From Podarcis cretensis (taxonomy: Eukaryota), in assembly GCA_951804945.1 (NCBI GenBank), contig OX638155.1, positions 48,546,001 through 48,610,000 of the forward strand: a stretch of 64,000 nucleotides of DNA, in the 5' to 3' direction. Made by a program: the position numbers and the translations under genes. This document shows, piece after piece, positions 1-64,000 of this stretch. Below the pieces are notes generated by a model, which saw only the letters and a program-made list of their open reading frames with translations, did no database searches and had not been told where the DNA came from. Every line of letters begins with the position of its first letter. The first letter of the stretch is position 1.

Positions 1-1224
1 TTTAACAAGGATTTAATTACAAAGGTAAGTGTATGCACCTGCTAAGGCATTCCTAATTATTTGATAATGGTGCAATCTTTCTCAATACAGCCAGACTTTG
101 TGGTGGTAAGCTGCACTAATGAAGCACACTGAGAGAACAAATTCCCCCAATGTTGGAGAAGCTTATTTAATTTTTTTTTTAAAAACCCCCAAAATAAACT
201 TGTGTAAAACTGCTTTTAGATCAGTCAGTTGCCATGCCATGGTTTTTAAATGATAAAACTCGCCTGCACAGTCCACATTGGTGGTAAATCAAGGTCAGTT
301 TATAGGAGCCTTGTAAAACTCCTTTGAATAATATCATCCTCTCACCTCGCAGATTCACACATTTTAAGGCATCGTGTGTGTGCCTTTTGGAAGTGGCATC
401 TAGAGCTGCTTGCTAACTTGGAAACAACTGACAGTGGTACTCCTTTGATAAAACAGAATCCCCTTTCTGCCAGCCACTCTGCCTACGATTGCATGGACTT
501 GGTTGGTAATGCATTTCCCTTTCACAAACTCACACCCTGGGCTGCTGTCCATTGAATGCTCGCTGACAGTTTGCTATTGCAAAAAGCCAGGAGCTAAACT
601 GTAGCATTACAATTTCATCATTCCAGGCAAACAGGAAAAAAACAACCCCGAAACATGGGGGAAGGCAGAGGGAGGCGACTCCATAAACCAGATGGATTCC
701 AATACCCTTGTCAAAAGCTATGCTGATCATACAGGGCTTGTTTTCCCCAGTAACCTAAAACATGGTCACATTTAAAAAGCAAAGGCATTTGACAACATCA
801 GTTCCATTACAGCTTCCAGTCATCTGCTTTATTGGATTTTGAAGGAATTTAGCCAGAACGCTCCATTTCCACTAGAATGTTATTAAAACAACTTTGCAGT
901 TTGGTCAGAAACTCAACTGTAGGCAATTTCATTCTACAAAGAGGATTTCTGATCCTGTTCTCTGTTATACTCATTTACTTTGCACATCATTTAAACAAAC
1001 AAAAAAATACAGACGCAGCTCTGCAGAGAGAGGAAGCAAAGTTCAACAAAGCATAATAATGCAGAGAGAGAGACTGCAATCTTACACCTTAGCCATGCAT
1101 AAAGGCATTGTAATCAATGAGACCTATTTGTATGTAACTGATGGTGGAATTACGCACTAAAAGTGCAAAGCTGAGCAAGTTAAATGTGTGCATTATTAAA
1201 ACTGATGGGACTCACAGCTCAACT

Positions 1225-1510
1225 CTGTACATGCTTCCTCAGAAGCAAGTCCCACTGTGTTCAATGGGGCATACTACTAGGTTAAGTGTGTATAGGAGTG
1301 CAGCCTTAAATATACATTTAGACTGCAGTCTTGTGCACACCTTTCTGGAAGTAATCCCACCCAACAGTGTTCATGGTGTGACTCTCTTCTGAGTCATGGG
1401 GTTGCACGGTTAAGCACAAGACCCGTTATTTCATAGCACCCTAGCAGCCTGATCCTATTCATAGCTAGCAAGGGAAAGTCCATTTATATCAGTGAGTATT
1501 GCAGAGTTGG
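1225..1510. mobile_element. Cluster of ~3 decayed copies of a short (~85 bp) squamate MITE-like repeat
   Basis: Core ctcagaagcaagtcccactgtgttcaatggggc...tataggagtgcagcc. The same family recurs near 14040, 32805, 49170, 54300-54730 and 57040. Confidence 0.55.
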
Positions 1511-1943
1511 AGTCCAACAACGTTGGTTTTCTCACCTGGCACAGAGTATATAGATGTGAGGTAACTAATATCCCATTTTAATGTATTTGAGTTCCATCTG
1601 GATTAAACATGACCTCCTTATAGCAAAGGGGAATGTCAGCCAGTATTAAGTCAGATTTCATTCATTCATTCATTCATTTTATTGCTATACTGCCTTCTGT
1701 TTTTCAGGGGGGAAAAACAGGTTTTTTTTTACAATCTACATTAAAATATCAAATAAAACATTATACAATAAAGCATTACAGAAGGTCAGGTATGCATTCC
1801 AAGCAGCCTAATGAACCAAATAAATCAATATTATCTTAAATATTATAAAAATAAGACATTACAGAGGATGTATACAATACACATTGAATAACACCATGAA
1901 CCTGGCCCGGTAGAAAATCAGCAACTAGTGCAGATCTCTGAGC

Positions 1944-2080
1944 ACAGGTGTTGGGTAACCTGTGGGCTTCTGGAAGTTGTTGGAGTCAGATCTTCATCAG
2001 CCCCAGCCAGCATGGCCAATAGCTAGGGATGAGTGGAGTTGTAGTCCAACATCTGGTGAGCCACTTGCTCCCTATCCCTA
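1944..2080. mobile_element. Palindromic hAT-type MITE (decayed)
   Basis: Homologous to the well-preserved copy at 17560-17695 (catcagccccagccagcatggcc...gggatgagtggagttgtagtccaac). Confidence 0.7.
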
Positions 2081-2082
2081 GT

Positions 2083-2146
2083 GTGACGATACTGACATGG
2101 ACCAATTGATGGTTTGACTCAGTGCAAGGCAGCTTCCTATGCTCCT
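2083..2146 (+). mobile_element. 3' tail of a tRNA-head/CR1-tail SINE (Squam2-like)
   Basis: gatactgacatggaccaattgatggtttgactcagtgcaaggcagcttcctatgctcct, homologous to the tails of the copies at 11130 and 52575. Confidence 0.6.
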
Positions 2147-2391
2147 CCAAGTAGAACCACAGCCAGACTTTGTTGGATGTGGGCATCAGCCATTTGGTGA
2201 TTATCAGAGATCCCCCTGAGGTGGGGAAAAGTAGATTTAGTTATTTGGACCCAAATTTCTAACAGTGAGTGCTTATTTCTCCGTAACCGGAGGACTTTAA
2301 CTGTCTTGAGTAGTATGGCACCAATATATTTGTAATTTATATAACTTGGTTTATCATGCTATAAGTGATTTAAGAGAGCCATACCCATGCT

Positions 2392-3008
2392 TGTGTCAAT
2401 GTATTCATGAAGAGGGAGGGGGGCTGAAACAGAATCACTTGCTCTGTGAGGCTAGGAAATCCAAATGGTGAAGTCAATCTCTCCATACAATTCCTCAGTG
2501 TCCCAGACATCTCTGTTATTAATGTGACTCGGGGTGCATACTGCTGATAATTACTGTTAGCTGGAATAATTAATAAGAGTAATTGCTTAGTACAAAAAGG
2601 GGAGGGGAGCCCGGGGAGGGGATAAAATAGGCTAGAGAACAGAGAGGCTCCCTGAGTACATTTTATGTAGACAGGATGTTCAGCAGAAAGCATCCTGAGA
2701 ATAAGAAGTGTTGTCTGGATGCCAAGGACAAACGCGCGGAGTTAGAAGTCAAAACTAGATAAACTTATCTTGAAATGCAACAGGGAGGAACCGACCATAG
2801 GTGGCATGGAGAGACAAACTCTAGAAATAGCCGTGAGAAATAGACCAGCATGTTAGGGATGGAGACTTGGAAGTGGGTTGTAAAATCAGAAGGGAAACTT
2901 ACTAGAGCACAGCCTACCAGTTCAGAAGACAACCTGAGGAAGAAACTGGGGGAAACGTTGAAAAACATTGACTGGTCTTCTTTGTGTGTAGGTGTGTGTT
3001 CTGCAACA
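2392..3008 (+). mobile_element. Possible old solo LTR
   Basis: Starts TG and ends GCAACA, with an imperfect 4-bp flank (tgct/tgtt) and a TATA-like ataaaa at ~2622. Weak evidence. Confidence 0.3.
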
Positions 3009-4675
3009 TGTTGTTAATGCAGTAATACTACATTAGTGGTAGTTTTATACTGGACCATCCACACATGGTTCTGCTCTGTTAACTGTTCTGCAATCGTGTT
3101 TCAGCAACGCTGCCACATTGTTGCCTGGAGGGGAAGTACCACAATAGACAGACAAAAGCACCACACACTTCCGGAACATTTGTTTCCAGATTTCAGCACA
3201 AAGATATGGGACATGCACTGCTGGGAAATAAAGCAGTATGGACACTCTGAAACTTTTGCAGGCACAACAGTATTGAAAGTGGGTATTGCATGCACCCACC
3301 TCAACTAGGACAAATAATCATGAATGCACAATAAAAAGTGTGTCTAGAGAGACCCTAAAACTCCCCAACTAGGATGGAATGTAACAACACTGGAGGATAT
3401 AGAAATTGATGGTGTTATTAGCATTAATGAAAACTAAACTTCAGTTGCTGAGTTGGTTTACTAACTCCTATACACTCACACCAGTTAGAGTATGGGGAAA
3501 ATCGGGCAGAAGTTTTACCGTAGTTCCAGGACCGTCACTTATAACTCTGGTACAACACCATCCTTTTCCCCAAAATAAAAACAGATTATATAATGTGAAG
3601 GTATGGAAATCACACCATTTATATTACTTGAAATATTATTATACATTCTCTTACAGTATTGACTAGAAAATAATCAGATTTCATGGCTGTTAAGATATCG
3701 ATTGAGATTTTTTCTTACAAATAAACAGATTAATAATGAAGCTAACACATTATGAAAAGATAGTCATTATACTATCACTTATTACTAAGGGATTAATTTT
3801 CCTTTTATACAAAACCCATATTGAGAACCAATTTTGCCCCCAACAAAATCCCAGAAAGCTGGTGGGAATTAACATGAGATATAAACATTGAAGAGGATAA
3901 ATAGAACGATGTATGGACAAAAGCACCATATAAGTCTCTGTCAGCAACTAGTAGGGAATGTTTACAAAAAAAATGTGCATGGATGGTATTTAACACTAAG
4001 GTACCAATCTTATATAAAGCTCAATATGCCTCCATTATGTTGGAGAGGATGCCAAATTATAGGTACTAACCAACATATATGGTGGAAATGTCCACAAATA
4101 GAACAATTTTGGAAGGAAGCTTTTAAAGAGATATCTAAGATTACAGCTCATACAATCCCAATAACCCCAGCATTAGCTAGCCTTACTTAATTTAAATACT
4201 TCAGAGATGGATGAATTAAGAAGCAAGAAATTAGCAACAGCAGCTAGAATGACTTGCGGAATGCTCTCCCCAGGGAGGCTCACCTGGTTCCTTTGTTACA
4301 TATCTTTAGGCATTAAATAATAGCCAGAATGTGGAAAACCTTGCAATTAATGAATATTGATATAACTGGGGTAATTATGGCAAACAGCCATAATGGAAAA
4401 GCTGTCACAAAAATTTATGGTGGTCAGGGGAGAGAAAAAACAAGGTAAGTTTTACACTGTATGGTGTGATTTTATTAAATAATGTATATAAATGAAGCAA
4501 CACTTGGATGAGAAATACCTACAACATATATTGCAATATGGCATAGATAACCAGAAACTACTCATTAGCACACTCCTGTTACTCCGTACTTTCCAAATTG
4601 ATTTACTGAAGAATTCATTTTACTGATTTACTTCTTACTGTAATCTTCTCATTATTATGTACTGTAAAATAATGT

Positions 4676-4841
4676 CAAAACAAAATAAAAAAATTCCTTC
4701 CAGTAGCACCTTAAAGACCAACTAAGTTAGTTCTTGGTATGAGCTTTCGCGTGCATGCACACTTCTTCAGATACCAGGTACTGGAAGGAATTTTTTTATT
4801 TTGTTTTGACTATGGCAGACCAACACGGCTACCTATCTGTA
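4676..4841. mobile_element. Penelope-like element terminal fragment with inverted pLTR arrangement
   Basis: 15-bp TSD actgtaaaataatgt (4661-4675 and 4842-4856). Perfect inverted repeat gtcaaaacaaaataaaaaaattccttccagta / tactggaaggaatttttttattttgttttgac. Contains a hammerhead motif. Confidence 0.85.
4735..4776 (-). ncRNA. Minimal type I hammerhead ribozyme (Penelope-associated)
   Basis: Minus strand reads UGGUAU-CUGAAGA-A-GUGUGCAUGCACGC-GAAA-GCUC-AUACCA: 6-bp stem I, CUGANGA and GAAA core, stem II, palindromic AGCU stem III and CUC cleavage triplet. Confidence 0.8.
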
Positions 4842-4900
4842 ACTGTAAAATAATGTGTTTAGCATTTTATCCACCCACCCTGTAACCCATTTTTTGTTAG

Positions 4901-5133
4901 TCGAAAGCACCTCCGGGTGCAAGTAGATAAATAGGGACCGCTTACCAGCGGGAAGGTAAACGGTGTTTCCGTGTGCGGCTCTGGCTCGCCAGAGCAGCGA
5001 TGTCACGCTGGCCACGTGACCCGGAAGTGTCTCCGGACAGCGCTGGCCCCTGGCCTCTTAAGTGAGATGGGCGCACAACCCCAGAGTCTGTCAAGACTGG
5101 CCCGTACGGGCAGGGGTACCTTTACCTTTACCT
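4901..5133 (+). mobile_element. Sauria SINE, 5'-truncated (young subfamily)
   Basis: Near-identical to the copies at 21473 and 54323. Ends in (ACCTTT)n. Confidence 0.92.
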
Positions 5134-8100
5134 AATTTTGTAACAACCATTTAAAAAGAGAAAAAAGAAACCAGTCTACTGTACAATAAGAAAAATTACA
5201 TTCACTTTTGCCTCTGGCCCCTCCCACCACCCCCTGGAAAGTTGCCCAGAAATGAATGAAAAATATTTCCTACTCTCGTGTTACCTGATCAGAAAGTCTG
5301 AAAAAGGCTTTCTTATTGGAAGAATTACTTTTCTTTCTCTCTGTTTTTTTTTTTAATCTATATGTCTTGGTATCAGCTTCTTAACTGACTGCAACTTCTA
5401 TTGTTTGAGAAAGAGAAAACAATTATTTCTATTCTTTCGCTTTATATATTATGTTCCTTACTGCCTCACATTTGCTCATTCACACAGACATCCATTCTTG
5501 ATGCAATCCCTTCTAATCTTTCCTGACCATAGATATCATATGAATCAGTATTTTGTATGAACCGGCACTCGAAAGATACACTGTTGCTGTGATTTCCATG
5601 ACTGCAGCAGCTCCAAAAAAATAAACTTCAGCAGGAGTGTATCCATCAAGAATGAGGGCCAAGTTTCATGCATCAACGGCTTCTATTGACTGGGTAGAGA
5701 TTATTTTCCACAGGGAATAATCTTCCAGTGATATCCCTGTGCCGAAGCCCTGTGTGTATCTCTAAGCTTAGCAGCTTGACCAATTCAGATCATTTTACTG
5801 GCGTTTTATTGATCTTACAGCAATTTTGCATATTGTATACCTTCTTGAAGTATTTTTTTGTCAGTAGGTCCTATAAATAAGTTAAATAAATAATTAAAAC
5901 CAGAGAATAACTGCATTTAACATTTATTATTTTTATGGCACCGTAAAGAAATGTCCCTGATCCAGACTAGTTACAGTCTCAATGTACAGATCTTGAATCA
6001 AAATAAGAGAAACAAAAGGGAGAGTTATAATCATCATGTCAATAGGAATCATGTTATTAAGAAATATTGAATATCTTGCAGCATTTCAACATCTCTGTAG
6101 GAATATGACTGAATAAGATCTCTCAAATATTCCAGATGACCAAATGTAAAGCAATTCTTTTTGTGGGGGCGAGAGAAATCAACTAATGTCAATATGTTCC
6201 TAATGGCGACACAAGGTGAAAGGTTTTCTAGCTGCTCTACAAGCAACAGGAATCGGTCAGGGAGAAAGTTAGCTGACAAAGCTGCAGGAAATGAGCATGA
6301 AGTTGACTATGATCTTTCTTCCTCCTTCCTTTCAAATGAGGTATTGTTCTCTGAGTACTTCAAACCGAGCTTTGAAAAGGATGATACAGTTAACTAAAGG
6401 TCAGCTTGTGTCAGGGATACTCTGCCAAAAGAGGAAATTGCTTAAGGAAACGAAAATTTAGTCTGACCTAGAGGAAGTGATGCTGGATGTTGAGAAGATA
6501 CCTAAAATGAAAGCTGTGATTTATTATGGTCATAATAAAACAAAGTGATGTCTTTGAAAACAAGACTCTTTTTTAAAAAAAACCTCCAACAACAACGTAG
6601 AAGGAAATATATACGAAGTAGAGGAAAACAAATGCACTTGAATCACTCTGCACTTGCATCTCTCTCCTGTTCAAGGTTGATCAATAGTGCAAAAATACAC
6701 AGATAAAGGATACTGGCACTCCTGAGCACTCATGGTGTTAAGAGATAACAGAGGTTTCCTGGCTAACCCTCTTCAGTCTTGAACAGGTTGCAGTGCATGG
6801 CAAAAGACCATATTTACTGTGGAGTTTTGGACGGCTCGCGATAAAGTGCCACATGGCAGTCTGCTACTGAAGCTCAAAGCAGCGGGAGCTCCAAAGCGGA
6901 GTGGGGATAAAATTTACAAAAACTAAACTAAACAAAACACAGTAGCTGAAAAGCAGCACCCCACTAGAGAGAAGTGTTGAGTGTAACCCCCACAGGGACC
7001 ACGGCGAGGACATTTAAGAATTTCATATCCGCATGATTAACTCAGATGAAGAGGCCAGCTGCAAACTTTAATTTCTCGATAGCACAAAGGTTTGCGAGCA
7101 AGTCAAATATGTATATAGGGCAAATGTTGCGAGGGTTCTAGGCTTACAGGCACGGAAATTCAGTGTCGACATCAGTGCTGCTCAGGGTTTATTGATGCCT
7201 CATAGTTATTGGACACAATCTGTTTCCTCGACAATTTTCCTTGGTGACAATTAGAGAAAAGCAACGGCAAGGGAAAGAGTCTGTCTCTCTCCATCCAAGA
7301 GCAAAACTGCCTATAAATCACAGGGACTGCTTCATATCCAGGAGAAGAAAAAATTATTCTAAGCATCAACTACGAAGCTAAATGAGGGGGCTTGCTAATA
7401 CGTCGCTCAAGATGAAAAACTATTCCTGGGTCTACAACCAGCTCTTTTGCATCGCTGCTTCTCAGAAATATACCACTTTGGAGAAAGGGAACTACAGCGT
7501 GCCTATAATCCCATTGTATTCTCTTTTATCTCTCAGGGGCAAAAACCACCCCACCAAGTAAATGCCAGGGATGTCAGGCAACTGGGCGCAAGGAAGGCAG
7601 CCCTTTGATTTAGGTCACAGCCATAAGTGGTTCCTGGCATAATCAAGCCAAGTTAAGGGTTGGCACAAGAAGCAATTATTTCTCATCTCCTCCCCCCCCC
7701 CAAACACTGTGGTGGCAAAGGCCAAGTAGAAGGGAAATGGTATATACAAAAAAGAAAGAAAAAACTTAAGGCAGAAGTCAGGGAGGGGGTCACATTCCCA
7801 GCTGGAAATGAAATCTTCTCCACATGGCTGAAAACCAAGATCAGCAGCAGCAGCAGTGATGCCATCTGCCCTCCCAAAAGACCAAAACCCAGGGGAATTT
7901 CAGGAGCCAGCCTGGCCCATGGAGGGATAGTTTACACATCTGTGCACCAGATCTATTGAATCTGGTCCACTATCTGCATGGATGTTGGGGGTGGGGCTAC
8001 ACAATGCATTAGCCAAAGACAATAATCAACAACCACATTTACAATACAAAAATAAATAAATAAATCTGACTCAAGTGAGACCATTATGCAGGAATGCAGG

Positions 8101-8875
8101 TGAAACCTGGAGGGATGCAGGAGGCATTAGCAAACTACAATGGGGTGGGGGGGGGGTTGGACTATGTGGCTTAATTTGTATTCACATGTACCTCTTTTTA
8201 AGGAGTAAATGACCACTGGGTATGTCTTTCGACAAGGACTACTTTACTCGAAATTCCTTCAAATGTTAATTTGTGTTTACATATGTAAAATGGGCTTCTT
8301 CCCAAATGTCTTTGTTCCCAAAATTCTATGGAAGCAGAGGGGGGAGTTCTGCAAGGTCCAATCTGCATGATATTTGGGGAGCTGGGTTGGAGGTGGGGAG
8401 CCAGTTCTACCACTTTTCACCTGGAAGTTGGCTGTAGCAATTAGGAGGTGGTGGTGGTGGGAGAAAGAATACCTACACATATACAATTTAGTTAGGATGT
8501 GCAGCCATAGTGTCAATCTGATTTTGTGTATGCATATTTATTTATTTATATTTCCCCCCATGCCACACAATATATAAAATCTCTAAGCTGTTTACGTCCA
8601 CAGAACGGAAGATGGCAGGATCCCCAAGGAAGTGCTCTATGGGGAGCTGGCTTCCGGCACCAGACCAACTCTGTGTTACAAAGATATCTGCAAGCATGAC
8701 ATATGAAGGTGGGCAACTTTAACCACTTCTTCGTTGGCATCTATCTGTCTAAGGGAACAACAGCAACTAATCTGTATATATGAAAACAGTGAAAATACAA
8801 GAATAAACTTTTGTTTAGAAAAACAGATAAGAACAAAGCAAGGCTGCCTGATCCCTTATATCTCTGCTTGACCAC

Positions 8876-9037
8876 CAAAGGAGACAACTTCTAGGGGACC
8901 TTTGCCCCCCCCCAATAAAATATTTGAAGTGACTGGGCCTCTCCAAAGTTGATGGGAATTGCCATTCAAATGGTGTGTGTTTGATTGAATATGCAGGCTT
9001 ATCTGCTCCCCATATTTTATGCCAGTTGGCACCCCTG
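8876..9037 (-). mobile_element. hAT-type MITE (caggggtgccaact TIR family)
   Basis: Termini caaaggagacaact / agttggcacccctg with an imperfect 8-bp TSD. Homologous to 16157-16685 and to 41371/44497. Confidence 0.7.
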
Positions 9038-9587
9038 CTGACCCCTGAGGTCTTGGGGGGAGTCACTGCTAGTGACCCCCTATTGAGGCATCTAATCATA
9101 AGCCTGCATTTTTATTAAAGCTTATATGTTTAATCAGGGCTTGTATTTTAAAATGAGCTTAAAGATTTTCAAATGTTTCATGCCAGGCAGAAGAGCAGCT
9201 GCCTAAGAACCTTGGCAAAATGTTTTTCTCCTAGACAAGGGGGCCCCCTGATTTACAGCAGAAAACAATTCTCAAAGTCGTAAAAAGGGAATTACAGGCT
9301 GAGAGCCAAGGTTACACTGACCCTACAAATTAAGGGTTGATAAATAGTAAAATGAGCCATATCTTCTTCCTAAGGTTAAAAAGGCCAAGAACAAATTGAA
9401 AAGCAACTGGTCTGGCTGGCAGAAAGAGAGCATTTTTGGGAAGTCTTTTCTAAAGCTGTTTCTTTCTTAAACTAAGATCCTTTTAAGATTTCTTTTCCTT
9501 TTAAAAGGTTATTTATGTATTAAATATATTAGCTTAAATATAATTATGCAAAGGATTTAAGAAATGCTAGATTCTTATTTCATATAG

Positions 9588-9725
9588 TTGTAAGAGTTGT
9601 AACTATCCTGAAATTAAGTCAGCCACCAGCCCAGCCTCCTGCCAGACAGGAGACGCCATCGAGCACTCCTGATATATGGTTGTCAGGCCTTTTGTTTAGA
9701 AACCTTCAAATGAAGGAGATCTCTC
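9588..9725 (-). mobile_element. CR1 3'-end fragment (old)
   Basis: Homologous to the reverse complement of the CR1 3' end at 43330-43518. Confidence 0.55.
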
Positions 9726-10733
9726 AATGTTGATGTGAACTCAAAATCCTTGACATATGTTTAAGATAAAAATTCAAGATTAACCATCTGTTTTGGAAGG
9801 CAATAGGGCAAGGAGGGCAAGAGGTGAGCTGGTAATTAAGATTTCTTGTTGAGACACATGTAAGATATATTACTACTTATTTGTCATTTATAGATAGAAG
9901 AATATATAGCTTTTTGATTCCCATAAAAGGACAGAAGGAAATGGGTGTATCTTTTGTGATTGGTTCTAGCAAACAGCCAATAGGAATTTCAACCAGGCTG
10001 ATTGGACAGAGGCAGCCACAGGAGGAGCAAGGGGGCTGGATTAAGGAAATATAAGTGCTGGCCAGAATGGCAGGAGGCCAGGCCAGAGCTTGGTAACCAT
10101 ATACCATTGTGCCTCATATTTATTTGTCTGACAAATAAATTATTATTTAATTTCTCTATTGCTGCGTTGAATATTTCATTCCAGCTAAGCATTAACCACA
10201 AGCAGGGTGCTACACCATGGCTTGGGTGCACAGCTCATATCCACCAGGCATTTAGTATGGTGGGCCCGAAAGTTATGAAATTCCCTTCCTGTTGAGGTCA
10301 AACAGGCCCTTCTATTGAACCTCCAGAGCTTATTGAATTAAAAACAAAACAAAAATCCACAGGCTTTTAAAATGAATTCTGATTTTATAGCTTCAACCAA
10401 TTTTTATTTTCTTTGTATTGAGTTTTTAGTTCACTGCTTAGAGACGATTGCAATTAAATGGTACGTAGATTGTCAAATTACAAATAGATTGTCAAAACAA
10501 ATAAAATTGAAGCAGTGTACAAAAAAACTTAAGAGTCGGACTCCAAGGAAAGCTTGTGTAAGCATTTGTTTTAAAGGGGCATTTAAAAAGCCATTGCTAT
10601 CTCTACCTTTGAATTACCCCAGGAAGGGCATTCCAGAGGGTGGGTGCTACCACTGAGAAGGCCCACTTCCATGCTGTCACCAAGTGACAAGCTGCTGACT
10701 GTGGATTATGTGGGCAGTAGGTAAAATGAAAAA

Positions 10734-11088
10734 GGGACGCGGGTGGAGCTGTGGGTTAAACCACAGAGCCTAGGACTTGCCGATCAGGAGGTTGGCGGTT
10801 CAAATCCTCTCGGCGGGGTGAGCTCCCGTTGCTTGGTCCCTGCTCCTGCCAACCTAGCAGTTCAAAAGCATGTCAAAGTGCAAGTAGATAAATAGGTATC
10901 GCTCCAGCAGGAAGGTAAACGGTGTTTCCATGCGCTGTTCTGGTTCACCAGAAGCGGCTTAGTCATCCTGGCCACATGACGCGGAAGCTGTACGCCGGCT
11001 CCCTCAGCCAATAAAGTGAGATGAGCGCTGCAGCCCCAGAGTCGGCCACGACTGGACCTAATGGTCAGGGGTCCCTTTACCTTTACCT
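10734..11088 (+). mobile_element. Sauria SINE, full length
   Basis: tRNA-like head gggacgcgggtgg...ggttcaaatcc, (ACCTTT)n tail, and TSD aggtaaaatgaa/aggtgaaatgaa. Confidence 0.95.
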
Positions 11089-11129
11089 AGGTGAAATGAA
11101 GCTTCTGATGGACACATTTTGATGCTGTC

Positions 11130-11295
11130 ATAGGAAGGTGGGAAGCTGCCTCACAGTGAACGAGACCATTGGTCCACCTAGACTGACAGGCATTTGCTCT
11201 CCAGTCTTTTCCAACCCTGACAGTGATAGGGATTGAACCTAGGTTGGGACATTTTGCATGCAACGCTTATGCCTTACTACAGACCTACAGGCCAT
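11130..11295 (-). mobile_element. Squam2-like SINE (decayed)
   Basis: Reverse-oriented tail ggaagctgcctc...gaccattggtcca and B-box-like gggattgaacc. Confidence 0.6.
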
Positions 11296-11345
11296 TTCTA
11301 AAACCAAGGATGTGGGGAGGAAGACATGGGGGGGGGGAAGGCAGA

Positions 11346-11476
11346 CAGTGGCGTAGCGTGGGGGTGCAGGGGGGCTGGGGGGTGCGCTCGCACTCGCAGC
11401 TCTCTGCCCCTACCGGGTTAGGGGGCGCAAATTACTTGCCTTGCCCCGGGTGCTGACAACCCACGCTATGCCACTG
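11346..11476. mobile_element. hAT MITE (cagtggcgtagcgtggg TIR)
   Basis: 17-bp TIRs cagtggcgtagcgtggg / cccacgctatgccactg. Sister copy at 28613. Confidence 0.85.
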
Positions 11477-12696
11477 GAGGTGGAGGTAGACATTCTTGGC
11501 CTATATTACTTAACAGTCCAGTTTTGTTTCGCCCATCCCCTGTACTAAGAACCTAAATTTGCAAACTGATGTATGACAGCCCCATCCCAAGTACAGTATC
11601 AATTTTATATGAATGGTAGCTTCAAGGGAAGGAGGTGGCAGGTATTCATTGTGTCCTTTGTGGGAAACAGTGTATATGTCAGAAGAAGAAGGAAAGAATA
11701 AAAATGACACTTCCTCGCCCTTATTGGGAAGGAACAAAAGAAAATAAACAAGGATTGTTTCATTCTCCCACAGAACGCAGGCCAGGCAGTGTAAATATAT
11801 GTACAGCCTTTTTTTTATCTTTCCTTCAGACACTTCATCTCAGGACACAAGTTTGATGTTCTGGACAACCTGTAGTGAGCATCACAAAAGCAGGAAATAA
11901 AATGCAGGCATCAAGTGTGTGCATGAAAGATCCAAGAGGATTTACAGTTATGTGAACTGCGAGTTTAACGGGGGAGAAGCCTTTTCCGGCACATAGGTAG
12001 GTGTATAGCTTTGGAAACTTCCCCCCTCTTTTCCAAGGCTGTCCCTCGCCAGCTATCTCAGTAATGGCATAAGCTGGGTAGCAGAACATTCTGCTGGGAC
12101 TTGTCCCTCACAAGTCCCCTGAAATGAATGTGAGTTAACCACCAGCACATTTGTCAGCAACATCACATGGCTACAAGAATTCAGTCCATTGTGAACTAGG
12201 AACTAAGGACACAATTGTGGCGGTACTCACTGAAATGTGCGCAACTGAAATTCACTATTCATGTTTTGATACCTGGAGCAAAATGCAGGTGTCCTGCATC
12301 ATATACAATGCAGGACACACAGGTGTACATACTGATCAACCCCTCTGTTCACATCAATTAAAAAAAAAAAAAATAGCCACTGTTGGCTCTATAACTGATT
12401 TCATGGAGGAAAACCATGATGCCTATGTCCTTTCTCCACAGTAGGAGGCAGTGTGCCTTTGCACAGCAGTTTCTGGGAATCTTAAGAGGAGGGAGTGCTG
12501 CTGCAGTCATGCCTTCACATAGACATCTGGTTGGCTACTGCGAGAACAGAATGCTGGGTGAGATTGGCTTCTTCTTACGTTATAATAGTTTTCCTTTGTA
12601 TTTTGTTTAGAGCTTGAACAGAAACCATACACAAAATGTGCAGTCTCTCTCTTATTATGGAACATTCAGATGTCTGGGGTTATTCTGTGCATTCCG

Positions 12697-12955
12697 CACA
12701 GGACAAACTGGAATGTGTCCAGAGGAGGGTGACAAAAGATGGAGTTGGGCCTGGCAGAATCTGATGAGGAAAGGGTGAAGGAATTGGGTGCGCTTAGCTT
12801 GAAGAAGAGATGATTAAGAAGTGATTGTCGTCTTCATGTATTTGTAGGGCTGCCATGCAGATGATGGAGCAAATTTGATTTCTCTTGTTCCAGGGGTCCC
12901 AAAGCAAAAAGGCTCAAATAAAAGGATAAAGGACTTAGATCAGAGGTTGCAAAAC
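12697..12955 (+). mobile_element. Old CR1 ORF2 C-terminal fragment
   Basis: ggacaaactggaatgtgtccagaggaggg... aligns with 43055-43300 ([10 protein letters not shown] region). Confidence 0.75.
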
Positions 12956-14412
12956 TACCCCCCTGGACCCCTTGCTGAGAGTCTTGGTCGATCACTTAAT
13001 GAGCTGTATGCATGTCACAGCAATTGTAATGTACTGTGCTAGATACTGTATAGTTTTGATTGCATTTTTCCAAACATACAATGGACCACCTAAATGAGGC
13101 TTCTCAGTGCCTGTTTAAAAATACTTCTAAACTCTTTTGTTTAGGCAAGCCATTCCAGAATCGTAGATGACGATGTGCTTTAATCTCTTTTTAATCTCCT
13201 GTTATTTTTAACCATCTTTTAAGTATTTTTAACCACTGGTTGTTACCTGTTTTTTAATTGAGAATGTTAATTTTTTTTTGTAAACTGCTTAAAGGTTTTA
13301 TTGCAACCAAATGGTGTGAGTATCTACCGGTATATCTATATCTATATCTATATCTGGACAATTAAATAAATAAGTGAACAACCTTCAGTAATTTTCATCT
13401 GGTTCACTCTCCAAGGAAATGGAAAACTTGTTTGGTTATACCTTTTGCATAAATTCACTAGCCAAAAGTGCTGGAGAAATGCTGTGATTTATAATGGACT
13501 GTATATATTCAAGGACATTGGAGACAACGCGTTGGTTTCGGGCAAGGGACTATGGGGACATTTTAAACATGACTTTATATGAGTGCAATAATCAGAGTGG
13601 TGCTCACAATGAACGGGGGGGGGGGGGACCTCAACAAGTGTAAATCAGATGACCACTTTAAAAACATTAAAATGTCGATGGATGCAGAAGTCCTAAAAGG
13701 ATTCCATGGAGACATTAAAAAACCCCAGTAACTTCTTAGTAAGGCAGGTACTTCTAAGATATTAGCCAGGGATTCTGTCATACATATAAAACGTCCCCCC
13801 CATTTTTATTATCCTGATCTTGTACAGTTAGTAGCTACATGTTCTAACAAGTGTATAGTCACAATCCTCATGATGCTTACTCCAGAATAATCCTGATGAA
13901 AAAAATTAACATTTGAAACTAAATGATGCCTCCCAAAACAGATTTTTTTCTCTTACTGAAATCAGTGTTAATAAAAAATAGGATTTTTAAACAATATAGT
14001 CCACTGTTTGTAGAAAAGGTTGGTATTTAGATATTTAGGCTGGAATCCTGAGCACACTTACTTCTGAGTTCCCAGAAGGAGGAGCAGCAAAAGAGGCTTG
14101 AGCCCAGGAGTCAGCCTCTTTTCTTTTGGCCTTAGGCCCACCCCCGGCCGGCTGTCCATTGTCCTCCCTGGCCGAGGGCGGGTCAAAGGCCAGCTCAGGC
14201 AAGTGGGTGGCACCCGCCCAGGTGAGCCTCGCTTGGTGCCGCAAACCCCGCCCATCTGTGGGGAAGGGTGGGCGGATATTGACAAAATGATGTAATGCAG
14301 CACACCCTGTCTTAAGAACCCACAAATCCTCAGTTTAGATGGACCATTTCATTGTCATGAGGCTTCAGGATGATCACAACTGATCTTGGAAGGTTCTGTT
14401 TCATAACAAATA

Positions 14413-14621
14413 CAGTGGTACCTCTGGTTACATACTTAATTCATTCCGGGGGTCCGTTCTTAACCTGAAGCACCACTTTAGCTAATGGGGCCTCCTGCTG
14501 CTGCCGCACCACCACAATGCGATTTCTGTTCTCATCCTGAAGCAAAGTTCTTAACCCGTGGTACTATTTCTGGGTTAGTGGAGCCTGTAACCTGAAGCGT
14601 CTGTAACCCGAGGTACCACTG
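14413..14621. mobile_element. Tc1/mariner (Tigger-like) MITE
   Basis: TIRs cagtggtacctc / gaggtaccactg and TA duplication. Sisters at 46168 and 50509. Confidence 0.9.
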
Positions 14622-16069
14622 TATGGGGGTGAAGGGGAAGGTTGTTTGTCAGTTCTCTGACTTCCCAGTGATTCACAAATTACTTTGTGTCTTGGTGTGC
14701 TCATCTATGTTTGTACTCCTGATGTAACACAGATATGTATGATACTTGGAGAACATGCTGAGGTCCATGGCTAGTGAGTGGGGCCTGATGAACTTTATGA
14801 CACACATTTTAAGGGCTACTGCTACATTATTGTGGCAGATACTAAGGATCATATACTTAAGAGGTTTAAAGTACATATCCAGAATGGTAAAGAGATTCAT
14901 GTGACAGGAACACTGTGTTACCTACAGAGGCTAAAGCCCTCAGAGAGCTGTCTGGAACAGCAATAGACACAAGGATTTATGACAAGGAACAGCAATTGCA
15001 ATATCTAGTGCTAAACATTTAATCTAAGGTTACAGTTTTTACTTCGGATCAGAGCTGAAGTCAGCAGAATTAAATCTTCAAGTGCATTTCAGCAACCCTA
15101 AATCCTTCGGATACTGTTAACAGTGGCAGACTTCCAAAACACATTTGTTTAATAAGACAGTAAAATATAAAGTTATCTTCCTCAAGGAGGGGGGTGGGGA
15201 GAGGCCTGATGGGGGAATGAGAAAAAGAAAACGCCACCAAACTGTGTTCATCACATTTGGGCCTTTCTTGCATTTATTTCTACCACCCCCCTCAATTCTT
15301 TGTTCTTAACATGTTTTTCCTTCTTTGATAAATCAGAGAGAGATATTTTATGAGGTAAGAATGACTTTCCCTTTCTTTGTTTTTCCTTGTAGGTTGGAAG
15401 AGGATAAGAATTTGCCAGTCGCTAGGTAGCCAATTGTCCCCAGGCTATCAAAAGGGATTCAGCAGCTGTTACCTTCTTTTTCTTGCTTAACATAACTTTT
15501 TGTTCACCTGCAGCTAAAGCAAATTTATGCGGAGCATACTGGGATGTTGTTCAAGTCCCCAAGGCAACTCTATTAGCTTTCCCAAGAGCTCCATTAAATG
15601 CTTATTAAAGCAAACAAACAACAAAAAAGAAGAAATAACTTTCAGATAATGGTTCAGCATTAAACCTGTAAAAGCATGGGAAGACAGAGGAATGGCCAGA
15701 AATGTCATCCTTAAGAATCCCTTTTGTGTAGCAAAATTACAGCAGGCATAGCAAGGGTGATCACCCACTGTTTAGCTAGCCCTGCAGGATGTAACGGGAT
15801 GTAAAGGACTGAGCATCTTTGATTGCTCAGCTTTTGAGGACCTGGCTTGACCCATGGATGGCCAAAGAGAGTAATTGTTTTTTTAAGTTTTATGCCCTTG
15901 GAGTTTTTTGTGTGAGATACAGAGAGAGAGAGCCTCTGCATCTTGTGTTTAAGAGCGAACCTGTAAACCATATGTTCTAGCAACGGAAGTGATAGTGGGC
16001 TATGATATCCAGGAGACCAGGAAGATACAGAACAAATCCTTCTTCAGCCAGAGACCTTTTGTTTAACAC

Positions 16070-16156
16070 TGTGGCAGTTGCTTTCTCAGCCTAACCTACC
16101 TCATGGGGTTGTTATGAGGAGAAAATGGATGGAGAAACCTAGTACATTGCCCTGAG
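16070..16156 (+). mobile_element. Squam3 (MIR-derived) SINE 3' part, interrupted by the MITE at 16157
   Basis: tctcagcctaacctacctcatggggttgttatgaggagaaaatgg; homologous to the minus copy at 39705-39923. Confidence 0.75.
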
Positions 16157-16554
16157 TAGGGGTGCCAACTTGAATAAAATATGAGGGGGCCAGGTAAGTA
16201 ACGCCCAGCATAATAGTGTTGAAATTGCAGTGTCCCAAGCACAGCGGAATGATGAGGAGTACGTGCCACATACTCTATATTACTTTATTTACACTTCAAA
16301 GCTGGTAGATTACAGAAAAACATCTTGCCTCTGCCGGAGCAGAGAAAGCATCCTCTCTCCTCTGAAGCACGGAGAGAAACACAGTGTGAACAGTGAAAAA
16401 CAGGAAACCAGTGTACGTCACATCCAGTCTCCTTTCCCGTGGGAAAACCCAACAGCACAGACTGTGGAATGTAAACACCTGTCTCGTGACAAGCACTTCG
16501 CTGCACAGTGAAGAGAGCAGAAACCAACAAATAGATCACATGATGCGGCACACG

Positions 16555-16585
<31 letters not shown>

Positions 16586-16685
16586 CATTTGAATGGCAAT
16601 GCCCATCAACTTTGCAGGGCCCACCCCCTTGTATATTTTATTGGGAGGACAAAGGCACCTCAATCACTAGGAGTTGGCTCCTATG
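16157..16685 (+). mobile_element. hAT-type MITE containing a solo LTR and a (CA)n tract
   Basis: TIRs taggggtgccaact / agttggctcctatg and 8-bp TSD gccctgag/gtcctgag. Confidence 0.8.
16217..16529 (-). mobile_element. Solo LTR, 313 bp
   Basis: TGTTG...CAACA termini, perfect 5-bp TSD aatag (16212-16216 and 16530-16534), and AATAAA on the minus strand. The segment is absent from sister MITE copies. Confidence 0.8.
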
Positions 16686-17559
16686 GTCCTGAGTCACTCT
16701 GATAATGAGAAAGATAAAGTCCCACTTTTTACTTTGTGATAAGGTATTAAGCAAATCACTGTTCTGTCCTTGTCTATCTAGAATATACAAGACTCCACCC
16801 TAATTTTGTTGGGGGGGAAGCAGTTTGCAAATGAAAAGTGCTATGTATATTGGGGGGGGGTTGCATTGGCAGTTAGCCTTCCCTTACTGCTGCAATCCTA
16901 TACGCAGTTCTCTGGGGTGAAAGCTCTACTGAACCAGGCTCAGCATCACCATTCTTTCTCCAGCAATTTTCATGGCAGATACTTCCAGTGAATGCTGAGA
17001 ATTACTGCAAGCCAGGGTGGGCAGGTGTTGTTGGCAACAGCCCTCTAACACCACTCACGTTCTCCTCGCCCCAAGAGCTGGTCCAGCATCTGGTTGTTTA
17101 TATTGGCATCTCTCTCTCCCTGTCATCAGCAAAGCTTAATTTGTAAGGTAAAATGTCTGGAATGAGAGTGAACACATTATTGCAACCCCTTCATTAATCT
17201 TTGGAGGAAAATCACTTTGCATGTGCTCAGAGACATTCCATTTCATTATTATTGTGACAGCAGAAGCTTGCCTTCTTAAGCAGATATATCATTGTCCAAG
17301 CTGATCCACGTTCTGGCTTTCCTTGGACAGATGCTTTAGATTCTATGCATTATATGCAATGCAAATGCATGAACATAAGGCTGGGTGAATGGGATTACTA
17401 TGATCAGATTTGCTAAAATGTTGATGGCTATGACTTTTAGTTCCGTCTGTGGGCTCTTTTGCATTCTTCAAACAGCAGACAAAAGAGTCTGGCTAAGTAG
17501 GGTAGCTTTGCTCTGTGTTGCACTTAAAGTGTTACTGTTCTTCTTTTATTCCTCTTAAA

Positions 17560-17695
17560 TAGGCATAGGCAAACTCCGCCCTCCAGATGTTTTGGGACTA
17601 CAATTCCCATTATCCCTGACCACTGGTTCTGTTAGCTAGGGATGATGGGAGTTGTAGTCCCAAAACATCTGGAGGGCCGAGTTTGCCTATGCCTG
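17560..17695. mobile_element. Palindromic hAT MITE, young
   Basis: ~57-bp near-perfect inverted arms and perfect 8-bp TSD ctcttaaa. Confidence 0.92.
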
Positions 17696-18903
17696 CTCTT
17701 AAAGATTAAAAGGCAACTGAAATGTTTCCAGAATCCCATTTATTTGTGAAGCCTAATTATGACTCTCAAATATTGGTTGTGCGAACCAGAAAAATAAGGT
17801 GGCAAAGCAACGCCCCATCAAGTACAAAACCACAAATTTTGATTTTAAGTGTTCAAAATTCCATTGCATCTATAACAAAGGGATAAGTATCCATCTCCCC
17901 CCACCAGATTTTAATAGCCTTAATTTGTAATAGGCTCACAGAATATATGGGTGAACCCCCCCTTTATTCTTGCTGTTAAATGATACAGATCTTATCAATC
18001 AATCTTCATAATAAAGATTGGCTATGGAGAGGGAAAGCTAAGCAAGGGGCAAGGTGGCAATTTGATTTGATCCACCGCTTTCAAAATAAAGATTGCTTGG
18101 CCTTGTTTTTACTGAGGTAGCACACAGGCAGATTTCCTGGAGTCACCATCATTAGCAGTTAATAGGGGCTGCTGCAAGTTTCAAACCGGAGTACATTTGT
18201 GTTTCTTTCCCTGCCGGGCCCCTGAGACCTTGGCCATTGGACAGCAGTGTCGAGAGCCCCTTAACTGCTGCTTAGGTAGACCTCCTAATATAATTTCGCT
18301 TTTCACAGTTCTTGTAAAACACACATCGCTCCTTCCCTGCTGCGACTCTGCAGATTTCTGAATGATAACAAGGCAGAGAATTTACAATTGACTCGAGGTG
18401 CTTCTTTGCTATGGAACCCCCTCCTGCCTTGTCAAATGGACTTGAAAAACAAGTCCCTTTCTCCGGAGTTGTCATGCCCGACTTGACGAGGCATAAAATA
18501 TCCGGGTGCATCCTTTTTCCTACTGTAGCTTGTACTACAACATATTTCTGCTCAACTTTTATCTAGGCATGACATTTGCGATTCACATTGATTCCCCCCC
18601 TTGTCCCTGTATGCCTTGCGATGCCTTCCATAGCTGAATAGGTCTTTGGCATCCTCCCCACCTGTTGCAGCCCTTTGAGCAGCTGTTGGGCCTCAGGACC
18701 AGTAACCGTTTAGTGTCTGGCAAGGACCATGGTCAGTACCCATATTTACATTATCCTCTGTCGTTTTAGTGTAGGCTTGAGTTTATTTTGTTTATTGGTG
18801 TTTAAATTGGTTTTAGAAATATGTACCACTGCATTCTAGTTTGTTGTACCTTGTGGTTCCATGCTGAAGGGTGGTGTAGAAATATCTAAGTAACAAAATA
18901 AAT

Positions 18904-19247
18904 GGTAAAAAAGGGACCCTGACCATTAGGTCCAGTCGTGACTGACTCTGGGGTTGCGGTGCTCATCTTGCTTTATTGGCCAAGGGAGCCGGCGTACAGC
19001 TTCCGGGTCATGTGGCCAGCATGACTAAGCCACTTCTGGCGAACCAGAGCAGCACACGGAAACGCCGTTTACCTTCCCGTGGTACCTATTTATCTACTTG
19101 CACTTTGACATGCTTTCGAACTGCTAGGTTGGCAGAAGCATGGACTGAGCAACGGGAGCTCACCCCGTCGCAGGGATTCAAACCGCCGACCTTCTGATCG
19201 GCAAGTCCTAGGCTCTGTGGTTTAACCCACAGTGCCACCCTCATCCC
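18904..19247 (-). mobile_element. Sauria SINE (older subfamily)
   Basis: Reverse complement of the 10734 type. TSD-like aataaatgg on both sides. Confidence 0.92.
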
Positions 19248-19263
19248 TAGAATAAATGGATTC

Positions 19264-19445
19264 AGGGCAATTCCTCATCTGCACATTTAAAGCGGTATTA
19301 TGCCACTTTAAACAGCCAAAGAATTCTGGGACCTGTAGTTTGCCAAGGGTGTTGATAGCTGGCAGGACACCCACTCACAGCGCTACAATTCCCAGAGTGC
19401 CCTGGAAAGAGGGATTGATTGTTAAACTACTCTGGGAATGATGCA
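19264..19445. mobile_element. Dispersed lizard non-autonomous DNA-transposon-like repeat (family uncertain, possibly PIF/Harbinger)
   Basis: aagaattctgggacctgtagttt...ctacaattcccagag motifs recur at ~35860-36066 and ~49545-49715. Confidence 0.5.
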
Positions 19446-21177
19446 TGCCTTACTCCCTCAGCTGAGATCCTTTTACTAAGGAAAGTATTGCCATGCCCTC
19501 ACTGTGGAATGGCATGCCCTCACTGGGGATGGGATGATACCTTGGGGTATATGTGGGGCACATTCTCCGAGCTCAGCTGAATAACCTCCCACCACTGTCA
19601 ACCTGCCACTGACTCTCTCCTTCACCTGGGATCTTCTCGGCTTCAGGAGAGGGGCTAAAATGGCTAACCCTAGAGCAAACTCCATGGAACCAGAAAGAGT
19701 CGGTGGCAGTTGGAGCGGAATAATAAATACAAGGGCTGTATACATGTTAGTGTTTACTCTGGCCCTAGTGCACTTCCACTGCTGGGGTTTATGGTAAAGT
19801 ACTTGTGATGTTAGCCACTATCCATCTGTATCTTGAAGTTTCTTGAGAAATACTTCTGTTCAATGCATTTCCCCCTCAAACCTGCTTCCATCTGATTGAA
19901 AATGCAACCCACAGTTAAGTTGAGGTGTGTATAGTTCAGACAGCTGTTGCTCATGCTCAGATGACAGCTTCACTGAATAAGAATGGGGAGACAAATAAGG
20001 TACTGTGCGCTGAGTGGAGACTCCCTGCCCTTTTTCCTAGTGTGTACATTGATGCAAAAATGTGACTTGAAACGCTGCAGCGAAAAACAACCTTGCTGGA
20101 TTTTAAGCCACTAATGTGTATGTAGCTCAAAAGAGGACGAGAAACTGGGCTTGGAGGACATGGGCCTCAAGGCAGGGCATGAAGTAAGGGGCAGGTAGGT
20201 CCATACATGACCCACCTGCTTTATGAATTGTGGATTCACAAGGATTGGTTCCTGCTAGCTCTTATTCAAGCACCGATTCAAAATTTAAAAGGGCTGGATG
20301 CTGCAGTCAAGTATGATAACTCTGCATCCAAGAATACATTATTTACTTGTGATCCCAGAGGTTGGTTATTTCAAGCAGAGAACCACTTTGTACTTAAAGA
20401 GGGCCACTAAATAACCCAAGATCAGTCGACCTAAGATCGATCTAGACTAGACTATGCTGAACAGACTTCTGTCTTTTATGACGCTGTGTCTCCACTGGTT
20501 TTAGCACAGTTACCCATTGCTGCAAGAGAACGGCGTTAAGCCAAGGCATTGTAATGTTAAAAGTACAGCACTGCTTCAGCTGAATGAAGTTATGGTCAGC
20601 CTCTCAATATTACGTTGTATGAGGCTAATTGCACTTCCATACATTTGTCCTGTGACGTTTTACATTTTGGTGACAATAATTCAGTAAAATTAGAGGACAC
20701 TATTATAGTTTTCAAATAGAGTCCTACCAATATATTCACAACACAGGTCTTCCCACCCCCCAGCCTGTTCTACAAATGAATTCACATTATTGTGAATGGG
20801 AAGAATGATCAAACCAAAAGCAATTCATGTTGTTTTACATGACAATGGTTTTTGATGGATTGATTTAGATTTATTGTACACATTAGACAAGGGTGGAGAA
20901 CATTTTCCAGCTGGAGGATCTTATGCCCTTCTGTGCAACCTTTTGAGGGTTATGTGCCAGAAGAAAATAGTGGGTGGAGCAAAGAATGTACATTGTACAC
21001 TAGGCTAGCATCTGTTACCATACAGATATATCTTAGTTTGATGGCTTAAAATAAAATTAGTAATTTTTTAATATCATTTTTTAAAATTTCATTAAAAAAC
21101 AACCAAAAAGTTTAATTTATAGACAACAATAGACTGAATTAAGATTGCTGTTTATTTCATTCCAGAGAAGACTGGAA

Positions 21178-22272
21178 TGGCCCAGAGTGCCTTCCATCAG
21201 CTTTGACTGGTGGCCCAGCTATGCCCGTATCTGGACAGGGATAGCCTAACTACTGTTGTCTATGCTCTGGTAACCTCAAGGTTAGATTACTGCAATGCGT
21301 TATATGTAGGGTTGCCTTTGAAGATGGTTCGGAAACTTCAGCTAGTGCAGAATTCAGCAGCCAGGTTGCTTACTGGAACAAGATGGTTTGAGCATATTAC
21401 ACCAATCCTGGTCCGACTGCACTGGCTACCAATTAGTTTCCGGGCCCAATTCAAAGTGCTGGTTTTGACCTAAAGGTAAAGGTAAAGGTACCCCTGCCCG
21501 TATGGGCCAGTCTTGACAGACTCTGGGGTTGTGCGCCCATCTCACTTAAGAGGCCAGGGGCCAGCGCTGTCCGGCGACACTTCCGGGTCACGTGGCCAGC
21601 GTGACATTGCTGCTCTGGCGAGCCAGAGCCGCACACGGAAACGCCGTTTACCTTCCCGCTGGTACGCGGTCCCTATTTATCTACTTGCACCCGGAGGTGC
21701 TTTCGAACTGCTAGGTTGGCAGGCGCTGGGACCGAGCAGCGGGAGCGCACCCCGCCGCAGGGATTCGAACCGCCGACCTTTCGATCGGCAAGCCCTAGGC
21801 GCTGAGGCTTTAACCCACAGCGCCACCTGCGTCCCTGGTTTTGACCTATAAAGCCTTAAATGGTTCAGGACCATAATACCTCAAGGACCACCTCTTTCCA
21901 TATGAACCTACCCAGACCCTAAGATCATCCTCTGAGGCCCTTCTTTGTGTACCTCCTCCTTGAAAAGTGGCAACACAAGAATGGGCCTTCTCTGCAGTGG
22001 GTCCCCATCTGTGGAATGCACTCCCCAGGGAAGTTCACTTGGCGCTTTCATTATACACCTTTAGGCACCAGGCAAAAACTTTCTTTTTTAACCAGGTCTT
22101 TGGTTGATTTGACTGGTTGATGCCCTTTTAAAATGTGGTTGGGGGGTGTTATTGGGTTGTTGTTTTCATTTTGATTATATATTTTGTGGTTTTATATTTT
22201 GATTTTGTCTGTGAACTGCCCTGAGACCTCTGGGTATAGGGCGGTATATAAATTCAATAAATAATAATAAAA
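21178..22272 (+). mobile_element. L2-clade LINE 3' fragment, split by a Sauria SINE
   Basis: Translation ALVTSRLDYCNALYVGLP...LQLVQNSAARLL...HITPILVRLHWLPI...FKVLVLT, resuming TYKALNG after the SINE. (TAA)n-like tail. Confidence 0.9.
21473..21835 (-). mobile_element. Sauria SINE, full length, young
   Basis: Perfect 13-bp TSD tggttttgaccta; CpG-rich. Confidence 0.97.
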
Positions 22273-22937
22273 AGACTTTCTATGTCAAATGTGCTTGTTG
22301 ATCAAGTCTCGCTTTCCTTGTTGAAAAAAAACACACATTTCAGTTCTGTATGCTGTCCTTACTTTGCTGTTGTATCTGTATGTTTTTCTGTCAATTTTTA
22401 TTTATATGCATATACCTGCTACACTCACAGCAGAGACTATTAACTTTGCAACTATGTGACGCAAATCAATTTAATCCACAGCTGCAATTTATTTACTGAC
22501 TGCAACACACTACAGTTCTGCCAATGACAACATGTCTCTATAGTCTTTTGCAATAGACTCATACACACAACCAAATTCTACAGAAAGGGGTATTTGTTTT
22601 CCTTGTGGGGCGTAGAAACACACACAGGGTACTTTTTGCAGTTGGCAATAACTGCTCTGGAGTTACATAAATTAATACTATTAATTCCAAGTTTCCTAAA
22701 ATGAGATGTTTGACCTCTGGTGGTCGTGTTGGGGGTGGGGTGGGCAGCACCAAGGTACAAATGCAATATGTGTCTGTGTTGGGGACCACAGCTGCCTAGC
22801 TCTTCTACTGTCATACAAACTTGATTTAAGGCATATTACTATTGCAGGCAGTTGCAACTTAGAAACAGAGCACTCTGAACCTGAAAAAAAGCCTTTGCTA
22901 TACCAGCAGGAAGCTTTTCCAGTCTGAATCCCTAAAG

Positions 22938-23048
22938 CAGGGGTGAAGAACCTGAGGCCCCTCAGATGTTGTTGGACTCCAACTTCCAGGGACGATGGGA
23001 GATGTAATCTAAAAAGATCTGGAGGGCCAAAGGTTAGCTATTGCTGCC
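22938..23048. mobile_element. Palindromic hAT MITE (decayed)
   Basis: Homologous to 17560-17695. Confidence 0.6.
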
Positions 23049-23774
23049 TTGGAGAACGGCAGACAGACAGTGTAAGGGGCCTATGCTTATGCAGGGAAAT
23101 TAGAAGAATTAGAAAGTATTGTACTGATTTAACAGCATTATTTGCAAAGGACTGTGGGAACCGCCCCATTCAAATTTACTCATGTGGCAAACCCCGTGTG
23201 GAGAACCAGCACATTAGTAACCCACCAGAAACAAATCTACCTCAGATGAATGACTGCACTGGACGTAAAAATGGTCTTATTCTGTATGTAGGTAGTATCT
23301 ACTTCTGAAGGCTCATTGGAAGCAGACAACTGAGAGGCTCTTATCCAATGGTTCTGTACTATTTTAAAATGTGGAGATTTTATATCTATTGAAAATTTTT
23401 AAAATGTTGTGAACTACTTAGAGGCTTATCTGAAGTATTAAGCAATATGCAAACTAAAAGAGAGAGAAATTTCCACATGAGCAAATTTCAAATAGCCATC
23501 AAGTTCTCATGAATTGCTTATCTTGATCCCATACACATGCCTATCACTGGTGCCATTTCCCTTATCCTCTCATATAGGTAAGCTCTCTCATGTATCGTTG
23601 GCCTTCAGCACATGTTCATCTTTGACAGGAGTTATAACTCTGATCATATTCCACAGTAGGGTGGTTAATTCCTGTCATAAGTTTGTATACAAACACACAT
23701 TAGTAGTTATCGGCTTACAACTACTGTGATGTATGGTGTTATACCAGTAATGTTAAGAGAACTGCATAATCTAG

Positions 23775-24080
23775 ATAATGAGTACCACTGGTGCTCCACT
23801 GGTTATATGACATTAATATTGGCAAAGTGGAACATTCCAGCAGCGCTTCTCATTATCACTGTGCTGTACCACTGGTAGTAATGTTACTCCCCTGATATAA
23901 TCCTCTGAAAACCGTATGTATGACCAATGAAGAAGAAAAATTACAACCGAATTGGCACTTGGTCAAGTATCGGAAGCCCCAAGTAGTTATTACAGCTGCT
24001 AATTATCGCCACAGCGTTTTGCCAAGTAAGCAATCCTGGCCGGAATTAATGACACCAGTGACCTACCAGTGGTATTATAG
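23775..24080. repeat. Large degenerate palindrome (nested inverted repeats)
   Basis: Six complementary blocks in nested order, from taccactggt/accagtggta (outer) to tgaccaa/ttggtca (inner). Confidence 0.65.
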
Positions 24081-24314
24081 GGACTGTCAAAAGAAGCGAT
24101 TGTTTATATTGAGGCGTACATGCTGTTCAAAGGAGTGGCACATGGTGAAGCTGTGAGGGGACTAGCATTTGATCAAGATGACAAGCAGTGGCAGATCCCT
24201 GCTGCTCCTTGAAACAAAGGCAGGATGACATGTATTTGGTGTCATTTCAATGTAGATTCCGACACAAGCCAATTTATGGTCCAATTTATGTCTTGACTCT
24301 TGTAGTAAGGCCAA

Positions 24315-24446
24315 NNNNNNNNNNNNNNNNNNNNNNNNNNNNNNNNNNNNNNNNNNNNNNNNNNNNNNNNNNNNNNNNNNNNNNNNNNNNNNNNNNNNNN
24401 NNNNNNNNNNNNNNNNNNNNNNNNNNNNNNNNNNNNNNNNNNNNNN
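24315..24446. other. Assembly gap (N run)
   Basis: 132 Ns. Confidence 1.
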
Positions 24447-24893
24447 CAACAAGCGTGTCGAATAAAAAGCTTGGCACAGAAACATCACCTCCCTAATACA
24501 GTAGCCCCTAAACTTTACAACCATTACCAGGTCACTTTCCCCCCGTCCTTGCAGCTCTCCAGTTCATTAAAAAGAACCCCCCTTCTTTCCCCTCCCAGTT
24601 TCAAAGTTTTCTTCTTACATCTCTTTTTCCTCAGTGTCACCGTTTCATTACCAAGATAATGCATACTGTAGACAGTTGCCCAACTAGTCTCCACACATGT
24701 CTCCCAAACAAAGTCGTGGTGATGCAATATTCATTAGATTCTCAGATCGCTCTGTCCAGCCAGTCAGTGGTTCAGAAAAAGAATCAGGGATTTTCACTCT
24801 TCGTTTCCAAGGAGCGTGAGACTGTATCTCACAAAACATTCTTACAGAATGTCTTCCTGTGCCTCCTCTTCTACTGTGCTACAGCTCCATTTA

Positions 24894-25263
24894 AAGGTAA
24901 AGGTAAAGGTAAAGGTACCCCTGCCCGTACGGGCCAGTCTTGACAGACTCTGGGGTTGTGCGCCCATCTCACTCAAGAGGCCGGGGGCCAGCGCTGTCCG
25001 GAGACACTTCCGGGTCACGTGGCCAGCGTGACAAAGCTGCATCTGGCGAGCCAGTGCAGCACACGGAAACGCCGTTTACCTTCCCACCAGTAAGTGGTCC
25101 CTATTTATCTACTTGCACCCGGAGGTGCTTTCGAACTGCTAGGTTGGCAGGCGCTGGGACCGAGCAGCGGGAGCGCACCCCACCGCGGGGATTCGAACCG
25201 CCGACCTTTCGATCGGCAAGTCCTAGGCGCTGAGGCTTTTACCCACAGCGCCACCCGCGTCCC
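24894..25263 (-). mobile_element. Sauria SINE, full length, young
   Basis: Perfect 14-bp TSD tacagctccattta. Confidence 0.97.
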
Positions 25264-25537
25264 TACAGCTCCATTTAGTGCCCTCCAATTCTGGGCCATA
25301 TGGAATTGTCCCCTGAGTTATGTGTCACGGGCTGGGCTTTGGGCAGAGCAGCAAACAAGGACTAAAGAAGTTGGAAGCAGAGGTCTAGTCAGAAGTAGGC
25401 AGAGGCAAAGATACAGGGCATCAATGAGGAAAAGGGATCATCTGCTTCGGCAGTGTCCTCACTGAGTGTTCAGACTGAGAAGCAACCTTGCCGTAGGGAG
25501 ATTTTTTTTGACCAGGTGACCTGTGAGCCTGCTCAGT

Positions 25538-25955
25538 CATAAGAACACAAGAAAAGCCAGCTGGTTCGGGACAATGGCCCATATAGTCAGCATCCTGTAA
25601 TCAACCAGATACCTGCAAGCACCAGAGCACTCCCCGCTGTTGGGGGTTCCAGCAACTTGTACTCAGATGCATTACTACCTCCAACTGTGGATGCAGGTAA
25701 AGGTAAAGGACCCTGGACAGTTCAGTCCAGACAAAGGCAACTATGGGGTGTGGCGCTCATCTCCACTTTCAGGCTGAGGGAGCCGGCATTTGTCCACAGA
25801 CAGCTTTCCGGATAATGTGGCCAGCACGACTAAACCGCTTCTGGTGCAACGGAATACCGTGATGAAAGCCAGAGCACAGTTACCATAGCTAACAGACTTT
25901 GAGAGCCCTCTCCTCCATGATTTTGTCCAATCCCTTTTTAAAGCCATCTAGGTTT
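25538..25955 (-). mobile_element. CR1 3' UTR fragment carrying a truncated Sauria SINE (~25696-25878, minus)
   Basis: cataagaacacaagaa tail and ctccatgattttgtccaatcccttttaaagccatc; the SINE tail aggtaaaggtaaagg lies inside it. Confidence 0.7.
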
Positions 25956-28575
25956 CCCCCTCAGGGGGTGCTCTTCATTTTAGATTATTTATCTTTTAAC
26001 CAGATGTGAACCAGGCAGCCTTTCAGACCGAGCACTGGCGAGGAATCCAATACTTAGAAGCTTAATACAGCCCTTTATGCCTCTCTATTTCCTCTATTGA
26101 CTCCCCCAGGCCACACCTCTTGCCAACCCCCCTGCTCCATGCCCTCCTCCAGTGCTTTTCCCTGACTGGAATGTATCTTTACTAATACCTCTTAGTCATC
26201 TGGGTGGAGGATGAAGAGAGATGTGTGCATGTGTAGGCACATCTGACTTTTACGTAGCTGAAATGCACCCTAAACCATCCCATTCCACCACTGGTAGGTG
26301 GCCCATGAAGAAATTCACACAGGCTGAAAGATGTTCCTCACCTGCTCCTGAGATGGAAGATGCCTTCAGAGAGCAGACTGTCCTCCAACAGCCTTTCAAG
26401 CAGAGGACCGTGCAGCCTGTGAAGTAGAATATATGGCCACCTGAACTCAAGCAATAACCTGGAAGAGGGACTATGGACCAGGTTCTGAAGGGTAAGAAGC
26501 TACCAGAACCAAAGAAGTATTTCTGGCAAAGTCAAAGCTTTTACCGTCATAACTTAAGGCAAACATGAGGTTACTCTGTTAATGCTAGGAAGAAAATGGA
26601 AACGTATGATGCTTTTCTTCATCAAACTCCAGTGTGACAACTAGGTGTAGATGGATATGCATCACTTCTTTTTCTGCAAAGGAGCTGGCACATCAGAGAA
26701 ATAGTAAATAGAAGTATTAGTAGTGGAGGAAGGGAGGAAGGGAGCGAGATAAAAAAAGTATATAGTAACAGAGAACAGTAATGGAACAAACAAATGTTAT
26801 TCAGTAACCATATCTAGCAAATTATGTTGAGAAAACGCTGTAATGACATGGTTGAACAGGACTAATAAGGTGGCACTTGAAGGTACAGGTTGCTGTTCTT
26901 CCTGCCCCTTTATTTCCTCTATTTCATGCCTTTAGTTTATAATTTCTGTTCATGTTTTCCACCATGCTTGTTTTTACAGACTGTGACATAAAAGTGACTA
27001 CCTACCCATAACATCTATTCCTTGCAGACTTTGATAATTGGGACAATTGCGTAATTGGCCCATTTCCTCTCTCCACCAGGGAGTTCAAGTTTAAAGGGCT
27101 GTGTGCATATTAAGAAGAGGAGGGGGGAAAGAGGTGCAGTAGCTCTATGGACCCTGTTCCTCTCATGGTGAATTCCAGGCTTGAGAGAAAGCATGCCCTT
27201 GCTTATATGCGCCCCTTGCCAAATCCTAGAATGTGTTTGCCCCTTCCTTCCTTTATTTGAAGTTATAACCATCCAAATGTCTCAGCCTCGTCCGTCCAAA
27301 TTTGACAGAGCAAAAACTCAAAATGAAATTCCAGTCTTTTGTTATGGAGATACGGACAAGGTGGTTTCTAATTGTAAAACTGCTTCATGTTACGCTGGAT
27401 GATGCTTTTAGACAAATTGCGCCAAGAACTGACCATGTATCTTTACAACTCGTCTTTACACAAGGTTGCCCAAAGGAATTTTTTTCCCAGGTAAGCAAAT
27501 ATAATTAAAAGCGACCTTATCTGAGAAAATATAAATTGATACCTTTTCTCTCTCATGAACTGACACTTTGAATGCTTCCATTGGAGAGCAGTAAAACAGA
27601 GCCTTGCTGTGTTTGCACAAAATAACTGCAGCTTTGCGCTGGAAAATATGCAGCCCAAACTGGTGCTTGTAGCATGCAGCATGATCAATTTGCTTATGGA
27701 TAATCAGGAAATTTGATCACCCCGGTGAACAACTAGAAATAAAACTCATCCAACTGGTCCCGCAGGGGGATGAGAAAAACACTGAAAGACTTTGGCAGGA
27801 CTTGATGAGCTACAGAAGAATCCCAATAGAGCCTAATCATGCAGCACTGGTGGAAAGTGTTGATGGGAAAGAAAGGTTACCCTACCATCCCTACTGTAAG
27901 CAAAGAAATTAAAATGCACTTGTGGTTTAGAGAAAACACTAGCTGGATACTGATGGGAACCCGGCCCGGCTAGAAAGGTGAACTCTGAGGCTCCCCGATT
28001 TCTTGATATTTTTTATTTTTCAGATTCCTTCTGACAAAGGGACCCGAGAATGGAGCTGGTGGGGTGGGTAGAGCAAAAGAACCATGCCATAGGATGCTGT
28101 TGATCGGCCCCCTGGGCAGGGCTTTCCGTGTTTGCAACAGTAAAAACAACACGCTTTCTTTGAGAGTACACTGATAAACGTTCCTCCTGGCAGGTGCAGG
28201 GGACAGAGGTCTACAAGGGGCCCAGGCCTATGTTTCTCACCGGAGACAGAGACTGAGAAATGAGAAACGGAAAAGAAAAATAATTCTCACAGCATTATTT
28301 TTTTAAAGCGTTGAAGGCTTTTGAACTGCTCAGAAGTGTTATAATGAGTATAATAAGTAGTCCTTGCAGAAAAAAGATTAATTAGTAGGGTGCAAGGGAA
28401 TCGGATAAAGGTGCACAATAAATGTAATTGAAGGCACACTTAATCCCATGTGTATGGCAAGAGCGTAGGTTGATACATGCATATTCAAATTAGTCAAGTA
28501 TCATATATAGCTAGATAGATGTGTGTGCACATGCCTGAGTATGTGGAAACAAATATATATGGTGAGAGATTCCTT

Positions 28576-28957
28576 AGAATCATAGTATTGTAGAGTTGGA
28601 ATGGACCCTGAGCAGTGGCGTAGCGTGGGTTGTCAGCACCCGGGGCAAGGCAAGTAATTTGCGCCCCCTAACCCGTGGATTTGGGCCCCCTAACCCATGG
28701 ATTTGCCCTAACCCCAGATGTTGCGCCCGGTGCGGCCGGGCCCCCCTGCACCCCCCACGCTATGCCACTGACCCTGAGGGTCATCTAGTCCAACCCCCTG
28801 CAAGGCAGGAATCTCAACTAAAGCATCCCTGACAGATGCCCATCCAACCTCTGCTTAAAAACCTCCAAGGAAGGAGAGCCCACCACCTTCTGAGGGAGTC
28901 CAGTTCACTGTCAAACTCTTCTTACTGTCAGAAAGTACTTCCTAATGTTTAGTCGGG
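28576..28957 (-). mobile_element. CR1 3' end, interrupted by a hAT MITE
   Basis: tagaatcatag tail; homologous to the reverse complement of 43300-43518. Confidence 0.85.
28613..28770. mobile_element. hAT MITE
   Basis: TIRs cagtggcgtagcgtggg and perfect 8-bp TSD accctgag. Confidence 0.92.
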
Positions 28958-29181
28958 AGGTGGAGATTTTTTATTTATTTTTTGGTTAAAAGAAAGTACT
29001 ACTTCACAGAATTAAACAATGAAATTCACTGCCACAAGATGTGGTGATGGACATCGATGTAGACAGCACTAAAATGGGATTGGGCAAATTCATGGAGCAG
29101 AAGACCACCAGTTATCATGGCTGGCCTTACAGGATCAGAAACAGTACAGCTCTGAATAAGGAGCCACTGAGGAACATCATT

Positions 29182-30217
29182 AAAGGTAAAGGGGTAAAGG
29201 GACCCCTGACCATTAGGTCCAGTCGTGACCGACGCTGAGGTTGCGGCGCTCATCTCACTTTACTGGCTGAGAGAGCTGGCGTACAGCTTCTGGTTCATGT
29301 GGCCAGCATGACTAAGCCACTTCTGGCGAACCAGAGCAGGGCATGGAAACACCGTTTATCTTCCCGCCGAAGAGGTACCTATCGTATTTTTCGTCCTATA
29401 GGGCGTACCGGCCCATAGGACGCACCTCGGGGTTTTTTTTTGGGGGGGGGGAAATGAATAAAAAAATTTATTCCCCCCCCCAGCCGCGGCTGCCGCCCCA
29501 AGCCTTGCGCACACCTGCCCGAAGCACGGGGCACCCTCTGGAGGGCTCCACATGCTTCAGGCGGCAAGCTGCCGCCCCAAGCCTTGCGCGCCCGGCGGGA
29601 CCCCAAGCCGGGCGCGCAAGACCTGCGGACACTCGCCCGAAGCACGGGGAGCCGTCTGGAGGCTGCCGCCCTAAGCCTCGCGCACCCGGTGGGACTTCCC
29701 GCCGGGCGCGCAAGGCTTGCAGACTCTCGCCCGAAGCACGGGGAGCCCTCCGGAGGGCTCCGCGTGCTTCGGGCGGCAGGCTGCCGCCCCAAGCCTCGCG
29801 CGCTCGACGGGACCTCCCACCGGGCGCGCAAGGCTTACGGACACTTGCCGGGGCTACAGGCTGCTGCCCGCAAACCTTTTGAGCCCGCGGGAACTCCCGC
29901 CGGGCTTGCAAGGCTTGCGGATAGCTTCCTGAAGCCTGGAGAGCGAGAGGGGTCGGTGTGCACCGATGCCTCTCGCTCTCCAGGCTTCAGTGAAAGCCTG
30001 CATTCGCCCCATAGGACGCACACACATTTCCCCTTCATTTTTGGAGGGGAAAAAGTGCGTACTATGGGGCGAAAAATACGGTATTTATCTACTTGTACTT
30101 TATGCTTTCGAACTGCTAGGTGGGCAGGAGCAGGGACCGAGCAATGGGAGCTCACACCGTCGCACGGATTCAAACAGCCAACCTTCTGATCGGGAAGCAC
30201 TAGGCCACCCGTGTCCC
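29182..30217 (-). mobile_element. Sauria SINE split by a Tc1/mariner MITE
   Basis: TSD tgaggaacatcat/tgaggaacagcat. The SINE motif ggtaccTAtttatc is interrupted at the TA. Confidence 0.92.
29382..30081. mobile_element. Non-autonomous Tc1/mariner (Tc2/pogo-like) element with an internal GC-rich hairpin array
   Basis: TIRs tcgtatttttcgtcctatag / ctatggggcgaaaaatacgg and TA duplication (29380-29381, 30082-30083). Confidence 0.9.
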
Positions 30218-33200
30218 TGAGGAACAGCATCGGGAGAAGGCAATTGCACCCATGTCCTGGACTGAGCTTTCAAAAGGGATCTGGTTGCTCACTGTAGGAA
30301 CTAGGATGATGGTTTAGATAGGACTTTGGTCTGATCCATCAGGCCTCTGTTTATGTTCTTACCTATGAGATTTGCCTCATAAATGCAGTGGCAACATCTC
30401 AATTACCCAGCAGCAAACCCGAATTTGCCGCACATTGTACATGCAACAGGGAGCTGCAGACAATCCTGGTCTCCGAAAAGTGCGCCTGTCTGTTTTCAAA
30501 CACTTGTTTGCTGCTTTTACCCTCGATACTTTTAGGTGTTGTCTAAAAAAAATTGTGAGGTGCATACCGTGGAAAGGTCCCAAGACAGCAGGTCCCAAGA
30601 CCTGTTTTAAAGCCTCCCTTTTCATCACCCCTTTTTAGTGACCTGAATGGCTAGCGCAAAGGATGCAGGGATAGGCTACCATTTTTGCTGAAGGGCGAAT
30701 AACTCACCCGTAGCAATGTGTACATACCAAACCTCTCTACTCAGCAGGAGAGTAGTTTTGGTTTGGCATTAGACTGCTGAAGGAGGACAATTATTTATAA
30801 TATGCAGGGTAGAAAATTAGGCCATTGTACTTCTGCACAGGGGAAAGATTCATAAAAAGTCATACCGAATTATTCTTATATAACTGACAATGACATCGTT
30901 GTAAGGCGGAAACGCAACTTTATTTGTCTTACTTAAGATGATATATGGAGCACTTGTCTGTTTATTCCGCTGCAAACAGCTTCTGCCAGATACAGCAGCA
31001 ATTCCCTTGGGATGATCCACTGATAGTTATATGTTACTTGAGCAAAATCTCTCAAGTGAGTTCCTACTTACAGGTATCCATTATTTTAAATTCAAGGGAT
31101 TTTGTTGTTGTTGTTGTTGGCGGCTGGATCTTTTTGGTTTTTTTTAAAAAAGGAAAAGAATAATGTTACACGTATTATTGCTTTTTAAAATATAAATTGT
31201 GTCATAACACTGCAGTGTTTCAAATACCTATTCTTATGCTTCCGAAGCGAAGGATGAGCTGCTAAAGGGGGGAAATGTGTCAATAAATTGGCGTAATAAT
31301 CCAATCTGCCTCAGATGTGGGATGCGGCTCAGACCTTAGCAAATAGCAGGCTACATAATTAAGCCACTGTACCTTTAGTGCTGTGGAAGCTTATGGGCAG
31401 CTCAGAGGCACAGGAGTGACAATCAGGAGCTAAGCAGAGGAAATGAACAGGCAATATTGCCCACCCACACTTCATTCTTTGTCTCCCTTGCCATTACTTC
31501 ACCCTCTCGAAGGGATTAGGAGAACATGTCTTCTATTCTTTTCACAGTAACATTTGTATAATTCAGAGCTGCATTCTGAGCTTGGGAGGGGAACCCTCTC
31601 CCCCCTAGTCATCAGTATTAGTCAAGGAGCAAAAAATAATCTCACTTTGCCCCCCCTTCACTGCCGCCCCCGCTTTTCTCATTTGCAAATACGTATTCTG
31701 AAGTTATAAACTGCAGTTACCACGCTGCTAAGAGATGGGGAAAGTGCAGAACACTCAAGGGGGGAAACCGCGTGTAAAAAATCCGAAACCACCCAGGTGT
31801 TTTCTCCGCCACAAAACAATCTGTACTACTTGAGGGAGGGAAGAGAGAATTAAATACAGAACAATGCAGACAATAGACACCCACCCCTGACACTGAAATG
31901 AGGCTGCCCTCTACCTTTGTCACACCAAGAGCTAGTCATAGCCATTCACTGAAGCCCCAAGCCAAAATCTTGCCTATCTAGTCCTTGGAGCATAATAAGG
32001 ACAGGTATTTTGTATATATATATATAGAAAAGACAACCTACAACTAAATTGCAGGGATGCTTGTCAACCTGCTCAATAGTTCCTGTTGATTATGGTCCAA
32101 ATCAGGCCTGGGGAAGGAATCATCAAAAATAAAACTGTTTGGGGTATATGATTAGAGGCAACTCTATATCATCTACTCAGTGTCAAGATTCCTTATCTGG
32201 TAAACTGGAACATTATGACATTAGCTACCTGCCTTTAGTTAGTTATGATGTGATCCAATTAATGACTGGCATTTTTTTTTTAAAGTGCATTGAGATCTTT
32301 GAATAAAAGATGCTGTGGATATGCAAAGCATTATTATTATTCAGAGTTAACAACCAAATTTCAACCACTCGCACTTATCCATCTGAGCAGCATGCTCTCG
32401 GGGGAAGAAAACACATATCTTGTCAGCAGACAGTTGTCTTAAAGTGGGTTATAAAACCACCTTCTTGATCACCATCTGGAGTCACATTCACAACCAAGGG
32501 ATACCAGATGTGTATGCATGGAGTGATACAACCCACTTTCTCTATCCATTAGACATAAAAGAGTTACAGCATTGGGTCCAAGTGAGTCCAGTCACTTCCC
32601 TCGTACACCGTGAAGAATCTCCCGAGGATCAGCAAAATGACCCAAGAGAGCCTCATAAAATTAAGAATGGCAGAAATGTCAAAAGAAGCAATAATCGTTA
32701 GTCACAGGCTTATCTGTCATGCAGGGTTGCAAATTGGGAGCAACATCTTCCTAGCACCTGCAAGAACCAGCCTACTCCAGGGGAAAAGAGCCACAGTGCA
32801 ATCCTAGGCATGCTGCTGAAATCCTATTGAATTCAGTCCAGCTTACTTCCAGGTATTCACATTCTCAGTCACATTTGTTGTTCCTATCTTTAAACCAAAT
32901 GGTGAATGAAGCAAATGTAAGAGAGAGAGCAAGAATAACTGAATTGCAGACCTCAATAAAATCAGTTCAGCCAACACTACAATGTAATATATGCAGCACT
33001 ATTAAAAGGGCTTTTTCTTTTGATCAAATCCATTTATCATGATTTCCCTGGACGAGCTCCAAAGGAGATCTTCCATCAATGGGAACAGTCCTCCTGTCTG
33101 AGGAAGGAGCTTGAATCCAGGTCAAGCTTCTGATAATGGAAGAATGTGGGAGGCGATTTTTGTCAATTCTCCCTTTGGCCTTCCATGCTAACCGCCCCCC

Positions 33201-33650
33201 CCCCCCTTTTCTGGGAAGCTTCTGAACCTTCTAGAGCATATTTTAAGGGGAGTACAGGGGGAAGCAGAAACCTAGCTGAGAGCAACTCTGAGTCAGACTC
33301 CCAGTGAGTCCGACTGACTGAGTCTTGTGGAGAAATCCAAATCAAGAGAAAAAAACTGGAGGGGGATGCATGGAGTTCATTCTAACTCCATAATTTCCCC
33401 ATAAATCCTTGTGTGTGGGATGCTACTATAGCTGTACCATGGATCTGGAGGTTCCACAGCAACTTGGTGTTGTCATCCCCAAATAAGGGTTTGCCCCTAT
33501 TTGGGCATTATATCATTGTTAATCCTCTCTCTCCACACACTTTGGTATTTTTGATTCATATGTAGCATGCAATTTTAAATGATCAGTGCACACATTTTAA
33601 TGTGGTATGCTTGTGCAATTTTCTGGTTTTGTGCAAATCTGAGGGATCAA

Positions 33651-34012
33651 CAAAACACCCACCCACCCCACTCACACATGTAAACAAAGACCAGCACAGC
33701 CAACCACAAAGGAACAACCACACCTTAGGCCAACCCCAACCTCTCTCATCACCAAAGGAACACAAGTGAACAGCAAAGAACCTGCACAAGCAACACTGAC
33801 ACCAAACCCTACATATAGCAAGTAAAATAGAAACATTGCCACCTGACCCCAATCCCCCCACCCCCCACCTCTTTCGTCCTTTTCTTCCCAATGTCTCAAC
33901 AAATGAAACTGATTTGGAAAAATGTTACATGGAAAAAAAGAATATATGAGAGAGACACATTGCACACACTTTTGTAAATCAAGAAAATCTTTTTTAAAAA
34001 AACCCTATACTT
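33651..34012 (+). mobile_element. TSD-flanked non-LTR retroposon insert (probably a LINE 3' UTR)
   Basis: Perfect 16-bp direct repeat aaatctgagggatcaa (33635-33650 and 34013-34028). A/C-rich body with an A-rich end. Confidence 0.7.
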
Positions 34013-34339
34013 AAATCTGAGGGATCAAAAGAAAAAAGACTATACAGTACAGTAAATAAAGACCAGGAATAGTTATGAGCATGGCTGAAAAAAAGATGAA
34101 AGCACTGACGTAGCAGTGGGCATGGAAAGGGAGTGGCAGAAAGTGCCAACTGACTGACCCACCAAACAACACAGAATCAAATTCTACCCTGAGTGGAGAG
34201 GTTTTGAACTCAGTTCCCCCCAGTTTATCAGATTATCCTCCTATTGGGTAGACATGACTTTATAGGATGAAACCATTGAGAGTGGCGCTGCTGCTTTGCT
34301 TGAGGGTAAAGTTGTAGGGAAAGGGAAGGGGGAGTGATC

Positions 34340-34535
34340 CATTCCATAAAACTGAATGGTAGGCGGTTCAAGAGAGACAAAAGGAAATTTGCCATGAACA
34401 TGGTTAAGCTATGGAATTTGATACGACAAGATGTATTGCTGACTGCCCACTTGGACAGCTTTTAGAAGGGATTACAGAGAATAAAGCTATCAACATATAC
34501 TGGGCATGCTGGCTATATATACCTCCAGCATCCTG
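34340..34535 (+). mobile_element. Old CR1 3' fragment
   Basis: aaactgaatggtaggcggttcaagagagacaaaagg...atggaatttgatacgacaagatgt (KL..RF..DKR...LWNLL region). Confidence 0.65.
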
Positions 34536-36568
34536 AAGTCCTGGCCTACCTGGCAGCAAGTCAGTATGTCAAGTTCCCAGTCCAGGGTCAAACCACATGT
34601 CCAAAGCACAGTCCTGTAGAGGTCCAGGAGCATCCAAGCGGAAGTCCACCAACACAAGCAGCTGAACAGACACAGCAGCTCAGCTCTGCTTCCCTTCTGT
34701 GCTTTACAGGCTGATTGCAGCATCTGGGCTTGACGAAGCATATGACCCTCACCTGTTCCAAGCCTACTCCAGCTGAGGAATCATAGGCATCCTCTCAGAG
34801 CTAGCGAGCCCCACCTGGCCTTTGCCTGCCTCAGACTTCTAGAGTGCTCCTCCCTCTGCTCCTAACACATCAGAGCCTGTATTTGTGGAGACAAAGGCTC
34901 CTCTGGCTCTGGTCCTGCTGCTCTGGTTCTTGTGCACTGGCAGATAGGGGCCATAGGAAACAATGGACTGGGGCAGCAGTGAAGAAGCCTCCAAGTTTGT
35001 GGGTCCAAGTGCCTGGATACCAGAATAGCAGCAACCTGGATGCAAATGTACAGCTGGCCCTCATGAGGAAATGTACACAAAGGGCCTGGGCTGAAAGTTC
35101 TGCTCCAAAGCCTGCCTTTTCCTCTCCTTCTGTGTACATTTCCTCATTATTTTTCTCTGCAGCTGTGATTTCTCATGGCTAGTCGCTGACAGTATATAAA
35201 ATGCATGAAGTCCCTACAACAAACACTGCATTGAAACAATTTTTAAAGTTGGGGCGAAAAATAACAGGAAATTCACACTTAGGCCCTTGAGGATGAAACA
35301 TGACATATGTCCACCAACACTTAGGCACACTGGGGGGCATTATAAAAAGTAAATAAAGGTCACACCATGGTGCCTAGCTGTTCGAAGACATGGCTTTTGC
35401 CATTAAGTTGTCATTTCCTTACTTTCTTACGCCTTAGCTTCAGTGTTTGTTTTTTTAAAAGTTTCTGACATTGGTTGGATAAATTTACCTCCTCGTGTTT
35501 TATAAAGCAATCCATGAAGTGTCCGTGTTTACAGAGTAAAAATTTACATGCTGCTTGACATTTTATAGACCATGTGAAATGAAACTGTGACTTGCTGACT
35601 GGGAAGTGATCTAAAATGAGGCTGCAAACAATATTAGGAAACATTCCCTTAATTATACATGGGAGATTATAACTAGACTTGCCTTTTAGGCATACTGACA
35701 ACTCATACTGATGAAGCTGTGTCGTATTCTGTAGCTGTTGTGCTGGAACCAGAAGCTATCATAGTACCTGTTCATTGTATCATTGTCTGGGGCAAATCTG
35801 AGTGCATAGTGAAAGAAATGGCAAAGAGGGCAGAACTGGGTGTCTGTTTCCTGCCTGGCTCCTCGCAGAGTTACAATTCTCAGAGTGGTTTAATAGTCAA
35901 TCTCTCTTCCTGGGGAAGTCTGGAAACAAGCCCTGTGAGGCAAACAGAGGTTTCTTAAAAACTCTCAACACCTTGAACAAACTGCAGTTCCCAGGATCCT
36001 TTGGGGGAAGCCATGACTGTTTGAAATGGTATGATACTGCTTTAAACGATTAGTGAAAATGGGCCCTCACTTAAAATCTTTTCAAGCAGGATAACTATGC
36101 AAAGGATTGTAGCTGAAGGTGTGAGGGGCAATTTTCTCTAGCTGCCCAGCCCAACTTATCCTACTGTTATTAGGAGTCTCTGTGGCAATTTCCTGCCAGT
36201 ATGCATCAGTTATCAGGATGGATAGCATTGTATTACATTTTTTGTATTTATTTTTTATTCATAAGAGTATATACCAACTCTCACAAAACACCAGGGCAGT
36301 GTACAACAATATAAAAACCTTTAAAAGCAATTCAGCCTTTCATAATACTTCATCACCTTACATTTGTTCAAATAATTAAGATTGAACAAATCTGGAAGTG
36401 GATTTAATAATTAAACAACAACAACAACCCTAGGTCGTGTCTTGAAGTGACTGGTAGTCAAAACGACATGTTTTATTATATGTTCCTACTTGGTGACCAG
36501 ATGAAAGGTGGCAGGAAATCTTGGTATGGTGATACCTAGGCTAGACCAGCTTCAAATCCAAAGGGACA

Positions 36569-36582
36569 CCACTAGGTGGCAT
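36569..36582 (+). promoter_or_regulatory. Candidate CTCF site
   Basis: ccactaggtggcat matches the CTCF core CCASYAGRKGGC in non-repeat DNA. Confidence 0.4.
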
Positions 36583-38162
36583 TTGTATTTGTATATATGC
36601 TGTTACTACCTCCTTATCTTCTATGAACAGAGGGAGGATGGAACAATTGAGGGGCCCGGCTTGTTTGAAAACAACAGCAGATGAGCAGGGAAACCCTGTA
36701 ATTGTGCTGGGCATCTTGGGAGTAGATAAGTTGGCTATCAACAGCTGAACATACTTGATAACAAAACAGCTGACAATTTATCTGGACTTTGAGGGCTGCT
36801 AGGCTACTTCTAACTATCCCTAGTTTGTAGACTACTTGCATTTTTCTGGAGCGGCTTGGAATTATGGGCTGCTCCTTACCTGGGTGGCTCCTTGTACTAA
36901 TAAATCATTGCTTTTCCACTGTAAACTACAAGCAGAATTGCAACTTTTCGCCCTCTTGGGGATATTGCCCTTTCCCTGTATGTTCATCCTGCTGTGTTCT
37001 GTCTACACCACAATACTTTTTGTTGGTGGGAAGGTTCATCTCACCTCACTGTTGTACTCCTTTTGGTGTTCAAATGAGACCACCCTCCAGTCTCGACTGT
37101 ATACCCAACCTGGGCAGTGACTAGGCAAAGCAGCAAGGCAGATGGAAATAAGGCCAAACAGGAGTTGTAGCAAATGGTAGGTGGTACGCAAGAAACTGGA
37201 ACAAGAAATAACAAGAGGAGCAGGAACTCAAAAAAACTGTCCCGTCCCCCCCATAGCAAAGTATTTGAAGTAACAGTATCATGTGCTAACAGTACTCTCG
37301 ATATTAACAACTCATTTCTAACTCTTGGCACTTTTATGGTGAATCTTGTGAATTTAGAGTTTCTTAAACCTTCAAACCACATGACTTGCTATAAATCACA
37401 AGCATCTTCGTTCTCAGTAGAGACAGGCTTGGAAACGTGACTGCCATCTATTTGAGAGGTTGACAAAAGACAAAAATAACAATGGGACACATTTTATTTT
37501 GCAAGAAAAGCCCTTGATTTCAAAGCTACCCCCCTTTTCTTTTGTATTTTCAGGGAGACATCTATGGTTTGATGAAATATATTTTCTTCACCGGGACCTT
37601 ATTGTTCAGATTTAAGACAATTGTGCCAAAGGAAAGCACTTTTCTCCTGTGGACTTCAAAGGGAAAAGCCCCCTTCATACGTTACTCATGTGACGGGGTC
37701 ATCATGTAATTACTCAGCTGTAGGGCTATGCTCCTGGCCCTCATCAGGAATGCCACTGAGTACATTGCCTGGTCTTGTCTGTTGACGTCAACAAGTTAGC
37801 ATGACCATCTGCAGGGGAAAAGCCTACACATGAGCTGCTCCTTGTGTATAGACTTTCATGCAATCAGGTCTCCCGTCCAGTTCATGGATGTCTATAGGCA
37901 GGTCCAAGCAACACACTCAATACTGGGGCCAGAAATGCAGCTCTGCTTTATAATTATATGGTGCCACATTTGTGCAAGGACTGTGCAAATGGGATTACAG
38001 TATACCATATTGAAATATAGGGGATACATTTATAATGGTTGCACTTTTTAAAAAAAAAATAGCTGCAGTTATCGCCTGACAACCCAAATTGACGTAAGTT
38101 GTAAGTTAAGGCTGTTTAAAATCTACATGAAGCCACTTAGGGGGAAATCATAAGAAGATCTG

Positions 38163-38522
38163 AAGTGTGGTGGTGTCAATACAGTATGTGGATGACGTCT
38201 ATCTTTACCTCTCCATTTCATCAGAATCTAGAGAGGCTGTTGACGTGCTGGACTATTGTCTAGAATCAGTGATGGGCTGGACGAAGGCCAATAAAATGAG
38301 GTGAATACTGATAAAACAGAGGTTCACACTGTGACACCTTTAGGGTGCAAGAATATTTCTACCTACCTTACTGCTGGGGGGCTTTTAGGTATGTGTTTAT
38401 TGGGATTTCAACTGGGATTTTTTTTTTGGTCATTATTGTATTTTGTATTGTTATAATTAAATATTTGTTAACCACCCTGAGCTGCCTTTGGGAGAAAGGA
38501 TGAGGCAGAAATCCACTGAAAC
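38163..38522 (+). mobile_element. Internally deleted L2 fragment (RT motif plus 3' tail)
   Basis: cagtatgtggatgac (QY[A/V]DD) followed by C-LESVMGW-KANK-like coding, then an AT-rich L2-type tail. Confidence 0.65.
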
Positions 38523-38524
38523 GA

Positions 38525-38570
<46 letters not shown>
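38523..38570. repeat. (GAAA)n microsatellite
   Basis: About 12 tandem units. Confidence 0.98.
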
Positions 38571-38571
<1 letters not shown>

Positions 38572-39704
38572 GCAGTTCACTAGTTAAAGATTTTATTTGA
38601 TTAAACATACAACTTTTAATTCATTATTCAATCACTTTCAGATAAATCTGTTTCTTACCAAATCTTCTGTGTAGGTTTCCTTTTGAGGACACTAAGGTAA
38701 ATTTTGACAACATACCATTTAGCAGGCATTGCTTAAAAGAAAATGCCACCTAATATTTCCTTCCCATATTTTTTGTTTGTGTTTTGTAATAACACACTGA
38801 AGCTAAAAGAGCTTTTAAAATGTGCTCTTTAGCCCCAGCCCCACCAATTCAAATTTGCCCAATTAATCAACTAAAGCTTGATTAATCTACTAATTAAAGT
38901 GATTAACGTTTGCAACCCTAAGTATTTTATCATGCATCATTGCTTTCTGTTATGTCAGATAATTACCATATCATGGTATCTATTCATTGTTTACTATATC
39001 AGAATAGGATTGAAAGCTGAAGCCTGCATAGCCTGGGAATGTAGAGATGGCCAGTGGCAAAGTCTGGGGGATACATAACCAGGAACTCCAGCTCACCACC
39101 CCATATAATTCAACATAAACATACCCTTCAAGGGAAGCTTAGCTGAATACCACCTTTGATGCAATTCGCCAGGTACAGCTACATTCCAGTGGGACCCCTA
39201 GGGAGGATTCTGGTTAGACCCCACTGGAGGAAGATTTTGGAACCAAAGTGCCTGGTAGGTTGTACGCAAAGTTCAGATCTCAAGAAATGTGTATTATCTC
39301 TACCTGCACTCTACTTTAAAAGAACAAAAACTTGCACTCATGAGAACTGTACTGGTCAAAGCCTGCACTTTTATTTGCACTTAATCGAGATTACAGTAGG
39401 CTGTGCTGTACCTTTTTTTTTTTGCCTTCCCGTAGCTGTACTCACACATGTACAGCACAACAATTTTCTTCCTGCTAGGTAGAATAACAGAACTTGTCAG
39501 ATCAATATTGTTAAAACTATGTTCAGCATTCAGCAGCTTGACCATTGGCAATGTAAAAATGAACTCTATAGCACTCAAAGCAGCTGGTCAGTGCAGTGAC
39601 AGGTCAGATTCATTACCTGGTGGATTATCTGGTGCACTGTGGTTTTGTTTCTTTAAATTTTGAAGATTTGTGCATCACCTTTCAATCAATGGTTTAGTTA
39701 ATTG

Positions 39705-39923
39705 ATTACATTTATACCCAACCTTTTTTCTGAGGAGCTAAGTGGTGGCATACATGGCTTTTTGTTCTCCCCATTTTATCCTCACAACATTCTGTGAAAT
39801 AGGTTATACGGAGAGACAGTGAGTGGCCAGAGGTCACCCTGTGAACTTCATTGAAGGGGGACTAGAAGCTTGGTCTCCTAGTTGATAGTCCAGCACTCTA
39901 ACCACTACCCCACACTGGCTCTC
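39705..39923 (-). mobile_element. Squam3 SINE, near full length
   Basis: Minus strand begins gagagccagtgtggggtagtggttagagtgctggacta (MIR-type tRNA head), followed by CORE and tail. Confidence 0.85.
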
Positions 39924-41450
39924 AAAGCAATAGAGAGGGCTCAAAGTATTTTGCAGCTTGAAGTGAAGGAGAAGGTCTAAACCCCCTTACTCCATGCACA
40001 GAAGGACCTTAGCAGAAGCACTTAAATCTTATGACACTTCAAGGCTGTTGCTATCTGGGGGCTGGGATTCAATCCTGGCAAATTCAGATTGCAGAGTTAA
40101 AGTTGATTCAGTACTCTTGCGGAACAAAGCCGCTTCCGCAAAATGCTAGCCTTCTTGCAATAGGGAAAGTGACAGAAAAATATACACTGGAAAGTGTGGG
40201 ATAACACTCGCTTGGTGCGGCAGCATCTAACCTTCCCACAAACAAATCAGAATGAATCCTTAGTAAATAGCTGACATCATTAACTACCCTGCAAACTTTG
40301 TGCTAACAAATCAGGATAGATGCACAATAAACATGGCATCTGCAACTAGGAATGAGCAAATCTGCCAATCTCTGTTCTCTCCGCATCTCATTATCCAAAG
40401 TGTATGGAGGGCACCATGTTGGCAAAGATTGCATTACAATATGAGAGTGCCTAAACGGGGAAATAATCTGCAGATGAGCCCCAAGCAAAGATCAGATTCC
40501 ATCTGTTAGCTTCTTATTTTAAAGTTTTACTACCACTGAAAAGTAAAGCATTTTTCTATCACCATTCCCCCACCCCCCCACCATTTCCTAGGGCAACTAC
40601 ATGCCTCTTGTAACTCCAGGGCCTTTCGTGGATCTATCAATGATTGACACGAGGTGTAAACGATGGGAGAAATAAACGTGGCTGTCTTTGTGGAAGTTAT
40701 ATATCCTGCCATATCTTGCACTGCTGATTTCATTTTTGCTAAAAGCTGATACAAGGCAATTGTAGCACAGTAGGTAACAGCCTTCATCTTGGCACCAGCC
40801 ATCAGTATCAAATGTTTCTCTCTGCCCCTTGCTAGTCATACCACTTCGCTCATTCCAGAAGAATTACCCTCCCTCTTGCTAGGGTGCTACGCTGTTCCAT
40901 ATGGGCTACCTAACAAAGATCACAAAATGTACTGCTCAGCATTAAAACAGCAGTTCACTCTGCTATCGCCTGACCTTTGCAACCCCAATCAGAAATGAAG
41001 TGTTATGCTGTGAACAACACTGCTGGCTAAAAGCCATAGTACAGGTATTTTGTTCTTAGTTTCAAAAATCCTTCCTTAACTGTATGCCTCAGAGAAGAGA
41101 TGAGGGCAAAGTAGTTTTGCAATGGCTAAATACTCTTCCATTTCTTCACTAAAGAAGTCGGGGTGTAGGAAGCCTTATGGGGATTGGATCTAGGCAGATA
41201 GCAGGCAGAAAGTTGGCAACTGGAAGGCCAGATCCAATTAGACAGACCCTAGAATCTATCCACACTACCAGCAGTATCAGGCAATAGTATTACTGAGATG
41301 CTGGGTTCAGCGGGTACTTTGTGCATGCCCTGAAACACCTTGCCTCCTGGAGCTTTGCCATATAGGTGGCCAGGAGTGGCAACTTGAATAAAATACTGGA
41401 GTGGGTGGGTCAAGGTAAACTCCGCTCTGCATAATTGATCACCTGACCGG

Positions 41451-43439
41451 GTGCACCTACACCATTTGAGTGCAGCCCCCTCAAAAGCACAACTTCAGGC
41501 AATACCAATGAGACGGAAACATGGAAGGTGCCTAAAGAAGCCAGGGTGGCTATCTAAAGAACTTTTAACTGAGTTAAGATTAAAAAAGGATGTGTACAAA
41601 AAATGGAAAAGGGGGGAAACCACCAAAGAGGAATTCAAACAAATAGCCAGCACGTGTAGACACAAAGTCAGAAAAGCTAAAGCACAGAATGAACTCAGGC
41701 TTGCTAGAGAGGTTAAAAGCAACAAAAAAGGCTTTTATGGGTATGTTCGTAGCAAAAGGAAGAACAAAGAAACAGTGGGGTCACTCAGAGGAGAATATGG
41801 TGAAATGCAAACAGGGGACACAGAAAGGGCTGAACTCCTCAATGCCTTCTTTGCCTCAGTCTTCTCCGATAAAGAAAACAATGCCCGACCTGAAGAATTT
41901 GGAGCAAATGATTCAGCAGAGGAAACACAGCCCAGAATAACTAAGGAGATAGTACAAGAATACTTGGCTAGTTTAGATGTAATCAAGTCTCCAGGGCCAG
42001 ATGAACTGCATCCAAGAGTATTAAAAGAACTGGCAGATGTGATCTCAGAACCACTGGCAGTCATCTTTGAGAATTCCTGGAGAACAGGCGAAGTCCCGGC
42101 AGACTGGAGGAGGGCAAATGTTGTCCCTATTTTCAAAAAGGGGAAAAGAGAGGACCCAAATAATTACCGCCCAGTCAGTCTGACATCAATACCAGGGAAG
42201 ATTCTGGAGCAGATAATTAAGCAAACAGTCTGTGAGCACCTAGAAAGGAATGCTGTGATCACCAATAATCAGCATGGATTTCTGAAAAATAAGTCATGTC
42301 AGACTAACCTGATCTCGTTTTTTGACAGAATTACAAGCCTGGTAGATGAAGGGAACACAGTGGATGTAGCCTACCTTGATTTCAGCAAGGCATTTGACAA
42401 GGTGCCCCATGATATTCTTGTAAAGAAGCTGGTAAAATGTGGTCTTGACTATGCTACCACTCAGTGGATTTGTAACTGGCTGACTGACCGAATCCAAAGG
42501 GTGCTCATAAATGGTTCCTCTTCATCCTGGAGAAGAGTGACTAGTGGGGTGCCACAGGGTTCTGTCTTGGGCCCGGTCTTATTCAACATCTTTATCAACG
42601 ACTTGGATGATGGACTCAAGGGCATCCTGATCAAATTTGCAGATGACACCAAACTGGGAGGGGTGGCTAACACCCCAGAGGACAGGATCACACTTCAAAA
42701 CGACCTTGACAGATTAGAGAACTGGGCCAAAACAAACAAGATGAATTTTAACAGGGAGAAATGTAAAGTATTGCACGTGGGCAAAAAAAATGAGAGGCAC
42801 AAATACAAGATGAGTGACACCTGGCTTGAGAGCAGTACATGTGAAAAGGATCTAGGAGTCTTGGTTGACCACAAACTTGACATGAGCCAACAGTGTGACG
42901 CGGCAGCTAAAAAAGCCAATGCAATTCTGGGCTGCATCAATAGGAGTATAGCATCTAGATCAAGGGAAGTAATAGTGCCACTGTATTCTGCTCTGGTCAG
43001 ACCTCACCTGGAGTACTGTGTCCAGTTCTGGGCACCACAGTTCAAGAAGGACACGGACAAACTGGAACGTGTCCAGAGGAGGGCAACCAAAATGGTCAAA
43101 GGCCTGGAAACGATGCCTTATGAGGAACGGCTAAGGGAGCTGGACATGTTTAGCCTGGAGAAGAGGAGGTTAAGGGGTGATATGATAGCCATGTTCAAAT
43201 ATATAAAAGGATGTCACATAGAGGAGGGAGAAAGGTTGTTTTCTGCTGCTCCAGAGAAGCGGACACGGAGCAATGGTTCCAAACTACAAGAAAGAAGATT
43301 CCACCTAAACATTAGGAAGAACTTCCTGACAGTAAGAGCTGTTCAACAGTGGAATTTGCTGCCAAGGAGTGTGGTGGAGTCTCCTTCTTTGGAGGTCTTT
43401 AAGCAGAGGCTTGACAACCATATGTCAGGAGTGCTCTGA
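41451..43439 (+). CDS. CR1 ORF2 reverse transcriptase plus C-terminal domain (N-truncated, no endonuclease domain; first ~11 codons are from the flanking MITE)
   Basis: Motifs [63 protein letters not shown]. Confidence 0.93.
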
Positions 43440-43518
43440 TGGTGTTTCCTGCTTGGCAGGGAGTTAGACCCGATGGCCCTTGTGGTCTCTTCCAACTCTA
43501 TGATTCTATGATTCTATG
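41483..43518 (+). mobile_element. CR1 LINE, 5'-truncated, young
   Basis: Uninterrupted ORF2 part, CR1 3' UTR and (ATTCTATG)n tail. Confidence 0.98.
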
Positions 43519-43728
43519 AAATAGCTCACATGAATATGGCTAGCAGTCTCTGGACTAGCACATGAAGTCTCGGTAAATACTCTGAGCCAGCACTCATCAT
43601 AAAAAATTACCAGGAATAGCAGAACAGCTTGGCCACCTATAAATGTTGAGCACCTGTGCACAGCATGAAAAGTCTGATCATCAAGATAGAATCAAAGAAT
43701 AAGAACCACTGACCAGGGTCATGTGCAG

Positions 43729-43917
43729 TACAGGCAACTCCCTGTTTCCATGGGGGTTGCGTTCTGGGTCAAAGCATGTGTTGGCAGAGCAGGCATAAGC
43801 TTGCCCTGCCCCGTTACACCCCATCCCACCCCACTCTTCCCTCTTCCAGGTTTAAAAGGACTCACATGTCAGTGGTCATACACCAATTGGACACACCTAA
43901 ACTCGTCGCTGTCTGTA
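43729..43917. mobile_element. Decayed Tc1/mariner-type MITE
   Basis: TA-flanked termini tacaggcaac / gctgtctgta. Confidence 0.45.
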
Positions 43918-44714
43918 CTCTAAAAAGAAAATGAATGACAGTAGGCTTCAGGGAGATGGGGAAATACTATTGATCTCCATTCAAACAATATGTAAGTAAT
44001 TAAAACTTATAAAGAAAATTTCCAAAATGGCAGTTTTTTTTAAAAAAATAAAGAAATCGTGCCACAGTTTCCTGCTTAGTGGGATCCCATGACCACATTT
44101 CATTCATAAAGCTCAAAGGATGTTTCTCCTTTTTGGATCTTTCATAAGGTGTTTACTAAAGAAATAGTGGCGTCAATATTGCCTCAGTTACATATATGTT
44201 ATCTTTCCTTTTCATCAGTTTTGGAAAGTATGAGTCAGATTCTTGGCATAACTGCTTGGTCTACCATAGTGAAACAGGAGCTTGTGGGCAAATCACCCAC
44301 CTCGTTATAGCATCCAGTGCTCATTTTGGTCAAAAGGAATTCCAACCACTGTCCCTATATGAAGAGTGGGTGGAATAAAGTAAACTTTATTGCATACAAA
44401 GGATATGCAACATGCCTAACAGTTCCTATGTATTATGATTCTAAATATATTATTGGAGGACTGAAGGGACCTTGGCCCCTAGGAGTTGGCTCCTTTGCAG
44501 GTGGCTGTGCAATGAGTATAGGTTTCTGCGAGCAGAGTTTGGGAATAAGTTTTACTTCAACTAACCATTTTCCTCTTCAGTAACGTTCAGGCAGTTCAAG
44601 CCACATAGTCCTTTTACTCTTTGATGTCATTTTATCACTGGTAAGAACAACAAGTATATTTTCTTTGAAGCTAAGTGGGACTCAATGGTTTTTATTTATT
44701 TATTATCATGAGTA

Positions 44715-44845
44715 CATTTATTTATATACCACCTTTTCCTCCAAAGAGCTCAAGGTGGTCACATGACTATCCAATTCCCTGTTTTATTATCACAACAACC
44801 CAGTAGGATAGGTTGAGAGACAGTGAATGACCTGAGTAACTGAGG
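44715..44845 (-). mobile_element. Squam3 SINE 3' part
   Basis: Homologous to 39705-39840. Confidence 0.7.
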
Positions 44846-46167
44846 TGTACAGAGTAACCTCCCACAACTCTGGAGAAATTATATCAAAATATAAATTCTC
44901 TCTGGTGTGTAACGTGATTAAGGGCATGAGAAAGCTTGGAAACAATATATGTATACTCAGTATTTGGAAACTAAGTAGGATGAGACACTCTATTAGCAGA
45001 GGCAGATAAGAGATAAATTCTAGAGTCTGATTATAGACCAATTCCAGAATGAAGTCTAAGGATGGAACGGAGAAAATCTGACATTGATTTGGGAAATCCA
45101 GGTGAATGTACCAGGGGCCACAGGGCCCTTTGACTACAGCTGTGATAGGAACAATCGGAGTGGGAAGAGCAGCCCCCATTTCACTTCTGCTTTTCTGTTT
45201 TCCACTACATTATTTATTACACACCCCTTATTTGTCAGAACCTTTTCAAACTTAATTACACAAAGCTCCTGTAGAAAATAATGAGTGCTAAAGTGAGGGA
45301 TACTTCTAGGCAAAACCACCATGAGTACCAGCTGCCCCTGTGCTAGTAATACAAAGTGACAACAATTAATAATCATTAATATTAAAATAATGCAATTAAC
45401 TTCAGTGTGGGAGACCCAGTTGATGCTGCAAGATAATGATGAACAAACACTGCTTATGGTTATTTATTCTTGACAGAGCACATACGCATGGAATCCTGCG
45501 CTCAGTTGCACATGCAGATATCCTAGCATTCTAAATGAGATGTGCTCATATGGAACTTGGGTGCTGGGATGCAGCCCAATGCTTGGTGTTTGAATGTGGC
45601 ACGGACCACTGCATGGCTGCAAATTTTACGGCACCTCTGCACATCCCAATGATTCACTTAACAGTGGGAATAGGGAGCTGGGGAAGGAAAGCAGGGTAGA
45701 AAGACAGAACTGTAAGCGTAGGCAAGATGGGAGCAGAAGATAACTGCCAGGGACCAGAAAAGGACATGGCAAGCCCCCGTCTTCTTCCATCCATTTTTTT
45801 TTTTGGGGGGGGGCACCAATACAGCTCCTTGCCAAGGGCACAGGGGACCCTACATCCGCTTCTGCATATATCGAGAATGTATCAACCACACTAACAATGA
45901 GGTCAGTGTTTTGCTTCTCTGCCAAGTGTCTTTGCTTGTCTGGGAGTTTTGAGTCAGATCAAGGCTGTATCATCTGAGGCATGTTTAAAGGCTATGGTTC
46001 ACAGACTCTGTATGTGCACTTCTCACCCACAAAGGTTGCTTTCCTGTTTGCTAATATCCAAATGCAAAAGCATCTAAACAGACATATGCAGGAGATGAAT
46101 ACCCATCCCACCCTGTCTCTGAAAGTTTATGTAGTGCAGATATTCTGCTACTTAACCTGGCCAAATA

Positions 46168-46409
46168 CAATGGTACCTCAGGTTACAGATGCTTCAGGTT
46201 ACAGATGCTTCAGGTTACAGACTCCTCTAACCCAGAAATAGTACCTCAGGTTAAGAACTTTGCTTCAGGATGAGAACAGAAAAAGCACAGCGGCGGTGTG
46301 GCGGCAGCAGGAGGCCCCATTAGCTAAAGTGGTGCTTCAGGTTAAGAACAGTTTCAGGTTAAGAACGGACCTCCAGAACGAATTAAGTTCTCAACCTGAA
46401 GTACCACTG
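46168..46409. mobile_element. Tigger-like MITE
   Basis: TIRs and TA duplication. Carries one extra tandem copy of caggttacagatgctt relative to the 50509 copy. Confidence 0.9.
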
Positions 46410-46949
46410 TATGTAAATTTAATAATTCCTACCAATATTAAAATATAAACCATATTCTTTTGTTTTATGATAAGAGAACAGCTACTGTGACTAGTGGAGT
46501 CCAGTACCTAGAGGCAAAAGGATACAATCTTAGTATATAGGCAATGGCCAAATCATTACTCCAAACTACATGCTAGGTAGAAAGAGAGTGGAATACTTTC
46601 TCCGTGTTGCCAGCCATTCTGAACCATGGAAGCAGCCTTCACAAATCACAAATATACTTGGTGCCTTTTCTGCAGTTTTTTTTAACTTGTTTAGATAAGT
46701 CTGTCATACCTGTGACATGTCCCTAGCCATAGCTCAGAAAAATTACTAGAAACCACATGGGTTGTCAAATAAATTGTGAACTGCCAGAGATTTGCTGGAT
46801 ATTTGACTATTTGAAGACTATTTGGAGAACTTTCACTATCAAAATTCTCAAAGGAGAATTCTGAAGAAAGTTTGGGGTGTATATGTTATGTGTGAATTCA
46901 TTTTAGCTGTTGCTTAAGTGAAGATGAGCTTTTGCACAAAATGGGAATG

Positions 46950-47085
46950 TGGGAATCTGCTGTATACAGACTTGATCAATCTATACTGTCTGCCAGTGAT
47001 CCTCCAGGGTTTCAGACAGGGCTCTCTTTTCCAGGCCTACCTAAAGATCCTTGGAATTAAACTTTCTGCATGTTACAGCCCTTCC
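46950..47085 (-). mobile_element. Squam2-like SINE remnant
   Basis: ctccagggtttcagacagggctctcttttccaggcctacct is a reverse-oriented body motif of this family. Confidence 0.5.
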
Positions 47086-47875
47086 TATAGAATTTGCATA
47101 TTTTTGTAAGATTTCCCACAGTGTTCGCATAAGCAGGGAGAGCGTGGTGACTTGGGGGGGGGGGTCAACCAGGGGAAATGGCAGAATGACAAAGGGTTAG
47201 ACAGACTCATGATGGAGATGGAACCATGTGGAGATATTTTCTGTCCTTGTGAGCTCAGTCTTATTAGAAAAGAATTGTGCTTTTGAAAAGCAAGTGAGGG
47301 ATTTTCTGTGCCTCCTCTCCGCCCCCATTAGCCTGCTTGAGCTAAGTAATCTACCATGTTTACCATTCTGTCTATAAATTAAATAAATTCTTTCCCTCCT
47401 GTTCACTTTTATATACACTGTGCAGCTGGGATACTTCTTCACTGGCTCTATTATGCATACGTTCGAGAAGTGCTGCCTATGGCACATGTGTTGCACAGAT
47501 GTTTGGGCTCTTAAGACATGAGGGGGCATGTACCTCAGCAAGCCTAGGAACCAGGAGAATGGAGAAGCCATCTTTCTTCCGTTCGCTCCCAGGGAACAGT
47601 AGAAAACAGAGCAGCATCAAATCAAAACCAACAACAGGCAAGGACCTGGAAATGGAAACGTGTGCAAGATCTGGCGGGCAGACGTGACAGACAGCTAGAC
47701 AGCACCGGCTGTGGTTTTGCCATAGAAAAGAAGCTCAGTAAATAATATTCATTCCCAACACTTCATCATGACCGTATCAGCTAAGCACGCAGTGGGTGGG
47801 GGGTAGGCAAAAAAAGAAGCAGCCCTAAAATAAATTTATCTTGCCGTTTTTGCTTTACTAGAGAATATGTAACAG

Positions 47876-47967
47876 TTGGCAGTGTAATACACTTTTTATT
47901 TTCATGAGTTATGGATGTGCATGGTCATCCCTAAAAAACTGAAATAAAAACTGTATTACACCGCCAA
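47876..47967. repeat. 92-nt hairpin (27-bp inverted repeat)
   Basis: ttggcagtgtaatacactttttatttt / gaaataaaaactgtattacaccgccaa, plus an inner ggatg/catcc stem. Confidence 0.85.
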
Positions 47968-48768
47968 GCCTCATATATTATATTTATACCATACCAGAGG
48001 AGGTGTCTGCAAAGCAACTATGGACATAAACTTTTATTTTATCTGTACTTCCTCGTGTTATTAGTATAGTTGTGGAAATAATAGGATTTACTGAAGGTTC
48101 TTACTCTTGGTAGTAGTATTGATATAATATAATACAGTAGGCGGTTCTATAAATAATATATTGATCTGCAGGCTGGATTGAACCATTCTCATGGAGTCAC
48201 ATGCCAAATAATTTAAATGATCAGGCACACTATGCCGAATGTTATGATCATAAGGCACCTTACAGAGCAATCTTTGACACAGTATTATTGTACTACCTGT
48301 GCTAACAAACAAATGAAATGCAATATTGTCTCCCAAATCTTGCACCAAGAAAATTATGCTACAGTCTTAGCATCCATATATATAAATATCAAGTTACTAG
48401 TCCTGAAGACTGCAAGATGATTGCAAGTCTGGTTCAGTACAAAAGTGACTGTAGATATGTTCTATTTAATTTACAGATTTGTTGGTTCAGTCTTTGTGGC
48501 ACTTTAATCTGTAAAGTCAATGTTTGCTGGCTCATTTTGTGGTGGGCTTCTATAACAGCTATAGAAGAACATTCACTTCCTGCCCCCGCGCCCTTTTAGT
48601 GCTGCCTTAAAGAATTGTATTCACCCAGCAGATACAGAACTAAGGGGGGGGGGAAGCATTATTACTGATTCTTGCCCTTACACCACTGCCAAAATCAATT
48701 TTTAAAAATTATCTCAAAGTTGCTTTCAACTGAGTCTGGGCGTGCCTTTATGGCCAGAATATTATCCC

Positions 48769-49020
48769 NNNNNNNNNNNNNNNNNNNNNNNNNNNNNNNN
48801 NNNNNNNNNNNNNNNNNNNNNNNNNNNNNNNNNNNNNNNNNNNNNNNNNNNNNNNNNNNNNNNNNNNNNNNNNNNNNNNNNNNNNNNNNNNNNNNNNNNN
48901 NNNNNNNNNNNNNNNNNNNNNNNNNNNNNNNNNNNNNNNNNNNNNNNNNNNNNNNNNNNNNNNNNNNNNNNNNNNNNNNNNNNNNNNNNNNNNNNNNNNN
49001 NNNNNNNNNNNNNNNNNNNN
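48769..49020. other. Assembly gap (N run)
   Basis: 252 Ns. Confidence 1.
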
Positions 49021-49714
49021 TCAGTGGGTTTGGGGGATGCTTTTTTTGTAAGACTACTGACTTTCAAACTAGTTGAAATACAATTGCAAACTGTGAAAAG
49101 TTTTGCACATATTCATCATCATCGTTGTCACACATCCTTGAGTGTGCAACTTTAAGGAGTTCCACTTAAGAGTCCATTCCTAAGCTCATTTACTTGGAAA
49201 TGACATCTTCATTGACTTCAGTGGAATTTACTTCCAAGTAAATGTGTTTAAGATCATGGCTCACAAAATTATAGTCAGAAGCAGCCACATGGTATGATTC
49301 AGCTCAGCCTTCTGTGCAAATATCACCCTATCAATTGCCAAAACCTCTCAAAAAAATCAACCTTCGTGGCCTATACTATATGGTACTAAAGGCAGCAAGC
49401 AGATTGCAATATGGAGCAAATGTCTTTGGGAAGCCAATTATTACCTTCAAGGGAAAACATAGGCAAAGCACACTCAGGATGGCTTTCACAAGCTAGGCAG
49501 ATAAGCTACTTTTGCTGGTCTTGAGAATAGCTGTGATAGACTGCATACACAATATACTTTTAAAGCTATACATTTGAAGCACATTCCCCTGACCCTCAAG
49601 GAATTCTAGGTACTGTAGTTTCTTAAGGATGCTTGGGAATTGTAACTCTGACGGGTAAACCATGGTGCCCAGAATGCTTTGAGAGAAATGTGCTCTAAAG
49701 GAATAGTGTGTACA

Positions 49715-49850
49715 TAGCCCTCGTCTGTTCAGCAAAAACAACAACAGAAGAGTGAGGATGAGACTTCATTGCATCTGATGAAGTGGGTTCTGTCCCACAA
49801 AAACTTAAATTTGTTAGTTCTCAAGGTGCCATAGTGTTCCTTGTGGTTTT
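49715..49850 (+). mobile_element. Decayed Penelope terminal fragment with a degenerate hammerhead
   Basis: gcatCTGATGAagtgggttctgtcccacAAAAactta followed by tttgttagttctcaaggtgc, similar to the 4676 copy. Confidence 0.7.
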
Positions 49851-50180
49851 ATTCTGTGGCTTGTTTTAGTGTACCAGTTTCAGTGTCTTGTATTATTGGA
49901 CTGCTTTATTGTGGACTTGCATCTTCCTTGACCTCACGAAGAGACAACCTGTCCATTTAAAATAAAAATAATTAAAATACGTTTGGATCATATAAGGGAG
50001 CCAAACTACAAATTAGGAGGAAGGGTGAGGGACTCCTCCTTCCCCTACTTAAGTCTTTCCTGATGATGGATATGGTGACCACCAGTCTGTGTAAAACCCA
50101 CCCACATTGTCATATCGGCAAGAAACATTTGCACACCCTAACAGCCTGTCTCTAGTAGCAGTCCTGATGCTATAATGATG

Positions 50181-50324
50181 TCACAGAATCATAGAATTGT
50201 AGAGTTGGAAGGGATCTCAAGGATCATCTAGTCCAACTCCTTTCAATGCAGGAATCCTGCCCATAGCCATCCCTGGGTGGGCTCAAACCACCAACCATCT
50301 GGTTAACAGCAAGATACATTGACC
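50181..50324 (-). mobile_element. tRNA-Asn-derived SINE with a CR1 tail
   Basis: Minus strand gctgttaaccagatggttggtggtttgagcccacccaggga resembles tRNA-Asn(GTT). It is fused to a CR1 3' end ttccaactctacaattctatgattct. Confidence 0.8.
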
Positions 50325-50508
50325 CTAAGATCACCAAACTGAAACTAATCAAGGTTATGTGGCAGTGGCTTTTCGTGGATTCCTCCCTTGAGCAACCTGG
50401 TCCTATTAAGGCTGTTGAATCTGCACTTTATTCTCCACTATAGAATCTACTGTGTGCTGAGTTTCTTAATATAAAGACATTGAAGGCTGAAAAGTACAAC
50501 GGGTTATA

Positions 50509-50726
50509 CAGTGGTATCTCAGGTTACAGATGCTTCAGGTTACAGACTCCGCTAACCCAGAAATAGTACCTCAAGTTAAGAACTTTGCTTCAGGATGAGA
50601 ACAGAAATCGTGCAGCGGTGGCAGCGGGAGGCCCCATTAGCTAAAGTGGTGCTTCAGGTTAAGAACAGTTTCAGGTTAAGAACAGACCTTCAGAACGAAT
50701 TAAGTTCTTAACCCGAGGTACCACTG
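50509..50726. mobile_element. Tigger-like MITE
   Basis: TIRs and TA duplication. Confidence 0.9.
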
Positions 50727-52574
50727 TATATCAAACCAAGTTTTACTCAAGGTAGACTAATTGGAACGAATCAACCTTATTTAGTCATGTCCATCCATTT
50801 CATTGGGTCTGTGTTCTGAATATGACTAACACTGGGTACATCCTCATATATTGAGTTTCTTCACCTTCTTAGCATCCATTTTTGAGATGCTTTGAGAAGT
50901 GAATTACAGGCAGCGGTTGCGGAGTATTGGTGCTTGGTGGGTTTCTCTATTATTCATCCTGATTCATTAAATACTTCTCTAGTTTTATTGCCGCTTGCTG
51001 TTGAACCTGGCAAATGTCAATGTGAAGCTTTGGTACGACTTTGTGTTTCAGACACAATGTCAAGACTTGGGGAAAACATGTATTTATTAGATATAGCCTT
51101 GCTGGAGGAAGAAAAGAAGGATTTGGGTGTAAATTCTCTGCAAAGACAAGCAGATACCTGAACTAGAGTTATACAACTGAGGAAGACAATGCAACTTTTG
51201 GCAATGAATGAAATTGGGGTGAGGGAATTAATAACTGCTAAAAGCATGGAGAACGCAGCTTGCTTTTCCAGTGGAAAAGTCACAGCAGTAAAAGTACACC
51301 AACAAAGCTAGCAAGCAAGCAAGCAATAAATAAATTAATCAGCACAGTGTATCCAAAATCAATTGTGATTGTGTTGTCAACTTGAATACCACCCTCCCTT
51401 CTTTGTTCAGGGAGTAAGGCAAAAATGACATCTGTTTCCCAGCCTACCAAGAATAAAAACTCCTAGGGAGTGAACTTACCATGTGGAGTTTCCTCTACCA
51501 TTTCATCTACTCAGAAAGCTAAGCTATTTCCCTTGTTTAGTTGCTTGATGGAGGACCCTTGGCCAAAATGTCATCTTTTTCTTTTCTTTTCTTTTCCCAA
51601 GCCCACCGTTTAACATTTGGGTCCCCTGTTGCTTGATTTGCAGCCAAAATTCTGACGTGGCATCAGTTTGGTTGCCAGATAATGCATTAAGCCTTACTAA
51701 GGGGTAAACATAATGATCTTCATTAAACCCTCTCAATGAACCCACCTCCTGCTTCTTCAGGTGGAGGAAGCCTTTGACAAGGAACACTCTTAGCGCGGCT
51801 TGTGCTGTTTTCTTCTTGCAAACAGAGGGAGGGAGGGATGAGTGGCAGCTTTTAGAGAAGGCGGGTGGGGTGGGGTGGGGGTGGAAGTTAGGTAAACATA
51901 AAAAGGGCCTGTCAGATTTCCTTTCCTAATGGCAAAGTTTTTCCTCAGCAATAAATCACAATTCAGTCAATGCCATTAGTTTTGGGGCATTATATCCCTC
52001 ATTAAAGTGCATAAACAATTATATTTACTGAAGGTAATGTACTGTGTAGTGTATTATAACGATGCTCATTAACATATGTAATCATCATTTGAATGGGCTT
52101 TACTACAATGTAAACTGATAATGGCGTGATTACCCACTGGGTTATTAACTTTTCAGTCCTAAGATAATAAAAGGTGAAGCAAGAAAGAGAGCGCACATAT
52201 GCATTGCCCTCCATATGTGATTTATGGGTTTTCTCCGTCGAGCTATGAACACAGGTACCCATCATTTGGGGACTGGCTCTTTATTGCACATTGTATTTGA
52301 CAGAATAATAAATGTAATTGAGTGGTTCTGGGTGACCATCTGGGGAAAAAGAGTCCTATGAATAAGGAAGGCACCACAGCAGACTAAGAGCCCCTGAAAA
52401 GGGAAATAATCTTGTCTGTCTCCCTGTCTGTGCCTTGCTGGCTCTCTGTGGTTAGGCGTCTCTATAATGTCTGTCAGACACAGATCGGAGGAATCGCCAC
52501 AGCCTCATTGGTGTTCTTCTCATTGGTGTTCTTCTCCAGCACGATGAAGGAAATATTGGAGCAGGCCATAGCAA

Positions 52575-52740
52575 CACAGGAAGTTGCCTCGCACTGAGTC
52601 AGATCCTAGGTGCATCTAGCTCACTTTTGTCTACACTAACTTGGCAGCATCTCTGTAAGCTTCCAGGCAGCCATAGCTGGAGGTGCCAGGAACTGAACAT
52701 GGGACCTTTTGCTTGCGATGCATGGCTGGGCTACGGCCCT
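52575..52740 (-). mobile_element. Squam2-like SINE
   Basis: Minus strand has head agggccgtagc...aaaaggtccca and tail tctgactcagtgcgaggcaacttcct. Confidence 0.7.
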
Positions 52741-53384
52741 GTTGCACTTTGGAGTTACCCTTTGTCCAATGTCAGCCCTCTTTAGTTTCACAGCGATGGG
52801 TGAATAATTCTGGCTCAACATCTGTTTTTATCCACAGCATCGTAGGAGGAAAAATACATGAAGCATTATCACTGTTTTATACAATGGAAGCTCCTGAAAG
52901 ATTTCGGACAGTGTTTATAGAAGCTGCAGTAGTTGTAGTCACCTGTACAAAGGGGTGGCTCTGGGTATGAATGTTCCTCCATATCAAATTGAAGTGGATC
53001 ATTAAGGCAGATAAAAGCACCACAATGTAGATTTGCCTCCAGTTCAAGCAATGTTATATGTATTATTCTCACTGGCCTGGGTGACTGCATTTGACACTGA
53101 AAGTCAACCAAGGAAATCAGTTTTTTGTCTCCCATTCAAAAAAGTTTTCTTCCTCTCTCTCATTTCCTGCAGAATATTTCAGTGCTTTCATGATTCTGAA
53201 GTCAAAGTATAGAAGAAACAGCACATGGCAGAAGAGTAACTGTCACCAACTTATTTAATGGTAAGAATTTAGGTAGCAGCCCACTGTTTGGATTGATCCT
53301 ATTAATTTTATTGTTGTGTCGTTGAGTGGAATTATCAACATAGCCTTCAATATCTAGAGAGAGAAATGTGAACAACTAAATTAA

Positions 53385-53766
53385 CAGACCTTCCAAGTGT
53401 CCCTATTTTCGAGCAACAGTCCCACATTTACAGAAGCTGTCCCAATTTCTGATGTGATCCTGAAATATCCCGCTTTTCCTTAAGTCGTCCCTATTTTCAT
53501 CCGAGAAATGTTGGAGGGAATTGAGTTATGAGACCCCCAAGCCAGGGAGATAAGTAACTATACAACCTTTAGAAGACATCTGAAGGCAGCCTTGTATAGG
53601 GAAGTTTTGTAATGTTTAATTATGCTTTTATAGATGTTGGAAGCTACCTAGAATGGATGGGGCAACCCAGTCAGATGGGTAGGGTGTAAATAATAACATT
53701 ATTATTCTTGTTCTTCTTATTGAATAGAACATCCCTATTTTCATTGGATAAATGTTGGAGGGTATG
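53385..53766. mobile_element. Non-autonomous DNA-transposon-like element with ccctattttc subterminal repeats and an embedded L2-like tail
   Basis: TIR-like ends cagaccttccaa / ttggagggtatg. Shorter sister copy at 59572-59729. Confidence 0.65.
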
Positions 53767-53772
53767 AATTAA

Positions 53773-54270
53773 CAGCATCTTAAAAAGCAGAGACATCACC
53801 TTGCCAACAAAGGTCCGTATAGTTAAAGCTATGGTTTTCCCAGTAGTGATGTATGGAAGTGAGAGCTGGACCATAAAGAAGGCTGATCGCCGAAGAATTG
53901 ATGCTTTTGAATTATGGTGCTGGAGGAGACTCTTGAGAGTCCCATGGACTGCAAGAAGATCAAACGTATCCATTCTTAAGGAAATCAGCCCTGAGTGCTC
54001 ACTGGAAGGACAGATCGTGAAGCTGAGGCTCCAATACTTTGGCCATCTCATGAGAAGAGAAGACTCCCTGGAAAAGACCCTGATGTTGGGAAAGATGGAG
54101 GGCACAAGGAGAAGGGGATGACAGAGGACGAGATGGTTGGACAGTGTTCTTGAAGCTACCAGCATGAGTTTGACCAAACTGCAGGAGGCAGTGGAAGACA
54201 GGAGTGCCTGGCGTGCTCTGGTCCATGGGGTCACAAAGAGTCGGACACGACTAAATGACTAAACAACAAC
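53773..54270 (+). mobile_element. Bov-B (RTE) LINE 3' fragment
   Basis: LPTKVRIVKAMVFPVVMYGSESWT...RIDAFELWCWRRLLRVPWTARRSN...YFGHLMRR, (CAA)n tail, and 9-bp TSD atgaattaa. Confidence 0.96.
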
Positions 54271-54322
54271 ATGAATTAAGGGCTTGAATTCTGGATCTTC
54301 AGCCCTCTTACATGAACACTTA

Positions 54323-54651
54323 AAGGTAAAGGTAAAGGTACCCCTGCCCGTACGGGCCAGTCTTGACAGACTCTGGGGTTGTGCGCCCATCTCACTTAAG
54401 AGGCCAGGGCCCAGCGCTGTCCGGAGACACTTCCGGGTCACGTGGCCAGCGTGACATCGCTGCTCTGGCGAGCCAGAGCCGCACACGGAAACGCCGTTTA
54501 CCTTCCCGCTGGTAAGCGGTCCCTATTTATCTACTTGCACCCGGAGGTGCTTTCGAACTGCTAGGTTGGCAGGCGCTGGGACCGAGCAGCGGGAGCGCAC
54601 CCCGCCGCAGGGATTCGAACCGCCAACCTTTCGATCGGCAAGTCCTAGGCG
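54323..54651 (-). mobile_element. Sauria SINE, slightly 5'-truncated
   Basis: Perfect TSD catgaacactta; inserted inside a short MITE. Confidence 0.96.
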
Positions 54652-54796
54652 CATGAACACTTACCTGAGACTAAGTCCCACTGAACACAATGTTGCTTAC
54701 TTCTGAAGGACCTGTATCAGATTGCACTGTAAGACACAGACTCTTTGTGACTGGGCACACAGATTCTTTGAAGTTGGAATGTACCTTAAAAGGATA

Positions 54797-55157
54797 AAGG
54801 TAAAGGTAAAGGTACCCCTGCCCGTACAGGCCAGTCTTGCCAGACTCTAGGGTTGTGTGCTCATCTCACTCTATAGGCCGGGAGCCAGCGCTGTCCACAG
54901 ACAATTCCGGGTCACGTGGCCAGTGTGACAAGCTGCATCTGGTGAGCCAGCACAGCACATGGAACGCCGTTTACCTTCCCGCTGGTAAGTGGTCCCTATT
55001 TATCTACTTGCACCCGGAGGTGCTTTTGAACTGCTAGGTTGGCAGGCGCTGGGACCGACCGACTGGAGCGCACCCCGCCGCGGGGATTCAAACCGCCGAC
55101 CATGCGATCGGCAAGTCCTAGGCGCTGAGGTTTTACCCACAGCGCCACCCGCGTCCC
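54797..55157 (-). mobile_element. Sauria SINE
   Basis: Perfect TSD taccttaaaaggata. Confidence 0.96.
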
Positions 55158-56091
55158 TTACCTTAAAAGGATATAGGGTGTTATATAAGACTAAACTCTT
55201 TCATTCTTTAATAAGATCTACTTTGACCATGATATTTATTGTGTTCTACTCACCAAACAGTGCTACAGAATGTTAATTTCTTCATTTCATTTCAATTATT
55301 TAGAAAATGTATAGAAAGCTTCTTATTACGGGCAGAAATCCCTAGGCAGTTTCCAGAAATTATAAAACCAAAATACAATAAGCATGATAAAATACAAATA
55401 AAAAATGAGAATACAATAAATACATTTAAAACCCATCATTTAAAACAGCAAGTCAGCAAGTGAACAGGATAACACTTTCAAAGCATTCAAACAGGCCTGG
55501 GTAAACAACAGAGATTTTTAGGAGGCGTTTGAAGAATCCAACAGATGGAGCTTCCCAAATTCTTTGGGGAAAGTATTCCAGAGGGTTGGTGCAACAACTT
55601 CATTTGAGGTTATTAGCATTTGAGATAATTAGCAAGTTACTGGCAATTAAGGTAAGCTTTAGAAGAGCTGATGTTGTTAGATGAAAGCACATGGAAGGGG
55701 AACTCCTTTCATCCAACAAGTGGAAATTAAAGTAAAAAAAGAAGATTTGCAAGAGGTCACTGTTACGTTACTGAAAATTAGAATTTGCAAACACAACAAA
55801 TAGTGAAGAGTTCAGTCTTGGACCAAGGTGAGCCTAAATCTGTGTCTTTTTGCTTTTCAAAGTTCCTCAGTGCAACATGGGCTGAACCTGGAGAGATGTT
55901 TCTAAGCATGTTTCGAGCATCTCCCCACACAAGGTAATGTCCATTAGAGGAGGGGGGTAGGCGTGGACTTTGGTCTTTCAAATTTCAGTGGAACACTGTG
56001 CAAAATTTGGAGCCTACCTCTTACCTTCCATTCTGCTCAGTTCACTATGCCGTAGTTGCAATGCCTTGTGCTTGGGGTGGGGGGTGAACTA

Positions 56092-56456
56092 GGTAAAGGT
56101 AAAGGTACCCCTGCCCGTACGGGCCAGTCTTGACAGACTCTGGGGTTGTGCGCCCATCTCACTCAAGAGGCCAGGGGCCAGCGCTGTCCGGAGACACTTC
56201 CGGGTCACGTGGCCAGCGTGACAAAGCTGCACCTGGCGAGCCAGAGCCGCACACGGAAACGCCGTTTACCTTCCTGCTGGTAAGCGGTCCCTATTTATCT
56301 ACTTGCACCCGGAGGTGCTTTCGAACTGCTAGGTTGGCAGGTGCTGGGACCGAGCGGCGGGAGCGCACCCCGCCGCAGGGATTCGAACCGCCGACCTTTC
56401 GATTGGCAAGTCCTAGGCGCTGAGGCTTTAACCCACAGCGCCACCTGCGTCCCCCC
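56092..56456 (-). mobile_element. Sauria SINE
   Basis: TSD ggggggtgaacta. Confidence 0.96.
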
Positions 56457-57691
56457 GGGGGGTGAACTACATTCCAATAAAAAGCTAAGGATGAAACATT
56501 CAGTTGATTAAGAGGCTAGGTTAACTGATATCAAATATTTGGATACAGTAGTGCTGCCCCTAATTACTCCATCAGAAAATTTCAAAGCAATCTAAAATTA
56601 TTTTCAGCCCAAGTACTCATAAAAACTGTGGGTGGCAAGCCCCATCTTAGCAGAGGCATTCCATCCTGAATGAGAGCAGATGGGGAATGCCTCTTTATAC
56701 ACACACACACACACACATATACACACAAAAAAATTTATATATTTGTATACTGCCCTTCATCCAAAAATCACAATATAAAAACACAAAAATATATAATATC
56801 ATAACTAACAATTCAATAACCCCACTCTTCTAAAATGATTCCTGCTGATACACATGCACACATCACTTAAAAACAAAGAAAATCTATGTTCTTAGTTCTT
56901 TCTTGCACTGAAATTTGTATAGATTTGATTAATTAATTGCTTTGTTGACCAAAACTCATAAAATTGACTAAGATTTCATTAACTGTGTGACAGCCTTAAA
57001 AAATAAAAAATAAAGCACAGCAGGCAGGGCTTCAAACAGTGTAATCCTATACTTGTCTACTTGGATGTAAGTCCCATTGAGTTCAGATAAATAGGTGAAG
57101 GATTGCTGCCTAACTCAAATTGCGCAGCTTCCAGACAGATTTAAGCTTTAGTGCCTGTTTTTGGTGTGTGTTTAAACAGGTTAAGGACTGGCCTGGTGGT
57201 GGTTTGGTGTGAAGAACTGGAGGGTCAAAGTAGAGAACCGGAGTCGGTAATTAGTAACCTTCCTTTTCCAGTTTTAATTGCTTTTTGTGGGGAGGGCAAA
57301 AACATTTTTAAAATGGCTTAAATCTTTCTGCTTGGTGAGAAGTCTAAACCTGCGCTTCCAGACCTCCAGAGAATATCAGAAAGCCCAAGAATAGATTATA
57401 GATGGCCATTAGCTTATGGTCTAACAGAGACCAAAGATCAGTTAAGTGGGAAATTCTTCCTGTGGAAGGATAGAGGCAGCAATTTCTTGGAAAAAAAAAA
57501 AACCTCAGAGCTCATGAGAAATAGGATCAGGTGTAAGTAGACATCAGTTTGCACACTAAGGGAAACAGCAACTTTGTATTTTGCTACTATATACATGCAA
57601 TCATTGAGGCTCTGCCTAGGGTCGGAGTAACTACTGCCCTCTGAAAGCCACCCAAGTTGTAGTGATGGACAGCAACTTGGATGGCTTAAAA

Positions 57692-58141
57692 CATGGGTCG
57701 GCAAACTAAGGCCCGCGGGCCGGATCAGGCCCAATTGCCTTCTGGATCTGGCCCATGGACGGTCCGGGAATCGCTGCGTGGATCACTAGCACACTCGTTC
57801 TTTCCCTCTCCCTCCCTCGGCGGCAGTGGCGGCTCCTCCCTCCCTCCTCCTGGCTTCTCCCTGCCCTGCCTAGAGGAGGAAGGGGGCTGGGCTTTGTTGG
57901 TGCCAGCAGCAGCAGCGCTCGAGCAGCCGCCACTTTAAGCAGCCCCTCTCCAGAGCCCTTTCGTGCGCCACTCATTGTCCCTCCGCTGCCAGCCCCTGCT
58001 GCTTGCAAGACACAGGTAAGCAGCCACCGGGGCTCGTGGTGCTCTTGCATCATTCCCTCCCCCAAAAAATATAGTCTGGTCCCCCACAAGGTCTGAGGGA
58101 CAGTAGACCAGCCCCCTGCTGAAAAAGTTTCCTGCCCCCTG
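57692..58141. mobile_element. hAT (Charlie-like) non-autonomous element inserted in a CR1 3' fragment (~57650-58252)
   Basis: Termini catgggtcggcaaact / agtttcctgcccctg, ggcccgcgggccgg subterminal motif, and perfect 8-bp TSD gcttaaaa. Confidence 0.9.
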
Positions 58142-58455
58142 GCTTAAAAAGAGAATTAGACAAATCCATGAAGGAAAAGGGTACCAATGGCTACTGGCCA
58201 TCATGGCTGTGCTCTAGCTTCACTGTTGGGAGGCAGTATGCTTCTGAATACTCTTATTTTACAAGCTGGAGCAAGACTCTATTTTTATCCCATTTACTTT
58301 CAGTTCTAGCACATTTTCTTTAACAACCACCCAAACAAAGCCATGGTAGAAAATCTCACCATGTGGTAAGTTGCTCGTCCGTCTTAAACTGCTTTTTATG
58401 ACCAGGACTATAAATAAAAGGCAAACCTAAATTACACCGATGTAGCTCATTATAG

Positions 58456-58593
58456 CAAGGATGGAGAAACTGTGGACCTCCATGTGATGCTGAACTACAA
58501 CTCCCAGTATCCATGACAACTGACCATGCTAGCTGGGGCTGATGGGAGTTGGAATCCAACAATGACCGGAGGGCCACAGGTTCACCACCCCTG
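58456..58593. mobile_element. Palindromic hAT MITE
   Basis: Homologous to 17560-17695; TSD cattatag/cattacaa. Confidence 0.8.
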
Positions 58594-59571
58594 CATTACA
58601 ACTTTAGTAAAAAAACTTTACAGTAGGAATTTTGGAAATTCATTAATTCATTTTGTAAACTGTGCCTCCATTAAATTATTTGAATTTTGTACCCCAGGGA
58701 CTCAAATAGCTGTGTGTACACAGGTAAGTTGCCTACTGGCACATATTTAATGTACTGCCAACCCATGGATTTGTGCTGAGGAAGTTCCATCCTAATGTTT
58801 TTATGATGTTTGCTCTCTGAACATACACAATTACTGTAGCTTAATTTCAGAATGACTCATGATGCTCTCAGCGCAGAATGGACATTAAGAAAAATATGCA
58901 GCACCTTGCTATCACCCTGCCCTCGGAGCAGTTGTTCCACTTGTTTTTCAAAGTTTCAACACAAACTTAAGAGCTGTACTTGAAAGGTACAGTGGGCTTG
59001 GTATAATTACCACAGCTGCCACAGATGGCTCATTTTAACAAGAGACCCTAGGTAAACCTCCTTGTTTAGCCTGCAGCATAAACAGAAAAATATTCCACTT
59101 AAACAAGTGGATTTGGGTTCTGCAGAGATGAAGCTCAAATCTGCCTTGCTAAGTTGTGTCATTAAAAAGATCCAAAGGCTTTTGAGGAAATATGGGTCAG
59201 TTCAAAGCTCAAGTTTTAACCTGTGTATTTTAGTTACCCAAGTTTATAATGTGTTTCAGAAGCAATGCTACCTTGGTTGCAAACTATCCAATCTAGCAGA
59301 TCTTACTATGCAGAGGGTCACTTCATATAATGCAATCTAACAACATGGGAGCAATCCTGCAAGTCACTCTTGTGTCTGTCTCTGGAAATTTAATGTGTGT
59401 AGTCAGACACAACTGGGTCTGTCAGCGTACATTTATATTCTACACTTTAAGAGTGTCGACTTCCCACCAGTTGCCCACAACTTCATCTAGGCAGTCCAGA
59501 TCTGGTAATTTGGATATATTGGCTATAATGGATTCAGAATATTTTACGCCTTTTGTTTTAAGGATAGTTTG

Positions 59572-59729
59572 ATATCCAACACTTCTCCAATGAAAATAGG
59601 GACATCCCAACATTTCTCTGATGAAAATAGAGACGTCCTAGCGAAAAGTGAGACATTCTGGGATCAAATACAGACAGCTTCTGTAAATCCAGGACTGCCC
59701 CTGGAAAATAGGGACACTTGGAAGGTCTG
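59572..59729. mobile_element. Sister copy (inverted) of the 53385 element
   Basis: gaaaatagggac repeats; ends cacttggaaggtctg. Confidence 0.7.
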
Positions 59730-59900
59730 AATAGTTATCTAGGATCAGTATTATTCCAGTGAAATAAATCAGGGCTTGGACAACCAAGAACAAAACCCAC
59801 CCAAAATCCATCACAGGTCTTTCTGAAGTGAAGGGCCACATCCCATGTCCACATCTATTACTCCAGCAAGATTGAATAGTTTTCTGTATTCGTATCAATA

Positions 59901-60231
59901 AGGTAAAGGTAAAGGGACCCCTGACCATTAGATCCAGTCGTGGCCGACTCTGGGGTTGTGGCGCTCATCTCGCTTTATTGGCTGAGGGAGCCGGCATACA
60001 GCTTCTGGGTCATGTGTCCAGCATGACTAAGCCACTTCTGGCGAACCAGAGCAGCACACAGAAATGGCATTTACCTTCCCGCCGGAGTGATACCTATTTA
60101 TCTACTTGCACTGGTGTGCTTTCGAACTGCTGGTTGGCAGGAGCAGGGACCAAGCGGGGATTTGAACCGCCAACCTTCTGATCGGCAGGTCCTAGGCTCT
60201 GTGGTTTAACCCAGAGCACCACCCGCGTCCC
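59901..60231 (-). mobile_element. Sauria SINE (older subfamily)
   Basis: TSD tattcgtatcaata/tatttgtatcaata. Confidence 0.93.
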
Positions 60232-61016
60232 TATTTGTATCAATAGAAACCCTATTGTATCAAGCCTCTAAACCCTGCTGTAACATCCTGTGACTTTTCC
60301 TGTCTGTACCTGACTTGATACTGATATGTCCTCTCTGTCTGGCTTTGGGAGGGGTAGTGAAGAAGCATCTGTTAGGATAATCCAGGGATTGAAGCAGAAT
60401 TCTCCTGGTCGCCCCCCTTCCCCATTCTGGTGCTCTCCAGATGTTCTTGGAATGCCTGTCCCACCATTGCTGAACATTGGCTGGAGCTGAGGGGGGTGGT
60501 GGAGTCCAATAAGAGCACAGGTTTGGGAACAATGTCCTGGTGTCCACAGTGAGCTACTCTAGACCAGAAATGGGCATGCTTCAGACTTACAGGTTCTTCT
60601 GGTATTTTTACCAAGATTCAGGGCTCATCAGTAGGCTCTAGTCATAACATGGCAACTTGGACGACAGAAGCAGACGCAAAATGGTAGCTTGAGGGGTGGA
60701 GGCGCTCATCATTATTTGCTGCACCCCACAAACCATGGGTGACCTCCATTTTGTGTTTGTTCAACAGAAAGTCCCATTTAAAACACCATCTGGACCTTTT
60801 CTTTAAAAAATGGATCATAACAATTGGAAGAGCAAAGAAATTCAGAGCAGGGGTTCTGAGCAGACCATACCTTTCCTTCATAACCAGTGGGACCTGCAGC
60901 AAAATAATTCAGTGTGGGCATTACCTTAAGGTGCTTCCAGACAGGGGCCTTGTATCAAAAATGCAGTGTTAAAACTTGACATTTTTCTATGCGTGGCATG
61001 TTAGTTTCTATATGTA

Positions 61017-61401
61017 GGTTTTTTAAAAAAGGCAAAGAACCCCTGGACGGTTAAATCCAGTCAAAGGCGACTATGGGGTTGGGGCGCTCATCTCGTTTTC
61101 AGGCCAAGGGGGCCAGTGTTTGTCCACAGGCAGCTTTCCGGGTCATGTGTCCAGCATGACTAAGCTGCTTCTGGCGCAACAGAGCACTGTGACAGAAACC
61201 AGAGCGCACAGAAATGCCGTTTACCTTCCCGCCGCAGTGGTACCTATTTATCTACTTGCATTGGCATGCTTTTGAACTGTTAGGTTGGCAGGAGCTGGGA
61301 CAGAGCAACCGGAGCTCACTTCATCACAGGGATTCAAACCGCCAACCTTCTGATCGGCAAGCCCAAGAGGCTCAGTGGTTTAGACCACAGCATCATCTGC
61401 A
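61017..61401 (-). mobile_element. Sauria SINE (divergent subfamily)
   Basis: Flanking direct repeat tttctatatgta; shares diagnostic sequence with the 25696 copy. Confidence 0.88.
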
Positions 61402-61769
61402 TTTCTATATGTACCATGTCATCAGTATAGGTATTCAATACTATACTACTGCTTGCTATCCACATCAGAAGGCAGAACTTGATGAAATGTATCTGGAGGC
61501 ATTTCCCCACTCACCTTCCTTCAGTCATTCCTTCACTAGTCTCTGCCACCTTCTCCCATTGTGGACATGCAACATAGGTATTTTGTACCTCAGCATGGAA
61601 TATATATATATATTCCAGAAATCACACATGAGTAAATGCTAACAGCCTTAGATCTCATGTTTCATAATGGGCAGAATGGAAGTTTATACTTTTTTGTGAT
61701 GAGGTGGCACGCTATCCATTTCCATTTGGTGGTTTTAATATTGTGAAAGAGTGATGAAGAGGACTTGAG

Positions 61770-61859
61770 CATAGCTGTCAAAGTTTCCCTTTTCTTGCAA
61801 GGAATCCTATTCAGAATAAGGGAATTTCCCTTTAAAAAAGGGAAACGTTGACAGCTATG
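61770..61859. mobile_element. 90-bp hAT MITE
   Basis: ~22-bp TIR catagctgtcaa(a/c)gtttcccttt and perfect 8-bp TSD gacttgag. Confidence 0.92.
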
Positions 61860-63762
61860 GACTTGAGAGAAGGGAGGTTACAGGGAACCCAGCAGAGGGC
61901 CTTCTCATTAGTGGTTGCCTGCCCTGTGGAACGACCTACCATCAGGTGTCAAAGAAATAAAAAATTATATGACCTTCTTTAAACGTCTGAAGGCAGCTCT
62001 ACGGTAGTCTAGCAGGGCTGGGTGGAGGAGGTAGAGGTGATGTAGAATTGAGGGGTGCAATGGCAAAAGAGTGTGCAAGAGAAATACAGGTTTGAAGGCT
62101 TCGTTCCTACATCTCTACTGAAATGGTGGTTTGAAACGTGCCTTTACTGACAAAAATCAGGCACCTCTACATATCTAGGAAGTCTAGAAAAATACAAGCA
62201 GTGCAGTGGGAGATTTCGGGTACTGTCCTGACACTGAATAAATCCAGCAGGATGCCTGCAAAAGGAACCTGGCCTTGGCTGACATACCAAGGGATTTTTT
62301 TATCCAGAAACTTTTTTTGCTCAGCTTCTTTCTTTCTTTCTTTCTTTTTAATGCACGCACAAAATCTATGGAAATGCTGCATTTGTGGAAGCTCCTGGAC
62401 AATATTTCGCTTTTAGCTGTTATAAAAATGAAAATAATTGTGAAAGCAGAGAGAAATCTGCAGCTGCTCCAGGCTATTCATGCCATAAGAGATCCCATCA
62501 GGCCTTCTTTATTGTTGCAGTTTTTGGCAAATTATTTTCTTATCGCGCACAACCTATTCACTTCTGTTCCTGCATAACCACTTAGGCTCATAAAGCAGTG
62601 GGTCAGCAACAGTTTAGCATATAGCACATGGATCGGCTGGCCGTGGGGAGCACTGGTGCCTGCCCCTCCGAAAAGCAGCAACTGGAGTCAATAAAAATCT
62701 GGCCTGGGCAGGCCAGGCCATTAGCAAGCCCAGCTCTGTCACTCTTCGCATGGCTTGTTTTGCGCTTAGCACAACCCTCCTGGTACTGCCATCAGGTCTC
62801 ACCTTATGGAATGGAAACAAATGCACTGCCTTCCCAAGAGCAGATTGCATGGCCCCCGTTCTTCTCTTTAAGCTACACCCTCCCCCCACTTGAGAAAGAG
62901 GAAAGTGTACATGTCGTGCACGCAGAATGTGCAACCCCGTTGTTTCCTGTTGTTGTTGTTGTTTTTGATGGGCAGCAGCGCTGCAGTGTCGGCCAGTCCA
63001 GGCACTGAGTTTATTGCGCCCGGCACACATGTGCACTGGACAAATGCTCTGGCATCTTCGGCGTGGGCAGAGAGCATGCCACTCTTATTATACTAGCCCA
63101 TTAGGGAAGCCATTCGAAGAAAAATATTTAGCAATTTGGAAGGAAGCAAGGTTCCAGAATGGCTTGTTTCTGCGTGACAGCCTGCCATGTACAGATGAAA
63201 GGGAAGGCTTATAACAAATTTTCATTACGCACAAATAAAAAAAAAAAATAGAAAAGGAGGGGGGAGGAATAGCAACAGCAGGCAGAGCAAGTGCTTTGAG
63301 GCAGAGAGGTGTGGCCAGAAATTTACCCAGGAGGCCACAAAGGAGACTCGGCAAAACAAATCAATCAATCTCTCAATCACTCGCACTTCCATAGCGCCCT
63401 TTATCGAAATGGCAGGCAGTGCCTGACAGCCTGACAGGTTTTGGCCTTCAAGTCCTTGCCTGCTAACTATTCATTAAGTTCACCAACATGCAACCTAAAG
63501 ATCTGTGCTCCCCCTCAGCGTCCTTGCTCACCTTCCCTCGACGGCTTTCAGCTGCTCAATAGAAAAGCAGCCAGCACGCTGCGCTGCTGAGGCTGAGGTA
63601 GGTGGCAACATGCGGTCCTGAAGTCATTGTAAACAACATGGGCCTATTCAGAATTGCTTTGTTTCTCTCCTTGGCTGCAGATTTGGATCCAGCATTTAGC
63701 ATCTGAGTCAATGCTTCCAGGAACTGCACTGTAGTAATTGAAGCATATCAGAGTGCATTGTT

Positions 63763-63787
63763 TGTGTGTGTGTGTGTGTGTGTGTGT
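63763..63787. repeat. (TG)n microsatellite
   Basis: About 12 units. Confidence 0.95.
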
Positions 63788-64000
63788 TCGTTCCCTCCCT
63801 TGCCATTTATGTCCATGACTACTAACTCGCCCCGAAGAATTTCTACAATGTGCAAAGTTCAGAGAGCAAACAGGGCCACTAACAGCACAGAGCAAAAGAC
63901 AGCTCTCTCTCACACACCCCAAATTCCCAATCACCTATGAATCTATTTGTTCTCTCCTAGACAGCTCCATTAAGGAGCATGTGGCTTTACTGGGGACGTG

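Follow-up and report, generated by a model that had tools for sequence, protein, structure and literature searches.

CR1 is the chief LINE of reptiles and birds, and strict recognition of its own 3' end is the accepted reason for the small number of retrogenes in their genomes. Among the described systems to which the present locus can be compared is 3' transduction by L1 (Moran 1999; Goodier 2000; Pickeral 2000; as cited in PMC8232201 and PMC5470649). Another is ectopic copying during repair. SDSA and long-tract gene conversion copy non-homologous ectopic DNA (PMC4888836; Nassif et al. 1994, as cited there), and one-ended invasion with copying of non-homologous DNA from ectopic sites is among the established repair outcomes (PMC4888836). 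Most knowledge of one-ended repair comes from breaks induced in flies, yeast and cultured cells. Chimeric retrocopies, such as U6-L1 and the chimera at the origin of PittSINE (PMC5729268), arise when a LINE reverse transcriptase switches templates and have a piece of LINE tail as their 3' end, with the sequence of another RNA upstream. CR1 itself is thought to require both a hairpin and a microsatellite at the end of its RNA (PMC8665684; PMC5470649). UnaL2, a related strict LINE, recopies its terminal repeat by telomerase-like template slippage at initiation (PMC1636434).

The locus described here lies in a 64 kb stretch of Podarcis cretensis DNA, referred to as the window (GCA_951804945.1, OX638155.1, 48,546,001-48,610,000 forward strand). 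It consists of the 5' part of a MITE, a young CR1, 915 bp of non-CR1 DNA, one CR1 tail octamer and the 3' part of the MITE, all enclosed by an 8-bp duplication (Table 1). Moved flanking DNA is seldom seen tied to a 'strict' LINE, as it is here. As in L1 3' transduction, unique DNA that at its origin directly follows a progenitor LINE adjoins a LINE 3' end within one target site, and a donor locus with the same LINE/flank junction exists, the donor CR1 being seen there as 23-24 nt of tail. Unlike L1, CR1 is 'strict', depending on a hairpin and octamer tail of its own rather than on poly(A); the segment ends in an octamer that the donor lacks, not in a poly(A) signal and tail; and the relatives suggest that the LINE was resident before the flank came. 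The likeness to one-ended repair with end joining would lie in the homology (CR1) on one side only, copying that runs into the donor flank, a join without homology on the other side and an unchanged donor. It would differ from the known cases in having happened in the germline, from one dispersed LINE copy to another, after a break within a microsatellite tail. Compared with chimeric retrocopies, the arrangement would be the same, but just 8 nt of tail would precede the switch and the second template would be a CR1-plus-flank transcript.

Table 1. Features of the CR1-interrupted MITE, in positions of the window
Feature	Position	Strand	Basis
Left copy of the MITE 8-bp target-site duplication, TAGGTGGC	41363..41370	.	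7/8 match to CAGGTGGC
hAT-like MITE 5' part, terminal repeat caggagtggcaac...	41371..41482	+	Alignment to family copies 8876-9037 (minus) and 16157-16685
5'-truncated CR1 LINE: open ORF2 remnant, 3' UTR and (atgattct)2.5 tail	41483..43519	+	RVT_1, tail comparison, CR1 homology start
915-bp copy of unique donor-locus DNA	43520..44434	+	Contig coverage in four runs, exactly 43520(43496)-44434
Single CR1 tail octamer atgattct, absent from the donor locus	44435..44442	+	Contig ends at 44434; octamer rarity
MITE 3' part (aaatatattattgg...agttggctcctttg)	44443..44497	+	Alignment to family copies
Right copy of the MITE 8-bp target-site duplication, CAGGTGGC	44498..44505	.	7/8 match to TAGGTGGC

The window was compared with contigs from four public runs, F, A, G and B. 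The flanks of F match the window and B is the most distant, flank divergence being 0.06% in F, 0.9% in A, 1.4% in G and 1.9% in B. Such contigs show presence rather than absence, and their depth is unreliable.

The initial annotation described a split MITE with a CR1 and extra DNA inside it, bracketed as a whole by an 8-bp duplication. Both the structure and the duplication are borne out, the junctions lying a few bases away: where the CR1 had been given as 41483-43518, followed by 924 bp from 43519, it ends at 43519, and the extra DNA before the MITE resumes is 43520-44442. The region is free of N, the N runs of the window being at 24315-24446 and 48769-49020. The MITE has hAT-type ends (caggagtggcaac / gttggctcctttg), with terminal inverted repeats and no coding capacity. 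Each of the window's three family copies is flanked by an 8-bp duplication matching at 6-7 of 8 positions, those of the other two being GCCCTGAG/GTCCTGAG and TTGACCAC/CTGACCCC. These two copies, previously listed as sisters of about 170 bp, both align as MITE relatives, but the one at 16157 measures 529 bp.

The 5' part of the MITE stops at ...ccccctc, where intact relatives read ...cttcAAAtattttattgg and the consensus from reads is ccccctcaaatattttt. The aaa(a) at 41483-41486 is compatible with both MITE and CR1, generic CR1 contigs agree with the window from 41483 onward, and in F and A the contigs of the flank reach as far as 41512 (41482 + 30). The duplication or microhomology at the split is therefore put at 0-3 nt (aaa) from these alignments, and the MITE halves join up with only aaa in common.

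The CR1 copy begins within ORF2, a 5' truncation with a short or no target-site duplication (0-3 nt). Its ORF2 remnant is an open frame of about 650-662 aa with a stop at 43437-43439, and contains an RVT_1 domain (E 9.4e-35, residues 218-434 of the 650-aa frame). The tail finishes with ...ctatgattctatgattctatga, a motif that is the octamer microsatellite (ATTCTRTG)n of PMC8665684. Small hairpins are predicted at the CR1 3' end, which folds no better than shuffles (z +1.06). At the end of the 915-bp segment, the folding energy, as a test for a hairpin, was likewise not significant (z -0.94).

Within the 64-kb window no second copy of the extra segment was found, and it has no CR1 protein similarity at E up to 10. 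An old decayed element had been noted in it; old decayed repeats are indeed present, including a low-copy repeat at 43740-44053. The AATAAA at 44374 to which attention had been drawn is also there, but singles out nothing because there is another AATAAA at 44047 and an ATTAAA at 43999. With these further signals and no A-run at the end, the poly(A)-signal argument was dropped. CR1-like strings picked out by eye (44066-44100 on the plus strand, and atagaatcaaagaat at 43686-43700, resembling a reversed tail) did not outscore shuffles and were also set aside.

A second locus carrying the 915 bp was found in the contigs of all four runs. The initial annotation had proposed looking for a second copy of the segment directly behind another CR1, and this is what was found, with the junction at the same nucleotide and 23-24 nt of tail identifying the donor CR1. 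The contigs of F, A and G start in the CR1 tail and join it to the segment at an identical position. In F the contig comprises exactly 43496-44434, and since it is unbranched at 43519/43520 and branched at 44434/44435, both copies in F have a common tail/segment junction and differ solely downstream, from 44434/44435. The A contig likewise ends at 44434, marking a branch. In G a 1845-nt contig begins in the tail at 43497 and continues beyond 44434, unbranched, with 905 nt unlike the window, while the flank contig reaches 41511 and so crosses the MITE/CR1 junction. In B the segment is in a 3807-nt contig without CR1, preceded by 780 unlike nt upstream of 43520 and followed by 2115 after 44434, and the MITE appears uninterrupted. 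Long unique contigs, and about single-copy depth in B and G, speak against the segment being a multi-copy TE, which the initial annotation had named as a finding that would count against its proposal.

Between the F contig and the window, 8 of 939 letters differ in the segment but 1 of 1745 letters in the flanks (p = 0.0014), and at four segment positions the window stands alone against all four organisms. As these four differences are common to all of them, the window segment is a diverged second copy and not an assembly error. The two copies differ by 0.85% in F, less than the 1.43% that separates the flanks of F and G, which speaks for two-step copying, though weakly, as 8 differences compare with about 13 expected. 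Taking the flank depth as one, the segment stands at 1.09 in G, 2.5 in F and 1.45 in A. From the missing branch and the contig depth, G looks to carry the segment once, outside the MITE. The contigs suggest a nested series, in which B lacks the two CR1s, G has them both, and A and F carry the copy of the flank in addition; the order of flank divergence agrees with it.

The octamer ATGATTCT occurs only six times on both strands of the 64 kb, with four sites in CR1 tails, one at 44435 and one at 53190. Because it is this rare and four sites are in CR1 tails, its placement at the extreme end of the insert is not by chance. The extra DNA had been said to end in a CR1-tail motif; the motif is there, but the match of every contig halts at 44434 and the octamer at 44435-44442 is without counterpart at the donor. 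It is either a leftover of the resident CR1 tail or the first letters of a cDNA. The octamer being missing from the donor, where all four contigs stop short of it, reverse transcription was not begun on a tail-like motif within the flank, as had been supposed. Another CR1, at 28576, ends in ...tatgattct beside its flank. The donor homology itself ends in ttcctatgtatt, which is tail-like (p about 0.014).

The reading that best fits the demonstrated anatomy, the donor with the same tail/flank junction, the end of homology at 44434 and the CR1-free segment in B is two-step copying from the donor CR1 by one-ended homologous repair and end joining. It is put forward tentatively, with a probability of about 0.4. 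Because the series runs from B to G to A and F, it suggests that the CR1 came first and the flank later. In the first step, after the B lineage had split off, a 5'-truncated CR1 would have entered the MITE by target-primed reverse transcription, leaving a resident tail that ended ...atgattct against the 3' part of the MITE, and a second CR1 would have inserted at the donor locus. In the second step, after the split of the G lineage, the microsatellite tail of the resident CR1 would have broken one octamer from its end. The left broken end may then have invaded the near-identical donor CR1 and been extended through the donor tail and 915 bp of flank, the new strand being freed and end-joined, with no homology, to the far side of the break. 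The terminal octamer would simply be the remainder of the resident tail, which would have ended like the CR1 at 28576. We infer this order from the seemingly single copy in G; that the second step went through DNA rather than RNA is a further inference. The pattern of one-sided homology and an apparently homology-free join is made equally well by a cDNA route, and, against repair specifically, the tail-like donor end ttcctatgtatt suits RNA priming or realignment equally well.

That a single read-through CR1 transcript brought both parts was the proposal of the initial annotation. The segment does lie behind a CR1 at the donor, but one event is not favoured because G has the MITE/CR1 junction while its segment looks single-copy and is elsewhere. 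In an amended form of this CR1 3' transduction, a donor transcript would read through the tail into the flank, and the reverse transcriptase would copy one octamer at the nicked MITE, resume on the RNA from 44434, run back across flank, tail and CR1 body, and stop at 41483, giving the 5' truncation. The one clean target site, duplicated over 0-3 nt and showing aaa microhomology where the 5' end joins, is as in LINE insertions, and the donor has the same tail/flank junction. The final octamer of the insert sits where CR1 cDNA synthesis normally starts, slippage of the UnaL2 type could supply it in its absence from the flank, and the donor homology stops at a tail-like motif (p about 0.014). Against this, G has the MITE/CR1 junction with only one continuation of the segment (depth ratio 1.09), and an octamer not templated by the donor flank needs an extra template jump from an internal position. 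The supposed need of CR1 for a hairpin and microsatellite at its RNA end also counts against it. So does the lack of any report of CR1 3' transduction in the literature searched, a weak negative with subscription journals mostly outside coverage. This course of events is considered unlikely, if still to be reckoned with.

The flank might instead have arrived second, through RNA, as an 'orphan' transduction. Donor read-through RNA would be reverse-transcribed from a nick in the resident CR1 tail, and the cDNA, ending in CR1, joined upstream through homology with the resident CR1. The series from B to G to A and F and the donor junction fit this as they fit repair. CR1 tails resemble the CR1 priming site and are therefore plausible targets, and template switching by the CR1 enzyme has been proposed in birds (PMC5729268). 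However, the cDNA must begin at RNA position 44434 without a tail, priming on the tail-like motif would leave letters of the target where the donor's ttcctatgtatt is seen, and there is no poly(A), splicing or other trace of RNA origin, which makes it distinctly improbable. Taken more broadly, that CR1 reverse-transcribed a read-through transcript, moving the 915 bp of 3' flank with the element or as an orphan piece, is possible at somewhat under even chances.

Two unrelated insertions at one point, in which the 915 bp would be a separate mobile element that duplicated aaata on landing and had the CR1 land next to it, are very improbable. The initial annotation offered this as an alternative on account of aaata at 43519-43523 and 44443-44447, but the aata on the left is the donor's own DNA, so that aaata is not a duplication flanking the segment. 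Moreover, the segment is in long unique contigs (3.8 kb in B, 1.8 kb in G) at about single-copy depth, is joined to a CR1 tail at the identical nucleotide at the donor in F, A and G, and has no second copy in the window. On the evidence of the contigs it is neither a multi-copy element nor an independent insertion. An assembly artefact, in which reads of the donor locus were pasted into the tail of a plain CR1 insertion, is scarcely credible. It would suit the facts that no public contig shown spans 44435-44467 and that the contigs of F did not show the variant letters peculiar to the window, but pasted reads would match the donor, whereas 8 of 939 letters differ from the donor-type contig of the same species, four of them window-private. 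A second continuation would account for the F and A contigs ending exactly at 44434, and the right-hand join is away from any repeat boundary. Unequal crossing-over between two CR1s is rejected, both MITE halves and both flanks being retained.

This is a single locus, probably without function, and its value is mechanistic. The traceable donor and the apparent three-state series (no CR1, CR1 only, CR1 plus flank) make the route by which CR1 flanks move testable. If the flank moved as RNA, 3' transduction by a CR1 would be documented here for the first time, and the CR1 enzyme would be able to start or resume cDNA away from its recognition site after one octamer. If it moved by DNA repair, the locus would show cleanly, in nature, how LINE copies scattered through a genome can serve as homology anchors and so duplicate the unique DNA next to them.

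Direct reading of 41200–44700, with alignment of both MITE pieces to the relative at 8876–9037, confirms the layout claimed by the initial annotation, a hAT-like MITE split by a young, 5'-truncated CR1 and extra DNA, with the exact junctions shifted by a few bases. Uninterrupted MITE relatives read ...cttcAAAtattttattgg, so the duplication at the split is aaa at most. Each of the family's three copies in the window is flanked by an 8-bp duplication, which fits a hAT-type MITE. The relative at 16157–16685, previously given as about 170 bp, measures 529 bp and has the same ends, the 8-bp duplication GCCCTGAG/GTCCTGAG and about 360 bp of internal DNA with a (CA)n run at 16548–16585. This copy may represent a longer, non-autonomous variant within the family.

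Features of the split MITE locus, in window positions
Feature	Position	Sequence
MITE 5' part	41371–41482	ends ...ccccctc
aaa(a) compatible with both MITE and CR1	41483–41486	
CR1 3' end	43519	...ccaactctatgattctatgattctatga
DNA unlike CR1	43520–44442	
MITE 3' part	44443–44497	aaatatattattgg...gttggctcctttg
Brackets of the whole unit		TAGGTGGC (left), CAGGTGGC (right)

The resident CR1 is open from its truncation point to a stop at 43437–43439 (662 aa including read-in from the MITE), and this frame contains an RVT_1 domain (E 9.4e-35). Its tail is built from the octamer of amniote CR1s, ATTCTRTG (PMC8665684). Other CR1 ends in the window read ...tatgattct (28576) and ...attctgtga (50185) before the flank. 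Folding energy alone gave no support for a CR1 3' hairpin (z +1.06). The motif ATGATTCT occurs six times in the window, counting both strands: four times in CR1 tails, once as the final octamer of the extra DNA, and once at 53190, where the sole plus-strand occurrence beyond this locus could mark another CR1 tail.

No second copy of the extra DNA is present within the 64-kb window, and no CR1 protein similarity was found in it. The AATAAA at 44374, listed in the initial annotation, is not distinctive, with another at 44047 and ATTAAA at 43999. At 43686–43700, atagaatcaaagaat is the reverse complement of the CR1-like tail attctttgattctat, scoring not above shuffles; an old CR1-type element on the minus strand may end here.

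Twenty public sequencing runs, from six studies and several organisms, match the locus. Contigs of four runs, from organisms F, A, G and B, were placed on 40600–45300 at 90% likeness, and what follows holds among the matches listed. Divergence from the window in the flanks (F 0.06%, A 0.90%, G 1.43%, B 1.87%) indicates that F belongs to the species of the window and that B is the farthest from it. The sole flank difference of F is at 41480, three bases upstream of the CR1 junction (A in the contig, C in the window). In F, A and G the left-flank contig extends past the boundary between MITE and CR1, ending at 41512 in the first two and at 41511 in G. The left-flank contig of B departs from the window at 41472 and continues for 56 unlike letters, roughly the length, judged by length alone, for an uninterrupted, diverged MITE (about 65). 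In the right flank, 44682–44838 is a high-copy short repeat, with summed contig depth of about 4,000 in A and about 16,000–20,000 in each of the other three runs, adjacent depth being 25–116.

The 915-bp segment at 43520–44434 was copied from low-copy DNA at another locus. In F it forms a single 939-nt contig, exactly 43496–44434, which starts inside the CR1 tail, so that there is no branch where tail and segment meet, and stops at 44434, which indicates a branch at 44434/44435. Between this contig and the window there are 8 differences in 939 letters, against 1 in 1745 in the F flanks (p = 0.0014). Four of the eight (43853, 43910, 44171 and 44251) are common to all four organisms. The copy in the window is therefore a second one that has diverged, with the F contig representing the other; in F, each of the two is preceded by a CR1 tail. 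The contigs of A span 43499–44434, with breaks in between. A 1845-nt contig of G begins in the tail at 43497, matches to 44434 and continues with 905 letters unlike the window. The 3807-nt contig of B matches only 43520–44434, with unlike letters upstream (780) and downstream (2115) and no CR1 tail upstream of the segment. Donor-type copies carry lineage-specific deletions of 12 nt in A (43865) and 4 nt in B (43574). Within the segment, 43740–44053 is a repeat of low copy number that belongs to the donor flank (2–3 contigs per run, 3–6 times flank depth, all four organisms).

At the donor locus in F, A and G, the segment is thus immediately preceded by a CR1 tail, and tail and segment meet at the nucleotide where they also meet in the window; the donor CR1 is known here from its tail letters. 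A second copy behind another CR1, as the initial annotation proposed to look for, is therefore present, the contigs of all three starting in a CR1 tail. The donor CR1 is absent in B and so is itself young. The match ends at 44434 in every run, which means that the terminal octamer atgattct (44435–44442) does not come from the donor. No contig bridging 44435–44467 was found among the matches listed.

Three lines, each weak, favour two events. In G the CR1 is present in the MITE and the segment contig has one continuation, contigs proving presence and not absence. The segment/flank depth ratio is 1.09 in G, 2.5 in F and 1.45 in A, contig depth being an unreliable measure. At 0.85%, the difference between the two copies in F is smaller than the 1.43% by which the flanks of F and G diverge (8 differences, about 13 expected). 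Together with the divergence order these suggest a nested series, each line again weak: B with neither CR1, G with both but not the flank copy, and A and F with the flank copy too.

Two-step copying by DNA repair is the leading explanation, with a probability of about 0.4. The terminal octamer would be the end of the resident CR1's own tail, into which the donor flank would have been copied, anchored on the left by CR1 homology and sealed on the right without homology. One-ended invasion, synthesis past the homology and then end joining are known at the DNA level (PMC4888836), and would yield such a flank copy.

A single CR1 3' transduction by a read-through transcript, the reading of the initial annotation, is rather unlikely. 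Transduction is standard for L1 (PMC8232201, PMC5470649); CR1 is described as requiring its own hairpin and microsatellite (PMC8665684, PMC5729268, PMC5470649), and a literature search, thin for subscription journals, found no published CR1 case. A single event presupposes that G carries the segment at its MITE locus, and an enzyme laying one octamer before continuing on read-through RNA. The strict LINE UnaL2 is known to slip at initiation in the manner of telomerase (PMC1636434), and the donor homology ends in the tail-like ttcctatgtatt (p about 0.014), but equal or better tail-like sites occur within the segment and ttcctatgtatt suits end joining as much as priming. Of that reading, the copy of another CR1's flank stands; the octamer is not donor DNA, and the three lines point to two events.

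Lower again in probability is a two-step route in which a read-through transcript of the donor is copied into cDNA that then recombines with the resident CR1; its product would be identical to that of repair copying. All remaining explanations together hold only a small share. Assembly error is unlikely given the private letters in the window copy, the segment is not the multi-copy TE that the initial annotation named as a refutation, and independent insertion with an aaata duplication is ruled out because the left aata belongs to the donor. The observation as such is confirmed: the locus is a real, unusual case in which the 3' flank of one CR1 has been duplicated in association with another CR1.
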